64,000 nucleotides of DNA from Candidatus Terraquivivens tengchongensis (GTDB lineage: Archaea > Thermoproteota > Nitrososphaeria_A > Caldarchaeales > Wolframiiraptoraceae): the NCBI GenBank assembly GCA_023261845.1, contig JALNJZ010000004.1, positions 3,272 through 67,271 of the forward strand, in the 5' to 3' direction. A model generated the notes under the pieces. That model saw nothing but the letters and a program-made list of their open reading frames with translations. It did not search any database and had not been told where the DNA came from. Each line of letters starts with the position of its first letter. Positions within the stretch are counted from its first letter, which is position 1. Shown piece after piece: positions 1 through 64,000 of the stretch. Made by a program: the position numbers and the translations under genes.

Positions 1-50
1 ACGAGGCGATGCTTGTTGATTCCTTGTTGAAGATAGCCTCTGGAGGTTAG
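1..50 (+). CDS. 3' end of an ORF running in from the window edge (possibly the alpha-subunit partner of the following oxidoreductase beta subunit)
   Basis: Frame 3 is open from the edge (..EAMLVDSLLKIASGG*) and stops at TAG 48-50, 4 nt before the next ATG. The product guess rests on operon logic only. Confidence 0.3.
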   Translation, partial: EAMLVDSLLKIASGG

Positions 51-54
51 CAAG

Positions 55-984
55 ATGAGCATCACGAAGTATAGAACACTAAAGGACGTGCCTAAGGAAG
101 AGTTTCTCGTAGCAGGAACACCACTCTGTGCTGGATGTGGAGCTCTACTCGTCATAAGGCTTTTCCACAAAGCGCTAGGCGGTAATGTGGTTTGGGTAAA
201 CGCGGCCGGTTGCGTGACTTTAATGGCAACTTTTCCGTACACGCCGCTAAGGTCTTCGTGGTTTTACACGGCAATGCCATCCGCACCGGCTGGTGCACAG
301 GGCATAAGGGACGCGCTAGACATACTCATCAAAAAGGGCAAGCTGGACCCCGCAGAGAACCTCAAGGTTGTAGTCATAACAGGAGACGGTGCCGCCTCGG
401 ACATAGGCCTGCAGTCGGCATCAGGGGCTATACATAGGGGCCTGGACTTCTTCTATCTATGCGTTGACAACGAAGCATACGGTAACACAGGTTTTCAAGC
501 CTCTTCATTATCGCCAATAGGTAGCGGAACTGCGACGACAAAACCCACGCACCTATATCCTGCAGGGAACGTCCTCCCCAAGAAGGACCTCTTCGAGATA
601 TGGCGAAGCCACAGACCGCCGTACGTCGCAACGATATCGCCGTCGCATGTGGTTGACATGCTTAGAAAGGTCGAGAAGGCGCTTAGCTTCAAAGGGCCGA
701 AACTCTTCTTAGCGCTCTGCCCATGTCCTACGGGCTGGGGCATTGAACCTTCGGAATCCGTGCAATTAGCTAGGCTCGCCGTCGAGACTGGGATTTGGCC
801 GTTGAAGGAAGCGGTTTACGGTGAGGTAACGCATACGCACATTCCCTCAAAAAGAAGACCGGTTGAAGATTACTTGAAAGTCCAAAGAAGGTTCGCCCAT
901 TTGTTTAAGCCAATAAAGAACGAGGCTGTTATCGCAGAGATACAGAAGCAGGTCGACGAATACTGGAGTAAGGTGGAGCGTTAA
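55..984 (+). CDS. 2-oxoacid (pyruvate/2-oxoglutarate):ferredoxin oxidoreductase, beta (TPP-binding) subunit
   Basis: 309 aa. It has the N-terminal CxGC motif (PLCAGCG) and the TPP-binding GDG motif (ITGDGAASDIG ... NEAYGNTG) typical of OFOR/POR beta subunits. Confidence 0.8.
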   Translation: MSITKYRTLKDVPKEEFLVAGTPLCAGCGALLVIRLFHKALGGNVVWVNAAGCVTLMATFPYTPLRSSWFYTAMPSAPAGAQGIRDALDILIKKGKLDPAENLKVVVITGDGAASDIGLQSASGAIHRGLDFFYLCVDNEAYGNTGFQASSLSPIGSGTATTKPTHLYPAGNVLPKKDLFEIWRSHRPPYVATISPSHVVDMLRKVEKALSFKGPKLFLALCPCPTGWGIEPSESVQLARLAVETGIWPLKEAVYGEVTHTHIPSKRRPVEDYLKVQRRFAHLFKPIKNEAVIAEIQKQVDEYWSKVER

Positions 985-995
985 ATTAGGTTCGT

Positions 996-3329
996 TCATT
1001 TATTTTTTATATTGTGCATGGCCCTAAGGTCCTTTTCGAATGCCTTGAGCTTTCTTGGTATATCGCATTCTATCGGTTCCTTCAGTGATAGGCCCAGGCT
1101 CTTTTTCTTTGCCCAAACGCTAGAGTTAAACTCAATGATGGGCTCAGTAAACTTCCTGTATACAGCAGACCATACAGCCTTCGGGAAGGTCTCTAAATGT
1201 ATGCTGCGTTTGCCATACAGCTGCCTCCACAACGCATCCGTTATGAAAGGTGTTATGGGTGCCAATAGTAAGAGGACGTTCTTGAGCACCGTGTGTAACG
1301 TAAACCAAGCAGCCCTCTGCTCGCTCTTCGTGAACCCTACACCGTAAGCCCTCGTCTTGACCATCTCCACGTAATGGTCGGCAAATATATTCCAGACAAA
1401 ATCTCTAATCAATCTGGCAGGATAAAAGAAGTTAAAGTCCTTGTAGTGCTTTAAGGATTCGCGTATCAGGGCTGAGAGCTCCGCGAGTATCCATCTATCC
1501 GTCGGCATGAGCTTCGCCTTTCTCGGTATTGGGAAGGACGATACGAACCTCGATAGATTCCAGAGCTTCGTAAGGAACTTCGTGGCACCAGCAATCCTTG
1601 CCTCGGATATCCTGAAGTCGTAACCTAAGCTGGCCTCCTGCGCGTTCCAAAACCTAAACGCATCGGCACCGTACTCCTCCAGTATGGGAACGGGGTCTAT
1701 GACGTTACCTTTACTTTTGCTCATCTTCTCTCCTTTTTCGTCAAGACCTAAGCCAGATATCCAGACGTGCTTGAAAGGCTCCTTTCCGGTGAGCTGGTAA
1801 CATCTGAGAACGGTGTAGTAGAGCCAAGTCCTAACTATGTCCTTGCCTTGTGGTCTTATGCTGACAGGATAGATTGTCTTGTAGAATTTTGGATCGCTGT
1901 AGTGCTTTGTTATGAATAACGGCGATATGCTCGAATCCATCCACGTATCGAACGTTCTCTCCTCGCCGACGAATTCTGTGCCTCCGCATTTTTCACATCG
2001 TTCAAAAGGAGGTGGCTCACACCATGGCCTGTAGTACCTGTTAGGCGGCGGTACGTGGGGAGCGCCACAACTTTTGCAGTACCAGATCGGTATTTCGGTA
2101 GCATAGTACCTGCGCCTAGATATGGGATAGTCTATCTTAAGAGAATTTATCCAGTCTAGCAAGAGCTGCCTATGCATCTCTGGATGGAACTTCATCTTCC
2201 TTGCTATCCTGTCCAACTCTTTTACCGCATAAAGCTGTTTGAGGTAGTACTCCTTCATTGGGATGATTTCTATTGGTGTCTTACTCCTTTCACAGATTGG
2301 GGTTCTATGGGTTATATTCTCGACTTTTACGAGAATTCCCTCGCGCTCCATATCCTCGACGATCCTCTTCCTCGCCTCCTCAACCTTGAGACCTGCATAC
2401 CTGCCTGCCTTTTCGGTCATCCTTCCATCTTCGCCTATTGCCACGACCTCTTCTAAGCCAAGCTCCCTGAATAGCTGGACGTCCGTGTAGTCGCCGTAAC
2501 TGCAGACCATCATGACACCGGTACCGAACTCGGGCTTGGCTGCTGGATGGGGTATTATTGGTACCTCTGTCGAGTATATCGGAACTATTGCGTGTAGCCC
2601 ATGAATATGCGTATACCTTTCGTCATTTGGGTTCACGATGACGGCCTTACAAGAACACAGAAGTTCTGGTCTAGTCGATGCGATTATCAAATCTTCATTC
2701 GTCTCCTTGACCTTGAACTTCATGTAAGCAAGTATTGTCGGAAGTTCTTCGTACTCGACCTCGGCGTCGGCTATCGTCGTTCCACACTCCCAACAGTAGT
2801 TGTTCGGTCTTGTTGCTTCATAGATCAGGCCTTCGTTCCAGAGTTTGATGAAGGTCTTTTGTGTTAAGGCTCTGTACTCCGGAGAGTCTGTCCTGTAGTA
2901 ATTCTTAAAGTCGGCGCTCAAACCCATCCTCCGCATTATTGATAACATCTCTGCCTCTAACTCATCTAAGGCCTTGCTGCAAAGCTCGATGAACTCTTTC
3001 CTTAGTACCGACCTTATCGAGACCTTATACGTTTTCTCGACATATAGCTCGACGGGTATACCATTTCTGTCTATACCTATGGGGAACAGCACCTCATAGT
3101 CCAGCATCCTCGCAGTCCTCGCTATCATGTCGATCTGGGAATATTGGGCAGCCGCCCCTATATGCCACGGCCTCCCTGATGGGTACGGTGGTGGTGTGTC
3201 TATGACAAATTTTTTCTTCTTGCTCCTTACGTTAAACGTGTAAAGGTTTTCCGACTCCCAAATTTCGAGCATTTTCTTCTCGATCGATGGGTCCCATACC
3301 TTTTCCTGTATTCTCGGTACCAGCTCCAT
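996..3329 (-). CDS. valS: Class I aminoacyl-tRNA synthetase, most likely valine--tRNA ligase
   Basis: 777 aa. It has a HIGH-region variant (PPPYPSGRPWHIGAA), KMSKS (EKMSKSKGN), and CxxC zinc knuckles in the editing/CP region. The size fits archaeal ValRS rather than LeuRS or IleRS. Confidence 0.7.
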   Translation of the reverse strand: MELVPRIQEKVWDPSIEKKMLEIWESENLYTFNVRSKKKKFVIDTPPPYPSGRPWHIGAAAQYSQIDMIARTARMLDYEVLFPIGIDRNGIPVELYVEKTYKVSIRSVLRKEFIELCSKALDELEAEMLSIMRRMGLSADFKNYYRTDSPEYRALTQKTFIKLWNEGLIYEATRPNNYCWECGTTIADAEVEYEELPTILAYMKFKVKETNEDLIIASTRPELLCSCKAVIVNPNDERYTHIHGLHAIVPIYSTEVPIIPHPAAKPEFGTGVMMVCSYGDYTDVQLFRELGLEEVVAIGEDGRMTEKAGRYAGLKVEEARKRIVEDMEREGILVKVENITHRTPICERSKTPIEIIPMKEYYLKQLYAVKELDRIARKMKFHPEMHRQLLLDWINSLKIDYPISRRRYYATEIPIWYCKSCGAPHVPPPNRYYRPWCEPPPFERCEKCGGTEFVGEERTFDTWMDSSISPLFITKHYSDPKFYKTIYPVSIRPQGKDIVRTWLYYTVLRCYQLTGKEPFKHVWISGLGLDEKGEKMSKSKGNVIDPVPILEEYGADAFRFWNAQEASLGYDFRISEARIAGATKFLTKLWNLSRFVSSFPIPRKAKLMPTDRWILAELSALIRESLKHYKDFNFFYPARLIRDFVWNIFADHYVEMVKTRAYGVGFTKSEQRAAWFTLHTVLKNVLLLLAPITPFITDALWRQLYGKRSIHLETFPKAVWSAVYRKFTEPIIEFNSSVWAKKKSLGLSLKEPIECDIPRKLKAFEKDLRAMHNIKNK

Positions 3330-3424
3330 ACGCCAGTTAACCCTCTAGGTGTTCGATAAAGCCTTTGCTTAAGCTTTCTTACAACATCTGAATGAAATTG
3401 TCATTAACTGATATGAAGCCTAAC

Positions 3425-3757
3425 TCACTTGATGCCGAGCATCTTCTTGGCTTCTTCGCTCATCATCCTTGGATTCCATGGCGGGTCGAATACCAATTCC
3501 ACGTCAACTCTCCGAACACCTTTCACGCTGTTCATTATTGCCTCCTTCACCTGCTCTACGAGAAAATAACCTATCGGACAACCTGGTGCGGTAAGGGTCA
3601 TCTTAACGTACACGCTGGCATCGTCCCTCACCTGGACGTCATATATAAGCCCTAGGTCCACCACGTTTATTGGAATCTCTGGGTCGTAACAGTTCTTGAG
3701 TACTTCAATGACCTCTTTTACGGTGGGCATATCTTTTTGCAAAAAGCCCTCCCTCAA
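3425..3757 (-). CDS. DUF59/MIP18-family Fe-S cluster assembly protein (SufT/PaaD-like)
   Basis: 110 aa with the characteristic DPEIPINVVDLGLIYDV ... TLTAPGCP motif. Confidence 0.75.
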   Translation of the reverse strand: MREGFLQKDMPTVKEVIEVLKNCYDPEIPINVVDLGLIYDVQVRDDASVYVKMTLTAPGCPIGYFLVEQVKEAIMNSVKGVRRVDVELVFDPPWNPRMMSEEAKKMLGIK

Positions 3758-3795
3758 GACTAAAATTAGTCCTTGTTCTATATAAGGGCTTAATA

Positions 3796-3805
3796 AGCAC
3801 GTGCT
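3796..3805. promoter_or_regulatory. Perfect 10-bp palindrome AGCACGTGCT between two divergent TATA-like boxes
   Basis: It lies in the 75-nt divergent intergenic region between the DUF59 gene (-) and the pfpI-like gene (+). It is flanked by TTCTATATAAGG (about 3776-3787) and TTTTATATAG (about 3810-3819). Confidence 0.35.
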
Positions 3806-3832
3806 AACCTTTTATATAGAAAACATCACATA

Positions 3833-4381
3833 TTGAAGGTGGTGTTTAGTTTGAGCCTTTCGGGTAAAAGTGTCGCTATAATTGCCGGTCCTGACTACGA
3901 AGACCTAGAGCTTCACTATCCGTTGCTCAGGTTCAAAGAAGAAGGCGCTGACGTGAAGGTTGTGGCACCGACAAGGGACACGTACAGGGGCAAGCATGGT
4001 TTATCGATAGTTCCGGATCTAACTATAGATGAGGCCCTCATCAAGGACTTCGACATAATCATAATTCCCGGCGGCTGGGCTCCCGATAGGCTGAGGAGGG
4101 ATAGCAGGGTTGTGGAGTTCGTTAGGAAGCATGGACAGAAGGGAGCGATAATAGGTGCTATATGCCATGGACCGCAGCTTCTGATATCTGCTAAGCTCTT
4201 GAGCGGAAAGAAAGCGACGTGTGTCAGCGGAATTAAGGATGATGTAATAAATGCAGGTGCGACGTTTATAGATGCTCCAGTGGTCGTGGATGGAAACATA
4301 ATAACTTCTAGGGTTCCCGACGACCTCCCAAGCTTCTGTAAAGCGATAATAGAGGAGGCCTCTAAACTTCGGAGGAAGTAG
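3833..4381 (+). CDS. pfpI: DJ-1/PfpI family intracellular protease/deglycase
   Basis: 182 aa with the nucleophile-elbow motif AICHGPQLLISA and the IIPGGWAP motif. The start is TTG. Confidence 0.8.
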   Translation: MKVVFSLSLSGKSVAIIAGPDYEDLELHYPLLRFKEEGADVKVVAPTRDTYRGKHGLSIVPDLTIDEALIKDFDIIIIPGGWAPDRLRRDSRVVEFVRKHGQKGAIIGAICHGPQLLISAKLLSGKKATCVSGIKDDVINAGATFIDAPVVVDGNIITSRVPDDLPSFCKAIIEEASKLRRK

Positions 4382-4508
4382 CACGTGTTCTTGGTCGAGG
4401 AGAGGTACGACCTCGGAAGGCTTGTGACCTTCGTCCCGAATAAGAACGTACCAGTCCATAACTGGTTTTTTCTTTAAAGAAGGTTTCTCGAGGGATTTTG
4501 TCTGGTTA

Positions 4509-5507
4509 ATGCTTAAGGAGTTCGACCTAGGTAGAGGAAACTGGGTGCTCGATCCTTTTCTCGGCTCCGGGACGACATCGCTTGCCTGCATGGAAGTTGG
4601 TGTAAACTCTTGTGGCGTAGATTCGTCACCTTTGGCCGTGTTCGTATCGCAAACCAAGACTACCAGATATGATGCAAATTTGTTAGAAAAGGCAGCAGCG
4701 TCGTTGTTCTCGATACCTTTCTCAAAACCCTCGTTGGACGAGCTCGACCCGCTCGTAAAGAAAGCATTCAGCAGACCAGTCCTTGAAGATGTCGTGTTCT
4801 TCAGGGATAAGATAGCCGATATGGACAGGGATGTCAAGAGCTTTTTCATGCTCGCTCTTATGAGGGCAGCTATGGAGGCCTCCTACGCCTATAAGGACGG
4901 CGGTGTGATAAAGATAGTGAAGAAACCGACGCCACCATTTAGGAAGTTCTTCAAAAGGATCGTCAAGAAGATGATCACGGACGTTAGGTCGATAAAGCTT
5001 GAGGATTGTGAGACCAGGATAATGCTCGGTGATGCTAGGGTGCTCCAGTTGCCCGACGACATGTTCGATGCGATAATAACGTCACCACCGTACTTGAACA
5101 AGATAGAGTACACGACGGTCTATAAAATAGAGTACGAGCTCTTCCTACCTGGTGTCAAGGCAGATGCTGTCCGCTCATACTTGGGCCTAAACCCGAAAAA
5201 TGTCGAGGACCCATTTCCCGAGTTGAATCTACCTATAATCGCGAAGGCCTACTTCTCGGACATGAAGAAGGCTCTATCGGAAATGTTCAGGGTCTTGAAG
5301 CCCAAAGGCAAGGTAGCCCTAGTGGTTGCGGGCGGTGTCTTTCCTGATAGGGTGATTGAGTCCGATATCCTGATTGCGAGGCTGGCCGAGGATATGGGCT
5401 TTAAGGTAAACAAGATATGCGTAGTGAACAGAAGGATTGCAACGACGAAGAGGGTTATAAAGATAGGCGAAGCGAGGGAGAGCATAGTTTACATGGAAAA
5501 ACAGTAA
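4509..5507 (+). CDS. N4/N6 DNA (or RNA) methyltransferase, SAM-dependent; the N-terminal ~29 codons appear to lie upstream in another frame (see finding)
   Basis: 332 aa with the SAM-binding DPFLGSGTT motif and the catalytic TSPPY motif (IITSPPYLNKIEY). An upstream GTG at 4385 opens a frame reading VFLVEERYDLGRLVTFVPNKNVPVHNWFFL*, which joins the main frame if one T of the T6 run at 4466-4471 is removed. Confidence 0.75.
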   Translation: MLKEFDLGRGNWVLDPFLGSGTTSLACMEVGVNSCGVDSSPLAVFVSQTKTTRYDANLLEKAAASLFSIPFSKPSLDELDPLVKKAFSRPVLEDVVFFRDKIADMDRDVKSFFMLALMRAAMEASYAYKDGGVIKIVKKPTPPFRKFFKRIVKKMITDVRSIKLEDCETRIMLGDARVLQLPDDMFDAIITSPPYLNKIEYTTVYKIEYELFLPGVKADAVRSYLGLNPKNVEDPFPELNLPIIAKAYFSDMKKALSEMFRVLKPKGKVALVVAGGVFPDRVIESDILIARLAEDMGFKVNKICVVNRRIATTKRVIKIGEARESIVYMEKQ

Positions 5508-5586
5508 ACCGTACCACGAGGTCTGGTATGGAAGGGTGTAGCAAGGATAAATATATGTTCTTGAGGTTCAGATAGGGTGCTCGATT

Positions 5587-6726
5587 ATGAGCAGCTATGA
5601 TGTCATAGTTGTTGGTGCCGGGCCGGCCGGTGTCTCGGCGGCAAAAGCGGCAGCCCTAGCTGACGCTAAGACCTTGCTACTGGAGAAGTGCCCGACGATT
5701 ATGGCAAACAAGCCATGCGGCGAAGCGACGAGTCAAACAACGTTCAAAACAGCTGGTGTGGAGCCGAAGCCCAGCATAGTTCTCAACAGGGCGTACGCAA
5801 GGGTTTATGCACCGAACATGAAGTTCGTGGAGATAAAGGACGTAGGTTTTTTGATAAACAAATCACTCTTCCTACAGGAAATAGCCGCTCAAGCCGCTGA
5901 GGCTGGTGCTGACATACACGTAAGGGAAGAAGTATTATCGGTCTGGAGAGATGGAGACATTATGAGGGTAAAGACGAACCGTAGCGAGTATTCAGCGAAG
6001 GTTGTCATAGGTGCTGACGGATACAATTCAACAGTAGCAAGGTGCCTTGGAATAAACGAGCGCTCGGAGCCCATACCGACCGTTCAGTACGTTATGGTTA
6101 ATTGTAAGCTCGAATGCACGGACGTTGTAAGGTTCTTCCTCGGCAACGATATAGCTCCAGGCGGATACGCTTGGATCTTCCCCAAAAGCGAGAAGATCGC
6201 AGAGGTGGGCATAGGTGTGAGAGGTGCTCCAGCCAAACTCTACCTCGACAAATTCGTCAAGATGTTCGAGAAAGAACTTGGAAATGCTAAGATAATCGAC
6301 TACAGAGGTGCGCCCGTACCCATCGGCGGAATGATAAAGGAGTACATAGTGGATGGTGGCATACTCATAGGAGATTCCGCTGGAATGGTTATACCCTTGA
6401 CGGGTGCAGGCATACACTCATCGATAGCCGCGGGTCTTGCAGCAGGCGAGGTCGTTGCGAAGGCGTGTCATGAAGGCGATACCTCAAGGAAGAGGCTTTC
6501 AGAATTCAATGAGAAGTACGAACCTTGGATAATGAGGATAAACAAGAGCTTGAAGGTCATGCGCGCTTTGGAAAAGATGACGGATGAGGAGCTGAATCTT
6601 TTACAGACATTACTTGACGCGACGGATATACTTGACCTTGCAAACGGCCTTAACATTAAAAGGGTTACGATGAAGTTACTTTCGCATCCAATCTTCGCGA
6701 TAAAACTTGCAAAGGCACTTCTTTGA
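5587..6726 (+). CDS. Geranylgeranyl reductase family FAD-dependent oxidoreductase
   Basis: 379 aa with the N-terminal Rossmann motif YDVIVVGAGPAG and the GDSAG motif (LIGDSAGMVIPLTGAGI). Confidence 0.75.
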   Translation: MSSYDVIVVGAGPAGVSAAKAAALADAKTLLLEKCPTIMANKPCGEATSQTTFKTAGVEPKPSIVLNRAYARVYAPNMKFVEIKDVGFLINKSLFLQEIAAQAAEAGADIHVREEVLSVWRDGDIMRVKTNRSEYSAKVVIGADGYNSTVARCLGINERSEPIPTVQYVMVNCKLECTDVVRFFLGNDIAPGGYAWIFPKSEKIAEVGIGVRGAPAKLYLDKFVKMFEKELGNAKIIDYRGAPVPIGGMIKEYIVDGGILIGDSAGMVIPLTGAGIHSSIAAGLAAGEVVAKACHEGDTSRKRLSEFNEKYEPWIMRINKSLKVMRALEKMTDEELNLLQTLLDATDILDLANGLNIKRVTMKLLSHPIFAIKLAKALL

Positions 6727-6729
6727 GAG

Positions 6730-7713
6730 ATGGTGTTATTCATGGACTGGGATTATTTTGACTCAAAGGGCACTAGAAAGGCCGCGGTTGTGGGTATAGG
6801 AGGTGGTGGCGATGTGCTAGGAACGATACCGACGAGGAACTCTTTGAGGAGAAACAAATTCGAAGTATTGATAGGCTCCGTAGTATGGGAAAGGTTCGTC
6901 GTGGATCCAAAGCCTGGTCCGAGGTCTTTGGACGAGCTGGATAATGTGGAGGAATTTTTAAGCGAAACGGTATGCTTAGCGGGAAGTCGAACGAGAATAA
7001 AAGGAGGGGTCGTTCCACAAGCGTGCAGACTCTCAGCAAAACTGGACGAGAAGGTTCTGCTATTGGACCTGACTAAAGGTGCCAAAGGTCTTGCTAGAGG
7101 CATTCACAAGATGGTCGATAAACTCGGCATAAGCTTCATCGTCGGAATAGATGTTGGAGGCGACGTTTTAGCTACTGGAAAGGAAGAGGGTCTTAAATCT
7201 CCTCTATGCGATTCCTTAACACTTGCAGCCTTAGTTAACTCAGGTGTTAGGAGCATAGTGGGCGTAGTGGGATTAGGATGCGATGGTGAGCTTAAGTTGC
7301 AGGAACTAGAAGCAAGGTTATCCGAAATAGCATCGATGGGCGGTTTACTTGGTGCGTTGGGTATGACGCGAGATGATGTAAAGCTCATGGAGTTTTTGTC
7401 AGAAGGGCTGAATACGGAAGCGAGTAGGATGACTATCATGGCAGCAAAGGGCGTAAGGGGCGATGTACCGATAAGGGAGGGGACAAGAACGGCATACGTG
7501 TCTATCTTTTCAAGCATAACTTTTTTCCTTGATGCCCGGATACTTTATGAGGTAAGCGAGCTTGCAAAGGCTGTGGCAAACTCTGAGTCAATAGATGAAG
7601 CGAATGAGAGCATGTATAGCCTAGGAATAGAAACAGAGCTGGACTTCGAGAGGGCCGTCGAGAGGCTTGGCGTCACGTCTTACAGAGATTATGTTCTAAA
7701 GACGAAGAGATGA
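6730..7713 (+). CDS. Conserved archaeal hypothetical protein (DUF1152-like)
   Basis: 327 aa with a G-rich motif (VVGIGGGGDVLG, repeated as GIDVGGDVLA). It starts 4 nt after the reductase stop. The family name is recalled from memory, not verified. Confidence 0.45.
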   Translation: MVLFMDWDYFDSKGTRKAAVVGIGGGGDVLGTIPTRNSLRRNKFEVLIGSVVWERFVVDPKPGPRSLDELDNVEEFLSETVCLAGSRTRIKGGVVPQACRLSAKLDEKVLLLDLTKGAKGLARGIHKMVDKLGISFIVGIDVGGDVLATGKEEGLKSPLCDSLTLAALVNSGVRSIVGVVGLGCDGELKLQELEARLSEIASMGGLLGALGMTRDDVKLMEFLSEGLNTEASRMTIMAAKGVRGDVPIREGTRTAYVSIFSSITFFLDARILYEVSELAKAVANSESIDEANESMYSLGIETELDFERAVERLGVTSYRDYVLKTKR

Positions 7714-8224
7714 ACGAATTGGCTAACTCTTTGGCCCTGCTTAGAAGTCTATACTTTGGTGAACGTATAAGGCCGACCATTCTTAATCCGCTCGGTTTCT
7801 CGATAAATAGCGCGTAAAAATTCGGCTCGGATGCTGTTAGAAGTTCATCTTTTATGTAATCTTCAAAAATCGTAAGCGTCAATACACGACCATCTTCTTT
7901 TTTGAGTACAAGCTCCCCGGTCTTAGCATCATAACTTAAAACGCTCACCAATACTGATTGTATGGAAGGCTCGTATTCATTTTGCGATAGATCGTCTACG
8001 ACAAGTTTGACGCTATTCCCTTGCTGAACCCTTGAGATGTATGCGTTCACGGCAGAACCGTACCAGAGCCAACCCGGCAATTCTTCGATATTGTAAATCA
8101 ACGTGTCAGGCAGGTCTGCAATCACAAGTTTAACAGTATACAGTAACTTACCCCACTTAATACTTGGCACGATGTCCACAACATAACCCAACATTTTGCC
8201 AAGGTTCTTGCGCTCCACCTTCAA
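7673..8224 (-). CDS. Hypothetical protein
   Basis: 183-aa ORF directly downstream of uS11 on the same strand with a TTG start. It has no recognisable motif, and its 3' end overlaps the convergent DUF1152-like gene by 41 nt. Confidence 0.4.
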   Translation of the reverse strand: MKVERKNLGKMLGYVVDIVPSIKWGKLLYTVKLVIADLPDTLIYNIEELPGWLWYGSAVNAYISRVQQGNSVKLVVDDLSQNEYEPSIQSVLVSVLSYDAKTGELVLKKEDGRVLTLTIFEDYIKDELLTASEPNFYALFIEKPSGLRMVGLIRSPKYRLLSRAKELANSFISSSLEHNLCKT

Positions 8225-8245
8225 AGCCGGACCACGTGTGCGCTT

Positions 8246-8674
8246 CTAGACCCTTCTTCCCCTTCTTCCGCCCTTCTTCCTTATGCTGTCGTGAGGGAGA
8301 GGCGTAACGTCCTCTATCCTACCAATCTGAACGCCGGACCTAGCCACAGCTCTGATCGCTGCCTGCGCACCCGGGCCTGGTGTCCTCGCCTTCACACCAC
8401 CAGGTGCCCTCACCCTTATATGGACAGCGGATATTCCTTTTTGCTTTGCAATCTCCATAACATAGTTAGCCGCCCTTGTGGCAGCATAAGGTGTTGGCTC
8501 TAGCCTTCCTGCATCAACGAACATCCCGCCGGAAGCTCTGGCAATCGTTTCGGCACCGCTCAGATCGGTTACATGGACCATTATGTTGTTGTAGCTGGAA
8601 TAGATATGGACAATCCCCCATAGAGGTTTCTTTTGACTTTGCCTCTGTTCAACCTGTTGCTTAGCCTCGCTCAT
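8246..8674 (-). CDS. rps11: 30S ribosomal protein uS11
   Basis: 142 aa. Diagnostic segments are [54 protein letters not shown] and [10 protein letters not shown], plus a basic C-terminus. Confidence 0.92.
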
Positions 8675-8730
8675 TGCCGTTGACTCAGCAACTTGATGGG
8701 AAATATTTAAGGCTTCAAATTAACGCACTG

Positions 8731-9252
8731 TTATTTGAAGGAAGGAAGCCTTATACCCCTCTGCCCTTGATATTTCCCTCTATAGGGTCTCTCCACGGGC
8801 GACGTGAGTTTAGCAAAGACCACATGTATGAACCTGTCATTCTCGTAGAGCTTAACCGGGAAATCTCCGCCGACTAGCTCTATCGTCAACTGACCCTCGA
8901 AGTTGGCATCTATTATCGTGGGAGGTATGCTTAGACCTACCCTTGCATAACTACTTCTGAGGTTAACGAAGCCCATCAAGTCAACCGGGAGTCTGATGTA
9001 CTCCTTCGTGTGGAGAAGTACGTGCTCCTTAGGGTTTATGATGAAGCTGCTGCCTTGCTCGATCGTGTAAAACTCCTCGACGTCATCGCTCCTAGTGTCA
9101 AGGGGTCTTCCGATATTCTTCATCCTAGCCACAGCCCCACCAATCCTTAGATCTACGCCGTTTTCTCTGACCGTGCTCTCTTCGAAAGGTTCTATTAGCA
9201 ACCTTCCGCTCCTGATGTAGTTTAATAAATCCAAGTCGCTCAATATAGCCAA
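8731..9252 (-). CDS. dcd: dCTP deaminase/dUTPase family protein
   Basis: 173 aa. The N-terminus MAILSDLDLLNYI..G.L.IEPF....V..NGVDLRIG is typical of the Dcd/archaeal dUTPase fold. Confidence 0.75.
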   Translation of the reverse strand: MAILSDLDLLNYIRSGRLLIEPFEESTVRENGVDLRIGGAVARMKNIGRPLDTRSDDVEEFYTIEQGSSFIINPKEHVLLHTKEYIRLPVDLMGFVNLRSSYARVGLSIPPTIIDANFEGQLTIELVGGDFPVKLYENDRFIHVVFAKLTSPVERPYRGKYQGQRGIRLPSFK

Positions 9253-9364
9253 GCAATCCCCTCCGGTCGGGTTTTCTAAACGTCTCTTTTTAAATGTTTG
9301 TTGCCAAGCGCTAGCAACTTCTATGAATAAATCTTATAAACGTCGTGCTGCATAAAGTTCTTTT

Positions 9365-10093
9365 ATGGTATACGAAATTCCTGAGATAATAAAAATTAAG
9401 GAGTACAAAAAGCCCGACGTAAGAGGAGGCATCGTTATAGATGGGTTTCCATCTTCAAGCCTCGTAACACCACTCGTGGCCAGCTATCTTGTGGCACACT
9501 TAAACATGGACCAAGTTGCCTTCATAGAGTCTGCTCATTTCCCTCCCGTCGCCTTCGTTTATGGAGGCAAGCCAAGATATCCCGCAAGGGTATACGTCGA
9601 GGAAGGGCTTAAGCTGGTTGCATTCGTATCGGAGTTCAACCTGCCGCTATGGCTTTCAAGAAGCGTGGCGAATACGATCATGGATTGGTCTTTGAAGAAT
9701 GGTTGCGAGATGATAATCTCAACGTTAAGCGTTCCCAAAGAGTCTGGAGATACGAAAATTTACGGTGTAGGTAGCACCGGGAGGGCAAGGGAAATGCTAT
9801 CGAACGCTGGGATAGAACAGCTGAGCATAGGCGTAGTTCCCGGCGTGCCTGGAGTCTTGCTTTGTGAAGGAAGGTGGAACAATTTTGATGTGGTAGTGTT
9901 ATTGGCAGAAGCGATGGAGAATACGCCGCTTTTCGCCGTTGCTGCAATGTTACTAGAGGCTTTAACCAAGCTCGTGCCTAAGATAAAGATAGACCTAGAA
10001 CCGCTCTACAGAGAGGCGAAGGTTGTGCAGGACAGGTTACACTCGTTGAGGGAGGTTGCGCAAGCAGCCGAGAGAAAACCAATGTATGCTTGA
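9365..10093 (+). CDS. PAC2 (proteasome assembly chaperone 2)-family protein
   Basis: 242 aa. The size and the N-terminal GGIVIDGFPSSSLVTPLVASYL pattern resemble the archaeal PAC2/COG1938 family, recalled from memory. Confidence 0.5.
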   Translation: MVYEIPEIIKIKEYKKPDVRGGIVIDGFPSSSLVTPLVASYLVAHLNMDQVAFIESAHFPPVAFVYGGKPRYPARVYVEEGLKLVAFVSEFNLPLWLSRSVANTIMDWSLKNGCEMIISTLSVPKESGDTKIYGVGSTGRAREMLSNAGIEQLSIGVVPGVPGVLLCEGRWNNFDVVVLLAEAMENTPLFAVAAMLLEALTKLVPKIKIDLEPLYREAKVVQDRLHSLREVAQAAERKPMYA

Positions 10094-10876
10094 TCAAATC
10101 TCATAGCTCTCCAAGTCCTTAGGTACGATAACGCTTCCATCGAACGCCTTGGTCAGTAAAATCTTGAGCTCATATTCTCTCCCTTCCCATGCTGGGTAGA
10201 GATGCACAGGTATCAAAAGCCTCGGCCTTACTTTAGCGGCAACTTCAGCCAACCCTTTCTCTGATGTGTGAAGCCCTAAGAGTTGCTCGTCCGGAAACGA
10301 GCACTCATGTATCAGGACGTCTGCATGCTTTGCAAATTCTATCAAATTTTCGTCTGGAACCGTATCCCCAGAGTAAACTAAGCTTTTACCCTCGGCATCA
10401 ATCCTATATGCTACGCCGTCGTAGTGCTTGACCGGCGTGCACTTTATGCGTAATGTAGAAGTCTCCTCCACAAGGCCCTTTGTTACCTCCTTCAGCTCGA
10501 TGTATTTGAGGCACGAAAGATTTTCTGAGATGTATCTGAATTGCGGTATTTCTTCGAAGAGATACCTTATTAGCGTATTTAGACCTAATGGGCCGTAAAC
10601 CCTAAGATGCAAGGGATTCTGGGAGGGGCCACCGGAGCGGTCGAAAGCCCTTAGCTTTACTATGGCTGGAAGGTCGAGTACATGATCTATGTGATAATGG
10701 GTTAAGAGTAATCTAGATATGGTGTTCGGGTCTACACCGACCCTCCTAAGCTTTTCTAAGGTCCCAGGACCACAGTCTAGAAGTAGCCTATCGTTCCCTA
10801 TTTCAAGGAGTATCGCTGAAGAAAACCTGTTGGTTGTCGGTATTATCGAACCTGTACCAAGAAATGTAAGCCTCAT
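10094..10876 (-). CDS. MBL-fold metallo-hydrolase (RNase Z/ElaC-like)
   Basis: 260 aa with the HxHxDH motif (LLTHYHIDHV) and later D/H ligands (YSGDT, LIHEC). Confidence 0.75.
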   Translation of the reverse strand: MRLTFLGTGSIIPTTNRFSSAILLEIGNDRLLLDCGPGTLEKLRRVGVDPNTISRLLLTHYHIDHVLDLPAIVKLRAFDRSGGPSQNPLHLRVYGPLGLNTLIRYLFEEIPQFRYISENLSCLKYIELKEVTKGLVEETSTLRIKCTPVKHYDGVAYRIDAEGKSLVYSGDTVPDENLIEFAKHADVLIHECSFPDEQLLGLHTSEKGLAEVAAKVRPRLLIPVHLYPAWEGREYELKILLTKAFDGSVIVPKDLESYEI

Positions 10877-10882
10877 ACTCGA

Positions 10883-11407
10883 TTAGCTCTTCACCATGTA
10901 TATTATGTGAGGCAACTCATCAGCAAGGATTTCGATGGCTGTTCTGGCGGCATCGGGTGAGCCTGGTATGCAGACCACTAGCTTCTCCCTTGCTACGCCA
11001 GCCATGGCTCTAGAGAGCATTGCCGCAGAGCCTACCTTCTGGTAACTTATCATCCGGAAAATCTCAGCAAACCCATCCAGCCTTTTTTCTAAGTACGGTT
11101 CCACAGCCTCTATCGTAAGGTCGGACTTCGTTATACCCGTTCCACCACAAAACACTATCACATCCACATCGCTTCTGTTCAGTAAAGCGAGTAACGCCGA
11201 TCTTACTTGTCCGATACCATCACCGATTAAATCACGATACACTACTTCATAACCTTTGGCAAGTATACCGTTCATCAATATATCGCCAGACTCGTCAGTA
11301 TAATTCTCGCCTCTCATCTTCTGCTCGTACCTTGAAGTGCTTACTGTTACTATAGCTACGTTGACCTTTTTCGGTGCCTTTTTCCTATGGTGTTCATGGG
11401 ACATCAA
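10883..11407 (-). CDS. moaB: MoaB/MogA-family molybdenum cofactor biosynthesis protein
   Basis: 174 aa with the GGTGITKSD motif and PGSP. It is adjacent to and overlaps moaC. Confidence 0.8.
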   Translation of the reverse strand: MMSHEHHRKKAPKKVNVAIVTVSTSRYEQKMRGENYTDESGDILMNGILAKGYEVVYRDLIGDGIGQVRSALLALLNRSDVDVIVFCGGTGITKSDLTIEAVEPYLEKRLDGFAEIFRMISYQKVGSAAMLSRAMAGVAREKLVVCIPGSPDAARTAIEILADELPHIIYMVKS

Positions 11408-11846
11408 GGCGCTGCTTCACCTTACTAATAACCCTGATATCCGTTATCTCCGTGATAGGGTACTGACCGTTTTCATCTTTCTCATATGCTTTGAGCACAT
11501 CCCAAATATTAAGGAGAGCAACTGTTAGTGCGGTAAGAGCCTCCATCTCTACGCCAGTTTTTTCTGTAGCTGTGACCTTTGCGGTCGCTTCCACAGCTGA
11601 ATCGGTAAGCCTCAATTCTAACTCAACATGTTCTAGCTTGAGCTGATGACACAACGGCATAAGCAAGGGCGTGAGTTTAGCTGCCTGTATCCCGGCGAGC
11701 CTAGCTACCTGGAGCGGGTCGCCTTTTTCCACTTCACCCCTCCTTATACGCTCTATGGTTTCGGGCCTGAGCTTTATACGGCCTGCTGCTATCGCGATCC
11801 TTTTCTCCGGAACCTTCTCTGAGATATCAACTTGCTTTATTTTCAT
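11394..11846 (-). CDS. moaC: Cyclic pyranopterin monophosphate synthase accessory protein MoaC
   Basis: 150 aa with the pattern DISEK..T.R.A.A.G.I and the segments LMPLCHQL and TGVEMEALTA. Confidence 0.85.
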   Translation of the reverse strand: MKIKQVDISEKVPEKRIAIAAGRIKLRPETIERIRRGEVEKGDPLQVARLAGIQAAKLTPLLMPLCHQLKLEHVELELRLTDSAVEATAKVTATEKTGVEMEALTALTVALLNIWDVLKAYEKDENGQYPITEITDIRVISKVKQRLDVP

Positions 11847-11884
11847 GGTTAATCGTTATGCTCGGAGCTAAATAAGCACATCCT

Positions 11885-12031
11885 TTATGAAACTCTGCTA
11901 AGCCTATGGCCCTCATGGAGTTTTGGGGAATCGAACATGTTGTACAATTTGCTAGGTAGCTCCCCCTCCGGCTCCACTTCCATTATAAAGCGCTTACAAT
12001 CAAGACAATAATAAATCACCTTTTTCTTCAT
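11885..12031 (-). CDS. Candidate small protein (48 aa) with CxxC...HxxH, below the ORF-track cutoff
   Basis: My own translation gives ATG at 12031, MKKKVIYYCLDCKRFIMEVEPEGELPSKLYNMFDSPKLHEGHRLSRVS, and TAA at 11885-11887. It lies in an otherwise empty 340-nt intergenic region. Confidence 0.3.
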   Translation of the reverse strand: MKKKVIYYCLDCKRFIMEVEPEGELPSKLYNMFDSPKLHEGHRLSRVS

Positions 12032-12189
12032 AACTTTCCAAGATTATCAAAAAGGTAGACTTTATCCTTTTCTCCTGCAAAAATTCAGCAAAACATGCAT
12101 GATACAGTATAACATTATGAATTTTTTGCCTATAAACAACGATTAAAGAGAAGCCGCACTCTATCTATAAGCACATATGGTGATAATTA

Positions 12190-12792
12190 TTGAAAATGGT
12201 TGAAGTGCCAAGCATACCTGAGCCACAAAAGGTTAGTCTGGATGCAAAATCTTCCGCCCTTATAATCGTGGATATGCAGAACGACTTTGTGAATGAAAAA
12301 GGTAAGCTCTATGTAGGTGATGTTGCAAGGCGCACGATTCCAAATATAAAGCGGTTGTTAGAAAAGGCTAGGAAAAGCGGCGCCACAGTCGTGTTCACAC
12401 AAGACTGGCACCTAGAAGATGACCCAGAGTTCCCGATATGGGGAAAACATTCGGTCGCTGGTACCTGGGGTTCTGAGATAATCGAAGAGTTAAAACCCAT
12501 CGAGGGCGAAGTAATCATAAAGAAGCTAAGATATGATGCCTTCTTCGGAACACCGTTAGACCATGTGCTTAGGATAAAGGGCATAAAGAACGTGGTCATT
12601 ACAGGGACCGTATCTAACATCTGCGTCCTGCATACGGCAGGTTCTGCTGCCTTGAACCTCTACAAAGTATACTTACCTATTGATTGCGTGTCTGCGCTTA
12701 CGGAGTTCGACCAGCTGGCGACCTTCCGCCAGATCTCTTTTCTGTATAGGGGCATACTGACCAGTTCTGAGCTGCTAGACTTCACACCGTAA
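12190..12792 (+). CDS. pncA: Isochorismatase-family cysteine hydrolase, probable nicotinamidase
   Basis: 200 aa with the motifs ALIIVDMQNDF, TQDWH and the catalytic Cys context TGTVSNICV. It sits immediately upstream of a nicotinate phosphoribosyltransferase. Confidence 0.75.
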   Translation: MKMVEVPSIPEPQKVSLDAKSSALIIVDMQNDFVNEKGKLYVGDVARRTIPNIKRLLEKARKSGATVVFTQDWHLEDDPEFPIWGKHSVAGTWGSEIIEELKPIEGEVIIKKLRYDAFFGTPLDHVLRIKGIKNVVITGTVSNICVLHTAGSAALNLYKVYLPIDCVSALTEFDQLATFRQISFLYRGILTSSELLDFTP

Positions 12793-12794
12793 AG

Positions 12795-14006
12795 GTGACT
12801 AAGTTGCCTAAGCTCTACATAGCTCTGGAGTCTGATATAAAGGAAGGGAAGGTAACGGATGTATACTTTGAAAGAGCTACTGAGGTCATAAGGAAGTTTA
12901 AGCTAGATAATGTTTCAGTAGCCATGGAGGCGCACGCATACTCGTTACCTTCAGGTTATGAATGGGCAGCCTTAGGCGGCATAGAGGAAATGGCACATGT
13001 TCTAGAGGGAAAACCGGTTGACGTGTACGCCATGGAAGAGGGTACAATCTTCAGGATGATGGAGCCGATCGTAAGGCTGGAGGGGAATTATGCGTCCTTC
13101 GGTTACATGGAATCAGCAATCCTTGGGATTTTGCGTCATAGTACGGGCATCGTAACCAAGGCGGCTAGATGTAGACTGGCGGCGGGCGAAAAGACGTTGT
13201 TGTTTTTCGGTATAAGGTGCGTTCATCCAGCAATAGCTCCCATGGTGGATAGGTCGGCGTTCATAGGTGGTTGTGACGCTGTCTCGGGCGTGCTTGGTGC
13301 AGAGATGATAAACGAAAAGCCCGTGGGAACGATGCCACACTCGCTCATAATCCTTTTCGGCGACCAAGTTAGAGCATGGAAGGCATTTGACGAGGTCATG
13401 CCGACAGAAGTTCCGAGGATTACGCTTTGCGATACGTGGTACGATGAAAGGGTGGAGGCAATGATGGCAGTTAATGCCCTGGGTGAAAGGCTTTACGGGG
13501 TAAGGCTTGATACACCGGGTTCAAGAAGGGGGAACATGAAGAAGATAGCGCTGGAGACGAGGTGGGCTCTAGATATGGCTGGTTATAGGAACGTAAAACT
13601 GTTCGTCAGCGGAGGCATTGATGAAGTCGATATCATGAACCTCAGGGATGTAGTTGATGGGTTTGGCATAGGCACATGCATCGCCTTTCCACCCTCGGTC
13701 GATATTGCCCTTGATATAGTCGCGACAGGAGATAGGCCAATTTCAAAGAAGGGCAAGCTACCCGGTAAAAAACAGGTCTATAGGTGTAACGAGTTTCACG
13801 ACATAGTTACATCCTATGATAGAGTGATTGATAGATGTCCATTATGCGGTGGGAGCGTAGAGCCACTACTGAAGCCGTTGATGATCCAGGGAAGATTAGT
13901 TCGTGAGATACCTAGTGCTAAGGAATTGAGGAACAAGGTACTGGAGCAGCTCAAAAAAATTTCGACGATTAAGGATTTCCGCTCAGAGCCCTACTTCCTT
14001 TGCTGA
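12795..14006 (+). CDS. pncB: Nicotinate phosphoribosyltransferase (archaeal type)
   Basis: 403 aa with a GTG start. Recognisable segments are GTMPHSLI, GVRLDTPGSRRGN and VSGGID, plus a C-terminal CxxC zinc-ribbon-like tail. Confidence 0.75.
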   Translation: MTKLPKLYIALESDIKEGKVTDVYFERATEVIRKFKLDNVSVAMEAHAYSLPSGYEWAALGGIEEMAHVLEGKPVDVYAMEEGTIFRMMEPIVRLEGNYASFGYMESAILGILRHSTGIVTKAARCRLAAGEKTLLFFGIRCVHPAIAPMVDRSAFIGGCDAVSGVLGAEMINEKPVGTMPHSLIILFGDQVRAWKAFDEVMPTEVPRITLCDTWYDERVEAMMAVNALGERLYGVRLDTPGSRRGNMKKIALETRWALDMAGYRNVKLFVSGGIDEVDIMNLRDVVDGFGIGTCIAFPPSVDIALDIVATGDRPISKKGKLPGKKQVYRCNEFHDIVTSYDRVIDRCPLCGGSVEPLLKPLMIQGRLVREIPSAKELRNKVLEQLKKISTIKDFRSEPYFLC

Positions 14007-15418
14007 GCGTTGCTTTTCGTGAAGAATCCGGGTATAGTCATCCTCTTGAGGTCTAAGATCCTATCTATCTCATCCTCTCTCATCCCAAAATCCTCGGCTA
14101 GTATAGCCCTCAAGCTTTTCTTCTTTAACAGGGCCTTCTTAACCAGCTCTGTTGTCTTCTCATAACCTATGACGGGAGCCAAGGCCGTTAAGATTGCTGC
14201 AGAGGACTCGGCGTATGTCCTGCACCTCTCAGAATCTGCCTTTATGCCTTTTATGCACTTATTGCTTAGCGCTGAACAAGTATTCGTCATCAACTTTACA
14301 GACTGTATCAGCACGTAGGCTATCAATGGTAATCCCATGTTTAGCTCCAGCTCACCTAGCTGGGAAGCCATGGTTACGCATACGTCGTTTGCTATGACCT
14401 TGACTCCAGCCTGACATGCGGCCTCTAGGATGACTGGATTCACCTTACCCGGCATCATTGATGACCCTAACTGTAGAGCAGGTATCTCTATCTCACCAAA
14501 GCCTGTATTCGGTCCAGAAGAGAGCAGCCTTAAGTCGTTACATATTTTTACAATTGCACACGCAAGGTTTTTTAAGGTTGAGGACAGGGCAACGAACGCG
14601 CCAGCACTTCCGATGGCCTCAAACCTGTTTTCAGCTTCCCTAACATTTAGGCCAGTAATTTCCCTTAAAGATTCAATAACAAGCCCTGGAAATTCTGGAT
14701 GCGTATTGAACCCTGTCCCGACTGCTGTTCCGCCGATGGGCAACTCCTCAAGCACTTGCATCGTCTTCTCTATCTCCATCCTCGCCTTCTTTATCATCAT
14801 AGCATAACCGCTGAATTCCTGTCCAAGCGTGACCGGTAGCGCATCCCTTAGGTGAGTCCTGCCAGCCTTTACCACATACTTAAACTCGTCAGATTTCCCG
14901 AGCAGCTCCTCGTATAGAGTATCGAGGCTGGGCAATAGCTTCTTGTTTATTAACTCAAGGAGAGCGACGCGTATGGCTGTAGGGAAGACGTCATTCGTTG
15001 ACTGTCCAAAGTTCACATGATCGTTGGGATGGATGGGTCCGGATGCGCTTCTCGGACCTCCCATAATTTCTGATGCCCTGGTAGCTATGACCTCGTTCAC
15101 GTTCATGTGTATCGATGTTCCGCTTCCTGTCTGAAACACATCAACGGGGAATTCCTCATCGAAAAGACCTTCAGCAACTTCCATGGAGGCCTGCATGACG
15201 GGACCTGCGATCTTTTCATCCAGAATTTTTAACTTTAGGTTTGCATAGGCAGCAGCATATTTTATTAAGCCCAGTGCTCTAATGAGCTCCCCTGGAAAAC
15301 GTAGATCGGAAAATTGAAAGTTCGTAAGAGCCCTATAGGTAAAGGCACCATAATATTTGGACTTCGGAACCAATACTTCTCCAAACGGGTCCCTTTCTAT
15401 TCTTTTATCGTCTTCCAT
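13991..15418 (-). CDS. Class II fumarase/aspartase-family lyase, aspartate ammonia-lyase-like
   Basis: It carries the signature GSSMMPGKVNPVILEA; NPV matches AspA, whereas FumC has NPTQ. It also has TGSGTSIHMNVNEV and the SS-loop. I trimmed the start to ATG 15418 (MEDDKRIERDPFGE...), giving ~475 aa, because the track's 51-codon extension is not lyase-like. Confidence 0.8.
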   Translation of the reverse strand: MEDDKRIERDPFGEVLVPKSKYYGAFTYRALTNFQFSDLRFPGELIRALGLIKYAAAYANLKLKILDEKIAGPVMQASMEVAEGLFDEEFPVDVFQTGSGTSIHMNVNEVIATRASEIMGGPRSASGPIHPNDHVNFGQSTNDVFPTAIRVALLELINKKLLPSLDTLYEELLGKSDEFKYVVKAGRTHLRDALPVTLGQEFSGYAMMIKKARMEIEKTMQVLEELPIGGTAVGTGFNTHPEFPGLVIESLREITGLNVREAENRFEAIGSAGAFVALSSTLKNLACAIVKICNDLRLLSSGPNTGFGEIEIPALQLGSSMMPGKVNPVILEAACQAGVKVIANDVCVTMASQLGELELNMGLPLIAYVLIQSVKLMTNTCSALSNKCIKGIKADSERCRTYAESSAAILTALAPVIGYEKTTELVKKALLKKKSLRAILAEDFGMREDEIDRILDLKRMTIPGFFTKSNAQQRK

Positions 15419-15682
15419 ATAAACACCGTTAACTACGAAACGTATAAAGCTTAACGTAAGATTAACATGTAGAAAGTCGGCAAATTGATAAGTTGGAAAA
15501 CATAATAAATGAAATAGCTGAGCCATTATTCCATCCAATCTTCTTGCCTTGACGTCGCTTTGCAACATCATATGATATTAAAGAAAGTTGGTTATCTCAT
15601 CTATGGAGCGGTATTTCAAATTGTAGCTTTTATGCACGATAAATATATACATAAGGAACTTTCAACATAAACTCGATAAACC

Positions 15683-16603
15683 TTGGTTGGGACTAGCATG
15701 TCTCCCCAAATTCTTGGGGAGAAGATAAAGCAAGCTACGGTTAAGCTCTTGATGATTGCCGCCGTATACCTTCCAAGCGATGTTAAGAGCGCACTGGAGG
15801 AGGCATACAACAGAGAGAAAGGTGAGCTGCAGAAGAAGATGCTCCGCGCGATCCTTGACAACCTCGAAATAGCTGAGAAGGAGAAGAGGCCATTATGTCA
15901 GGATACAGGTGCAATACTTTTCTACGTCAAGGTTGGCGAGAAGTTTCCATACATGGGTTCCCTACCGAGAATATTGCGCGAAGCTACTGCCGAAGCCACG
16001 GAGCTCATACCACTTAGGCCGAACGTCGTGGATGTCATAACGGGGAAGAATACCGGGAACAACGTAGGCAATTATCTACCTTGGATAGACTGGGAGGTCG
16101 TCCCAAATAGCGATGAAGCTGAGATAACCGTGATGCTTAAGGGCGGGGGCAGTGAAGCTGTGAGCATGATGAAAGTGCTTACGCCCGCTGAAGGCTTAGA
16201 AGGTGCATTAAAGGCCGTAGTGGACACGGCATTTGAAGCAGGTCCCAGAACCTGTCCACCAAACATCATAGCACTTGGCATAGGTGCCACGGGCGATATA
16301 GCCACCAAGATGGCTAAGAAGGGTTTACTTAGACCCGTAGGCGAAAGGCATCCCGATCCTAGAATCGCAGAGATCGAAAAGAAACTACTAGATGCTGTGA
16401 ACTCATTAGGGTGGGGCGTTCATGGTACTGGCAGCGGGCCTACGGCGTTGGATGTGCATGTTGAGATAGCCGAGAGGCATCCTGCCACATATGCTATATC
16501 CATAATGGTTTTCTGCTGGGCTGCTAGAAGGGCGACCATGAAAATCACTGCAGACGGAAAAGTTACTTACCCAAGCCACAGCTTTCTTGAAAAGGAGGGA
16601 TGA
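15683..16603 (+). CDS. Fe-S type (class I) fumarate/tartrate hydro-lyase, alpha subunit
   Basis: 306 aa with the LCQDTG motif and the GGGSE motif (MLKGGGSEA). The start could alternatively be ATG 15698. Confidence 0.85.
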   Translation: MVGTSMSPQILGEKIKQATVKLLMIAAVYLPSDVKSALEEAYNREKGELQKKMLRAILDNLEIAEKEKRPLCQDTGAILFYVKVGEKFPYMGSLPRILREATAEATELIPLRPNVVDVITGKNTGNNVGNYLPWIDWEVVPNSDEAEITVMLKGGGSEAVSMMKVLTPAEGLEGALKAVVDTAFEAGPRTCPPNIIALGIGATGDIATKMAKKGLLRPVGERHPDPRIAEIEKKLLDAVNSLGWGVHGTGSGPTALDVHVEIAERHPATYAISIMVFCWAARRATMKITADGKVTYPSHSFLEKEG

Positions 16604-17205
16604 GTATGGCGGAATATAAGTTGAGAACACCGGTCAGTGAAGAGGAGGTTAGGAAGCTTTCGATCGGCGACGTAATATATCTCACCGGAACCATTTATAC
16701 GCTGAGAGATGCGGGTCATAAGAGGGCGCTGGAGCTTATAGCGAAAGGAGAGAAACTGCCAGTGGATTTCAGAGGTATGGCTATATACCATATGGGCCCG
16801 ATAGTCAAGAAAAAAGACGGTGAATGGGAAGTCGTCTCTGCAGGGCCTACAACGAGTACTAGGATAGAGGCATACGAGTATGACTTCATAGAGAAGTCTG
16901 GGGTGAGGATAATTATCGGAAAGGGCGGTATGGGAAAGCGTACGGCTGAGGCTTGCAAGAAGTTCGGCGCGGTTTATACGATATTCACCGGGGGCGCTGG
17001 TGCATTGGGTGCTAAAGGTATACAAAAGATTGCGGGCGTTCATTGGCTAGACTTAGGCATTCCTGAGGCCATATGGGTCATGGAGGTAAAAGAATTCGGG
17101 CCGTTGTTTGTCATCATAGACTCTAATGGGAACAACTACTACGAGCAAGTAAAGGAAAAAGTAGGGCAGAACCTGAAGGAAGCCTACGCAAAGCTGAAAC
17201 TTTAG
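16600..17205 (+). CDS. Fe-S type (class I) fumarate/tartrate hydro-lyase, beta subunit
   Basis: 201 aa with an ATGA overlap onto the alpha subunit. It has GTIYTLRDAGHKR and GKGGMG motifs typical of the beta/C-terminal domain. Confidence 0.85.
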   Translation: MSMAEYKLRTPVSEEEVRKLSIGDVIYLTGTIYTLRDAGHKRALELIAKGEKLPVDFRGMAIYHMGPIVKKKDGEWEVVSAGPTTSTRIEAYEYDFIEKSGVRIIIGKGGMGKRTAEACKKFGAVYTIFTGGAGALGAKGIQKIAGVHWLDLGIPEAIWVMEVKEFGPLFVIIDSNGNNYYEQVKEKVGQNLKEAYAKLKL

Positions 17206-18245
17206 CTGAGCTCGGCCTCCCTGAGCAGACGCCTTACGTCCGACTCAGTCAACCTTAGCTTATGGAGAATTGTGTACCTATCCGGCCTTATGTCTGGTGC
17301 CATGAGAACCGCCTTCACGAAGGTCTGCTCGTCAACCCCCAACTCCGATAAATTTGAAGGAGTACCTATCGAGGATAATGCAGATTTAACTCTTTTCCAT
17401 GCAGCTTTATGTACAAATGCCGCGAATATCGTAGAAACCCCACACCTTTCACCGTGTAGCGGAGGGTCTTCCATTAAACGGCCTAACGCGTGACTTATCA
17501 AATGTTCAGAACCACTGCATGGTCTACTACTCCCAGCTATGCCCATCGCCACGCCCGCGCTTATCAGGGCCTCAACAACCGTCCTGATACTGTCCTGTTT
17601 TCTCTTACCTATCTTTTTTGCATTCCTGAAGATTATCTCAGCGCCCATGTACGCGAGGCTTGCAGCGTAATCTCCAAAGTACTCACCGGTAACTTTATGG
17701 CTCAACTTCCAGTCCTTAATCGCTGTATATTTGGCTACAAGGTCTCCGCAACCGCTTGCTAGGTATCTGTGCGGAGCCTTTTCTATGACATCTATGTCCG
17801 CTACTATAGCAAACGGCATGTTCACCATTCTAGAATACGGCTGACTGCTGTCCATCGCAGAGACCACGGGGCTCGCTATGCCATCGTGAGATGCAACCGT
17901 CGGAACGCTTACGAACCTCAAGCTCGCCTCATGCGCCGATGCTTTAGATACATCTATTACCTTACCGCCACCTATCCCTATGACCGTACCAAACCTTTTT
18001 TTAGAAAGGATTGTATGGATAGTTTCTAACTCTTGAGAAATTTCTGCCTCGACCAGATGTACCTCGACATCAGTCCTTTCTCCTATTGCTTCGGAAATCG
18101 AGCGCCCGTATATGTTATAGGCGGTCTTTCCCGTAACGATAAGTACCGGCTCACCTCCTGATGCCGTAAGCGCAACCTCGACGACCTTGTCCTTCAAACC
18201 CCTTCCGATGACTATTATGTTGGGGAGCTGCATTATATGGGCCAA
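17202..18245 (-). CDS. egsA: sn-Glycerol-1-phosphate dehydrogenase
   Basis: 347 aa with an iron-ADH/DHQS-like fold (GIGGGKVIDVSK). The ASHDGIASP motif is characteristic of archaeal G1PDH. Confidence 0.8.
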   Translation of the reverse strand: MAHIMQLPNIIVIGRGLKDKVVEVALTASGGEPVLIVTGKTAYNIYGRSISEAIGERTDVEVHLVEAEISQELETIHTILSKKRFGTVIGIGGGKVIDVSKASAHEASLRFVSVPTVASHDGIASPVVSAMDSSQPYSRMVNMPFAIVADIDVIEKAPHRYLASGCGDLVAKYTAIKDWKLSHKVTGEYFGDYAASLAYMGAEIIFRNAKKIGKRKQDSIRTVVEALISAGVAMGIAGSSRPCSGSEHLISHALGRLMEDPPLHGERCGVSTIFAAFVHKAAWKRVKSALSSIGTPSNLSELGVDEQTFVKAVLMAPDIRPDRYTILHKLRLTESDVRRLLREAELS

Positions 18246-18355
18246 GGCACTTCAGCCTTTACAAAAGATATAGAACGGTCAGACAAATACGTTTGCTGTT
18301 CCTAAACGTAACAGAAGATTATAAATCGCCGTAACCAGCATAATATCAGGACGAT

Positions 18356-19282
18356 ATGTTTCCTCCGTGTGAGATAATGGTTCAGGATTTTTTACCAGCA
18401 ATGAGGGGACTAGTCGCGCTTGAGCTCAGGAAGGGTGGGATGAGTCAATCAAGGATAGCCACCCTTCTTGGAATAACGCAAGCGGCCGTTAGCCTGTACC
18501 TATCAAAAGATGCCACCTATTATAAGAAGAGGCTTCAGTCTATTGGCATACCCCTAGACGAGGTTGATAAACTTGTGAAGCTCATCTCCAACGATGTGTT
18601 GGAGAGTGCAAGAAAAGCAAACGAGATATTTTATGCCTTCTGGAAAGAATTGCTCTCTAGGGGCTTACTCTGTAATTATCATAAAAGCATATATCCGTTG
18701 CTGAGTGAGTGCGATGTATGTCTCAAAGCTCCAATATACCAATCTGTTGAACATATGGAGGTACTAAGAGATTTAGAGCACGCGCTCTACATGCTGGAAG
18801 GTGCAAGTTATTTTGTAAAGCTAATACCTGAAGTGGCAGTTAACATCGCTGTGTCGTTAAGGGAGGCTAAATCTGAGTTGGACGTTGCTGCCGTACCAGG
18901 AAGGATCGTCGCCCTGAAGGACCGACCAAAACCTATGAGCAGACCTGAGTTTGGTGCCTCGAAGCATATGGCAAGGGTGCTCCTACGGGTTAGGATGGTC
19001 AAGAATGACATTAGAGCGGTCATGAATATGAAATACGATGAGAACGTAGAGCTCGTGGCCAGAAAGTTGGGAATGAATGTAGCCTATACAGAAAAGGGAG
19101 ACGTAGGTAATGAGGAAGCCGTGATAAACGCTGTCGCTGTAGCTTTCAAGAAGTATGGCGAGCTGGATGCTGTATTCGATAAAGGAGGTGTCGGTTTGGA
19201 ACCTATGACGTACATCTTCGGTAAGTCGGCTACCGACGTCGTAAGGAAAGCGTTAAGGATAGCGAGAAGCTATATAGGCTAA
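18356..19282 (+). CDS. HTH domain fused to a ThiN-type (thiamine-phosphate synthase-like) domain
   Basis: 308 aa. The N-terminal HTH reads SQSRIATLLGITQAAVSLYL. The C-terminal part (IPEVAVNIAV ... VAAVPGRIV ... GGVGLEPM) resembles ThiN, recalled from memory. Confidence 0.5.
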   Translation: MFPPCEIMVQDFLPAMRGLVALELRKGGMSQSRIATLLGITQAAVSLYLSKDATYYKKRLQSIGIPLDEVDKLVKLISNDVLESARKANEIFYAFWKELLSRGLLCNYHKSIYPLLSECDVCLKAPIYQSVEHMEVLRDLEHALYMLEGASYFVKLIPEVAVNIAVSLREAKSELDVAAVPGRIVALKDRPKPMSRPEFGASKHMARVLLRVRMVKNDIRAVMNMKYDENVELVARKLGMNVAYTEKGDVGNEEAVINAVAVAFKKYGELDAVFDKGGVGLEPMTYIFGKSATDVVRKALRIARSYIG

Positions 19283-19307
19283 ATTATCTTGAATCGAAGG
19301 ACAAAAA

Positions 19308-19838
19308 CTAGCCATGTTTTGATGCGCTGAATATCTGGTCTGGTTTGATCACAGATATACCAGTTAGGCCGCCCAGAACTTCAACAAGAACAACCCAATC
19401 AGGTCTCTCTAGATTGACCTTCCTGTTGATCTTGGCAGCTACCGCCTCTATTATATCCTTACTCGAAAGTTGTGTATGCCTCTTTTCGACGGTGACTCTA
19501 AACGTATGGTCCTCGGGTATGATTTGGGCAAGTCTGGAGGCAACTTCGGCTATCTTTTCTAAGTTCGTCTCAACAACTTCTTCGACAGGTATGACCCTTT
19601 GTATGTTTCTGATAAGCCAAGGTTCCTTCTCTACCATGTTCTTTAACCTCTCAACAATCTCGACAGGGTTTAGAGAAGTCTTAGCAGTCAAAATCCCTGA
19701 AATCTTAGTCTGCTCGACCTTAGGGGACGGGTCGCCCATGCGGTTCAATATGTCTATAAACTCAGATGCCGATACCGGCTCCATCCCCCTTAACGTTGTA
19801 ACGATCAGGTTAAACCTATCTGGACTCATTCGGAGCAC
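19308..19838 (-). CDS. THUMP-domain RNA-binding protein
   Basis: 176 aa. The size and pattern (LIVTTLRGME ... FRVTVEKRH ... VVLVEVLG) fit small archaeal THUMP proteins. Confidence 0.5.
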   Translation of the reverse strand: MLRMSPDRFNLIVTTLRGMEPVSASEFIDILNRMGDPSPKVEQTKISGILTAKTSLNPVEIVERLKNMVEKEPWLIRNIQRVIPVEEVVETNLEKIAEVASRLAQIIPEDHTFRVTVEKRHTQLSSKDIIEAVAAKINRKVNLERPDWVVLVEVLGGLTGISVIKPDQIFSASKHG

Positions 19839-21033
19839 TCTCCATCGTTGTTAGGTTGATGAGGGAATCAATCGACTCTTTACTACCTTTTATTATAAGA
19901 ACATCGCCCGCTTCTATTTTGGTATCGCCCTTCGGATAATATTCCCACTTACCAGTGAGTGCCTTCCTTATTGTCACTATCTGAATGCCCATATCGGATT
20001 GAAGTCCGCATTCTGTAACCGTCAGACCGTCCAGCTTACTGTTTGGTTTAACTTCTATTTTGCTTATCACCTCATCGCTTTCTTCCATCGCCGACACAAA
20101 TATTGGATGTAAAGAAACACCACTCAGGACGACGTTTGCCATTTCGACGCTAGCATCGGCTATAGTCTCTAACGCCCAAGCGAGCCTCAGCAATCCTCTT
20201 AGAAGCTTCACGTTATCGGTCACTTTTGCGAAGAGCAAAATCTCATACTCTACAGCCTCCTGCATACGGTCCATCCTTTCCTCTACTTTTAACACCTCGT
20301 CGGCTATTTCTTTATTATAGAATATCGTTGAGGAATACGCAAGGTCCACAGAAAGTTGTGAAAGGTTCATCATCTCGACCAGCATTTCTCGTATCTTCCT
20401 TTGAGACTCGGGCTCCATTAATTCTGATATGCTTGGCATCATGACATGCTTGCCCATTATTAAAACCTCAAAATTGGAAAGAGCCTCGAACGGCCCCTTT
20501 GCTATCAACCTATCGCCTGCCTTCAAGGTTATTTTACCGTCAGGTTTTATCAACCATTGACCGTTCCTCTTCATCGTAATTATCTGCATGCCCGTCTCCT
20601 TCTCAATATAGTCCAGTCGCTTTCCGACAACAGTCGAATTCTCAGGCACGACTAATGACGTTATCGTCTCCTCGATGAGATGCATTGTCTTAAAGAATGC
20701 TTTTGGAAGGCCGATGTCCCTAAGTTCTATCGTTGCCATCTCAACAGCGGCGTTGCTGACCTTTTCGGCTGCCTGAATTATTTGAAGAATTGCTGATAAG
20801 CTCTCAACCTCTTTTATACCCTTTGACGCCAGCATGACAACTTCTCTTGCCTTGAAACACAACTCCGTCATCTTCTCCTCCAACTCAAGAACTTCTTCTG
20901 CAAAATAGTCCTCCTCGAAGAGTATCGTCGAGAAGGCAAGGTCCAGCATTAACTCTGACGTGTCTTTCATCTGGATTATTATATCCTTCAAATTTACAGG
21001 CTTTAGCTTTCGTTGTTTGGAGGTTTTAGACAA
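19816..21033 (-). CDS. Duplicated PhoU-like/TrkA-C (RCK_C) domain regulatory protein
   Basis: 405 aa with two internal repeats. Each repeat is a helical PhoU-like segment followed by a TrkA-C-like segment (LVVPENSTVVGKRL.. and IEVKPNSKLDGLTV..). It lies downstream of two MgtE-like membrane genes. Confidence 0.6.
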   Translation of the reverse strand: MSKTSKQRKLKPVNLKDIIIQMKDTSELMLDLAFSTILFEEDYFAEEVLELEEKMTELCFKAREVVMLASKGIKEVESLSAILQIIQAAEKVSNAAVEMATIELRDIGLPKAFFKTMHLIEETITSLVVPENSTVVGKRLDYIEKETGMQIITMKRNGQWLIKPDGKITLKAGDRLIAKGPFEALSNFEVLIMGKHVMMPSISELMEPESQRKIREMLVEMMNLSQLSVDLAYSSTIFYNKEIADEVLKVEERMDRMQEAVEYEILLFAKVTDNVKLLRGLLRLAWALETIADASVEMANVVLSGVSLHPIFVSAMEESDEVISKIEVKPNSKLDGLTVTECGLQSDMGIQIVTIRKALTGKWEYYPKGDTKIEAGDVLIIKGSKESIDSLINLTTMESAPNESR

Positions 21034-21104
21034 CTGTACCTCCTAACCTCGTTATTTTCATTATGCAGGCTCGATATATAATTTAGCACAACCCTTTATA
21101 AATA

Positions 21105-21674
21105 CTAAACTAACCCGAACATTTTTGCGATGAATAAAATGCTCGCGATGCTTAGAAAATCACCTATGAGCGTTATCATTGGCATTACTACTGTATCGGG
21201 ATTATATCCTTTCTTAAAGCTTAACACAGACAAGAATATACCGAATAATAATGTGAAGAACACGCTCATCATACCAGCAAGCATAACTATGATCAGCACT
21301 GTGAACAACATGCCGTTCATGTCCAAAGTCACTGAGTAGATAGGAGAAAGAACAAAGCCTATGTAAAGTATGACGATCGTGCTAACTAACATAAGTGAGA
21401 GTAGATTCGTACGTAGTCCTCTATTCTTGCGCAATTTTGGTTCGATAGAACCAAGGTAGAAGGCTGTCGTGAGTCTTGCAACAATGATTGTGCCGAGGTC
21501 ACCTGCCATATCGTTAAGCGGCGGAATTATGGCTAGCAATATAGGCAAGGATATGAGTGCTTCCAATCGTGCCTCCAGCAAGGCTCCTGAAAGCACACCG
21601 ACCGCAGCAGCTAAAGTTAAAGGTATCTGACTTTCCTTTAAGATGTTCCAGAAAACTTTGCTCATATACCCCAC
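21105..21674 (-). CDS. MgtE/SLC41-like divalent cation transporter membrane domain protein (half 2)
   Basis: 189 aa with ~5 predicted TM helices and a conserved D in PLNDMAGDLG and ITLIGDF. It is a paralogue of the adjacent gene. Confidence 0.6.
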   Translation of the reverse strand: MGYMSKVFWNILKESQIPLTLAAAVGVLSGALLEARLEALISLPILLAIIPPLNDMAGDLGTIIVARLTTAFYLGSIEPKLRKNRGLRTNLLSLMLVSTIVILYIGFVLSPIYSVTLDMNGMLFTVLIIVMLAGMMSVFFTLLFGIFLSVLSFKKGYNPDTVVMPMITLIGDFLSIASILFIAKMFGLV

Positions 21675-22225
21675 ACCTTAACTGAGGTTATGATTGTCAA
21701 AAGACCTATCGTATCACCAATCGTCGTTATGTACGGCCCGATGACATTGTCAGGGTCTATCCCGCGCTTGTAAAGCCATATGTCCGAAAAGAACGTTACA
21801 GTGATCATTATCACGTTAGAAAGAAATCCGGCAAAAACAAAGATTCCTAACAGATAAGGTAGGGAAGGGCTAACACCCATACATAAGGATGCTAGATACG
21901 CGAATATGCCAATAAGTATTGATTGGGATATGCCTAACGTAAAGGATGCAAGTACCTCCTCAAGAGCAAGGCCCTTTAACTTATAATTGGGTTCCAGCTC
22001 GCCGATGTGAAGCCTTGTAGAGATCCTTGCACCAAACGAGGAAAATATGGCTCCCCTCATATTTAGGAAGGCAGGTATCGCCGCTAACATACCAGGGACT
22101 CTTTCCAGAATGTCTGTCATCGAAGAAAGAATGATGCCTGCTATTATGCCACCGCTGACAGAGAGGAGCTCGGCAACCGTGGATTCCTTCACTATTTTCT
22201 TAACTTCACTCATGTCGGCGAGCAC
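21662..22225 (-). CDS. MgtE/SLC41-like divalent cation transporter membrane domain protein (half 1)
   Basis: 187 aa, polytopic, with PDNVIGPYITTIGD as in MgtE TM5. It overlaps the downstream paralogue by 13 nt. Confidence 0.6.
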   Translation of the reverse strand: MLADMSEVKKIVKESTVAELLSVSGGIIAGIILSSMTDILERVPGMLAAIPAFLNMRGAIFSSFGARISTRLHIGELEPNYKLKGLALEEVLASFTLGISQSILIGIFAYLASLCMGVSPSLPYLLGIFVFAGFLSNVIMITVTFFSDIWLYKRGIDPDNVIGPYITTIGDTIGLLTIITSVKVWGI

Positions 22226-22280
22226 CTACTCAGCCCTTACGAGTAAGCGATAATAAAAGTTTGCTGTATCTTTTACGAAA

Positions 22281-23096
22281 TCACTTTTTCTTTACTATCT
22301 TTTTTTCAAAATCCTCCAATATGGATTGAAGAGCTTGTCGGTCTGCAGCAGAAATACCTTTCCAGTCTATGACGGCCACACTGGGCTCTTCGACTGTCAT
22401 CTCAAAGGCCTGCAATACTGCATCCCTAGTTACTGGGAACGCATATTTCGGTATCATATGGCCAAACGAATATTCACCGGAAAGTACAAGCTTTGTGAAT
22501 AGCGGGGCATAATGTCCGCCTCCGAAGCCTACAGCAGGTTCCAAAAGCTTCGGCTTTTCGATCGCAGCAACAGTCGCGGCTGCCACAACCTCTGCCGCAT
22601 TAACATTGTTTAACTCGTTCTCCGGACCTCCAAACTCCACAAATATTAAGGGCTTTGTGCTAAATGGGCCGTGATGCGTTACTTCGAGACCTACAGACCA
22701 GCCACGTAAAGAGCTTGACTCATCGTGTAGAGTTACTAGAGAAGTCGTGAGTGCGGCACAGGATGTTTTAGAGACCTTAAACGCTCTACCGCCTTGACTC
22801 GTGTCTGGGCCCCAGTTTCCAGCAGGATGTGTAAGCAGCGCCTTTATGCCCTTCTCTGACACATGCCTCGAAGCAGCTACGATAAGGGATACGTCTAACA
22901 TTTCGTCCATACCCTCTGCATGTATTAGAGGCACATCGAGTGTCAAGAGAACTATGTCGTTTTTCATAAAGACTGGACTACCGTTAAAGCACCAATCGGA
23001 CTCCTTAAATCCAAAGCTTTCTATCAGAATGTTTCTCACAAGCATAGACGCTGTGTCCTTCGTGGAAGTCAGTATTGCGGCCTTCGCCTTTATCAC
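22281..23096 (-). CDS. dtdA: D-aminoacyl-tRNA deacylase, archaeal DTD2 type
   Basis: 271 aa with VTHHGP and GGGHYAP motifs typical of DtdA. Confidence 0.75.
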   Translation of the reverse strand: MIKAKAAILTSTKDTASMLVRNILIESFGFKESDWCFNGSPVFMKNDIVLLTLDVPLIHAEGMDEMLDVSLIVAASRHVSEKGIKALLTHPAGNWGPDTSQGGRAFKVSKTSCAALTTSLVTLHDESSSLRGWSVGLEVTHHGPFSTKPLIFVEFGGPENELNNVNAAEVVAAATVAAIEKPKLLEPAVGFGGGHYAPLFTKLVLSGEYSFGHMIPKYAFPVTRDAVLQAFEMTVEEPSVAVIDWKGISAADRQALQSILEDFEKKIVKKK

Positions 23097-23136
23097 GAGA
23101 TTCTGCTTAAATAGACTGGGTTTTAACCGTTCTCTG

Positions 23137-23997
23137 ATGAAGTTCGTCCCCGTTAATGAGCCATTACTTGTTGAACCGGTAGCGAAGGAATTGCTTGACG
23201 CTAAGAGGCGCGGTCTTTCCGAAGTCGCACTTTCTTTCGACCTTGCGCTCTCAAAAGAGTCGTGTAGGTTGACAGAGACAGGCGTAGAAGTTAGAGGGAG
23301 GTTTGTGGATTGGAAAGTAGTCGGAGAATCTGCAAAAAGACCGCGAGATGTGTACGTTTTAAGGGCCGGAGCCGTAGAACCTGCGGCAATAGTCAGCGAG
23401 CACTTTTACAAACTTGTAATGGTGAAGTGGGGAAAGCCACCAACACTGGAAATCGACGGCATACATATGCATAGGATAAAGGACGTTACGCCAGATGAGG
23501 ATACGAGGCTTAAGCTTAGGAACGTGGGAAGCTTCCGCGGTAAGAGCGTCTTAGATACCTGTATGGGCCTAGGCTACACAGCTATAGGCGCCATCTTGAA
23601 GGGTGCGGCCTCCGTGGTCACCGTAGAGATTGACAAGAACGTGCTAGAACTTGCTAGGATAAACCCTTGGTCAAGAAAGCTGGCCGATGAAAATGTTGAA
23701 GTAATCCTTGGTGACGTATACGAAGTTGTGGACAGTTTTGGGAAAGAGTTTAACGTTATAATACACGACCCACCAAGATTTTCCCTCGCCGGCCACCTTT
23801 ATAGCACAGAGTTTTATAAGAAACTCGCCACGGTCTTAAAGCCAGGGGGCATTTTAGTTCACTATGTCGGTCAGCCTGGAATAAAAAGGGGAATAAGGCT
23901 CTGGGTGGGCGTGATGAGGAGGCTTAGGGAGGCAGGCTTCTCTGTCCGCTTTGACGAAGCTTCTATGAGCGTGGTCGCCCGGCTTTCTAACTTTTGA
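23137..23997 (+). CDS. Class I SAM-dependent methyltransferase (archaeal COG2521-like)
   Basis: I trimmed the start to ATG 23137 (MKFVPVNEP..., 286 aa), because the track ORF from 22801 runs antisense through dtdA. SAM motif I reads VLDTCMGLGYTAIGA, and motif IV is IIHDPPRF. Confidence 0.7.
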   Translation: MKFVPVNEPLLVEPVAKELLDAKRRGLSEVALSFDLALSKESCRLTETGVEVRGRFVDWKVVGESAKRPRDVYVLRAGAVEPAAIVSEHFYKLVMVKWGKPPTLEIDGIHMHRIKDVTPDEDTRLKLRNVGSFRGKSVLDTCMGLGYTAIGAILKGAASVVTVEIDKNVLELARINPWSRKLADENVEVILGDVYEVVDSFGKEFNVIIHDPPRFSLAGHLYSTEFYKKLATVLKPGGILVHYVGQPGIKRGIRLWVGVMRRLREAGFSVRFDEASMSVVARLSNF

Positions 23998-24041
23998 TGA
24001 TTTGCCCATCCTAAGCTAAAACTTTTAAGGCTCGCTCCTCT

Positions 24042-25649
24042 ATGGGGCTTTATCCGATGAAAACGAGCGAAATAATCGGAAAAGGAACGTGGCTAGACAA
24101 AGTAGCCAGTAAGATAATCGAGCGCGAATTATCGCTTGGAAGGGACACAAGCATGATAAGAACTGAAAGCGGTCTTGGTGCTTCAGGAATACCGCATGTT
24201 GGAAGCCTGTCGGATGCTGTTAGGGCCTACGGTGTAACGCTGGCTCTCAGGAACTTGGGCTACAATTCTGAAACCGTGGCCTTTGCGGACGACATGGATG
24301 GTTTGAGGAGGGTACCTTCTGACATGCCCTCTTGGCTCCAAGAACACTTGTTAAAGCCCGTGTCTCATATACCAGACCCGTTTGGTTGCCACAATTCTTA
24401 TGGTGAGCACATGAGTAGCATGTTAAGGGATGCCCTTGACGCAATCGGTGTGGAATACAGATTCTTTTCAGCTAGGAAGGTTTACGAAGAGGGTATGCTG
24501 GTCAAAGAGATAGACACGATTCTAAGGAATTCGTCCACTATAGGCCAGATAATCTACGAGACAGTAGGGCAAGACAAATTCCTTAGGGTTCTCCCGTACT
24601 TCCCTATATGTAAAGGATGTGGTAGGATATACACGGCAAACGCATACGAGTATGATCAAAAAAGACTCATCGTGAAATACAGATGTGAAGGTGTCGAGAT
24701 AAAGGGTAGGAAGATAGAAGGGTGTGGATACGAGGGCGAAGCAGACATAAGGAAAGGTGACGGAAAGCTGGCTTGGAAGGTAGAGTTTGCCGCCAGATGG
24801 GCTAGGCTTGACGTACGGTTCGAGGCTTACGGAAAGGACATAGCAGATTCTGTTAAGGTAAATGACCTGGTATCTGAACGCATTCTGGGCTTCATACCGC
24901 CTTATCACATCAGGTACGAGATGTTTCTGGATGAGCATGGAAGAAAGATATCCAAGTCTAAAGGCAACGTCTTCACGCCGCAGGAGTGGCTGAAATACGG
25001 GACGCCGGAGAGTTTGCTCCTTCTCGTGTATAAAAGATATGCCGGAACTAGGAGAATATCATATAAGAGCATACCTAAGTTGATGGACGAGGTCGACTAC
25101 ATAGAGGATGTTTACTTCGGTAAGCAAAAAGTGACAACAAAAACTGTTGAGATGCGCCTAAAAGGTCTGTATGAATATATTCATCACCTTAGGCCGCCAA
25201 GCAAGCCCAAGACGCATGTTCCCTATAACCTGCTCGTGGAGCTAGCCAGCTTTGCACCTCAAGGAAAGGTTGAGGAATTCGTGATCTCTAGACTCACGAA
25301 GCACGGTTACAAGGTTGATGATGAAGTGCTGAAAAGGGTCAGGCTGACGATAAACTATGCGCGTAAATTCGGTAGGCTGGAGAGGGGTTTGGTAGAGCTG
25401 AGCGAGAATGAGAAGGCGGCGGTCAGACAATTAGCATCAAAGATACGCGAGGTTAACAGTCCAGAGGAACTCCAGCACAGCATCTTCGAGCTCGCCCGCT
25501 CCAATGGAATAGAACCCTCACAATTCTTTAGGAAACTTTACGAGATATTCCTGGGCGTACCTAGGGGTCCAAGATTAGGTCCCTATTTGTTTGATATAGG
25601 CAAGGACGAAGTTCTCAAGTTACTCGAACCATACCTGCGCCCTGCTTGA
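24042..25649 (+). CDS. lysK: Lysine--tRNA ligase, class I
   Basis: 535 aa with a HIGH-type motif (GIPHVGS) and KMSKS-type motif (KISKSKGN). The length and zinc-binding CKGCG insert are typical of archaeal class I LysRS. Confidence 0.85.
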   Translation: MGLYPMKTSEIIGKGTWLDKVASKIIERELSLGRDTSMIRTESGLGASGIPHVGSLSDAVRAYGVTLALRNLGYNSETVAFADDMDGLRRVPSDMPSWLQEHLLKPVSHIPDPFGCHNSYGEHMSSMLRDALDAIGVEYRFFSARKVYEEGMLVKEIDTILRNSSTIGQIIYETVGQDKFLRVLPYFPICKGCGRIYTANAYEYDQKRLIVKYRCEGVEIKGRKIEGCGYEGEADIRKGDGKLAWKVEFAARWARLDVRFEAYGKDIADSVKVNDLVSERILGFIPPYHIRYEMFLDEHGRKISKSKGNVFTPQEWLKYGTPESLLLLVYKRYAGTRRISYKSIPKLMDEVDYIEDVYFGKQKVTTKTVEMRLKGLYEYIHHLRPPSKPKTHVPYNLLVELASFAPQGKVEEFVISRLTKHGYKVDDEVLKRVRLTINYARKFGRLERGLVELSENEKAAVRQLASKIREVNSPEELQHSIFELARSNGIEPSQFFRKLYEIFLGVPRGPRLGPYLFDIGKDEVLKLLEPYLRPA

Positions 25650-25727
25650 ACCAAATCTTAGTGCAGAATTACAAACACTTAAATATATCCCGCAAAACCT
25701 AATGACAAAAAAGCGTGGTAAAAGAGG

Positions 25728-26153
25728 TTGAGCGGGTTAGTAAAAATCAGTAACCTGAGCCCGTGGTCGCGCTCGGTAAACCTTCTTGCGAAGGTTGTAA
25801 AAAAAGGCGAGGAAAAGTTCGTAGCTTCGAAGTTTGACCAAAGGGAGCATAAGCTTAGTGAGACGTTGATTGCCGACGAGACCGGTGCCATAACGCTGGT
25901 TCTCTGGGATGAGAACATAGACAAGGTAAACGAAGGGGACGTAGTCATGATCACCAACGCTTTCGTAAAGCCGTTTAAGGGCTTCATGCAACTAAATCTT
26001 GGAAGGTACGGTTCAATAGAGATGGTTAACGAAGAAATTCCGAATGTAAACGTAGAGAACAACCTTTCAACAAAGGCCATACCTCGCGAAGAGGGTTATA
26101 GCGGACCACGAGGGAGAAGGTTCCAGACAGGAAGAAGAGGTAGGCAAAGGTAG
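25728..26153 (+). CDS. ssb: Single-stranded DNA-binding protein, crenarchaeal single-OB type
   Basis: 141 aa. It is collinear with Sulfolobus SSB (..SETLIADETGAITLVLWDE...GDVVMITNAFVKPFKGFMQLNLG..) and has an RG-rich basic tail. The start is TTG. Confidence 0.85.
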   Translation: MSGLVKISNLSPWSRSVNLLAKVVKKGEEKFVASKFDQREHKLSETLIADETGAITLVLWDENIDKVNEGDVVMITNAFVKPFKGFMQLNLGRYGSIEMVNEEIPNVNVENNLSTKAIPREEGYSGPRGRRFQTGRRGRQR

Positions 26154-26221
26154 AAAAAAGGACCAATAACGGCAGCCGTATCTAAGCTAAAACGCTAATT
26201 AGCGAGCGCTATGACCTTTAT

Positions 26222-26295
26222 GACTGATGATGAAAGCGGGTATTTCGGAGTTACTGCGTAACGATGAAGAATCCGAGCAGGAACTGATACTGAGG
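26222..26295 (+). ncRNA. Weak candidate C/D box sRNA
   Basis: It is intergenic. The proposed elements are a C box TGATGA (26228-26233), a degenerate D' (CGGA), C' CGATGA, and D CTGA (26284-26287, with a second at 26290-26293). The guide spacings are 12 and 16 nt, which is non-ideal, and the terminal stem is weak. Confidence 0.25.
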
Positions 26296-26375
26296 TATTA
26301 AGGCAGTCATCCAGTCTGTTCCCTACTAACAATATTTTTATATTCAAAGGTTAAATAGATTCGAGAGAAAAGCCC

Positions 26376-27857
26376 TTGACAGAGGAAGGAGTCTTTAGGG
26401 AAAGCGAATCGGTCCAGAAAGCAGAAGAACTACTGCGTCGATTGGATAAAGCCGGCATTTCGCTACAAAAGCTCGAAGATTTTCTTGATGCTGTCGAAAG
26501 TGCCGCAAAGGAACCCTCAAAGATTAGGTATTATGCCACCGCTATGACCAGACTAAGAAAGCTGGAAAAGGAGACCGGGAAGAGCATAGGCGCCCTGCTG
26601 AAAGAGTACGAGAAGAAGGCAAGGGAACTTGTAACGATAGAGTACGCAATAGACGACCTGAAAAAGAAGAGAACAAGACTTGAGGAAGACTTAGAGATCT
26701 ATATGCAACAAAGAAAGCTTACCTTGGAGATAGTAAACAGGGTCAACTCCCTGCTCTCGGTTTTAGAACAATTTAAGCTAGGTTTAGAGGATGTTGAAAG
26801 GCTTGTTGCCGTATTGAACTCTATAAAAAACACACAGGGCAACCCGAACGAAGTGATTGAACAGGTAATCAAGGCTGGCGATTTAAGCAGGCAGATAACG
26901 GAGCTGGAGCGGAAGTTAAAAGAGGTTGAGGGGCTGGTAAATGAGGCCAGCATAAAGCGGGATTCCCTCCTTCGTGAGTGCGCTGAGCTTCTTAACGTCG
27001 AGTCGGAGGCTACCACGATAAAGTCTACTTTAGAGGAGTTAAGGGTTCAACGCGATAGCCTAAGACAAGAAGTCGAGGAGCTGAAGAGGTTACGTGAAAC
27101 CCTTTACACAGAATACTCGTCGTTACTTGAGGTGAGAGGTACTGTAAAGGAATTGCTTTCGGCATTAGAGAGTAAAAAAGAGGAACTTAAAAAGTTGGAC
27201 GAAGAGGTGTCAAAGAAACAGACAACCCTTAAGGAGCTGGAAGATGAGCTAAATGCCACTAGGTCCCTACTCACACTACTATCCGAGCCCCAAAATACCC
27301 AGCCCGAGGACATAGAGGCCATCATCCAACAACTGAACAACATACTGAAAATAAAGCGCGGCGAGCTCCCGATGCTAAAGCCGCTGGAGGGTCACCTTCT
27401 AGAGAAGGCGAGAAAAAGACTAGTGGAGCTTGTCATACCGGCCCTTTCCGGCGAGTTTGTTCCCAAGTGGGTCTTCGAAAGGTTGGAGAAACAATTCGAA
27501 AGCCTAGTAGAGAAAAGGGCAAAGTTGGAGGAGGAGCTACAGTCCCTAAAGAGTGCTCTCAAATCTATGCAAGCCGAGGTGTCTGCCGGAGCACCCGTTG
27601 GGGCACCAAAGGAGGCTGAACAAGTAACTTTCCTAGTAAAAACCACTACGGGAGAAAAGATTCCTAAGGCGCCGAGCGATAAGAAAGCAAAGATAATATG
27701 CAGATATTGTAGGACTGGAACCTCAGTCTGGCTCCCCACCACCGAGGAGCTAGTAGAACTGAAGAGCAAAGGAGAAACTATGAAGATGGTATGCCCTTCT
27801 TGTAATAGACCCAACATCATAGACCCAGACATAGTACTTAAGCTCTACCAGAGGTAG
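26376..27857 (+). CDS. Long coiled-coil protein with C-terminal CxxC...CxxC zinc ribbon; function unknown
   Basis: 493 aa. About 400 aa are heptad-rich, E/K/L-rich sequence with no Walker motifs. The C-terminus reads CRYCRTGTSVW-x-MVCPSCNRPN. Confidence 0.6.
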   Translation: MTEEGVFRESESVQKAEELLRRLDKAGISLQKLEDFLDAVESAAKEPSKIRYYATAMTRLRKLEKETGKSIGALLKEYEKKARELVTIEYAIDDLKKKRTRLEEDLEIYMQQRKLTLEIVNRVNSLLSVLEQFKLGLEDVERLVAVLNSIKNTQGNPNEVIEQVIKAGDLSRQITELERKLKEVEGLVNEASIKRDSLLRECAELLNVESEATTIKSTLEELRVQRDSLRQEVEELKRLRETLYTEYSSLLEVRGTVKELLSALESKKEELKKLDEEVSKKQTTLKELEDELNATRSLLTLLSEPQNTQPEDIEAIIQQLNNILKIKRGELPMLKPLEGHLLEKARKRLVELVIPALSGEFVPKWVFERLEKQFESLVEKRAKLEEELQSLKSALKSMQAEVSAGAPVGAPKEAEQVTFLVKTTTGEKIPKAPSDKKAKIICRYCRTGTSVWLPTTEELVELKSKGETMKMVCPSCNRPNIIDPDIVLKLYQR

Positions 27858-27866
27858 AGCAACACA

Positions 27867-28289
27867 ATGAGTAAGCTTCACCCCATAGTCATGATGCTTA
27901 GTTGGAAAACAAGGTTGCTGAAACCAGAAGATGTGGAGGCAATTTTGGCCGCTGTAGCGAACATACGCGTTCAGCCCTTTACGTTAACGCAGATAGCTGA
28001 ATTCCTACCACCAGAGATTACCAAAGATAGGAAGAAGAGGAGGAGTATATCGAACTTACTCCAGGCTCTCGTCCAGATAGGGTACCTTTCAAAACCTTCT
28101 GAGAGAAAATGGATCAAAAATTCGCCGTCACTCAGCCATTTTCTTAGCCCTTTGCTCATAGAGCTTGGTGAAGTTGAAAGGAAGGTCTTTAGTAGACCAG
28201 CCGAAGAAAGGGTAATAAAGCTTAACCATGCACCAGAAAGGGAACAATACAAACAAGTGCAAACAAGAAAAGACACGTCAAGGGCTTAG
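27867..28289 (+). CDS. Small winged-helix (wHTH)-like protein; function unknown
   Basis: 140 aa, starting 9 nt after the coiled-coil gene. It has a putative recognition helix and wing (FTLTQIAEFL ... SISNLLQALVQIGYLSKPSERKWIKN). Confidence 0.45.
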   Translation: MSKLHPIVMMLSWKTRLLKPEDVEAILAAVANIRVQPFTLTQIAEFLPPEITKDRKKRRSISNLLQALVQIGYLSKPSERKWIKNSPSLSHFLSPLLIELGEVERKVFSRPAEERVIKLNHAPEREQYKQVQTRKDTSRA

Positions 28290-28709
28290 GTCTTTAGGTC
28301 TTCGCTTTATCATAATTGGACGGTCTGTATCTTCCGAGATTTCGACGAACTCCCATCCATAGCCCATAAATCTGACCGCTAAGACAGGTCTTGCTGTAAT
28401 TTCCCCTCCACAATGCGGGCATCTTAAGCGGAACATTCTACAAAACTCGAGGAGCCTCTTGACCTGCTCCTTGTATAGCACGACATAAGGTTTCCTGCTT
28501 GACTTAACCTCTATCGCATACAGCTCTCCATTCTCGACCGCTATGATATCTGGCTTTGCCATCTTTCCGCTTCCACTTCCAGACGTCCTCACGGCATACC
28601 ATCCCGGACGTCCTTTCCCGACCAATTTTTTGACTAGGGAGTACTCGCTCTCGTAACCGACCCTTGCCTTGTACCTTGGTGAGAGCACATCCTTAGGTTT
28701 CTTAGGCAT
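28278..28709 (-). CDS. hjc: Holliday junction resolvase Hjc/Hje family
   Basis: 143 aa with the nuclease core pattern E (GYESEYSL) ... SGSG ... PDIIAV ... IEVKS, as in Sulfolobus Hjc. It carries an extra Cys-containing insert (CPHCGG). Confidence 0.75.
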   Translation of the reverse strand: MPKKPKDVLSPRYKARVGYESEYSLVKKLVGKGRPGWYAVRTSGSGSGKMAKPDIIAVENGELYAIEVKSSRKPYVVLYKEQVKRLLEFCRMFRLRCPHCGGEITARPVLAVRFMGYGWEFVEISEDTDRPIMIKRRPKDLSP

Positions 28710-28812
28710 TTATACGCACCGCTTTGACTTTACGAATTCTATACTCCTCCTATAAACCGCTTCTTTTTCCTATGCTGTCGGACATTCTTAGGGTAAAACG
28801 ACTTTTTCTTCC

Positions 28813-30051
28813 TTATTCCAGCCTAGTCTGGTTTTTCAAGAAATCCAGCAACCAGCTTGCCCTTATCCACTTTTCAATAGGAAGCTTTAGCTTCGTTGAT
28901 AAAAGCGACAAGGCCTCGTCCAGGCTACTTGCTCTGGTGGACCGCATACTGAGTGCTCTCCTGCTAATCTCTCTAAGTCTCCAAACACCAAGCGGCAACC
29001 ATCCGGGGAAGACCTCAATAAACACGAGAGCCGCCGCTTGTCTCTTTCTAGCCGATAAATGTTCCAGCACTGGGAGTCTTACTGCATGGTAGGCACCGCC
29101 AATATTTTCAGGGTACCTATCCGGGAAGCCGGGGAATTCGTGGTCCGAGTAAGGAAGCCTGCTGGGCATGTTATGCCAGTATTCAAGAACCTCAAACATC
29201 CATCTTAACGGAAGCAGGAGGATGTAAACTCTATTATACAGGGCCTCAAACCCGTAAATCTCGTAGAGGTCTATTAATGGATTCTTCATAACTTCCTTTC
29301 TGAGCGACTTGCCAATTATCTCATCAACGGCCGTTATGCTCCACTCTGTAGGAACGACTTTCCTCTCATTCTTCGCACCAAGGAGGCCGATTGAGAGGAG
29401 TCGGGTTATATGCTCCTGCCTAATGCCGGAACGATACATCGTTATAATGGCATCCGCTGCCCTCAAATCTGTATCCGCTACTACTTTTTCGACAGTCCTT
29501 GGAACGCTAGGGTTCTCTACGAGTCTCACCTTTAGAAGTGGCGCTGAAGGACCTATAGGAGGTTCTCTTACGTAAAAGAGAGGCTTTAGTGATGGTTTGC
29601 TCTCAAACTCCATCTCGGCATCCACTGGTGTTGAGGACATAGCCAGCTCTTGAAAAGACTCGAGAAGCTTATTCGGTGTCCTTGCTGATGTAACGCCGAC
29701 CTTTTTCTTACCATGAAGTAAGCTGAGTCTCATGAGCAAAAGCTCGTCCATGGAAAAATCCAACCATTTTTCATACATATCCAGCAACCCCACAAAGTTC
29801 TTTTCCATAGCGGAAACGGCAGGACCGACGTTTACTTTTGGATATCCCCACTCGCCCACTAACACTGTTGGTGGGCTTGCTCCAAACACCAGCCTATCCT
29901 GAAACCTTTCTATAGGTATCCAAGCAGACAACTTCTTAACGAAGGGACATATGGCGGGTCTGCATTCGGAAAGCTTGCCCCTACAGACTGGACAGAATTT
30001 CCTCCGCTCACCCTTTGCCTCAAGCTCACTAATCTCGTATTCGTGTAGCAA
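28813..30051 (-). CDS. nreA: Nre-family DNA repair protein (NreA-like)
   Basis: 412 aa with an N-terminal Cys cluster (CPVCRGK..C..CP) and the motif PPTVLVGEWGYPKVNVGP, which I recall as typical of archaeal Nre_N. Confidence 0.6.
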   Translation of the reverse strand: MLHEYEISELEAKGERRKFCPVCRGKLSECRPAICPFVKKLSAWIPIERFQDRLVFGASPPTVLVGEWGYPKVNVGPAVSAMEKNFVGLLDMYEKWLDFSMDELLLMRLSLLHGKKKVGVTSARTPNKLLESFQELAMSSTPVDAEMEFESKPSLKPLFYVREPPIGPSAPLLKVRLVENPSVPRTVEKVVADTDLRAADAIITMYRSGIRQEHITRLLSIGLLGAKNERKVVPTEWSITAVDEIIGKSLRKEVMKNPLIDLYEIYGFEALYNRVYILLLPLRWMFEVLEYWHNMPSRLPYSDHEFPGFPDRYPENIGGAYHAVRLPVLEHLSARKRQAAALVFIEVFPGWLPLGVWRLREISRRALSMRSTRASSLDEALSLLSTKLKLPIEKWIRASWLLDFLKNQTRLE

Positions 30052-30086
30052 ATCCGATAAATTTTGTTAAAAGGTTTTTAATTTCC

Positions 30087-30395
30087 TTATCTCATCGGGC
30101 ACCTACATGGTGATGAAGAACATCTAGGACATCCATTACCGTACTTTTTTAAGACAGCTTCTTCAAGGTCTATGTCGAGCAGGTTACAAAAGCTGCAAAG
30201 CCACGCGAATACGTCAGCTACCTCTTCCTTCATGGCGCTCAAATCTCGCTTCAGATAAGCATCGCTCAGTTCGCCCAACTCCGATGCCAGCCAAAGCAGG
30301 GTCTTGTCAGAACCCCTACTCAGATCCCTAGATATGTAGAGTTCTCTGAATAGTTTCTGAAAACTTGCAAGGGATTTTAACGAACTATAACTCAT
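30087..30395 (-). CDS. MazG-like nucleotide pyrophosphohydrolase domain protein
   Basis: 102 aa with the EExxE/D pattern (ELGELSDAY ... EEVADVFAWL). The C-terminus has a Cys cluster (CPRCSSSPCRCP). Confidence 0.65.
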   Translation of the reverse strand: MSYSSLKSLASFQKLFRELYISRDLSRGSDKTLLWLASELGELSDAYLKRDLSAMKEEVADVFAWLCSFCNLLDIDLEEAVLKKYGNGCPRCSSSPCRCPMR

Positions 30396-30484
30396 GACAC
30401 GTAGTAAAACAAAGTCATATAAACCTCTTCCCTTAAGCCTACGAAAGCTAAAAATAGGACAACAAATCCCTAAAGCCTGTAGGT

Positions 30485-30970
30485 ATGGGAGATCCTAAAA
30501 GACACCGTAAGAAGTATGAAACGCCAAGGCATCCTTGGAGAGCTGATGTCTTAGCGGAAGAGCTGAAGCTCGCGGGCGAGTACGGGTTAAGGAATAAGAG
30601 GGAGCTTTGGAGGGCGGCAGCAACCCTAAGGAAGTATAGGGCGATAGCTAGGTCCCTCTTCGTTCTTAGCGGCGAAGAGCGGAAAGAAAAGGAAGGGATA
30701 CTTATAGGAAAGCTAGCGAGGCTTGGCGTTCTGCCTTCCACGGCGACGCTAGACGATGTGCTAAGGCTTACGGTCAGAGACTTTTTAGAGAGAAGGTTAC
30801 AAACGGTTGTTTACAAACTTGGAATGGCTACATCAATACACCATGCAAGGCAACTGATAGTTCATGGTCATGTATTCGTAGGAGATAAGAAAGTTAGGTC
30901 GCCGAGCTATCACGTCATGGCTGGTGAGGAGAGGCTTATCAGGGTCTTGCTACCTCAACTTGCTAAGTAA
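30485..30970 (+). CDS. rps4: 30S ribosomal protein uS4
   Basis: 161 aa with the N-terminus MGDPKRHRKKYETPRHPW and an S4 RNA-binding domain (RLQTVVYKLGMATSIHHARQLIVHGHV). Confidence 0.92.
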   Translation: MGDPKRHRKKYETPRHPWRADVLAEELKLAGEYGLRNKRELWRAAATLRKYRAIARSLFVLSGEERKEKEGILIGKLARLGVLPSTATLDDVLRLTVRDFLERRLQTVVYKLGMATSIHHARQLIVHGHVFVGDKKVRSPSYHVMAGEERLIRVLLPQLAK

Positions 30971-30976
30971 CTTCTA

Positions 30977-31435
30977 TCAATGTTTTGCGCTAAGCCACGC
31001 ATAAGTCCCATCTTCGTAGACTTCTTTCTTGAAAAGCGCGGGTTCAGTCTTATATCTCCTAACAGCCTCCTCCAAAGCTGGAAAGACCTCCTCTCTACTT
31101 TTGCCCGCTATAACCACCAGTACAAGGGGCTCGCCGACCTTAAAACTGCCTTTTAGGTGCCATATACCAACGAATTCTAAGTTGAACTTCTCCTTCGTCT
31201 CTTCACATATCGCCTGTATCACGGGGTTTGCGTGTCTGTCGTATGCTTCTATCTCTAAATACTCAACCCTTTTGTCGTTGTTACCGATGGACTTAACGAT
31301 GCCCAAGAAGCTGACGACGGCTCCAGAGCCACCATCAGAGAACATGTCCTGCATACTTGGCAGCAGCTTCCATAAGTCGAGTTCTTCCTTTTTGTAAACT
31401 CCGGGCGAAGGCAACCCTTTTTTCTCGAACTGCAC
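30977..31435 (-). CDS. moaE: Molybdopterin synthase catalytic subunit MoaE
   Basis: 152 aa with GAVVSFLGIVK ... LEIEAY ... and FKK.E.Y. Confidence 0.7.
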   Translation of the reverse strand: MQFEKKGLPSPGVYKKEELDLWKLLPSMQDMFSDGGSGAVVSFLGIVKSIGNNDKRVEYLEIEAYDRHANPVIQAICEETKEKFNLEFVGIWHLKGSFKVGEPLVLVVIAGKSREEVFPALEEAVRRYKTEPALFKKEVYEDGTYAWLSAKH

Positions 31436-31437
31436 CC

Positions 31438-32502
31438 TCAGCTCCCCCCGCCCATTCCTTTCCTCTTGTAGGTTATAACTGAAACGCTACTTGCTATAGC
31501 GTAGGCTATCCTTCTGAACGCTTCCGTCGATTCGGATTTCGGTGCCGCAATTACAACCGGATTTCCGAGGTCACCATTGACCCTTATGTCTGGACTTAGT
31601 GGTACCTCGCCCAAAAACCTCGTTCCTAACCTCTCACAAGCGGCCTTGACGCCGCCTCTCCCAAATATCTCAGATATATGACCGCAGTTAGGGCAGACAA
31701 AGTAACTCATATTCTCGACTATGCCTATTATCTCAACGTTCAGTTTCCTAAACATATTCAGGGCCTTAGTGGCTATCCTCAGCGCAGCATCCTGAGGCGT
31801 GCTAACTATGACGACACCAGTAAGAGGAATGCTCTGTGCCAGTGTTAGCGAAGCATCACCGGTACCGGGCGGAAGGTCCACTATAAGGTAGTCAAGCTCA
31901 CCCCACTCCACCTGCGTTAAGAACTGCCTGATAGCGTTTGTCACGAGCGGCCCCCGCCATATTACAGGCTCTTCATCTTGGAGGAGAAAACCTATGGACA
32001 TTACCTTTATGCCGTTGTAGCTTATTGCTGGCACTATCTTATTACCAACGCTGGCAGGCCCTATTTTGATTCTCAAGATCTTGGGTATTGTCGGCCCATA
32101 TATGTCTGCGTCGAGTATGCCTACGCTTGCACCGGTCTCGCTTAAGGCTAGGCCTACGTTCACGGCTACTGTGGATTTGCCGACGCCGCCCTTGCCGCTA
32201 GCGATTGCAATTATATTCTTTACACCTGGAAGAATACCATCCTCAGTTCTTGCAGGGGCCACGCGAGCAACCACGTCCACTTTTACCTCAGAGACTCCAG
32301 CCAATCTCTTTAAAACACTCTCGACGTTTCCCTTCAGTTGGCTACGAAACGGGCAGGCTGGTGTCGTCAACTCTAAAGTCACTTTGATTGTATCACCTTC
32401 CGTGCTGACGTCTTTTACCATTCCTAAGGAGACTATGTCAACACCGAGCTCCGGGTCAACAACACTCTTAAGGGCTTGAATAACGTCCTCTTTTGTTGGC
32501 AA
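31438..32502 (-). CDS. Mrp/NBP35/ApbC-family Fe-S cluster carrier ATPase with N-terminal DUF59 domain
   Basis: 354 aa with the deviant Walker A SGKGGVGKST, a CPxC motif (FVCPNCGH), and an N-terminal DPELGVDIVSLGMV segment. Confidence 0.88.
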   Translation of the reverse strand: MPTKEDVIQALKSVVDPELGVDIVSLGMVKDVSTEGDTIKVTLELTTPACPFRSQLKGNVESVLKRLAGVSEVKVDVVARVAPARTEDGILPGVKNIIAIASGKGGVGKSTVAVNVGLALSETGASVGILDADIYGPTIPKILRIKIGPASVGNKIVPAISYNGIKVMSIGFLLQDEEPVIWRGPLVTNAIRQFLTQVEWGELDYLIVDLPPGTGDASLTLAQSIPLTGVVIVSTPQDAALRIATKALNMFRKLNVEIIGIVENMSYFVCPNCGHISEIFGRGGVKAACERLGTRFLGEVPLSPDIRVNGDLGNPVVIAAPKSESTEAFRRIAYAIASSVSVITYKRKGMGGGS

Positions 32503-32562
32503 AAGGGACGACCTACTTTAGTTAAGAAAGCCCATTTAAAAAACTTTAATGAAAGGTAGCCT

Positions 32563-32585
32563 CATTGGTTGGCTAGCCACCAATG
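32563..32585. promoter_or_regulatory. Near-perfect inverted repeat CATTGGT(T)GGCT/AGCCACCAATG
   Basis: It has 11-bp arms with one extra T. It sits ~60 nt upstream of the mrp/apbC-like start (-) and ~270 nt upstream of speH (+). Confidence 0.3.
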
Positions 32586-32854
32586 TTATTAAGCGGATTC
32601 AGCCTATTTATGGCCAACCTTGCGAGTCGGCAGACGAGTTCGTTGTGCCCATTTTTTCTCTTGACGTTCAGTTGATGTGCAAATTTTGTTTTATTTTCAA
32701 ACGATAGTGTTAAACAAATTAGTAATTTGTGATAACTCGCGAACATTTGCTGTCTGAAGATTAAACACGTGTGAGCGAGAGTTGTCAGACGTGTCCAACC
32801 TTACGTGTGCGGGTGAATATTTATAATTTAGTTTGTAGAGCAAATAGACAAAAA

Positions 32855-33283
32855 ATGTTGAGTAACTATAAGTTGACCACCTTCGAGAAGGATGGGGACA
32901 ACATAGTCGGCAAGCACGTTTATGGGAACCTTTACGGATGCGACGTCCGTCTGATAGCTAATGAGAGGTATCTAAGAAAGCTGGTAAGGGAGGCTGTCAA
33001 GATAGCGAACATGCACTTGGTTGAACTTAAGTCATGGAAGTTCTTCAGCAAAAAGGGCGGCGTATCGGTCATAGCCCTAGTTACGGAGAGTCATGTTGCT
33101 GTACATACATGGCCTGGTTACCAATACGCAACGGTTGACGTGTACACCTGCGGTCATGAAAGCCAGCCTGAGAAGGCCTTCGAGTACATAGTCAAAGGGC
33201 TAGCCCCGAAGGAGTACACAAAGCACTTTGCTGACAGGTCGTCCGTCGTGGTCAGGACCGAAGTGGTCCGAGAAGGTGTCTAA
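32855..33283 (+). CDS. speH: Pyruvoyl-dependent S-adenosylmethionine decarboxylase proenzyme (SpeH family; a crenarchaeal arginine decarboxylase paralogue is possible)
   Basis: I trimmed the start to ATG 32855 (142 aa). It has [12 protein letters not shown] and the self-cleavage region [12 protein letters not shown]...DVYTCG. A TATA-like ATATTTATAATTT lies ~35 nt upstream. Confidence 0.8.
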
Positions 33284-33333
33284 AACTTTTAAATTTTTTA
33301 TTTTTTATCCGTACACGGTAAGGTCTAGCTTGG

Positions 33334-34440
33334 GTGCTGGGTTTGATTGGTGAGTCCCAGATAGCTGAGCTCATAAAGAGTTACGATACGCGAGCTTTAA
33401 CTGTCAGCTGCATAGGTAGCCATTCAGCCTTAGAGGTTTTCGATGGTGCAAAGGACGAGGGGCTTTCGACGATAGCTGTATGTCAAAAGGACAGGATGAG
33501 GGCCTATACGCATTTTAGGAGAATAGTTGACAGGATAATTGTAGTTGACAGGTTCGCTGAGGTTCTAAGAGAAGACGTAATGAACGAGCTAAGGATGTCA
33601 AACTCCATCTTCGTTCCCAACAGGTCCTTTACAACCTACGTACCCTACGAGGGTATAGAGAACGAGTTCTTAGTGCCAATATTCGGCAATAGAGCCTTAT
33701 TGAAGGCAGAGGAGAGGTGGGCAGAAAAGAACCAATACTACCTCCTTTCAAAGGCCGGTATAAGGACGCCCATGAGGTTCAGCTCGCCTGATGAAATAGA
33801 CAGGCCTGCGATAGTGAAGGTGCAGGAGGCTAAGAGGAAGGCGGAAAGAGCCTTCTTTGTTGTATCCTCACCATCAGAATATAGGCGGAAGGTTCGGGAA
33901 AGGATCGAGGCGGGTCTGATATCCGAGGAGGAGGTATCCAAGGCCGTAATAGAGGAATTTATTATAGGTACGCTCTTCAACTTCAATTACTTTTATTCAC
34001 CCATCGATGGTAGGCTCGAGTTTCTTGGTGCGGATAGAAGGCTTCAAACAAACCTCTACGACTTTGTTAACCTCCCTGCTAGGGAGCAGCTGGAGGTGAA
34101 TATCCTACTCCAGAACATAGAGGTAGGTCATCAACCAGCGTCGGTAAGGGAGTCGCTGCTGGAGAAAGTCTTAGAAGTTGGCGAAAGGTTCGTAGAGGCC
34201 GTAAGGGAGGAGTATCCGCCGGGCATAATAGGGCCGTTCGCTCTTCAGGGCGCAATAAACAAGGATTTAGAGTTCGTGGTCTTTGACGTCTCGCTGAGAG
34301 TCCCAGGAAGCCCTATGCTAACCACGACTAGCCCTTATTCAAAATATTACCACGGGTTTGTTTTAGGCGTCGGCAGGAGGATAGCGATGGAGCTCAAAAG
34401 GGCAGCGGAGCAGAATAGGCTAAAGGAGGTGGTTACATGA
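33334..34440 (+). CDS. purP: 5-formaminoimidazole-4-carboxamide ribonucleotide (FAICAR) synthetase PurP, paralogue 1
   Basis: 368 aa with a GTG start. The N-terminus GSHSALEVFDGAKDEGL and the ATP-grasp body are homologous to the next gene. Confidence 0.75.
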   Translation: MLGLIGESQIAELIKSYDTRALTVSCIGSHSALEVFDGAKDEGLSTIAVCQKDRMRAYTHFRRIVDRIIVVDRFAEVLREDVMNELRMSNSIFVPNRSFTTYVPYEGIENEFLVPIFGNRALLKAEERWAEKNQYYLLSKAGIRTPMRFSSPDEIDRPAIVKVQEAKRKAERAFFVVSSPSEYRRKVRERIEAGLISEEEVSKAVIEEFIIGTLFNFNYFYSPIDGRLEFLGADRRLQTNLYDFVNLPAREQLEVNILLQNIEVGHQPASVRESLLEKVLEVGERFVEAVREEYPPGIIGPFALQGAINKDLEFVVFDVSLRVPGSPMLTTTSPYSKYYHGFVLGVGRRIAMELKRAAEQNRLKEVVT

Positions 34441-35456
34441 ACACATCCGTCGCTACTTATGGCTCACACTCAGCCCTTCAGATACTAAAAGGCGCCAAGG
34501 ATGAAGGGCTTGGGGCTGTACTTCTATGCCCTAGGAATCGCCGTAAGTTTTACGAGAGGTTCAGACTGGCGGATAAGTTGCTCTTGGTAGACTCTGTGGA
34601 AGACCTACTAAGGAAGGATATACAGGATAGTCTAATGGGTATGGGAAGCATACTCGTACCGCATGGAACGATAATATCGGACGTTGAGATTAGCAGGTTT
34701 GTCAAGGACTTCAAGGTTCCGATCTTTGGGAACAGAGAGCTCCTCGTTTGGGAATCGGACAGAGAACTCAAAGAAAAGCTCCTTAAAGAAGCAAGTATAG
34801 AGGTGCCGAGGGCCTTCAGCTCACCAGACGAGGTGGACTGTCCAGTCATAGTTAAGCTGCCCGGCGCAGAGGGAGGGAGAGGTTACTTCTTAGCGAGCGG
34901 AAGAGAAGATCTGATAAAAAAACTGACGAAAATGGGCGCAGGAACGAGCTGTGAGCTTTACATACAAGAGTACGTGATAGGCGTAACGGTATACCCCCAC
35001 TTCTTCTACTCACCTCTTAAAGAGGAGGTGGAATTGCTTGGTGTTGACAGAAGGTATGAAACCAATGTCGACTCTTTGGGAAGGATACCGGCATCAGACC
35101 AGCTGAATCTTGACGTGCAACCAACCTATGAAGTTGTAGGCAACATACCTCTAGTCATAAGGGAATCCATGCTGGAAAAATTCTTCGATATCGCCGAGAG
35201 TTTTGTGGAAGCTACGAAAAGGCTCGTACCACCAGGAATTATAGGACCTTTCTGTATAGAGGCGATCTGTAGGTCACCCGACGACATCGTTGTTTTTGAA
35301 TTCTCAGCTAGGATAGTCGCTGGCACAAACCTCTTCATAAGCGGTTCGCCCTACTCATACTTACTGCATGGCGAGGGGATGAGTATGGGCAGAAGGATAG
35401 CCAAGGAGATAAGGCTTGCATGCGAAACTTCCGACCTAAAGAAACTCGTGACCTAG
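34437..35456 (+). CDS. purP: FAICAR synthetase PurP, paralogue 2
   Basis: 339 aa with the canonical PurP N-terminus ATYGSHSALQILKGAKDEGL. It has an ATGA overlap with paralogue 1. Confidence 0.8.
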   Translation: MNTSVATYGSHSALQILKGAKDEGLGAVLLCPRNRRKFYERFRLADKLLLVDSVEDLLRKDIQDSLMGMGSILVPHGTIISDVEISRFVKDFKVPIFGNRELLVWESDRELKEKLLKEASIEVPRAFSSPDEVDCPVIVKLPGAEGGRGYFLASGREDLIKKLTKMGAGTSCELYIQEYVIGVTVYPHFFYSPLKEEVELLGVDRRYETNVDSLGRIPASDQLNLDVQPTYEVVGNIPLVIRESMLEKFFDIAESFVEATKRLVPPGIIGPFCIEAICRSPDDIVVFEFSARIVAGTNLFISGSPYSYLLHGEGMSMGRRIAKEIRLACETSDLKKLVT

Positions 35457-35501
35457 TTAATCTTTAAATTCAGCCGTCAAATCAATGGGCTAAGGGATTA
35501 A

Positions 35502-36962
35502 GTGGTCGTAAAGGAAATAGAGAAAGGTTTAACCTTCGACGACGTTCTTCTTGTGCCTCAGAAATTCTCTCTACATTCAAGAAAGGAGGTTTCAACGGAA
35601 ACTTTCTTCACGAAAAAGATACGTCTGAATATACCAATAGTCTCTTCGGCGATGGATACCGTTACGGAATCGGAGATGGCAATTACAATGGCAAGACACG
35701 GAGGGATAGGTGTTATCCATAGATTCATGTCTATCGAGCGCCAAGTCCAAGAGGTTCAACGTGTCAAGAGGGCCGAAAACATCATAATAGAAAAACCGTA
35801 CGTGTTGCCCCTAAAAAGCACGGTCGGAAAAGCGAAAGAACTCATGGAAAACTATGGTGTAGGAGGGCTTTTAGTTGTTGATGAGGAGGGAAAGCTCAAA
35901 GGTCTGGTTACGAAGCGCGACATACTCTTCGAAGAAGACTATGAGAAGCCTATAACAGAGGTTATGACGCCTAAAGAAAGGCTCGTGGTCTCGACCCGTA
36001 AGATAACGCTTGAGGAGGCAAAAGAGATATTTAAAAAGTACAAAGTTGAGAAACTACCGCTCGTTGATGAAGAAGACAAAGTAGTCGGCCTTGTAACGGC
36101 AAAAGACATTATGATCAAAAGCATGTATCCGAATGCTGCGAGAGACCAGAAGGGCAGACTTCTGGTCGCTGCTGCAATAGGAATAAAGGAAGGTTATCTA
36201 GATAGGGCAAAAGCACTCTTGGATGCTGGTGCGGATGCTTTAGTCATAGACGTTGCCCACGGTCACACGGACGAAGTCATAAGGGCTGTGAGGAAGCTTA
36301 AAGAAACTTTTGGCGACATTCAGTTAGTTGCTGGTAACGTAGCTACGCCTGATGGGTTTGAGGACCTTGCCTCTGCTGGTGCGGATGCCGTCAAAGTCGG
36401 GATAGGTCCGGGAGCCGTGTGCACCACGAGGATTGTGACTGGTGTCGGCGTACCGCAGCTTACCGCAATACTCAACTGCGCTGAAAAGTCCATCGAGATG
36501 GATGTGCCGATGATAGCTGACGGGGGTATACGTAATAGCGGGGACCTCGTCAAAGCGATTGCTGCAGGAGCATCAACCGTAATGATAGGCAGCCTCCTTG
36601 CCGGTACGGATGAGAGTCCCGGTGCAACAATATCCAGAGGTGGCAGGAAGTATAAGGTCTATAGGGGTATGGCATCATTCTATGCCATGCTAGCCAGAGA
36701 CTTAAAAGAAGGCAAGCAGATAGATTTTGACTTGGACGCTATAGTGGATTATGCTTATACCTCCGAAGGGGTCGAGGCATATGTACCATATAGAGGGAGT
36801 GCTTCGGAGCTCCTTAGACAGCTCGTATCGGCTCTAAGAGCTGGCATGAGCTACTGTGGCGCAAGAAACATCAGAGAACTCTGGAGCAATGCTAAGTTTA
36901 TCAGCCTATCCGAGGCTGGTATAAAGGAAAGCTATCCGCATGACGTGGAGGTAATAGAGTGA
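35502..36962 (+). CDS. guaB: IMP dehydrogenase with CBS pair
   Basis: 486 aa with [11 protein letters not shown], the catalytic loop [18 protein letters not shown], and a tandem CBS insert. Confidence 0.92.
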
Positions 36963-36965
36963 ACG

Positions 36966-38246
36966 ATGCCGGCCATAATAATCATTGGTCTCCAATGGGG
37001 CGATGAAGGCAAAGGCAAGATCGTAGACTTCATATCAGAAAACGCGGATTTAGCGGTAAGATACCAAGGTGGTGCCAACGCGGGCCATACTGTCGTCCTT
37101 AATGGGAAGACCTACAGGTTTCATCATTTACCAGTAGCCGCACTTAGGGGTAAGCACGTCTGTCTTGCTTCGGGCATGGTAATAGACCCTGTAAAGCTCC
37201 TTGAGGAGCTTGGGTTATTGAACAAGGAAGGCATACGACCGAAGCTAACGATAGACGGCAAGGCGCACATAGTGCTGGACGTCCATAAAATGCTGGATGA
37301 GGCAGAAGAATCATCTGGTAAGGGTGTTGGAACGACTAGAAGAGGCATAGGCCCTGCCTATACCTATAAGGCTGCAAGGGTTGGCATAAGGTTCTCTGAT
37401 TTGGCTGAGATAGAATCCGTCAAGCCCAGGCTTAAGAAGGCCGTAGACATGACAAGAGCCCTCCTATCCGATGTCTACAACATGGATGTAGAGTTGAACG
37501 TTGAACATGTAAGCCAGTTTCTTTATGATGTTGCCTCAAAGTTAGGAAAATACGTTGGGGACGTGTCGCTTCTTGTCAACGAGACGTTAGATCGGGGAGG
37601 AGTTGTTATACTGGAAGGAGCTCAGGGAACGCTATTGGACATAGACCACGGAACCTATCCTTTCGTTACCTCTTCTAACACGACAGCAGGAGCTGCATGC
37701 AATAGCGTGGGCATAGGTCCGAAGAGGGTTGATGAGGTAATAGGCGTAACTAAAGCGTACACCACGAGGGTCGGTAAAGGCCCATTTCCGACTGAGATGG
37801 AAGAACCAATAGCCTCGATGGTAAGGGAGAAGGGTAAAGAATACGGAACAACGACCGGGAGACCTAGAAGGGTTGGCTGGTTTGATGCGGTAGCCGTAAA
37901 GTATTCTATAATGCTGAATGGTGCTACCTCTGTGGCTGTTACGAAAGTAGACTGCCTTTCTGGTATAGACCCAGTCAAGGTCTGTCTGGCTTATGAGTTC
38001 AACGGTCAAGAGCTTGAAAACTTCCCAAGCTCGCTACATGTCTTAGAGAAGTGTAAGCCTGTTTATGTCGAGCTGGAGGGGTGGAGGGACCTTTCAGAAA
38101 AGGAAAAGATCGAGGCCCTGAAAGGAAACTTCGATGTTCTTCCAAAGCAGCTGAGGAATTATATTGAATTTCTGGAAGAGCTTTTGGCTCGCCCAATTAA
38201 GTATGTATCGATAGGTGCAGAAAGACATGAAACTATTGTAAGGTAA
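36966..38246 (+). CDS. purA: Adenylosuccinate synthetase
   Basis: 426 aa with the P-loop GLQWGDEGKGK, GTTRRGIGPAY and TTGRPRR. Confidence 0.92.
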   Translation: MPAIIIIGLQWGDEGKGKIVDFISENADLAVRYQGGANAGHTVVLNGKTYRFHHLPVAALRGKHVCLASGMVIDPVKLLEELGLLNKEGIRPKLTIDGKAHIVLDVHKMLDEAEESSGKGVGTTRRGIGPAYTYKAARVGIRFSDLAEIESVKPRLKKAVDMTRALLSDVYNMDVELNVEHVSQFLYDVASKLGKYVGDVSLLVNETLDRGGVVILEGAQGTLLDIDHGTYPFVTSSNTTAGAACNSVGIGPKRVDEVIGVTKAYTTRVGKGPFPTEMEEPIASMVREKGKEYGTTTGRPRRVGWFDAVAVKYSIMLNGATSVAVTKVDCLSGIDPVKVCLAYEFNGQELENFPSSLHVLEKCKPVYVELEGWRDLSEKEKIEALKGNFDVLPKQLRNYIEFLEELLARPIKYVSIGAERHETIVR

Positions 38247-38538
38247 ACCTTTTACCTTTTTAGGTAAACCATAAACAAAGTTCATTGCACAAAAGAAACC
38301 TTTTTTGTTAATTCGCTCTGTAGCGGTTTATTTTTACAAGTGTACGATTCTCCAACCGATTCGTATCCAAGGCCCTATTAAAAGGCGAAAAAGACAGAGT
38401 ATCTAGGACCTTATAACGCTCCAGAAGATCGAAAGGGGGTCTTAATTCATTACGTATTGGATTAATTTATTTCATATTGTTCGTTAGCAACTGATTTGCA
38501 ATAATTTTTGAATTGGCAAGGTTTACCATCAAACGTAG

Positions 38539-38847
38539 ATGGTAAACCTTATAACTTTCAAATCTCTCTTAATCAAGACAGACATGAAGTCAACGAAGCA
38601 AACATCGTTAAAGAAAAAACAAGAGAGGCTAAACAAGAAATTCTTAGCTGAAGCAGTAAAGCTAGCCATGAAACAACCAAGGCTTACATTTTACTCACCA
38701 CTTTCGGCCGCAGTTTTTAACTACAGGAAAAGCCTATTACCTCGCTACAGCATAAGCGATGAAATAGCCAAGATAATCGAGGCAGAAGTCCGAAGAAGAT
38801 GGCCAGAACTTTCAAAAATTGTAGAACGACTATTAAAACGAAGGTGA
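38539..38847 (+). CDS. Hypothetical small basic protein (start uncertain; ATG 38584 is an alternative)
   Basis: 102-aa ORF, lysine/arginine-rich, with no recognisable motif. It lies at the edge of an AT-rich non-coding segment, and the annotated ATG sits inside an 11-bp hairpin arm. Confidence 0.3.
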   Translation: MVNLITFKSLLIKTDMKSTKQTSLKKKQERLNKKFLAEAVKLAMKQPRLTFYSPLSAAVFNYRKSLLPRYSISDEIAKIIEAEVRRRWPELSKIVERLLKRR

Positions 38848-38886
38848 GGATGAAATTTTATATCTAACTGAAACATTGAAACAAAC

Positions 38887-39891
38887 ATGAAACCAAGGGT
38901 ATTCGTCACGAACAGGATACCAGAACCTGGCATAGAGGTTTTAAGAAAAGAGTGCGAAGTGATCTACAGGGAGAAAGACGAGCCGATACCACATGAAGAG
39001 TTTGTTAAAAGTGTAAAAGACGTTCAGGCTATACTCTGCCACCTAACAGCCAAAGTGAGTAAGGAGGTAATAGATGCTGCACCAGATCTTAGAGTCATAG
39101 GCACAATTACTGCAGGCGTTGACCATATAGACGTTGAATACGCTACATCCAAGGGCATATATGTTACAAATTCTCCGGCAGCATCCGAGCCTGTATCTGA
39201 AGTCGCTGTAGGTCTTATGCTCGCGATTGCTAGGAGAATAGTCGAAGGTGACAGATACATCAGAGAGGGGAAGTGGAAGATTCAATGGACGCCCTTCATG
39301 ATGTTAGGAACAGAACTTAAGGGTAAGACATTGGGCATAATTGGACTTGGTAAGATAGGTTATGCAACGGCCGTAAGGGCAAAAGCATTCGGCATGAACC
39401 TAATCTACTATGATATTGTTAGGAATAAGAAGGCCGAAGAAGAGCTTGGAATAAAATTCGTTAGTCTTGAGGAACTCTTAAGAACGTCCGATTTCGTCTC
39501 CATACACGTATTCCTATCCAAAGATACATACCATCTGTTAAACGAAGATAGGCTTAGGATGATGAAGAAGACGGCATTCTTGATAAACACTTCAAGAGGG
39601 GCAGTTGTGGACGAGAAGGCGTTAATAAAGGCCTTAAAGGAGGGCTGGATAGCCGGCGCGGCACTTGATGTTTTTGAAGTTGAACCACTACCTATGGACA
39701 GTCCGTTGCTGAATCTTCCAAACGTAATCTTAACACCCCACATAGGTAATGCAACATACGAAGCAAGATATGCTATGGCGGAGACAGGTGCGTTAAACGT
39801 CGTCAAAGTCTTGAAGGGTGAGCAACCGATCTCATTATTCAATCCGGACGTCATGAAAATTAGACCTCTTGACAAAGTCAAAGTGATTTAG
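38887..39891 (+). CDS. D-isomer-specific 2-hydroxyacid dehydrogenase (glyoxylate/hydroxypyruvate reductase-like)
   Basis: 334 aa with the NAD motif GIIGLGKIG and a catalytic R/E/H context (NTSRG..VDE...LTPHIG). Confidence 0.82.
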   Translation: MKPRVFVTNRIPEPGIEVLRKECEVIYREKDEPIPHEEFVKSVKDVQAILCHLTAKVSKEVIDAAPDLRVIGTITAGVDHIDVEYATSKGIYVTNSPAASEPVSEVAVGLMLAIARRIVEGDRYIREGKWKIQWTPFMMLGTELKGKTLGIIGLGKIGYATAVRAKAFGMNLIYYDIVRNKKAEEELGIKFVSLEELLRTSDFVSIHVFLSKDTYHLLNEDRLRMMKKTAFLINTSRGAVVDEKALIKALKEGWIAGAALDVFEVEPLPMDSPLLNLPNVILTPHIGNATYEARYAMAETGALNVVKVLKGEQPISLFNPDVMKIRPLDKVKVI

Positions 39892-39906
39892 GAAAGAGAC
39901 GCTGAA

Positions 39907-40692
39907 TTGGAGTCGATAATAAAGAGGGCACTGGAGGCAGCTAAGGTAGCGATAGACAGCCTAGAAGACAAAGGACGTGAGCTGAACGTCGGCGCTTTTG
40001 GTGATATATCTACTGTGGCAGACGTCACCTCTGAGAAAGCTATAATCGACGTGCTAAAGAGCGCCATACCAAACATAACAATAATTAGTGAGGAGGCAGG
40101 ACTCATCAGTGATGTAGAGAATTCTGAGTACTTGGCCGTCGTGGATCCTGTGGATGGAACGGTAAACCTAAAGCAAGACCTGCCTTTCTACTCTGCGGCC
40201 GTAGCGATATCTAGGGGAAGGGGGTTCTCAGACATACTAGCCGCCGGCATAATTAACCTGGTTAACGGCGAAGTTATAATAGCCAATGAAAGAGGCGTGT
40301 ACCTTAACGACAAACCAGTCAAACCATCAAATACATGTTCATTAAATGAAGCTGTGGTTTCACTTGATCTAAAGGTATTCAAACATGATGAGAGATTATC
40401 GATGTTCGCTGAACGCGTAGTATCAAAGGCTCTCTATGCAAGGTTCATGGGTTCTGCGGCCCTCGAGACAGCATACGTGGGCTGTGGAAGATTAGATTGT
40501 TTCCTTGCATTAGACGGAGTGAGAGTAGTTGATATGGCGGCTGCGGCATATATAGTAATGCGAGCGGGCGGTGCTTTTAAATGTTTGGACATATCTCTGG
40601 AAAACTTAGACCTGTTCTATAAAGGGAATGTCAGGTACATTGCAACCGCTAACGATAAGTTGCTGAAGGAACTCATAGAAATTTTTCCGTAA
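39907..40692 (+). CDS. Inositol monophosphatase/fructose-1,6-bisphosphatase family protein
   Basis: 261 aa with a TTG start. Metal-binding motifs are ISEEAG and VVDPVDGT, with a C-terminal WD-like region. Confidence 0.75.
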   Translation: MESIIKRALEAAKVAIDSLEDKGRELNVGAFGDISTVADVTSEKAIIDVLKSAIPNITIISEEAGLISDVENSEYLAVVDPVDGTVNLKQDLPFYSAAVAISRGRGFSDILAAGIINLVNGEVIIANERGVYLNDKPVKPSNTCSLNEAVVSLDLKVFKHDERLSMFAERVVSKALYARFMGSAALETAYVGCGRLDCFLALDGVRVVDMAAAAYIVMRAGGAFKCLDISLENLDLFYKGNVRYIATANDKLLKELIEIFP

Positions 40693-40729
40693 TTGACGGC
40701 CCATTCTCTTAAAGCCCATGTATAATTAT

Positions 40730-41842
40730 TTAACCTACGCGGTACTTTTCTAACTTCTCCCAATTTAGCTCTATACCTAAGCCCGGATCCTTGGGCACTT
40801 CAGCATAACCGTCATCTATCCTTATCGGCTCCTTTAGCATATCTTTAAAGAGGGGTACATCCGAAATGTCTCTTTGAACTATCAAACAACCTTCGGTCGC
40901 TGCAACAAAGTGTAAGGTCGCCGCAAAGCCAACCTCGGAACCATAGAAATGCGGTGAGAAAGGTAGACCGCTCGAATTTATTAGCTTAGCTATCTTAATA
41001 CCATCCGTTATGCCGCCAGTCTTACTGACGTCGGGCATGAGAATGTCAGCTGCCCTCTTTTTCACCATTCTTTCAAACTCAGCAAAACCATAAGCATTTT
41101 CTCCAGCACCAATCCATGTATCAAGCTCGGCCGCAAGCCTTGACATACTATTCAAGTCATCGCATATAATGGGCTCCTCGAGCCAAAAGAGCTCATATCT
41201 CTCCAATCTCCTTGCCATCTCCAATGCCTTTTCGTAATCCCAAGCCATGTTCGCATCAGCAATCAGTCTGACACTTTTGCCTACAGCTTCCCTCACATTC
41301 TTCACGAGCTCTATGTCCTTCTCAGGGTCGAACCCTATCCTGAGCTTTAGAGTATCGTATCCTTCAGACACCAACTTCTTTGCATGTCCAACTGGGTCGC
41401 TAACACTAAGTCCTGTTGCGTAAAGTTTTAACTTCTGCTTCGGGTTATCGGAAATAAGCTTACATATAGGTTGGTTTTTTACTTTTCCGAGTATATCCCA
41501 AAGAGCTATGTCTATTCCGCTAATCACTTGAATTATAGCACCTTTGCAGCCACCTTGAAGCCCCATCTTTACGAGTGGTGCATATATCTTTTTCCATATA
41601 GCTTCAATATTCGTGGGATCTTCGCCCAGAAGCAGTTTTTTCACATTCTCAAGCGTTACTTTCCTCTCCTCGACCGACCACGGTGGGAAATTCACAAAAG
41701 TTTCTCCGAGACCAACTATACCCTCATCTGTGTGAACTTCAATGAGTGCAAAAGGTCTCTTCTCGAGTGTACCGACGGACAATCTCATGGGTTCCTTAAG
41801 GGGCGAGTACAATGGCACAAGCTTCACGTCAGTTATCCTCAC
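40730..41842 (-). CDS. Enolase-superfamily enzyme (mandelate racemase/muconate lactonizing family, sugar-acid dehydratase-like)
   Basis: 370 aa. It has the N-terminal capping-domain pattern (GIVGLGET) and metal ligands in ADANMAW, LFWLEEP and ... GE. Confidence 0.75.
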   Translation of the reverse strand: MRITDVKLVPLYSPLKEPMRLSVGTLEKRPFALIEVHTDEGIVGLGETFVNFPPWSVEERKVTLENVKKLLLGEDPTNIEAIWKKIYAPLVKMGLQGGCKGAIIQVISGIDIALWDILGKVKNQPICKLISDNPKQKLKLYATGLSVSDPVGHAKKLVSEGYDTLKLRIGFDPEKDIELVKNVREAVGKSVRLIADANMAWDYEKALEMARRLERYELFWLEEPIICDDLNSMSRLAAELDTWIGAGENAYGFAEFERMVKKRAADILMPDVSKTGGITDGIKIAKLINSSGLPFSPHFYGSEVGFAATLHFVAATEGCLIVQRDISDVPLFKDMLKEPIRIDDGYAEVPKDPGLGIELNWEKLEKYRVG

Positions 41843-41939
41843 ACCCTATGCACCAATTCCTATCTTCATCATTGCTCGTATAAATTTATCCTCCACCATT
41901 GTTAAGCATATATGCCACCAAGCCTATTGGTAAGTTTAG

Positions 41940-42911
41940 ATGTCAGCGATCCCGATGTATAGACCATCCAGGGATGAAGTTAAAGCACTAGAAAAGTTCA
42001 AGAAAGCAGGATATAGGATAGTAGGCAGACATTCTGCTGTGAAGATCTGTCATTGGACGAAGACCGCGCTGAGAGGTGGGAAATTCTGTTACAAAAGATG
42101 GTATGGTATAAGAAGTCACAGGTGCATCCAGATGACGCCGACACTTCAATACTGTAACATGATGTGTATATTCTGCTGGCGCTTTCATAGTATAAACAGG
42201 GTTAGTCCTTATGGCGGAGATTGGGATGAACCAAAGACAATACTCGATGGTTGCATAGCCGCACAAAAAGAGCTCCTTTCTGGTTTTAAGGGCAATCCCA
42301 AGGTTACTATTCAAAGGTTCAATGAGGCCATGGACCCAAAGCACATAGCTATATCGCTGGATGGTGAGCCAACGCTTTACCCTTATCTTTCCGACCTGAT
42401 AAAGGAAGCTAAAGTAAGGGGTATGACGACGTTCCTCGTGACGAATGGAACGATGCCCGAAGTACTCAAAGAACTCGAGACACTGCCAACCAACCTGTAC
42501 ATAAGCCTATATGGACCTGACGAAGAAACGCATAAACAGATCACAAGACCGCTCATAACGGATAGTTGGCAGAGAACGATAAAGAGTTTGGAGCTTATGA
42601 GCTCACTTAACTGTAGGAAAGTCGTGAGGTTAACGTTGGTGAAAAATTACACGATGAAGGATGCCGAAAAGTATGCTGATTTAATAAAGCTAGCCATGCC
42701 TGAGTTTGTTGAATGTAAAGCTTACATGCATGTAGGAGAATCGCAGAAGAGGTTGCCGAGAGAAGCTATGCCGAATATGGAAGAGGTCTCAGCTTTTGCT
42801 AAAGAGCTCAAGGATTTTTTAGGTTATGTGTTAGTCACTGAGGATTCTGACAGCAGGGTGGTGCTCTTAGCAAGATCTGACGTGGAGTTATCAAAGATTG
42901 CATCCTTCTAA
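41940..42911 (+). CDS. taw1: tRNA 4-demethylwyosine synthase (radical SAM), Taw1/TYW1
   Basis: 323 aa with HSAVKICHWTK, CYK..YGI.SHRC, and the radical SAM cluster CNMMCIFCWR. Confidence 0.85.
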   Translation: MSAIPMYRPSRDEVKALEKFKKAGYRIVGRHSAVKICHWTKTALRGGKFCYKRWYGIRSHRCIQMTPTLQYCNMMCIFCWRFHSINRVSPYGGDWDEPKTILDGCIAAQKELLSGFKGNPKVTIQRFNEAMDPKHIAISLDGEPTLYPYLSDLIKEAKVRGMTTFLVTNGTMPEVLKELETLPTNLYISLYGPDEETHKQITRPLITDSWQRTIKSLELMSSLNCRKVVRLTLVKNYTMKDAEKYADLIKLAMPEFVECKAYMHVGESQKRLPREAMPNMEEVSAFAKELKDFLGYVLVTEDSDSRVVLLARSDVELSKIASF

Positions 42912-42989
42912 GTCCGCTCCTGAGGGGTGCTTTTGTTCTCATAAGGACGGTAACAACTCCTAGCGAGTTAAAATTATGATGTAAATTTA

Positions 42990-43640
42990 TCAGAGATTAC
43001 AACTTTCTAGCTTTGCAACAAGTTTAGGGAGATCTGTTATTTTAGCAATTACGTAATCGAAACTATTTCTCATGAGGTCAACATCAATTGTTGAAAATTC
43101 TGCAACTCCAACAGATAACATACCTACAGCTCTTGATGCAAGACCATCCTCAGGCATATCGCCAACGGAGATAACCTCCGACGGTGTCGTCCCAAGTCTC
43201 TTGAGCATTTCTTTAAACATCTCAACCTTTTTCATGCCTTCACCGCTACCTATTCTTCTTGCAATAACCGGACCTACAGGAAACCCGTACCTCTTCAGGA
43301 AATCTAATGCTAACTGCTCCTTAGGTCTACCCGTCACGTAACCTATCCTGTAGATTGATGCTAGAACGTTTAGGGTCTCGACAGTGCCTTCTATCGGTCT
43401 GTCCAATGCGTAAAGCACCTCATTCTCTAGAAAGTGTTCCTCAACTTTTTTAACAAGTTCGCTGTTGGGTTCGAAACCAAGCGCTTTTATGATTTGTGGG
43501 AATCCTTTTTTCCTCATGTGTAAGTAAAGCTCGTCAGGAATTGTTATGTTCATAGTTAGCTCTATCGCTCTCCTCTTCCTTTCCGTGTTGTCACATATTG
43601 TCGCATCGATGTCAAATATTATGGCCTTAAATTTTCCCAT
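42990..43640 (-). CDS. HAD-superfamily hydrolase
   Basis: 216 aa with motif I IIFDIDATI, motif II VTGR and motif III SVGDMPEDG. Confidence 0.7.
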   Translation of the reverse strand: MGKFKAIIFDIDATICDNTERKRRAIELTMNITIPDELYLHMRKKGFPQIIKALGFEPNSELVKKVEEHFLENEVLYALDRPIEGTVETLNVLASIYRIGYVTGRPKEQLALDFLKRYGFPVGPVIARRIGSGEGMKKVEMFKEMLKRLGTTPSEVISVGDMPEDGLASRAVGMLSVGVAEFSTIDVDLMRNSFDYVIAKITDLPKLVAKLESCNL

Positions 43641-43662
43641 GTAGGAATCACTGACTAATGAC

Positions 43663-44148
43663 TTACTTCTCTTTAAGGAAGTGGACTACAAGTTTATCAT
43701 AAGTGTCGCTCAATAGCTCGGGCATCACTTTCACGTTACCCACGACAGTCATGAAGTTCGTATCACCAGACCATCGTGGAACAACGTGGAAATGGACGTG
43801 CCCCTCAACACCAGCGCCTGCGACCCTTCCCAGGTTTATGCCCACATTGAAACCATCAGGAGTTAAGGCTTTTTGTAGAACTGCTATGGACTTCACTATC
43901 AGCTCCATGAGTTCACTCCGCTCGTCCACATCCAGCTCCGTTAAGTTGCCCACATGCCTGTAGGGTGCCACCATGAGGTGGCCGGTGTTATACGGATAGA
44001 GGTTCATTAGTACGAAGCACTTCTTACCCTTGAAGAGAACTAGGTCTTCCTTTTCGTTCAATGATGCACCCTTCGTGCAGAAAACACAATTCTTAGGTCC
44101 GCCGGAGCTTATGTAAGCCATGCGCCAAGGAGCCCATAACCACTTCAA
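43663..44148 (-). CDS. HIT-family nucleotide hydrolase/transferase
   Basis: 161 aa with the histidine triad HVHFHVVPR and an N-terminal WAPWRMAYI...CVFC. Confidence 0.82.
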   Translation of the reverse strand: MKWLWAPWRMAYISSGGPKNCVFCTKGASLNEKEDLVLFKGKKCFVLMNLYPYNTGHLMVAPYRHVGNLTELDVDERSELMELIVKSIAVLQKALTPDGFNVGINLGRVAGAGVEGHVHFHVVPRWSGDTNFMTVVGNVKVMPELLSDTYDKLVVHFLKEK

Positions 44149-44412
44149 GGCCGCTTTTTATCTACGATTGAAAGGATATAAAGCCATTTACATGTTAATC
44201 TTTATGGGGGATGAGGCAGCCGTCCCAGACTGATATGTGATGTCGGAAGAGCCGAGCCGACCCCAATTCTCTGCTGCAGCCTTCTTCAATCGTCGTTTTT
44301 CGTGATCAATCTGTTTGAAGGATTTTGTAACTCTGGATTCTTAAGACTTCCAGTTGATTGTTTATTCAATTTCTTTTAAGATTTTCACCGAAGGTGTATT
44401 CATTTACAAAAA

Positions 44413-45066
44413 TTAATAGAACTTGCAGTCAGTTCTTTTGAAAAACAAAAATTTCCAAATCGCCCAAAGCAACCAAACGTATCGCATTAAAAATATTTTC
44501 CAACCATCATGATATCTCTTTAGGACGTGTAGAAGTCTTTTCCTGTCATGTTTTAAGAATACGTAAACGCTGTGCTTCTCATTTAACCACCTTTTTCTTT
44601 CAGCCCCTTCTGTTGATGAATGGTGGATATATCCGCCTTCCACATATTTTATCCGTAATATCCCTGCATTCTCAAGTTTCTTTAGTGTGTAGTGCATCTC
44701 AATATCTTCTGACATGAACGGTATCCTTTCGTCAAATCCCCCAGTTAAGACGAAAAGATTTCTATCTATGCCAAAAATTAACGGCTGGGTGTTCCAAATC
44801 ACGTTTTTTCTATCTTCTGATATTAATGCCAGCCATTTTCTAAAATGTTCTGGATCTATTTCCACATCATCATCAATAAAGAACAATGTAGCTACATCTT
44901 TTTCTTTCTCAGCACCCTTATTCCTCGTCTTTGACACATTCTTGTATACATCGAGCATGTAAACAATATTTACTTGAAAATCCTTTAGAGACTCTCCTAC
45001 ATATTTTTGGGCTTTTGATACATCTAGGGTCGGCACTATTACGGAAACTTTCATAATCTTTTGCAC
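44413..45066 (-). CDS. Small family-2 glycosyltransferase-like protein in a low-GC islet
   Basis: 217 aa with VSVIVPT at the N-terminus and a DxD-like FIDDDVEID. It is markedly AT-rich relative to its neighbours. Confidence 0.55.
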   Translation of the reverse strand: MQKIMKVSVIVPTLDVSKAQKYVGESLKDFQVNIVYMLDVYKNVSKTRNKGAEKEKDVATLFFIDDDVEIDPEHFRKWLALISEDRKNVIWNTQPLIFGIDRNLFVLTGGFDERIPFMSEDIEMHYTLKKLENAGILRIKYVEGGYIHHSSTEGAERKRWLNEKHSVYVFLKHDRKRLLHVLKRYHDGWKIFLMRYVWLLWAIWKFLFFKRTDCKFY

Positions 45067-45146
45067 GTTATTTTTCCATTCTTTTTAAATGTTTTGTCTT
45101 CTGTACACTTTTTATAAAAATAAAAAAATTCACTCTTAGAAAGTGT

Positions 45147-46070
45147 TCAACTTACAAAGAAAACAGGAATTTTGATACCGAATGTTTCCAAAAAGCTCCC
45201 TATAAGTACGCCTGCTATCATGAGGAGGCCGAAGCGGAGCGTAAGTTGCGCCGTTAGCGGGTCCGCGGCATCAGGTATGCTATGCTTGAATGTTCTGACC
45301 AACCTTATCGCGTTAGGTATCGTTAAAATTACGAGAAGCGTCGTCGGAGGGAGCATGGTTATGGCTACCAGCACAAAGATTATCAGATAAGCAGACAGTA
45401 GCGAGTATTGGTAAAACTTGAGGGAACGCTCTTTTCCAAGGATTATCGGGAGGGTGGTGATGTTTACCGCCTTATCATAATCTACATCGCGTAAGTTGTT
45501 CGCAAAGAGAACTGCCATAACCAATACGCCTATGGGTAGGGATACGATTACTGGCAGAACGTCCACCTTACCAGTTAGGACGAAGTAGGTCCCGCCTACC
45601 ATAAGAGGACCCCACGTCAATAGTACAGAGATTTCGCCTAAAGCCCTATGCTTCAACGGAACCGGATCAGCTGTGTAGAAATAGCTGAAAAACAGACCAG
45701 CCACGGTAAAGGCTAAAACGATAGGACCTCTCACAAACGAGAGATATGTTGCGATGCTTAGCACAATCGCGTACAAGAATACGACAACAGCTTGGAACGA
45801 TCTAATTTCTATCTGACCAGATACTAGGGGATGTGGTCTGTATCTGGTAGTAGGCGCACCTTGTCTATCAACAGTATGCTTCACGTCGTAGTAGTCGTTC
45901 AGCATGTTGCTTGCTGCGTGAAATGCTATCAGACCAAAAAGCGTGAGCAGGAAGTGTAAAGGCTCAAAGGAGCCAGACCTCCAAGCAAGGGAGCCAGCTA
46001 ATCCTACTGAGACGATCGTCATCACGAACGACCATGGTCTCGTAGCTAGGAACCACATTTTTAGACTCAT
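45147..46070 (-). CDS. UbiA-family aromatic/isoprenoid prenyltransferase (MenA-like)
   Basis: 307 aa, ~8-9 TM helices, with the Asp-rich motifs NMLNDYYDVKHTVD and NNLRDVDYD. Confidence 0.75.
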   Translation of the reverse strand: MSLKMWFLATRPWSFVMTIVSVGLAGSLAWRSGSFEPLHFLLTLFGLIAFHAASNMLNDYYDVKHTVDRQGAPTTRYRPHPLVSGQIEIRSFQAVVVFLYAIVLSIATYLSFVRGPIVLAFTVAGLFFSYFYTADPVPLKHRALGEISVLLTWGPLMVGGTYFVLTGKVDVLPVIVSLPIGVLVMAVLFANNLRDVDYDKAVNITTLPIILGKERSLKFYQYSLLSAYLIIFVLVAITMLPPTTLLVILTIPNAIRLVRTFKHSIPDAADPLTAQLTLRFGLLMIAGVLIGSFLETFGIKIPVFFVS

Positions 46071-46112
46071 GTTTAACCAACTTTGTGGAAGAAAAAATCT
46101 TTAATAAATTTT

Positions 46113-46793
46113 TTACGTAAGTGGTAAAAATACGAAAACTAGCTCCGTCCATGTGATGTGCGATAGCACTATGCTTTGCAACGAGCTTGTCTTAAGGTAG
46201 GCGGCACCCCAGCAAAGGCCCATGATTAAAGCTATGAACATTAAAGGCAAGTTTAAGGTCCATATGTGTACGCTTGAGTACACTGCGGAGGCGGCAAGTA
46301 AGCCCTTTATACCTCCCAGCCTCTCTTGAAGCTCATGTTGTACGAACCCTCTCCAGTATGCCTCTTCCCCGAAGCTTGTAAAGATAAGCAAAAGAGCGAT
46401 GAACTCTTGTGGTGCTTCATGTCTTAACATGTAAACCTCCTCGGCACCCTTGGCGACGAATGGTTTAAAAATCACGTATCCAAGGTAAAGCAACCAATAG
46501 AGCAAGAAGCCTGATACTATGCCGAGCAGTATCATAGACATCCGAACACGGAAGCGCAATTTTAATAATTCAGGCCTTCCCATGAAGGTCACTAGAACGA
46601 GTAATGAGACCGCCAAGAGTATCCTAGTCCAGAAATTCATAAACTCTGTCCTGAACACCATGAACCAAAGCGGATAGGCCGGAAGTATGAGAAACAATCT
46701 TCGTGAAGACAAGGCACCTATCGTATATGGATTCGCATAAATTACTCCTAAAATAGTTTTGTACCGTTCGTCAACTTGTTTAGAACAAAACAC
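46113..46793 (-). CDS. CPBP-family (CAAX-type) intramembrane glutamic endopeptidase
   Basis: 226 aa, polytopic, with the EExxxR motif (GEEAYWRGF) and downstream H motifs (SSVHIW, LSHITW). Confidence 0.7.
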   Translation of the reverse strand: MFCSKQVDERYKTILGVIYANPYTIGALSSRRLFLILPAYPLWFMVFRTEFMNFWTRILLAVSLLVLVTFMGRPELLKLRFRVRMSMILLGIVSGFLLYWLLYLGYVIFKPFVAKGAEEVYMLRHEAPQEFIALLLIFTSFGEEAYWRGFVQHELQERLGGIKGLLAASAVYSSVHIWTLNLPLMFIALIMGLCWGAAYLKTSSLQSIVLSHITWTELVFVFLPLT

Positions 46794-47841
46794 GCCACCT
46801 CTTATCTTTCTTCGTATAACGGCCTCTCAACGGCACAGGCGTATTGCACCTAGGGCACCTGTTATCGTTGTTCAAATTGTAAGACAATACCTCATAACCA
46901 CTCCTCGCTATCAGCAGCTTTCCGCAAGTTGGGCAGCAGGTGCTCTCGAGTTCCGGTAAACCAACGTTCCCTATGTAGACGAATTTCACGCCGGCTTCTT
47001 GGGCCATCTTCTTTGCCGTCAGCAACTTTTCGAGGGGCGTGGGCGGCGCAGCATACTTGTGCGCTGGGTAGTACCTGTTGATGTGTAGCGGAACGTCTTC
47101 TCCAAGCATCGAGACGTGCTTTTCTATAACCCATCTTATACAATCATCCTCATCGTTAAACCTAGGAACTACAAGGAAGACCATTTCTACGTGTGCGCCA
47201 AGTTCTATCGCGTACTTTGCATTGCTCAAGACGGTATTTGGGTCCACACCTCTTAAGATCTTAATGTGAGCTTTTGGACAACCCTTGATGTCTATGGAAA
47301 AGCCATCGCATCCCGATTCGATTAAAGCCTTAAGCGAGGCACGACTGAAGTATCCGTTCGTGACCACCGTGGAGTAGAGCCCTTCCCTGCTACCTAGTGA
47401 GAACGTATCCAAAAGGAAGTCAATCTGTGTGGCGGGTTCGTTAAAGCTTGCACAAAGACCTTCGTCGCCGAATGTCTTTGCCATCTCAACTAAATCATCC
47501 GGAGCGTATCTAACGCCGGATTCCACAGGAGGTCTGCTAAAACTGATGCTGTGATTCTGGCACCATGGACAATAGAAGTTACAGCCCCAGTTCGAGAAGG
47601 TAAGCGCGGAAGAGCCGGGCCAGTAATGGAAGAACGGTTTTATCTCTATAGGTCTGCTTTCGATAGAGCTTAGGAGTCCGTAACCTATATTCAGGAGCGT
47701 TCCGTTGATGTTGGCATAGTTACCGCATATCCCCTTGCCTCCTTCCCTTACTTTACAAAACCTCATGCAGGTCGTGCATCTTACCGTTGCGTTCACCCTT
47801 TCCTGAAATTTTGCGACTGGGTATCTCGACCTTTCGTTCAT
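46780..47841 (-). CDS. amrS: AmmeMemoRadiSam-system radical SAM enzyme (PflA-like activase fold)
   Basis: 353 aa with an N-terminal Cys cluster (CTTCMRFCKV..GICG), the radical SAM motif CNFYCPWCQN, and a C-terminal CPTCG...CPRC ribbon. Confidence 0.7.
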   Translation of the reverse strand: MNERSRYPVAKFQERVNATVRCTTCMRFCKVREGGKGICGNYANINGTLLNIGYGLLSSIESRPIEIKPFFHYWPGSSALTFSNWGCNFYCPWCQNHSISFSRPPVESGVRYAPDDLVEMAKTFGDEGLCASFNEPATQIDFLLDTFSLGSREGLYSTVVTNGYFSRASLKALIESGCDGFSIDIKGCPKAHIKILRGVDPNTVLSNAKYAIELGAHVEMVFLVVPRFNDEDDCIRWVIEKHVSMLGEDVPLHINRYYPAHKYAAPPTPLEKLLTAKKMAQEAGVKFVYIGNVGLPELESTCCPTCGKLLIARSGYEVLSYNLNNDNRCPRCNTPVPLRGRYTKKDKRWRVLF

Positions 47842-47959
47842 AATTCTGTAGACCAGGCTTATGAATATGTCATGTAAAGTTTATAAACCTGACACGTAAT
47901 CTGGCAAGCATCTTTCGCTTGGCAAACGTATAAAAGCGCATATCTTCATTACTATATAC

Positions 47960-50014
47960 GTGCCAAATAAGCTCATAAAAGAAAAGAGCCCTTACCTGCT
48001 CAGAAACGCCCAAAGCCCCGTAAATTGGCACCCATGGGGAGAGGAAGCTTTTAAGAGGGCGAAGGAGGAGGACAAGCCAATTCTTCTCAGCATAGGCTAC
48101 AGCGCATGTTATTGGTGTATTGTAATGGAAAAGGAGACTTACGATAACCAAGAGGTCGCCGAATTGATTAATGAAAACTTCATTCCGATAAAGGTCGATA
48201 GGGAAGAACTGCCTGAGGTCGACGAGGTCTACATAAAGTTCGTGGAGCTCATGACAGGCCAGGCCGGATGGCCGTTAACGGTATTTCTCACACCAGACTT
48301 GAAACCTTTCTTTGGCGGAACTTACTTTCCTCCGTATAGGAGTGGGCCGTTGCCTGGACTTGTAGAAGTCTTGAGGGTGATAACAGATACATGGAAGAAT
48401 AACAGAAATGACATAATTGAGGTCTCTAATCGTGCCACGGAACTGCTCAAAAGAGCTTACTCTTACAAACCATCAAAGGATGTGTTATCCATGGACATCA
48501 TGGAAGTTGCATACGAACAACTTGTAAGCAAGTACGATGAAGGGTACGGAGGCTTCTCTTTCCATCCAAAGTTTCCGATGCCAACTTTCCTATTCTTCCT
48601 GCATAGGTTTTATTGGAGGTATAGAAAGGATTTTGCCATTAAAATGTCTTTAAACACGCTAACAAATATGGCTCTAGGCGGAATACATGACCATCTGGCT
48701 GGAGGATTTCACAGATATTCTACAGACAGGTACTGGATGATACCTCATTTCGAGAAAATGCTTTACGACAATGCGCTTTTAGCAAGGGCCTATCTCGAAG
48801 CATATCTTTTGACAAAGGACGATTTTATGAAAGGTGTTGCAATTAAAACCCTAGACTGGATGCTATCAGAGTTATCTTCACCAGAGGGTGGATTCTATAC
48901 ATCTATCGCGGCAGGATATGGGTACGATGAGGGGTCATACTACCTATGGACCATGGATGACATTGTAGGGTTACTGGGTGAAAAAATCGGCAAGATCGTA
49001 TGTAAGTACTATGGCGTAACGCAACGAGGAAACTATGGGGGCGGTAAGAATGTTTTATACGTAAGGCGTTCAGCAGAATCTCTGGCATCGGAATTTAATT
49101 TATCCGTTGAGGAAGTTAAGAACATCGTTGAAGATTCAAATAAAATTTTATTAAACGAGAGGAGAAAAAGAAGGATGCCAGATATTGATGATAAAATACT
49201 AACTTCTTGGAATAGCCTTGCGATTTCTGCGATGTGTATGGGATTCCAGGTCTTAAGAAATGAAAGATATCTGAAGTCTGCTGTGTCCGCTGCAAACTTT
49301 ATCGTAAACAACATGTATAAAAACGGTGTTCTATTGCGAAGGTACAGAGATTCAGATGCGGCATATGCGGGCACGTTAGAAGACTACGCGTTCTTTATGA
49401 ATTGTCTTTTAGACCTATTTGAGACAACGTTCGACCCGAATTGGTTGGAGCTTGCGCTGGAATTGAAAGACGAAATCATAAACAGATTCTACGATAAAGA
49501 GCACGGCGGTTTTTTCAAGACGGAAGACAGGTTTTCCGATATAATCCTAAAAGACGGAAAAGATGGTTCTATACCATCTGGAAACTCATTTGCTATAATG
49601 AACTTGATCAGGTTATCAGAAATCCTTTGTGTTCCAAAGTTGTTAGAGATAGCGAAAAAATCCTTTTTGACATTCTGGGACCGTATAAAACAAAATCCCG
49701 TCGAGTATACGTATATGCTAACGGCACTGGATTACTACATATCTCCAAAGAGTGAGTTCATCTTCGTATGCAGCGATAACGATTGTGCGCCCTTTTTGCA
49801 CATCCTATGGTCAGAGTTTATTCCGAACAAGGTCGTCTTAGTATGTAATTCGGAGAACAGGGAACGTATTGAGAGGATTACGCCCATTATCAAAGATAAG
49901 AAGGTTGTTGGGGGAGGGGCCTCAGTATACATCTGCGAGAATTATACCTGCAAGCTACCGATCACGTCCTTGGACGGTTTCTATAACTACTTGAAAAGTC
50001 TGCGTTCTGCATAG
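47960..50014 (+). CDS. Thioredoxin-domain (DUF255) protein fused to an (alpha/alpha)6 GlcNAc-2-epimerase-like domain (YyaL/SPATA20 family)
   Basis: 684 aa with a GTG start. It has [10 protein letters not shown], the CxxC motif ([11 protein letters not shown]) and [21 protein letters not shown]. Confidence 0.8.
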
Positions 50015-50017
50015 TAA

Positions 50018-50107
50018 AGCCGGGGTCGGGATTTGCACCCGAGTAGAGCGGCTCTGCAGGCCGCCGCCTAGCTGCTCGGCCTTCGGTGGCTTTTCGCCAA
50101 CCCCGGC
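50018..50107 (-). tRNA. tRNA-Cys (GCA) with an ~18-nt non-canonical insertion between acceptor stem and D stem
   Basis: Hand-folded from the minus strand. Acceptor: GCCGGGG/CCCCGGC. D arm: GCCG-AGCAGCT-AGGC. Anticodon arm: GCGGC-CUGCAGA-GCCGC. Variable loop: UCUAC. T arm: UCGGG-UGCAAAU-CCCGA. The discriminator is U73, the Cys identity base, and no CCA is encoded. The 18 extra nt (about GGCGAAAAGCCACCGAAG) follow U8. A second GCCGGGG copy at 50112-50118 makes the exact 5' end and splice points uncertain. Confidence 0.75.
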
Positions 50108-50162
50108 CTTTCCCCGGCCGACGTTCTTGTATAGCACGGGGCTTATTGAATTTTTTGTTGTA

Positions 50163-51752
50163 TTAAGCCGGGATCTGGGGTAGGCTGAGCTTTACCTCCA
50201 TCGGGCTGATCCTTAGAGCCTTCGAGACGTCGTAGCCCATGGACTTCGCAGACTTCTCTATGACCTTTACTACCAAGTTGGCGCCGAAGTGCGCTATTAT
50301 ATTGAACGCCAGCTTTAAGAACGGGTTCAGTCTTATCAACCGGGATGGAAGCCTGTTCAGCTCTATAAGTATGTGTCTCCATGCCCTATATATCACGCAC
50401 ATTTGCGCTTCAGTCAACTTACTCGCGTCAAAGAAATCCTCACCCCTCAACGCTCCCATTGGTACAAAGAAGAGCGGGGTGGCCGTGAAATGAGCCCTCT
50501 CGCCTATCTTCTCCGGCAGAATATTTTCCATCGCATCTAAGAGCCTTACGGTATCCCAAGCATCGTCGTCAGTTTCTGTCGGAAGCCCTATCAGTAACGT
50601 GAAACCTGGGAACCAATAATTCATGTTAAATATTGCTGTTCCATTTATCACAACTTCTGGCCACTCTTCAGGGCTGAAGGGTTTAGCCTTTAATGGCATG
50701 TACCTAGCAAGCAGGCTTCCGGAACCTGTCTCCATGCCGCACTGTATACCTATCCAATGTTCCGGTGAGCCCCTTAATATCTTAGAGAGTTGATGTATAA
50801 GCATAGGGTCGGCAACCGCCGGCGCTACCGTACCATGTGTTGGGTTGCTATGTCTTATACCTGGCACAGACATTACTGATGAGAAAAGTTCGACAAGCGC
50901 ATCCCTATTTGGATAGAAATTCTTCTTATCTTCAACTCTGTACAGGAAGATGTCCTCACTATGAATCCATGCATTGTGGATTCCGTGCTTTGTGTTAACT
51001 CTAATCTCTTCTAATACGTTTTCTATTGGTATGTACCTTGCAACCCTCAACGTCGGGTCACAGAACTCGCAATTTCTTCCGCAACCTCTCATGACCTCTA
51101 CGAGGCCATGTATGCTCGGATTAACTATCAGCGGTATATCTTCCAGTCTTGGCGGCTTCGTAATCTTTATGGTCTCTGGTGGGTCGCCCTCCTCGAATTC
51201 GCGGAATAGCATCGGCGCCACATGATCGGTCTCACCTATCACGACGTGGTCTATGTTCAGCTCATTCCTTACATGAGATCTCACATCAAGATACCATGCA
51301 CCAGGACCTCCCACGACAATTTTGAACTTAAAGCCGTTAGCCCTTCTTACTGCATTAAGTTTCTTAACGAGTTCCACGAAATATTTTTTCGAGAACGATG
51401 TGAATTTGCCGGTCGTGAATGCAAGGCTTAAAGGACCTAAGCCGAGCGGGTCCATCTCGTATATTCCGACGACCTTCGTTTCCTCACCGATAAAATTTTC
51501 AACATAGTCTGGGTGTGCAACCACTAAGTCATCCTCGCTATAAGCCCTACGTAAAGATGCCTCGATCTTCCTAAGACCATAAGGTGCGTAGGGCAACACA
51601 CCATCCACGGCCGGTATTTGTGGTGCTAAAAATTTGAAGAGAAACTCAGGAACTTTCTCGGAGGGAGCGCAGGGAAGGAAATCCAAGAGCGGTACATGTC
51701 TGTATTCACTCGTCAAGGTTCTATCGCAAGTTAAGACTATCCGCCTACCCAT
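50163..51752 (-). CDS. B12-binding-domain radical SAM protein
   Basis: 529 aa. The N-terminal Rossmann-like/B12-like region is followed by the radical SAM motif CGRNCEFC. The substrate is not deducible from sequence. Confidence 0.7.
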   Translation of the reverse strand: MGRRIVLTCDRTLTSEYRHVPLLDFLPCAPSEKVPEFLFKFLAPQIPAVDGVLPYAPYGLRKIEASLRRAYSEDDLVVAHPDYVENFIGEETKVVGIYEMDPLGLGPLSLAFTTGKFTSFSKKYFVELVKKLNAVRRANGFKFKIVVGGPGAWYLDVRSHVRNELNIDHVVIGETDHVAPMLFREFEEGDPPETIKITKPPRLEDIPLIVNPSIHGLVEVMRGCGRNCEFCDPTLRVARYIPIENVLEEIRVNTKHGIHNAWIHSEDIFLYRVEDKKNFYPNRDALVELFSSVMSVPGIRHSNPTHGTVAPAVADPMLIHQLSKILRGSPEHWIGIQCGMETGSGSLLARYMPLKAKPFSPEEWPEVVINGTAIFNMNYWFPGFTLLIGLPTETDDDAWDTVRLLDAMENILPEKIGERAHFTATPLFFVPMGALRGEDFFDASKLTEAQMCVIYRAWRHILIELNRLPSRLIRLNPFLKLAFNIIAHFGANLVVKVIEKSAKSMGYDVSKALRISPMEVKLSLPQIPA

Positions 51753-51842
51753 GAGACCACCGTTATTACGACTATTTTTATTATGTAGCGACTTTCAAAA
51801 ATATTTAAGCATCATCCAACGTTTCCTAGCAAGCCGAGTTAA

Positions 51843-52142
51843 TTAACCAAATATTCTTCCAAAGCCCTCGAGGGCTGCCTCACCTTCTTCCTCGAACTTC
51901 GAAAGTACTCTCTTCATCTCTTCGCCTTTGACCTCTTCTGCAATGTCCTTCGCGAGTTCTAAAGCTCTGGAGCACTGTTCATCGGTTCCTATAATTCGGA
52001 CGTAGTAGCCCTCTTCTCCCAGTATTTTCGCATCCCTAAACAGAACGTTAGCCCTTGACACAATGTCGTCATTCAATAAGACGTTCCTTGCTTTGTCAAC
52101 ATTTTCTGGGCTTACCTTCAACACGAGCTCCAGCTCAACCAC
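51843..52142 (-). CDS. Hypothetical acidic 99-aa protein
   Basis: The ORF has good coding character and no family I recognise. Its C-terminus EEGEAALEGFGRIFG resembles the tail of archaeal ribosomal stalk protein aP1 (see finding). Confidence 0.45.
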   Translation of the reverse strand: MVELELVLKVSPENVDKARNVLLNDDIVSRANVLFRDAKILGEEGYYVRIIGTDEQCSRALELAKDIAEEVKGEEMKRVLSKFEEEGEAALEGFGRIFG

Positions 52143-52245
52143 CGACCATTATGACATAAGACATAGTATAAATCTATATCTATAACGGCGGTGAGTATGA
52201 AAAGTTCAACATTTAAATGATTGTCAAAGGATTCTATTCTATAAC

Positions 52246-54162
52246 ATGTTGCCGTTCGCAGCATGGCTTTCGTGGTTGATACCCATCGTCGGCTCCGTGT
52301 TTGTCCCTATAATCTTCAGATTAAATAAGAAGGCAGGTGAAACGTATCCAGTCCTTCTAACATCACTTTCCGCCGCATTCTCACTCTCCATAGTCCTTGA
52401 TGTATGGGGAGGCAAGGTCGTAGAGGAAAAGATAAAGTGGATACCCCTACCAGATGGTAGCTGGATCGAGGCGGGCGTCCTAGCAGACCCGTTGTCCGTA
52501 TTGTTCGCATCCATCGCGTCGTTTCTCGGCACCCTTATCATCCTTTACTCTATAGGCTACATGGAACATGAGGAGGGGCTTCCGAGATACTACTTCTTCA
52601 TGCTCTTCTTCGTGGGTGCGATGATCGGCCTCGTGCTTTCCGACAACCTTTTACAGACGTACATATTCTGGGAAATAGTCGGGCTGTGTTCCTATGCGCT
52701 AATCGGCTTTTGGTACAGAAAACCATCCGCAGCGCATGCAGGAATAAAGGCATTTATCACCACAAGGGTAGGCGATGTAGCATTCTTAATTGGCATACTC
52801 TTGCTTTACAGATCGCTTGGCACGTTTAGCATGCGTGAAATATCAGTCGGTCTGGAAGAGTTGCTTTCAAAAGACCCGAGCGCTCAAGGCTTTGTTATTG
52901 CATGTATGCTACTCATCTTTGGTGGCGCGATGGGAAAGTCGGCTCAATTCCCCTTACATGTATGGCTACCTGACGCTATGGAAGGCCCAACACCGGTCAG
53001 CGCCCTCATCCACGCGGCAACGATGGTAAAGGCAGGCGTTTACCTTGTTGCTAGGACGGCATTCACGATCGCTCCGCTGGAGGCCTTTAGGGGAATTCTA
53101 GCTCCTTGGTACGAAACCATAGCGATAATAGGAGCAATAACCGCTTTCTTGGCTGCCACGATGGGTTTAGTGATGAACGATATAAAAAGAGTCGTGGCGT
53201 ATTCTACGATAAGCCAGCTCGGGCTAATGTTCACCGCCCTCGGCCTAGCATCTGAACTCGGATGGTTCTCCAGCCAGTTCCATGTTCTCAGCCACAGCAT
53301 ATTTAAAGCCTTATTGTTCCTCTCAGCCGGAGTAGTAATACATGCCGTTCATACGAACAACATCGATGAAATGGGAGGATTAGCAAGAAAGATGCCGCTC
53401 ACCTTCATCGCATCACTTTTTGGTGCACTTGCACTCTCCGGTATACCTCCATTCAGCGGCTTCTTCAGCAAAGATCTGATAATAGAGGCGACGATCGAAT
53501 CCGGAAACGTTGTAATTTATTTACTCGTCGTCTTCACGTCGATCTTAACGGTTACATACACAATGAGGTGGATCTATAAGATATTCCTAGCACCACCAAG
53601 TTTAGAATCGTCCCATACACATGAGGCCCCAAAGGTTATGACTGTGCCGCTACTCATACTTGCTGCGTTAAGCTTACTGACTGGTTTCTTTGAAGAGCCT
53701 TTCATGAGCTATATCGGCCTACATTACCACTTCAAGCCCAGCCTACCAGCATATGCAACGTCGGCAATCATACTCGTATTCGGCCTGCTACTTGCATACG
53801 CCTTCTATCTCTCCGCAACGTTAAGAGGTATGCCGCTCATCAACCCTATTAACATAAGGAAGAGCGGGCTGGGCTCTGTGCTTCACAAAATTTTGGTTAA
53901 CAGATATTACATCGACCATGCATACTACAAAGTTTTTGTGGACGGAACAATTTGGTTGTCGTCAAAGGTCAGGAAGTATGTTGAAGAGAAGGTCATAGAC
54001 GGCTTCAACTATGCTCTGGCTAGGGCGACACAATCTTTTGTCCAGGCCTTTAGATACCTACAGACCGGTAGCAGCAATGTCAACATAAGTGGATACGCCT
54101 TGGGAATTGCAATACTCTTGATCATATTCTTACTCTTGCTTTTCGGAGGTCTTCATATATGA
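52246..54162 (+). CDS. nuoL: NuoL/MrpA-type proton-translocating antiporter-like subunit
   Basis: 638 aa with WEIVGLCSYALIGFW, AMGKSAQFPLHVWLPDAMEGPTPVSALIHAATMV, and a C-terminal extension consistent with the NuoL lateral helix plus a final TM. Confidence 0.85.
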   Translation: MLPFAAWLSWLIPIVGSVFVPIIFRLNKKAGETYPVLLTSLSAAFSLSIVLDVWGGKVVEEKIKWIPLPDGSWIEAGVLADPLSVLFASIASFLGTLIILYSIGYMEHEEGLPRYYFFMLFFVGAMIGLVLSDNLLQTYIFWEIVGLCSYALIGFWYRKPSAAHAGIKAFITTRVGDVAFLIGILLLYRSLGTFSMREISVGLEELLSKDPSAQGFVIACMLLIFGGAMGKSAQFPLHVWLPDAMEGPTPVSALIHAATMVKAGVYLVARTAFTIAPLEAFRGILAPWYETIAIIGAITAFLAATMGLVMNDIKRVVAYSTISQLGLMFTALGLASELGWFSSQFHVLSHSIFKALLFLSAGVVIHAVHTNNIDEMGGLARKMPLTFIASLFGALALSGIPPFSGFFSKDLIIEATIESGNVVIYLLVVFTSILTVTYTMRWIYKIFLAPPSLESSHTHEAPKVMTVPLLILAALSLLTGFFEEPFMSYIGLHYHFKPSLPAYATSAIILVFGLLLAYAFYLSATLRGMPLINPINIRKSGLGSVLHKILVNRYYIDHAYYKVFVDGTIWLSSKVRKYVEEKVIDGFNYALARATQSFVQAFRYLQTGSSNVNISGYALGIAILLIIFLLLLFGGLHI

Positions 54163-55625
54163 TGGAGACAAATTACTTGCTTTTCATCAGCGTATTCTTG
54201 CCTTTACTTACCTCGCCTTTCACCTACCTATTGGGGAAACGTTCATGGAAATACGGAGCCATGCTATGCCACATTTCCTGTCTCATACCGTTCCTGATAA
54301 TCATCTACTATACGCCGACAATAATGGCTGGTGAGCGGCTCTACGAGGCATACAGCTGGATACCGGCATTCGGTCTCAACCTGAACTTGATGTTGGATAG
54401 CCTAAGCTACACGTTCGCCCTACTCATATCTTTGATGGGGTTCTTGGCTAGCGTTTACTCGCACAGATACATGGAGCACGAAAGTAGGCTGGAAGTCTAC
54501 TATCCTCTGCTCCAAATATTCCAGACGGGTATGATGGGTGTTGTCCTTTCTTGGAACCTATTCATGCTCTACATATTCTGGGAAATCATGCTTATACCAT
54601 CCTACTTCCTTATAGCGTACTGGGGAACGGGGAACCCGAGGCTCATAGGCTTCAAGTACTTCATCTTCACACATGCTGGCGCTCTTTGTATGCTTCTCGG
54701 CATAGCTTGGTTGAATTCTATATTCGGTAACATGGACATGTCAATACTCTTAGAAAACGTTCCCCGTGCCTATGAAATCCACAGAGCATCGCTGCTGAGC
54801 ATAGCAGCGTTGATATTCGTGGGTGCGGCCGTTAAGATGGCAGTGTTTCCGTTCCACACTTGGCTTCCAGATGCTCACGCCGAGGCACCAACACCGATAA
54901 GCGTCCTCCTGAGTGGCGTCATGATAAAGACAGGCGTTTATGCTTTTGCAAGACTGCTGCTTGGGCTCATGCCGGCGGCAGTATCCGAGATGTCGGCTTG
55001 GCTCATACCCCTTGCGATCGTAACCATGCTTTGGGGAGGTATTATGGCCCTCGTTCAGAACGACGTTAAGAGACTTTTGGCGTACAGTAGCATCAGTCAG
55101 ATGGGCTACATACTCTTCGGTCTCTCATCGCTCGCACCGCTTGGTGCTTCCGGTAGCCTGTTCCATGTTCTGAATCACGGCTTTGCAAAAGGGCTACTCT
55201 TCATGGGTGCTGGAGCATTAATACATGAGGTTAAGGAGAGAGATTTGTCGAAACTCGGCGGCCTAGCCTCCAAGATGCCCGTCACTGCCATAACGATGCT
55301 TGTGGCAGGATTATCGATAGCCGGGACGCCGCCGCTTGGAGGCTTCGCGAGTGAATGGATGATATTTTCTGGGGCCTTCATGTCCGGCGCGATAATTCCG
55401 ACATCCATCGCAATAATCGCAACCGCTATCACGGCCGCATACTACCTTAGAATGATTAGGGCCATTTTCTTTTTGGAGTTAAAGCACGAAAAGGTAAAGG
55501 AGGCGCCCGTTGGTATGCTATTCTCCATGAACGTATTACTGCTACTAGTCATCGTCTTGGGATTCATTAACGCTCCGATACTCAGCATAATAGGAAGGGC
55601 TGTAAGCACTTGGATAGGGATGTAG
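54159..55625 (+). CDS. nuoM: NuoM/MrpD-type proton-translocating antiporter-like subunit
   Basis: 488 aa with FWEIMLIPSYFLIAYWG and KMAVFPFHTWLPDAHAEAPTPISVLLSGVMIK. It has an ATGA overlap with nuoL. Confidence 0.82.
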   Translation: MMETNYLLFISVFLPLLTSPFTYLLGKRSWKYGAMLCHISCLIPFLIIIYYTPTIMAGERLYEAYSWIPAFGLNLNLMLDSLSYTFALLISLMGFLASVYSHRYMEHESRLEVYYPLLQIFQTGMMGVVLSWNLFMLYIFWEIMLIPSYFLIAYWGTGNPRLIGFKYFIFTHAGALCMLLGIAWLNSIFGNMDMSILLENVPRAYEIHRASLLSIAALIFVGAAVKMAVFPFHTWLPDAHAEAPTPISVLLSGVMIKTGVYAFARLLLGLMPAAVSEMSAWLIPLAIVTMLWGGIMALVQNDVKRLLAYSSISQMGYILFGLSSLAPLGASGSLFHVLNHGFAKGLLFMGAGALIHEVKERDLSKLGGLASKMPVTAITMLVAGLSIAGTPPLGGFASEWMIFSGAFMSGAIIPTSIAIIATAITAAYYLRMIRAIFFLELKHEKVKEAPVGMLFSMNVLLLLVIVLGFINAPILSIIGRAVSTWIGM

Positions 55626-55693
55626 CTGGCGCAATGTTCTGTAAAGCAAAAATTAATATGCGTTATAGATAAAAATAGACAGGGTGCTCAAGC

Positions 55694-56728
55694 TTGAGCA
55701 GACCTTGGCACGCCCTTACATTGCTCTTAATACTAGTACTCTTCATACCAACAATCCATGCTGAGGCCTTTACGATGAGCATAAACGATGATTCTGTCAA
55801 GATAGAGCTGAGCTATCCGACAGAGGTGAAACCGAGCACGTGTTTTAGTATTAGGGTTGACGTGACGGTATTGAAAGCCGTGTCGAACCTTAAAGTGCAC
55901 CTAAAGGTCCTTTATCATACAGGCACGTCTACCACGACGCTATACGATGCTGATCTTGTGACATCTTTCACGGATGGACCTGGCTTAGTGTATAGCGGCG
56001 TGTTGACGCTTTGTCCACCCTCGACGTTCGGCACGCTTGTGTCTGCAAGGGTTAACGCCACTTATACAGGCGGAGGCCTCTTCCAAGAGTTTTACATGGC
56101 AGGCGTTAGGAGCAAGTACTACTCGGAAGTAACAGCTGAGCTTGACGCTGCGAAGTCAACGATAAGCATACTTCAGTCCGAGGTTTCGAGCCTAAGAGGC
56201 ACAATTGATGCGCTCAAGTTGGAAGCAAGAAAGCTTAAGGATGAAGTCTCGAAGCTGAATGAGTTGATTAACGAATTGGAAGTTGAGAATGAGCTACTAG
56301 AATACAAGCTCGCCTCAGCCGAGACACTTAACAAGCAGCTGAAGGAGAGGTTATCCAAGCTTGAGGTTGAACTCTCTTCAGTCCGTAATAGCTATCTTAA
56401 CCTATCTTCCGAATACGCCATCTTACAGGACAGGTATGATTCACTGCTAAAGTCTGAGGAGAGTATCAGGCAGAAGTATGAGGATCTCAGCTCCGACTAC
56501 AACTCGCTCAGCAAAGACCACGCAATGCTCATGGCACTATACAATGACTTGAGGAGCATGTATCAAGACCTTCAGGCAAGGTACGAAGACGCTCTGGAAA
56601 AGATAGGAAGTCTACAGGAGTTGTTGAAAGAAAGCGAGGAGGAGTACAAGACCTTAAGTCAACAGTACGCCGTTGCTAGCTGGGAGAGGGGCGTGGTGAT
56701 ATGGGTTGCCATAGCCCAACCTACGTAA
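55694..56728 (+). CDS. Secreted or surface protein: signal peptide, beta-rich N-domain, long coiled coil
   Basis: 344 aa. It has an N-terminal signal-like segment (WHALTLLLILVLFIPTIHAEA), a ~130-aa S/T/V-rich domain, and then ~190 aa of heptad-rich L/E/K/S sequence. The start is TTG. Confidence 0.55.
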   Translation: MSRPWHALTLLLILVLFIPTIHAEAFTMSINDDSVKIELSYPTEVKPSTCFSIRVDVTVLKAVSNLKVHLKVLYHTGTSTTTLYDADLVTSFTDGPGLVYSGVLTLCPPSTFGTLVSARVNATYTGGGLFQEFYMAGVRSKYYSEVTAELDAAKSTISILQSEVSSLRGTIDALKLEARKLKDEVSKLNELINELEVENELLEYKLASAETLNKQLKERLSKLEVELSSVRNSYLNLSSEYAILQDRYDSLLKSEESIRQKYEDLSSDYNSLSKDHAMLMALYNDLRSMYQDLQARYEDALEKIGSLQELLKESEEEYKTLSQQYAVASWERGVVIWVAIAQPT

Positions 56729-56859
56729 GGGACCATGCCCGCCATCATTCCGGCTGCACCGATAAATGCTCCGGTGCCTATGAGGATTAAGCCGCCTATA
56801 ATCTCAAGTATCGCTAGGACCGTTACACCGAATGGCCTTTCTTTTTGCATAAATTGCAC
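56659..56859 (-). CDS. Small hydrophobic (2-TM, Gly-rich) membrane protein candidate
   Basis: 66 aa: FGVTVLAILEIIGGLILIGTGAFIGAAGMMAGMVPYVGWAMA. It overlaps the 3' end of the convergent coiled-coil gene by 70 nt, so one of the two ends may be miscalled. Confidence 0.4.
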   Translation of the reverse strand: MQFMQKERPFGVTVLAILEIIGGLILIGTGAFIGAAGMMAGMVPYVGWAMATHITTPLSQLATAYC

Positions 56860-56890
56860 ATAACCTTACAGCATTTAAGCCTTTCGATTT

Positions 56891-57355
56891 TTATGTTTCG
56901 ATGAATTCTACAGCATCCGTTGATTCATCATAAACTATAACGGAATCCCACCCCGGGTTGAGGGCTAGTGTACCGTCAAACCTCTCGCATCTACGCTTAT
57001 GTGTGTGCCCGTGAATGACGATATTATACATCCCGCTTTTCACGAGTGCTTCTACGAGTTCGGAATATTCACCATGAAGCACGGCTATCTTCTTGCCGTT
57101 TAAGTTAAGCGATGCAAACCTGCCCTCCAAGCTGGAGCCTATCTCCCTCAAGGTTTTCTCCAGTAAAAGGAGGTCTCCGTCATTGTTGCCAAGGACTGAT
57201 ACGACCTTTAATCCCTTAAACTCTCTAACCGAGAACGGCGCTACCCAGTCACCGCAATGGATGACGAGCTCGACCTTTCGCTCCTTAAAGAGCTGAACTG
57301 CTCTTCTTATCCTATCTAAGTTATCATGTGTGTCCGATACTATGCCTATTAACAC
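56891..57355 (-). CDS. MJ0936/YfcE-family metallophosphoesterase
   Basis: 154 aa with IGIVSDTHDN, HCGDW, GNNDG, HGHTH and G..LNPG. Confidence 0.85.
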   Translation of the reverse strand: MLIGIVSDTHDNLDRIRRAVQLFKERKVELVIHCGDWVAPFSVREFKGLKVVSVLGNNDGDLLLLEKTLREIGSSLEGRFASLNLNGKKIAVLHGEYSELVEALVKSGMYNIVIHGHTHKRRCERFDGTLALNPGWDSVIVYDESTDAVEFIET

Positions 57356-57436
57356 CTTAGTTCACCACTTTACGCTCCCCGCTACCATCCTAACGATCGG
57401 TAAAAGTTTTTAGTTTTTTCTAGCATTAAATAGACT

Positions 57437-58546
57437 ATGGTTAAGTGGAGACTGCTGGACCTGGGCTTTGCGGACCACTTGATGGCTCAAACATTCTATG
57501 AGGCAACTGCGAAGGTCCTTGACGAAGGCTTAGTAACCAACACACTCATACTTGTAATTCCGAAAAACCCTTACGTCTGTATAGGGTTTCATCAAGAGCT
57601 GGAGAAAGAGGTAGATGTAGAGTATTGCAAGCAAGCGGGCTTGCCGATAATCCGTAGGACGCAAGGAGGTGGGGCCGTCTATCTTGATAGCAACCAGCTC
57701 TTCTATCAGGTTGTGGCAAGAAAGGATGACGAGCTCGTGCCGTCGAATGTGGAAAGGCTTTTCGAGAAATTCCTAGGCGTGACTGTGTATGTTTACCGAA
57801 AGCTAGGCCTACCAGCTGAGTTTAAGCCGATTAACGACGTCGTGGTTAGGGGTAAAAAGATATCTGGAAACGGTGCAGGCGTATTCGGAAACAATGCAGT
57901 GATTCTCGTAGGCAACATAATACTCGACCTAGATTACGAGTCCATGTGTAGGATTCTAAGAGTCCCAGATGAGAAGTTCAAGGATAAAATGGCCCGCAGC
58001 ATGAGGGAGTGGGTTACATCTCTGAAGAATGAGCTGGGTTATGTGCCGGAACTTGAAGAAATCAAGAGACTTATAATTGAAGGTTACAGGGAGCTGCTTG
58101 GAATCGAGCTCGAGGAGGTAAGTCCATCAAAGGAGGAGCTTGAAATATGGGAGAACGAGGTGAAGCCTAGGCACCTATCTGCAGAATGGCTCTACATGCT
58201 GGAGGGGAGGCATGGATGGCTGGCGGACGGTAGGGTTGTTAAAGTTTCATCCTCTGTCAAACTGGTCGAAGTGGCTTACAAGGCGAGTAAGCTCATCAGG
58301 ATAACGGCCGAGGTTGTTGATGGTAAACTGTCGGATGTTTTAATCTCTGGCGACTTTTTCATGATCCCGGAAAGCAACGTCGTTAAGCTCGAGGAAGTGC
58401 TGAAGGGCTCTCCGCTAGAAATGAACGAAATACTCAAAAGGATTGAAAGCTTCTACCAAGAAACAGGCACGCAGACACCGGGGATAACTGCTGAAGATTT
58501 TGCTAAAGGTATCCTGAAGATTAAAGAGGCAATAAAGGGTGTTTAA
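57437..58546 (+). CDS. lplA: Lipoate--protein ligase A family protein
   Basis: 369 aa with the RRxxGGGAVY motif (RRTQGGGAVYLD) and the catalytic Lys context (GKKISGNGA), plus an accessory C-terminal domain. Confidence 0.8.
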   Translation: MVKWRLLDLGFADHLMAQTFYEATAKVLDEGLVTNTLILVIPKNPYVCIGFHQELEKEVDVEYCKQAGLPIIRRTQGGGAVYLDSNQLFYQVVARKDDELVPSNVERLFEKFLGVTVYVYRKLGLPAEFKPINDVVVRGKKISGNGAGVFGNNAVILVGNIILDLDYESMCRILRVPDEKFKDKMARSMREWVTSLKNELGYVPELEEIKRLIIEGYRELLGIELEEVSPSKEELEIWENEVKPRHLSAEWLYMLEGRHGWLADGRVVKVSSSVKLVEVAYKASKLIRITAEVVDGKLSDVLISGDFFMIPESNVVKLEEVLKGSPLEMNEILKRIESFYQETGTQTPGITAEDFAKGILKIKEAIKGV

Positions 58547-58597
58547 GTTTTTGAAAGTAATCAATAAATATTTACAGATGACACCTTCCGGCTCGAA

Positions 58598-59983
58598 ATG
58601 AACGATTATCCTAAAAAAAGAGTTGCATTGCTTGTCACCACGATTGGGTCTTTTCTTACACCGTTCATGGGCTCTTCAATAAACGTCGCCCTGCCATCTA
58701 TGGCGAAAGAGTTCGCGATGGACGTTATCCTCATGAATTGGGTAGCTATGTCGTTTCTTCTGGCGGCCGCGGCATTCCTCGTGCCTTTCGGGAGAGTTGC
58801 TGACCTTTACGGAAGAAAGAGGGTCTTCTTATATGGCTTGATTGTTTACACGATTTTTTCATCTCTTTCGGCCACTTCCACATCTCCTATTCTCATAATC
58901 TTCTATAGAGCATTCCAAGGTGTTGGGGGTGCGATGATATTCGCCACTGCCGCAGCAATACTGACTTCGGTATTCCCACTTGGCGAGAGGGGGAAGGCCC
59001 TCGGCATAAACGCAGCTTCAATCTACTTGGGGCTTTCGCTAGGCCCGTCTCTAGGTGGCTTGATGACCCAGAACCTAGGTTGGAGGAGTCTCTTCATCTT
59101 GAACGCGGTTATCGGTCTGATAGCAATCCTCATCGTTTTTTGGAAGTTAGATGGTGAGTGGGCCGAAGCGAAGGGTGAAAAGTTTGACTTGATAGGTTCT
59201 ACAACCTACGGACTGGCGCTCGTCGTCACGATGTACGGTATATCTTTACTTCCTTATGAGTTGGGGTTGCTTTTGGCAGGCCTAGGTGTTTTAGGCCTCA
59301 CGACGTTCGTCGTTTGGGAATCTAGGATGAAAAGCCCTGTGCTCAACATAAGCCTGTTCAGAAATAACGTTACGTTTGCATTCTCCAATCTTGCGGCTCT
59401 GATAAACTATAGCGCGACGTTTGCCGTAGGCTATCTGTTGAGTCTCTATCTACAGAACGTGAAGGGGCTTAGTCCCCAGAATGCTGGTATGATACTGCTC
59501 GTCCAACCTGCCATGATGGCTATCTTTTCACCGGTTGCGGGCAGGCTTTCAGACAAGATAGAGCCGAGGGTTCTTGCATCGGTCGGTATGGCATTAACGG
59601 CTGTATCGCTTTTCCTATTCACTTCCCTCAGCGAGCAGACAACCACAGGCTTCATAACGGCCAACTTACTTTTGATAGGACTCGGGTTCGGACTCTTTTC
59701 ATCTCCCAATACGAATGCCGTCATGAGCTCCGTAGAGAGGAGGTTTTATGGAGTCGCATCCGCGACGCTTGCGACGATGCGGTCCGTTGGTCAGATGCTG
59801 AGCATGGGCATAGTAACTACTGTATTCGCCGTCTACATGGGCAGAGTCCAAATAACTCCTGAATACTATCCGGTTTTCCTGAAGAGCGTTAACTTGGCGT
59901 TCATAATCTTCTCAGCACTCTGCTTTGTAGGTATTTTCGCGTCGTTGTTAAGAGGCAGACTAAGTAGTTTTCCGAGGCATTAA
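58598..59983 (+). CDS. MFS transporter, DHA2/EmrB-like (14 TM)
   Basis: 461 aa with MFS motif A (GRVADLYGRKRV) and motif C-like AFQGVGGAMIFA. Confidence 0.82.
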   Translation: MNDYPKKRVALLVTTIGSFLTPFMGSSINVALPSMAKEFAMDVILMNWVAMSFLLAAAAFLVPFGRVADLYGRKRVFLYGLIVYTIFSSLSATSTSPILIIFYRAFQGVGGAMIFATAAAILTSVFPLGERGKALGINAASIYLGLSLGPSLGGLMTQNLGWRSLFILNAVIGLIAILIVFWKLDGEWAEAKGEKFDLIGSTTYGLALVVTMYGISLLPYELGLLLAGLGVLGLTTFVVWESRMKSPVLNISLFRNNVTFAFSNLAALINYSATFAVGYLLSLYLQNVKGLSPQNAGMILLVQPAMMAIFSPVAGRLSDKIEPRVLASVGMALTAVSLFLFTSLSEQTTTGFITANLLLIGLGFGLFSSPNTNAVMSSVERRFYGVASATLATMRSVGQMLSMGIVTTVFAVYMGRVQITPEYYPVFLKSVNLAFIIFSALCFVGIFASLLRGRLSSFPRH

Positions 59984-60049
59984 GTGAATAATAAACAAAC
60001 TAGGCTAGACTGTTCGGTAACCCTATCATCACCTTTACAGCATTTAACC

Positions 60050-60160
60050 CTAAGATTGCTTCGCACCAGAGGCTTTCGACCTACACTTGTCACATACTCT
60101 TTTGCCTTCAACATAGTACAGATTTTCTGTCTTCCTTCCACATATCTGACACTTCGGCAT
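60050..60160 (-). CDS. Candidate 36-aa zinc-ribbon protein, below the ORF-track cutoff
   Basis: My own translation gives ATG 60160, MPKCQICGRKTENLYYVEGKRVCDKCRSKASGAKQS, and TAG at 60050-60052. The CxxC-x15-CxxC pattern is typical of small archaeal zinc-beta-ribbon proteins. The listed ORFs over this region are in other frames and look spurious. Confidence 0.4.
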   Translation of the reverse strand: MPKCQICGRKTENLYYVEGKRVCDKCRSKASGAKQS

Positions 60161-60265
60161 GTCAATCCCTTATTAGTATTACATCAGCGCATATTTTTGC
60201 TTTCCATCCAATGTCCCTTATATTGGACCTATAAAGGACATTAGGGGGTGTACGATGAGTTTAGG

Positions 60266-60358
60266 CGCCGGGGGCGGGATTTGAACCCGCGCGGCCATAG
60301 GCCACCGGTTTAGCAGACCGGCCCCTTCGGCAGACCTACCGGGCTAGGGCACCCCGGC
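60266..60358 (-). tRNA. tRNA-Ser (GCU), class II, with ~11 extra nt in the D-arm region (probable short non-canonical intron)
   Basis: Hand-folded. Acceptor: GCCGGGG/CCCCGGC. Anticodon arm: CCGGU-CUGCUAA-ACCGG. Long variable arm: UGGCC-UAU-GGCCGC. T arm: GCGGG-UUCAAAU-CCCGC. The discriminator is G73. The segment from position 9 to 26 is 29 nt against the ~18 expected. Confidence 0.8.
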
Positions 60359-60625
60359 TGAAAGCACGCGTAACACTCTCTTCGTCTCCTTTCTATCTTA
60401 CCATTTCATAAGCTTTTACTAAGGGTCCCGATGTGTTTCTCTGCGTTCTACGATTTTAAGAAAAAAGGAAAGTCGGCTACTTTCTAAAAGGATCTTCTAG
60501 GTTGTTTACCGAAAAGCTTATATTCTTTCGCTGGAGTTTATAAAGTACCCAGCAAAAGGGGCACCAGCGAGAGGTTGGGAGAATAAAGTGGCCTAATTCC
60601 CGGAAAAACCGGGGAATTAGGCTCG
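60359..60625 (+). promoter_or_regulatory. Putative CRISPR leader with TATA-like box and a junction hairpin
   Basis: This AT-rich 267-nt segment lies between tRNA-Ser and the first repeat. TTTATAAA at 60537-60544 is ~80 nt upstream of repeat 1. A 13-bp hairpin spans 60591-60622. Confidence 0.5.
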
Positions 60626-61536
60626 GAATCTCAAAAAGAGAATTGAAAGTTTGGATGCCTTTTGCAATACCTGGTGCAAAGAGGCCGCAACATGTGAAGG
60701 TAAGAATCTCAAAAAGAGAATTGAAAGTTTGGATGCCTTTCTCCAAAAGGCGCTATGATTGGAACGTGGATAAGGCGAAGGAATCTCAAAAAGAGAATTG
60801 AAAGTTTGGATGCCTTGTATAATTGAGTCCTCCTCTGGAATTGTGTCCGAATAGCGAATCTCAAAAAGAGAATTGAAAGTTTGGATGCCTTGTCGAGATG
60901 GCCTTCGATTATAGCATCCTCAGGATAATATCGAATCTCAAAAAGAGAATTGAAAGTTTGGATGCCTTGTCAGCGCTACTGCATCAGTTCCGGGATAGAC
61001 GAATCTCAAAAAGAGAATTGAAAGTATTTAGAGCAATAAAAGGGTGATGGTATGTTTGAATGGCGAATCTCAAAAAGAGAATTGAAAGTTGGATGTTAAT
61101 TTTCACAAATTCACCACTGCCAACTATTTCCGAATCTCAAAAAGAGAATTGAAAGTAAATCCTTTCCTAATATTCCTGTGAGCCACATAAAGCAAGAATC
61201 TCAAAAAGAGAATTGAAAGTCAATAGGAGTTATCGGTGAGTCAGATAGTTCCGCTATAATGAATCTCAAAAAGAGAATTGAAAGTGTCAATTCCCGCTGG
61301 TGTTATTCTCGTGGCTTCTATCAGAATCTCAAAAAGAGAATTGAAAGATCAATTTTATCTTTTTCACCCGAACCATCGCTTGATGCCCATAAATCTCAAA
61401 AAGAGAATTGAAAGTCTTTTTGGTCGGGCTCTCTAAATTCCTGCCACCATCACAAAGAATCTCAAAAAGAGAATTGAAAGACCTTTTGGCCCAGAGTGCT
61501 CGGGCCACCCCTGAAAAAGAATCTCAAAAAGAGAAT
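60626..61536 (+). CRISPR. CRISPR array: 13 full 24-nt repeats (GAATCTCAAAAAGAGAATTGAAAG), one truncated terminal repeat, and 13 spacers
   Basis: Repeat starts are 60626, 60704, 60781, 60856, 60933, 61001, 61065, 61132, 61196, 61261, 61324, 61391 (G1->A variant) and 61457, with a truncated repeat at 61519-61536. Spacer lengths in order are 54, 53, 51, 53, 44, 40, 43, 40, 41, 39, 43, 42 and 38. The repeat ends in ATTGAAAG, the canonical 8-nt crRNA 5' handle, and the degenerate repeat is at the right end, so transcription is inferred left to right. Confidence 0.95.
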
Positions 61537-61671
61537 ACCCCACGACAACCCTCATGGAGCAACATTTCTACTGCCATCAGACCATAGGAATATTTGAAGC
61601 AAACACCCAACGGAGTAAGACATTAATCGTGTAGTTCCTGAAGAGCTTACCAAGGTTATTCGACGAGGTGT

Positions 61672-62094
61672 TCACTCAATTTTTTCTAAGATAATTGCTG
61701 GACATATCCTAGTTATTCCGTCTATGTTTTCAAGTTTTTTTACGAATTCTGAAAGCTTACTCATATTCTTGAACCAGCACTCTATAAGTATCATGTGGTC
61801 TCCAGATGAAGTATAAAGGTTTAAGATCTCTTCCATGCTCTGTAACCTTTCCAGTACCTGGATAAGCTTTTCAGGATAGGCATCCAAACCGATGAGTGCA
61901 TGGACTTCGAATCCAAGCTTCTTTAAATCAACTTCGACGGTAAATCGTTTTATGATCTTTTCAGATTCAAGCTTTCTGATCCTCTTCCTTATAGCCGCTT
62001 CTGTTACACCAAATATCTTCGCTAATTCAACGCAAGTCTTCCTGGAATCTTTCATTAGAACCTTTATAAGGTCTAAGTCCGTAAATCGAACCAT
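61672..62094 (-). CDS. Lrp/AsnC-family transcriptional regulator
   Basis: 140 aa. It has an N-terminal HTH (DSRKTCVELAKIFGVTEAAIRKRIRKLESEKII) and a C-terminal RAM/AsnC_trans_reg domain. Confidence 0.88.
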   Translation of the reverse strand: MVRFTDLDLIKVLMKDSRKTCVELAKIFGVTEAAIRKRIRKLESEKIIKRFTVEVDLKKLGFEVHALIGLDAYPEKLIQVLERLQSMEEILNLYTSSGDHMILIECWFKNMSKLSEFVKKLENIDGITRICPAIILEKIE

Positions 62095-62151
62095 AAAATA
62101 TTAATAAAAGAACCTCTTAATAAATGATTAAGAACCTGGGGGGTTATAAAA

Positions 62152-62811
62152 ATGGAAGCGGTTGGGGTAAGAAAACTCCCTATGATAGGAGATAGGATAC
62201 CAAGCTTCAAAGCTATGACGACTAAGGGCTTCATCGACTTCCCGGACTATTATAAAGGGAAATGGGTTGTGCTGTTTTCCCACCCAGCCGACTTCACCCC
62301 TGTCTGTACGACCGAATTCTATGCATTCCAGAAAAAATACGATGAGTTCAGAAAATTAAACTGTGAGCTTATCGCCCTCAGCGTAGACCAGGTTTTCAGT
62401 CACATAGAATGGGTCAGATGGATCAAAGAGAATCTTAATTTGACCATCGAGTTCCCAATTATAGCTGACGACACGGGTAATATTTCAGCGATGCTCGGAA
62501 TGATTCATCCGAATAAGGGGACGAATACTGTTAGGGCGGTCTTAATAATTGACCCTGAAGGAATTCTCAGAGCCATGTTCTACTATCCGCACGAGCTTGG
62601 AAGAAACATAGATGAAATACTGAGAGCCGTAAAGGGTATCCAAACGGCAGATAAGTTTAAAGTAGCGATCCCGGCCAACTGGCCAAACAACGAACTCATC
62701 GGTGACAAAGTAATAGTTCCGCCAGCAACCGACGAGAAAACAGCAGAAGATAGAATGAAGCAGTACAAAGGATACGCCTGGTGGTTCGTGTACAAAGAAC
62801 TCGAGAAATAG
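62152..62811 (+). CDS. Peroxiredoxin (Prx6/1-Cys-like archaeal type)
   Basis: 219 aa with the peroxidatic Cys motif [14 protein letters not shown] and downstream WP... Confidence 0.9.
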
Positions 62812-62918
62812 TAAATCGAAATTCTACTTAATTAAATCTCTAACTATTTTTTGTTTTTAATGTTCGAAATATGAACCAAATCTTTAATTATAGATTAAGA
62901 GGTTAGAAAGTTCTTGAA

Positions 62919-64000
62919 ATGAACTTACGAGGGACACTCGATTTATCAGCATTAGGAATATACATCCATTCGATAACCGTCGCCATAGTTATAGGATTCT
63001 CAATTACACTAACTATAATAGAGTTTTTAGGCATTAGGAAGAAGGATGCTAGCTATATAAGACTCGCCAAGCAGTTATCCCTAGTAATAGCAATCGCGTT
63101 TGTATTTGGAGCAGCGACTGGGACGCTAGTAGAATTTGGACTCGTGTAAGTATGGAATGGTGTAATCCTGGCCATCGGATCGTTCTTTTTCACTCCACTA
63201 TTTTTAGAGTTGGTAGCTTTTATAATCGAAGCAACATTGCTGGTTGCATTACTGTACACCTGGGATAAATTCAAGAATCCTTGGACCCATTGGATGATAA
63301 CGGTCACCTACACGGCGGGCGCGTTGTTCTCGGGGTTGCTGATAACTTCTGTAAATTCTTGGATGCAGGCACCATGGGGAACAGGAGAAATAGTTAAGAT
63401 AATTTATCCATGGGCTCCTGTATACGGTCCAACAGCAATAAACATCAACTTCCTGATAACCGTTAAAGAAGTATTGGTGAGCACGAGAGTAAACTTCGCA
63501 GCGTCTGGAGCATCTATAATTAACCCAACCATACTAAATACGTTATTTAGTTCTTATGGTGAGTTGCTGAAAGATCCGTGGGTATCTTTAACAAGCCCAT
63601 ATGCTTTAACGAGCATAGTACATCAACTTCTCGCCACGACAGTCGTGGGAGTTTTCTGGATAGCGGGAGCGCTTGCATACAAGGGACTGAGAAAGAAAGA
63701 GAAAAGAGATTACTATCTAAGGCTATTCAAAACGGTTGCGTTGATAGGTTCGATATTATTAATTATTCAAGGAATAGAAGGTCATGAACAAGGTCTAATG
63801 ATATACATCTATCAACCAACTAAGTTCGCTATGATATCCGGTTTAGAGAAATCTGGACCATATGTGCCAGCGGGATTAACGATCTTTGGGGATCCAAATT
63901 ACGTATTCAAAGGCTTCGATTACCTACTCCAAATGTCTGAGAATCGTCCAAACCCGAGCCTTAAAATAGGAGGTGTATCGGTTAAGGAAATAGCTCTAGC
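62919..64000 (+). pseudogene. cydA: Cytochrome bd-type quinol oxidase subunit I (CydA-like), interrupted by one in-frame TAA at 63147-63149; it continues past the window end
   Basis: The N-terminal 76 codons contain the His ligand context (IYIHSITV) and GTLVEFGLV, which aligns to E. coli MEFQFGTNW. The same frame is open from 63150 to 64000, by my codon-by-codon translation. That part encodes WNGV..., WMQAPWG, and the second His context (IVHQLLATTVVG). Confidence 0.7.

Follow-up and report, generated by a model that had tools for sequence, protein, structure and literature searches.

Displaced spacer-side integration as a likely origin of four expanded units in an orphan type I-A CRISPR array

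Introduction

To our knowledge, the way in which Cas1-Cas2 chooses the spacer-side site, and hence the constancy of repeat length, is known only from engineered repeat mutants of type I-B, I-E and II-A systems, and type I-A is essentially blank in this respect.

The choice of the spacer-side site has been described as a ruler and as a less accurate step than that on the leader side, and in engineered repeat mutants the second-site attack falls within the spacer, which is then partly duplicated (PMC6895254, PMC4872114, PMC5039180). One S. thermophilus type II-A mutant is attacked 8 nt into the spacer, with a 'partial duplication of the spacer' (PMC6895254). In the systems studied, the end of the duplication is set independently of sequence (PMC4872114), and Cas4 cleavage precedes the integration of the PAM end, which takes place on the spacer side (PMC10504553).

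Here, we analysed a CRISPR array in a 64-kb stretch of DNA, referred to below as the window. A preliminary description of this array, made from the sequence, had pointed out an identical block behind the five leader-proximal repeats and proposed that it was taken from the start of spacer 5 by slipped duplication.

Structure of the array

The array consists of 13 exact or near-exact 24-nt type I-A repeats (GAATCTCAAAAAGAGAATTGAAAG), as established by direct reading and with a script, and of a degenerate terminal copy at 61519 (Table 1). Twelve of the 13 repeats are identical, and one carries the substitution G1A. All of them match the 24-nt model of the Rfam family RF01354 (CRISPR-DR45) end to end with 36.8-37.4 bits (gathering score 37), the copy at 61391 being slightly under the gathering score at 36.8 bits. 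New spacers are added at the left, leader end, as the arrays of sister strains differ at the left and have the right-most spacer in common. Counted from the leader, the spacers are 54, 53, 51, 53, 44, 40, 43, 40, 41, 39, 43, 42 and 38 nt long.

Every one of spacers 1-5 starts with the block TTTGGATGCCTT, which occurs exactly five times in the 64 kb, each time directly behind one of repeats 1-5. With at most one mismatch, 0.47 matches are expected by chance in a sequence of this length, and no shuffle gave six. The letters behind the block (T in units 1-2, GT in units 3-5), the 44-nt length of spacer 5 and the start of spacer 7 with TTGGATG were also found, by direct reading and script, as first described. 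The near-match TTTGGATGCCTA in the neighbouring Lrp gene was considered as a further copy of the block and rejected, being at chance level. All five block-bearing copies begin at position 1 of the repeat without any duplicated leader nucleotide, and the block is identical to the prefix of spacer 5. The prefix common to adjacent units measures 13, 12, 14 and 15 nt from the newest to the oldest pair, and the sequences behind the block are unrelated among themselves. Chance or microhomology matches are inseparable from duplication, which leaves an uncertainty of 0-3 nt in the borders between block and spacer.

The excess length of spacers 1-4 was likewise borne out. They measure 51-54 nt in total and 37-41 nt after the block is trimmed; spacers 5-13 are of uniform length (38-44 nt), and spacers 1-4 conform to it only if the block is counted as part of the duplicated unit. 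In other genomes, this repeat is accompanied by 769 distinct spacers with a mean of 40.9 nt (sd 2.7), only 4 of which reach 51 nt or more, and the chance probability of four consecutive spacers of at least 51 nt is roughly 7e-10. Of the 705 distinct pairs of consecutive spacers, those from other arrays have at most 5 nt of prefix in common. Moreover, in other strains or arrays with the identical leader, the 173 spacers are 35-50 nt long, and none has the block.

Table 1. Features of the CRISPR locus and its surroundings in the window.
Feature	Position	Strand	Remarks
tRNA-Ser(GCT) bordering the leader	60264..60344	-	ARAGORN and alignment; synteny anchor, also beside the leader in L015 and sister strains
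CRISPR leader	60345..60625	+	
Lineage-specific SNP G>T in leader	60434		
Core leader	60508-60625	+	identical to the leader of the cas4-adjacent array in sister strains
TATA-like TTTATAAAGT in leader	60537-60546	+	
Strong leader hairpin	60592-60621	+	ends 4 nt before repeat 1
Type I-A-style CRISPR array	60626..61541	+	13 repeats of 24 nt, 13 spacers and degenerate terminal repeat
Putative expanded duplicated unit, copy 1	60626..60662	+	repeat + 13 nt (TTTGGATGCCTTT), maybe 12 nt + chance T
Spacer 1, putative foreign part	60663..60703	+	41 nt; normal length range once the block is removed
Putative expanded duplicated unit, copy 2	60704..60739	+	repeat + 12 nt
Spacer 2, putative foreign part	60740..60780	+	41 nt
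Putative expanded duplicated unit, copy 3	60781..60818	+	repeat + 14 nt (TTTGGATGCCTTGT); border backed by the end of homology to spacer 1 of the L107-type array
Spacer 3, putative foreign part	60819..60855	+	37 nt
ATTGAGTCCTCCTCTGG in spacer 3	60822-60838	+	also present in spacer 1 of the L107-type sister array
Putative expanded duplicated unit, copy 4	60856..60894	+	repeat + 15 nt (TTTGGATGCCTTGTC)
Spacer 4, putative foreign part	60895..60932	+	38 nt
Repeat 5 and spacer 5	60933..61000	+	spacer of 44 nt, normal length
Putative source of the block	60957-60971	+	first 15 nt of spacer 5
Eight older normal units (spacers 6-13)	61001..61518	+	spacers of 38-43 nt
Spacer 13	61481-61518	+	common to all sister strains
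Degenerate terminal repeat (GAATCTCAAAAAGAGAATaccc)	61519..61541	+	identical in sister strains
Lrp/AsnC-family regulator gene	61672..62094	-	

Comparison with sister strains and other arrays

The Lrp/AsnC-family protein served as an exact-protein anchor with which the same locus was retrieved from 23 other contigs. In the sister strains, the flanks of the tRNA-Ser...Lrp locus are 99.4-99.7% identical to those of the window, and the core leader, the repeat and the trailer spacer are the same; the core leader, of 117 nt, also follows cas4 in the cas-adjacent array. The arrays at this locus fall into at least five variants (L106, L107 type, L110, L117 and L121), which have the leader and the right-most spacer in common and differ in all leader-proximal spacers. 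All of their units are normal, with 24-nt duplications and spacers of 35-46 nt. The extended units are therefore strain-specific, a point for which the preliminary description had proposed this comparison. Repeats 1-5 and the core leader are unchanged with respect to the sister strains. Two assemblies with separate accessions (JAWBEY010000001.1 and JALNKD010000003.1) contain the identical array; they differ in contig structure, and the window is 100% identical to both.

A genuine 36-nt repeat in another array had been named as an observation that would speak against slippage. None was found, nor was the repeat end followed by the block, in any other array among 185,579 species genomes and a metagenome collection. 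The metagenome scan with ATTGAAAG+TTTGGATGCC gave 35 matches, all of them single chance matches and none in an array, and none of the 69 genome loci with this repeat has an array with this combination. A longer repeat family of 36-39 nt is not supported by these results, the long unit being confined to 5 of the 13 units.

It is close to negligible that the extended units are an assembly artefact or a hybrid, that is, mis-joined reads or units from an array with a real 36-nt repeat. The genomes are indeed metagenome-assembled, and the leader and repeat (141 nt) are duplicated in the species and cause cross-talk between contigs, e.g., in L130 and L121/L134. However, the extended units have unique sequence on both sides of the shared stretch, which at 36-39 nt is shorter than the usual final k-mers, and the two assemblies with the identical array were built into different contigs. 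An artefact cannot produce a 12-nt insertion at five places, the searches described above yielded no array of repeat plus block from which such units might come, and the 24-nt Rfam model fits each repeat copy.

Contig L130, which reads cas4-leader-repeat-TTTGGATGCCTTGTCAGC and then ends, was considered as an ancestor in which spacer 5 was the newest, and is kept as weak evidence only. Its backbone is identical to that of an L131-like strain and has 16 SNPs in 3.7 kb relative to the window lineage. As the leader and repeat are common to the two arrays, the 18-nt tip of L130 may stem from cross-talk within a mixed sample.

Search for the block in the targets

The origin of the block from the targets was assessed with an overlapping sister spacer, as no real protospacer was found for any of the 13 spacers in the searches among GenBank phages, PLSDB, IMG/VR and 185,579 species genomes. 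All 13 spacers gave matches at chance level only against GenBank phages, and spacers 1-5 gave no match to PLSDB plasmids; the exact cores of spacers 1-5 in IMG/VR gave either none or chance matches with unrelated flanks. A degenerate spacer-3 pattern and the spacer-5 core gave one match in Saccharibacteria and one in Halomonas among the species genomes, both by chance.

The first spacer of the L107-type sister array (ACATAGCTTCATAAACCGCGATG, ATTGAGTCCTCCTCTGG, G) and spacer 3 of the window (TTTGGATGCCTTGTATA, ATTGAGTCCTCCTCTGG, AATTG...) have 17 identical nucleotides. The mismatches flanking this 17-mer are 18 nt apart, in the same codon phase, and the similarity stops 3-4 nt upstream of it, where the sister spacer reads ...AAACCGCGATG and not the block. 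With this spacer as a proxy for the target, the block is shown not to be target-derived in unit 3, the sole case among the four extended spacers for which such a proxy is available. A block contiguous with the variable part in the target, which had been expected to contradict slippage, is thus absent from the target of spacer 3 by this comparison. By the same proxy, the start of spacer 3 lies 2 nt off the canonical CCG PAM.

These results leave very little room for a target-derived block, in which five protospacers would have been sampled beside the same conserved sequence of a mobile element and the spacers would be long by chance. A spacer in the unrelated array L038 does begin with TTTGGATGCC, and TTGGAT is slightly more frequent at spacer starts than expected (3 vs about 0.6). 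Such sampling leaves unexplained the excess of 11-14 nt in exactly the four newest units, as the preliminary description had already argued, and it is at odds with the spacer-3 proxy and with the unrelated sequences behind the block. The graded prefix sharing of neighbours (15, 14, 12, 13) fits serial copying instead.

Model of displaced duplication

We consider it likely that four successive acquisitions duplicated the repeat together with the prefix of spacer 5, with the spacer-side strand transfer inside the previous spacer. Units 1-4 would represent four spacers integrated one after another into a type I-A array at its leader-proximal repeat. The leader-side strand transfer would have used the normal leader/repeat junction every time, and in the spacer-side one the PAM-proximal 3' end would have attacked the bottom strand 12-15 bp into the preceding spacer and not at the junction of repeat and spacer, so that gap filling would have doubled the repeat and the first 12-15 nt of the then-first spacer (36-39 bp rather than 24). 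The first aberrant event would have copied the start of spacer 5, and the later events would have copied the block anew because it again lay directly behind the first repeat. We infer these mechanics of strand transfer from the structure of the units; the truly foreign inserts would then be about 38, 37, 41 and 41 nt, from the oldest to the newest, which is normal.

The slipped duplication of a block derived from spacer 5, as first proposed, agrees with the strain specificity of the units, with the lack of a 36-nt repeat in the arrays searched and with the spacer-3 proxy. The displacement of the spacer-side site is also supported, although not at a fixed 12 nt: it amounts to 12-15 nt, with upper bounds of 15, 14, 12 and 13. 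As in ruler or anchor mutants, the duplicated unit contains nucleotides of the previous first spacer and the leader-side border is exact. A causal mutation inside the repeat, in an anchor motif or its spacing, is not seen, as repeats 1-5 are canonical and the core leader is identical.

Loss of the cas cassette

No cas gene was found in the 64-kb window. The cognate cassette has left only csa5-cas7-cas5 as a remnant on the same contig, where an 11-kb deletion about 37 kb away removes cas3, csaX, cas6, the cas-adjacent array, cas4, cas2, cas1, csa1 and csa3. Sister strains with the same repeat and leader have the full I-A cassette csa3-csa1-cas1-cas2-cas4 ... cas6-csaX-cas3-cas5-cas7-csa5. Taken together, this makes the locus an orphan array of a I-A system and not a complete stand-alone system. 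The loss of cas genes is not specific to the window lineage: the L107-type lineage lacks the entire cassette and its array is nonetheless normal, and for this reason the idea that the deletion caused the slippage was rejected as unproven. The deletion would have come after the aberrant acquisitions and frozen the array.

The four extended crRNAs would probably be non-functional because 12-15 constant nucleotides fill the PAM-proximal seed. For the predicted crRNAs with an 8-nt handle followed by a constant 12 nt, the 8-nt 5'-handle motif is present in the repeat, and the constant block would be of 12-15 nt. Such crRNAs are probably neither made nor used today because cas6, cas3 and the whole adaptation module are deleted.

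An insertion of the four extended units after the deletion, by a foreign or second module with a ruler of about 36-39 bp that still recognised the leader, is very unlikely. In its favour, the csa1-cas1-cas2-cas4 genes of the lineage itself are missing, the 36-39 bp spacing is imprecise and resembles a pure ruler, and non-cognate Cas/CRISPR pairs can shift repeat boundaries, according to work cited in PMC4872114. However, neither the 64-kb window nor the 40 kb around the remnant locus contains a further cas1 or a second array, the present array is identical, as if frozen, in the two window-type assemblies with readable arrays, and without Cas6 and Cas3 no selection would fix four new spacers.

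Discussion

The cause of the displacement is left between two options, cis and trans, because the repeat and core leader are unchanged. We lean slightly towards persistence due to a change in the adaptation machinery of the lineage, or in its state, acting in trans, and give this explanation about an even chance. The leaning also draws on the decayed I-A cassette of the lineage, the offset of spacer 3 from the CCG PAM and the unchanged leader and repeat. The adaptation genes of the window lineage, which were sought for mutations, are deleted, and neither a mutant nor a foreign integrase was seen. The cas-adjacent array, in which the same defect would be expected under a change in trans, is deleted in this lineage as well. 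A cis effect would account just as well for the onset right after spacer 5 and for the persistence.

A cis origin, in which the first ~12 nt of spacer 5 act as a 'ruler-resetting' sequence and misdirect an otherwise normal Csa1-Cas1-Cas2-Cas4, would keep the same core of slipped duplication, and we regard it as possible but rather doubtful. The cis state would propagate itself, as each event places a new copy of the block behind the first repeat. The onset falls exactly after spacer 5, the displacement lasts for four events while the block remains, and the cuts (positions 12-15) are grouped where the retained block ends. In addition, spacer 5 is the only local difference from the sister arrays because the core leader and repeat are unchanged, and the adaptation proteins are nearly invariant on the available contigs of the species. 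However, the block shows no convincing resemblance to the repeat end, to a plausible intra-repeat anchor or to the leader junction, and has no special DNA structure; apart from the leader hairpin, folding gave a single weak stem of 5 bp within spacer 5. An array with this repeat (L038) contains a spacer that begins with TTTGGATGCCAG, 10 of the 12 nt of the block, and its later acquisitions are normal; likewise, normal units were acquired after spacer 7 of the window (TTGGATG...). The second site is also set independently of the spacer sequence in I-B, I-E and II-A systems (PMC4872114, PMC5039180, PMC6895254), and the displacement is variable, not constant.

The strongest form of a cis effect, with the first ~12 nt of spacer 5 as a self-propagating 'poison' that makes a wild-type type I-A integrase cut 12-15 bp too far at each later acquisition, seems improbable. 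If it were true, every new crRNA would be useless, with the constant block in its seed, so that one acquired sequence, possibly one favoured by selection in a virus, would disable further immunisation through that array, and a spacer sequence could override the repeat ruler.

Under slipped duplication, with the machinery as the tentatively preferred cause, the array would be a rare natural record of mis-measuring by the spacer-insertion machinery at a wild-type repeat and leader, in which the spacer-side site was shifted by more than one helical turn and stayed so for four acquisitions. The sister strains serve as matched controls, and they also supply the sequences of cognate Csa1, Cas1, Cas2 and Cas4. 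If the order of events proposed above is right, adaptation can yield a run of probably dead spacers shortly before the loss of the cas cassette. Unless the duplicated prefix is trimmed off, units of this kind will be handled wrongly by array-calling programs and in the matching of spacers to viruses.

Compared with canonical crenarchaeal-type I-A arrays (24-nt repeats ending in ATTGAAAG; CRISPR-DR45), the locus has the same repeat sequence, repeat length and 8-nt 5'-handle motif, spacers of about 41 nt in units 5-13, a repeat-proximal leader hairpin and polar addition. It differs in being an orphan and in its four newest units, in which 36-39 bp appear duplicated instead of 24 bp. Like other orphan or decaying CRISPR loci, it has kept the array and lost the cassette, and it is identical across assemblies, as expected once adaptation stops; unlike them, its last acquisitions are structurally aberrant, a feature not described for orphan arrays in the literature we found.

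Aberrant repeats arising in trans on intact array DNA are represented by E. coli K-12 proteins acting on a non-K12 array (PMC3737337, as discussed in PMC4872114). According to that discussion, the whole duplicated window moved by 2 nt there, with leader nucleotides gained and the repeat end lost, whereas here the leader side is exact, the spacer side alone moves and a foreign integrase was not identified. The closest parallels are the repeat mutants of H. hispanica I-B (PMC4872114), E. coli I-E (PMC5039180) and S. thermophilus II-A (PMC6895254), in which, as proposed for our array, only the spacer-side site has moved and the leader-side site is the normal one. Those mutants carry a designed indel or substitution within the repeat, and their shifts are mostly 1-3 bp, with 8 in one case; the shift proposed here is 12-15 bp, arose naturally at a wild-type repeat and core leader, and would have recurred over four consecutive acquisitions.

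Array structure and comparison with other spacers

The CRISPR array is built on the repeat GAATCTCAAAAAGAGAATTGAAAG, of which 12 of the 13 copies are identical and one carries G1A, and each of the 13 fits the 24-nt Rfam model CRISPR-DR45 along its full length. From left to right, the spacers measure 54, 53, 51, 53, 44, 40, 43, 40, 41, 39, 43, 42 and 38 nt. The block TTTGGATGCCTT occurs five times in the 64-kb window, each time directly behind one of repeats 1-5. The prefixes shared between adjacent units are 13, 12, 14 and 15 nt long, from newest to oldest, and without them spacers 1-4 are of ordinary size (41, 41, 37 and 38 nt). Re-reading of the repeats, spacer lengths and block positions showed that the preliminary description of the array was correct in all details. 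Neither cas genes nor a second array were found in the 64-kb window.

Features of the array and its surroundings (window coordinates)
Feature	Position	Strand	Remarks
tRNA-Ser(GCT), minus strand	left of array		
Leader	left of array		281 nt; TATA-like box and strong hairpin
Leader SNP	60434		G>T; ~190 nt upstream of repeat 1
Leader hairpin	60592-60621		z = -4.3; ends 4 nt short of repeat 1
CRISPR array	60626-61541	+	13 repeats, then a degenerate copy at 61519
Block-like sequence in Lrp/AsnC gene	61877-61888	-	TTTGGATGCCTA; 11/12 match to block; 340 nt from array end
Cytochrome bd oxidase subunit I gene	starts 62919	+	Q77* (CAA>TAA) at 63147-63149 in the window lineage

Among hot-spring genomes of Thermoproteota and Nitrososphaerota, 69 loci carry the exact repeat, and more loci were added through protein look-ups. 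The 769 distinct spacers associated with this repeat have a mean length of 40.9 nt (sd 2.7), with four reaching 51 nt or more, and among 705 distinct adjacent spacer pairs none outside the window array has a common prefix longer than 5 nt. The identical leader end is followed in other strains and arrays by 173 distinct spacers of 35-50 nt, and the block is absent from all of them. The chance of four consecutive long spacers is about 1e-9; the pattern of block and long spacers is real and far beyond chance. The block-like sequence in the Lrp/AsnC gene is compatible with chance, as 0.47 such matches are expected per window.

The same locus in sister strains

Two proteins, the Lrp/AsnC regulator and a radical-SAM protein, served as exact anchors to fetch the same chromosomal locus from many other assemblies. 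At 100% identity, JAWBEY010000001.1 (GCA_038838905.1) and JALNKD010000003.1 (GCA_023252695.1) match the window, and both carry the identical 13-spacer array. Sister strains, whose flanks are 99.4-99.7% identical to the window, keep the core leader, the repeat, the degenerate last repeat and the oldest spacer; every other spacer differs, which establishes that spacers are added at the left end. Their arrays hold 15 (locus L106), 11 (L107 type, present in six assemblies), 12 (L110), 2 (L117) and at least 3 (L121) new spacers, and all of their units are normal. The extended units are thus specific to one lineage, a point that the preliminary description had put up for checking.

The core leader (117 nt) and the repeat are identical between the window lineage and the sister strains. 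The leader differs from theirs only at the SNP listed in the table, which lies outside the core leader common to the cas-adjacent array, and one such SNP is expected at 0.4% divergence. Both arrays of the species, and also a further retrieved locus, L015, conserve the near-perfect leader hairpin of 12-13 bp (CCTAATTCCCGG-AAAAA-CCGGGGAATTAGG). The hairpin resembles the leader-proximal stem-loop that Cas1 is reported to bind in the S. islandicus I-A system (PMC9456107).

Origin of the block

The sequence ALTERNATIVES was tested as a target-derived block, a genuine longer repeat and an artefact. The first spacer of the L107-type array, ACATAGCTTCATAAACCGCGATGATTGAGTCCTCCTCTGGG, has 17 identical nt in common with the variable part of window spacer 3, and the two mismatches bordering this stretch lie 18 nt apart in a single codon phase, as expected of two variants of one coding target. 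The similarity runs 3 nt further (ATA vs ATG) and then ends, which sets the block of unit 3 at 13-14 nt; window spacer 3 reads TTTGGATGCCTTG where the L107-type spacer reads TCATAAACCGCG. Since the sister spacer has other sequence there, the block lies outside the target of spacer 3, and an origin from the target is ruled out for this spacer. The expectation that the block would not be contiguous with its target accordingly holds for spacer 3, with the overlapping L107-type spacer as a proxy. Searches for protospacers of the 13 spacers in GenBank phages, and of spacers 1-5 also in PLSDB and IMG/VR, gave no real match, nor did a search of 185,579 species genomes for those of spacers 3 and 5 (degenerate pattern or core).

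The repeat end followed by the block was found in no other array of the genome and metagenome collections, which speaks against a genuine longer repeat; the true 36-nt repeat considered earlier has no counterpart there. An assembly artefact is very unlikely because in every unit the shared stretch of 36-39 nt lies between unique sequences and two assemblies of different contig structure agree, and mis-joining cannot produce the same insertion five times.

Probable slipped duplication with variable displacement

Spacer insertion consists of two strand transfers on opposite strands, one at each border of the first repeat, and gap repair duplicates whatever sits between the two sites. As all five copies start at precisely the first position of the repeat, the transfer on the leader side was normal. 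According to the established integration chemistry, the spacer-side transfer would have attacked the bottom strand 12-15 bp into the preceding spacer. The first event would have duplicated the repeat and up to 15 nt of spacer 5, and the later ones at most 14, 12 and 13 nt of whichever copy stood behind repeat 1 at the time; serial copying with these lengths reproduces the graded prefixes. The block boundaries are uncertain by 0-3 nt, chance or microhomology matches being indistinguishable from copied bases. A constant 12-nt displacement would require coincidences of about 1 in 4096. The slipped-duplication reading of units 1-4 is therefore supported with a variable displacement: the proposed copying of the repeat together with the start of spacer 5 stands, while the fixed 12 nt gives way to 12-15 nt.

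The contig end of L130 (JAWBYP010000037.1, GCA_038867145.1; L130:8435-8477) reads cas4-leader-repeat-TTTGGATGCCTTGTCAGC, with the first 18 nt of window spacer 5 directly behind the leader, and could represent the predicted ancestor population in which spacer 5 was the newest. Because the backbone belongs to another strain, not to the window lineage, and the 141 nt of leader plus repeat are common to both arrays of the species, the tip may be assembly cross-talk in a mixed sample. Separately, the spacer TCTTTATCAGTGCCTTCGCC... sits behind the tRNA-Ser-side leader in one of L121 (JAVZCU010000006.1) and L134 (JAHLWW010000199.1) and behind the cas4-side leader in the other, so the arrays are either confused by assemblers or exchanging units.

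Persistence of the proposed slip

A one-off slip would leave exactly two block-bearing units; five require four consecutive slips, so that the slipping state was inherited or all four events took place in one abnormal episode. With the core leader and repeat identical and the SNP far upstream, the sequence of spacer 5 is the sole remaining candidate in cis, yet it is rather unlikely to cause the shifted spacer-side site itself: the block resembles neither the repeat end nor a plausible anchor, it shows no notable structure, and window spacer 7 (TTGGATG...) is followed by a normal unit. Likewise, five normal units stand leader-ward of a spacer starting TTTGGATGCCAG behind the same repeat in L038, an SKW303 Nitrososphaeria MAG. 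This normal 39-nt spacer (L038:378-416, +; start TTTGGATGCC) belongs to an unrelated array and matches 10 of the 12 block nt in identical register, with an a priori chance of about 6e-4; TTGGAT is mildly in excess at spacer starts.

A cause in the adaptation machinery or its state has about an even chance of being correct, and the rest of the probability falls to other causes. The cut sites, 36-39 bp from the leader junction and close to spacer length, look like the product of a ruler that takes no cue from sequence. The PAM indicated by overlapping spacer pairs for the species' I-A system is CCN/TCN, and spacer 3 starts 2 nt downstream of the position set by a canonical CCG PAM, judged from the sister spacer; this single spacer, read by proxy, hints that PAM-end handling may also have been off in the slipped events. 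Overlapping or near-identical spacers were seen between L110 (spacer 12) and L107 (spacer 8), and among L110 (spacer 2), L107 (spacer 2) and L128 (spacer 10). Their offset starts or SNPs point to independent sampling of the same mobile elements by the sister strains.

Loss of the cas cassette

The type I-A cassette of the species was reached through the cas4 gene beside the identical leader in L110. Its order is csa3-csa1-cas1-cas2-cas4-[same leader + array]-cas6-csaX-cas3-cas5-cas7-csa5, and in the sister genome JAVZQK010000001.1 it lies ~40 kb from the tRNA-Ser array. At the equivalent position, the contig of the window itself (JAWBEY010000001.1, ~156-178 kb) keeps only csa5-cas7-cas5 and the first ~200 nt of cas3, the latter fused to a truncated VIT1 gene. 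The deletion of 11,040 bp, with 10-bp microhomology (L143:11880-12075; L152:10560-10800; JAWBEY010000001.1 ~166 kb), removed most of cas3, csaX, cas6, the cas-adjacent array, cas4, cas2, cas1, csa1 and csa3, as well as a flavin reductase gene and the C-terminal 170 codons of VIT1. At least four assemblies share this junction, and 10-11 contigs carry the protein specific to it. The side adjacent to csa5 is variable: it holds a type III-B (Cmr) locus, housekeeping genes or, in the window lineage, an IS240-family transposase with Csx1 and MarR.

The cassette is intact in some strains (e.g., that with the L106 array) and partially deleted in the window lineage, and in others nothing of it is left between the flavin reductase and NRD1-like genes; these three states, read from L142-L151 and L156-L165, show that Cas loss is recurrent in the species. 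Contigs that lack the cassette completely carry the normal L107-type array, and cas loss alone does not explain the slippage. The adaptation proteins are nearly invariant on all available contigs of the species, and the window-lineage copies are deleted. Because no integrase remains, the simplest order would place the aberrant acquisitions first and the cassette deletion afterwards, which fits an array that is identical wherever it is read. A second sign that genes are decaying in the window lineage is the nonsense codon in the cytochrome bd oxidase subunit I gene, which is intact in sister strains (496 aa).

Consequences and relation to known systems

In the crRNAs of units 1-4, a constant stretch of 12-15 nt would separate the real guide from the 8-nt handle. 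As this stretch would fill the PAM-proximal seed, general knowledge of type I seeds predicts that type I-A interference by such crRNAs should fail. The array itself is probably silent today, as cas6 and cas3 are deleted. The case is of clear interest for CRISPR adaptation and directly testable with the sister-strain proteins.

It is the PAM end, once cleaved by Cas4, that performs the spacer-side step, which is inherently less accurate than its leader-side counterpart (PMC10504553). In types I-B, I-E and II-A, a ruler with its anchor within the repeat fixes the spacer-side position, whatever the spacer sequence, and engineered repeat mutants move the site; one of them shifts it by 8 nt into the spacer, giving 'partial duplication of the spacer' (PMC4872114, PMC5039180, PMC6895254). 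As an instance of aberrant repeat duplication, the window array is a natural variant of something already known and not a new system; unlike in the engineered mutants, the displacement is natural, larger and repeated, and the repeat is wild-type.
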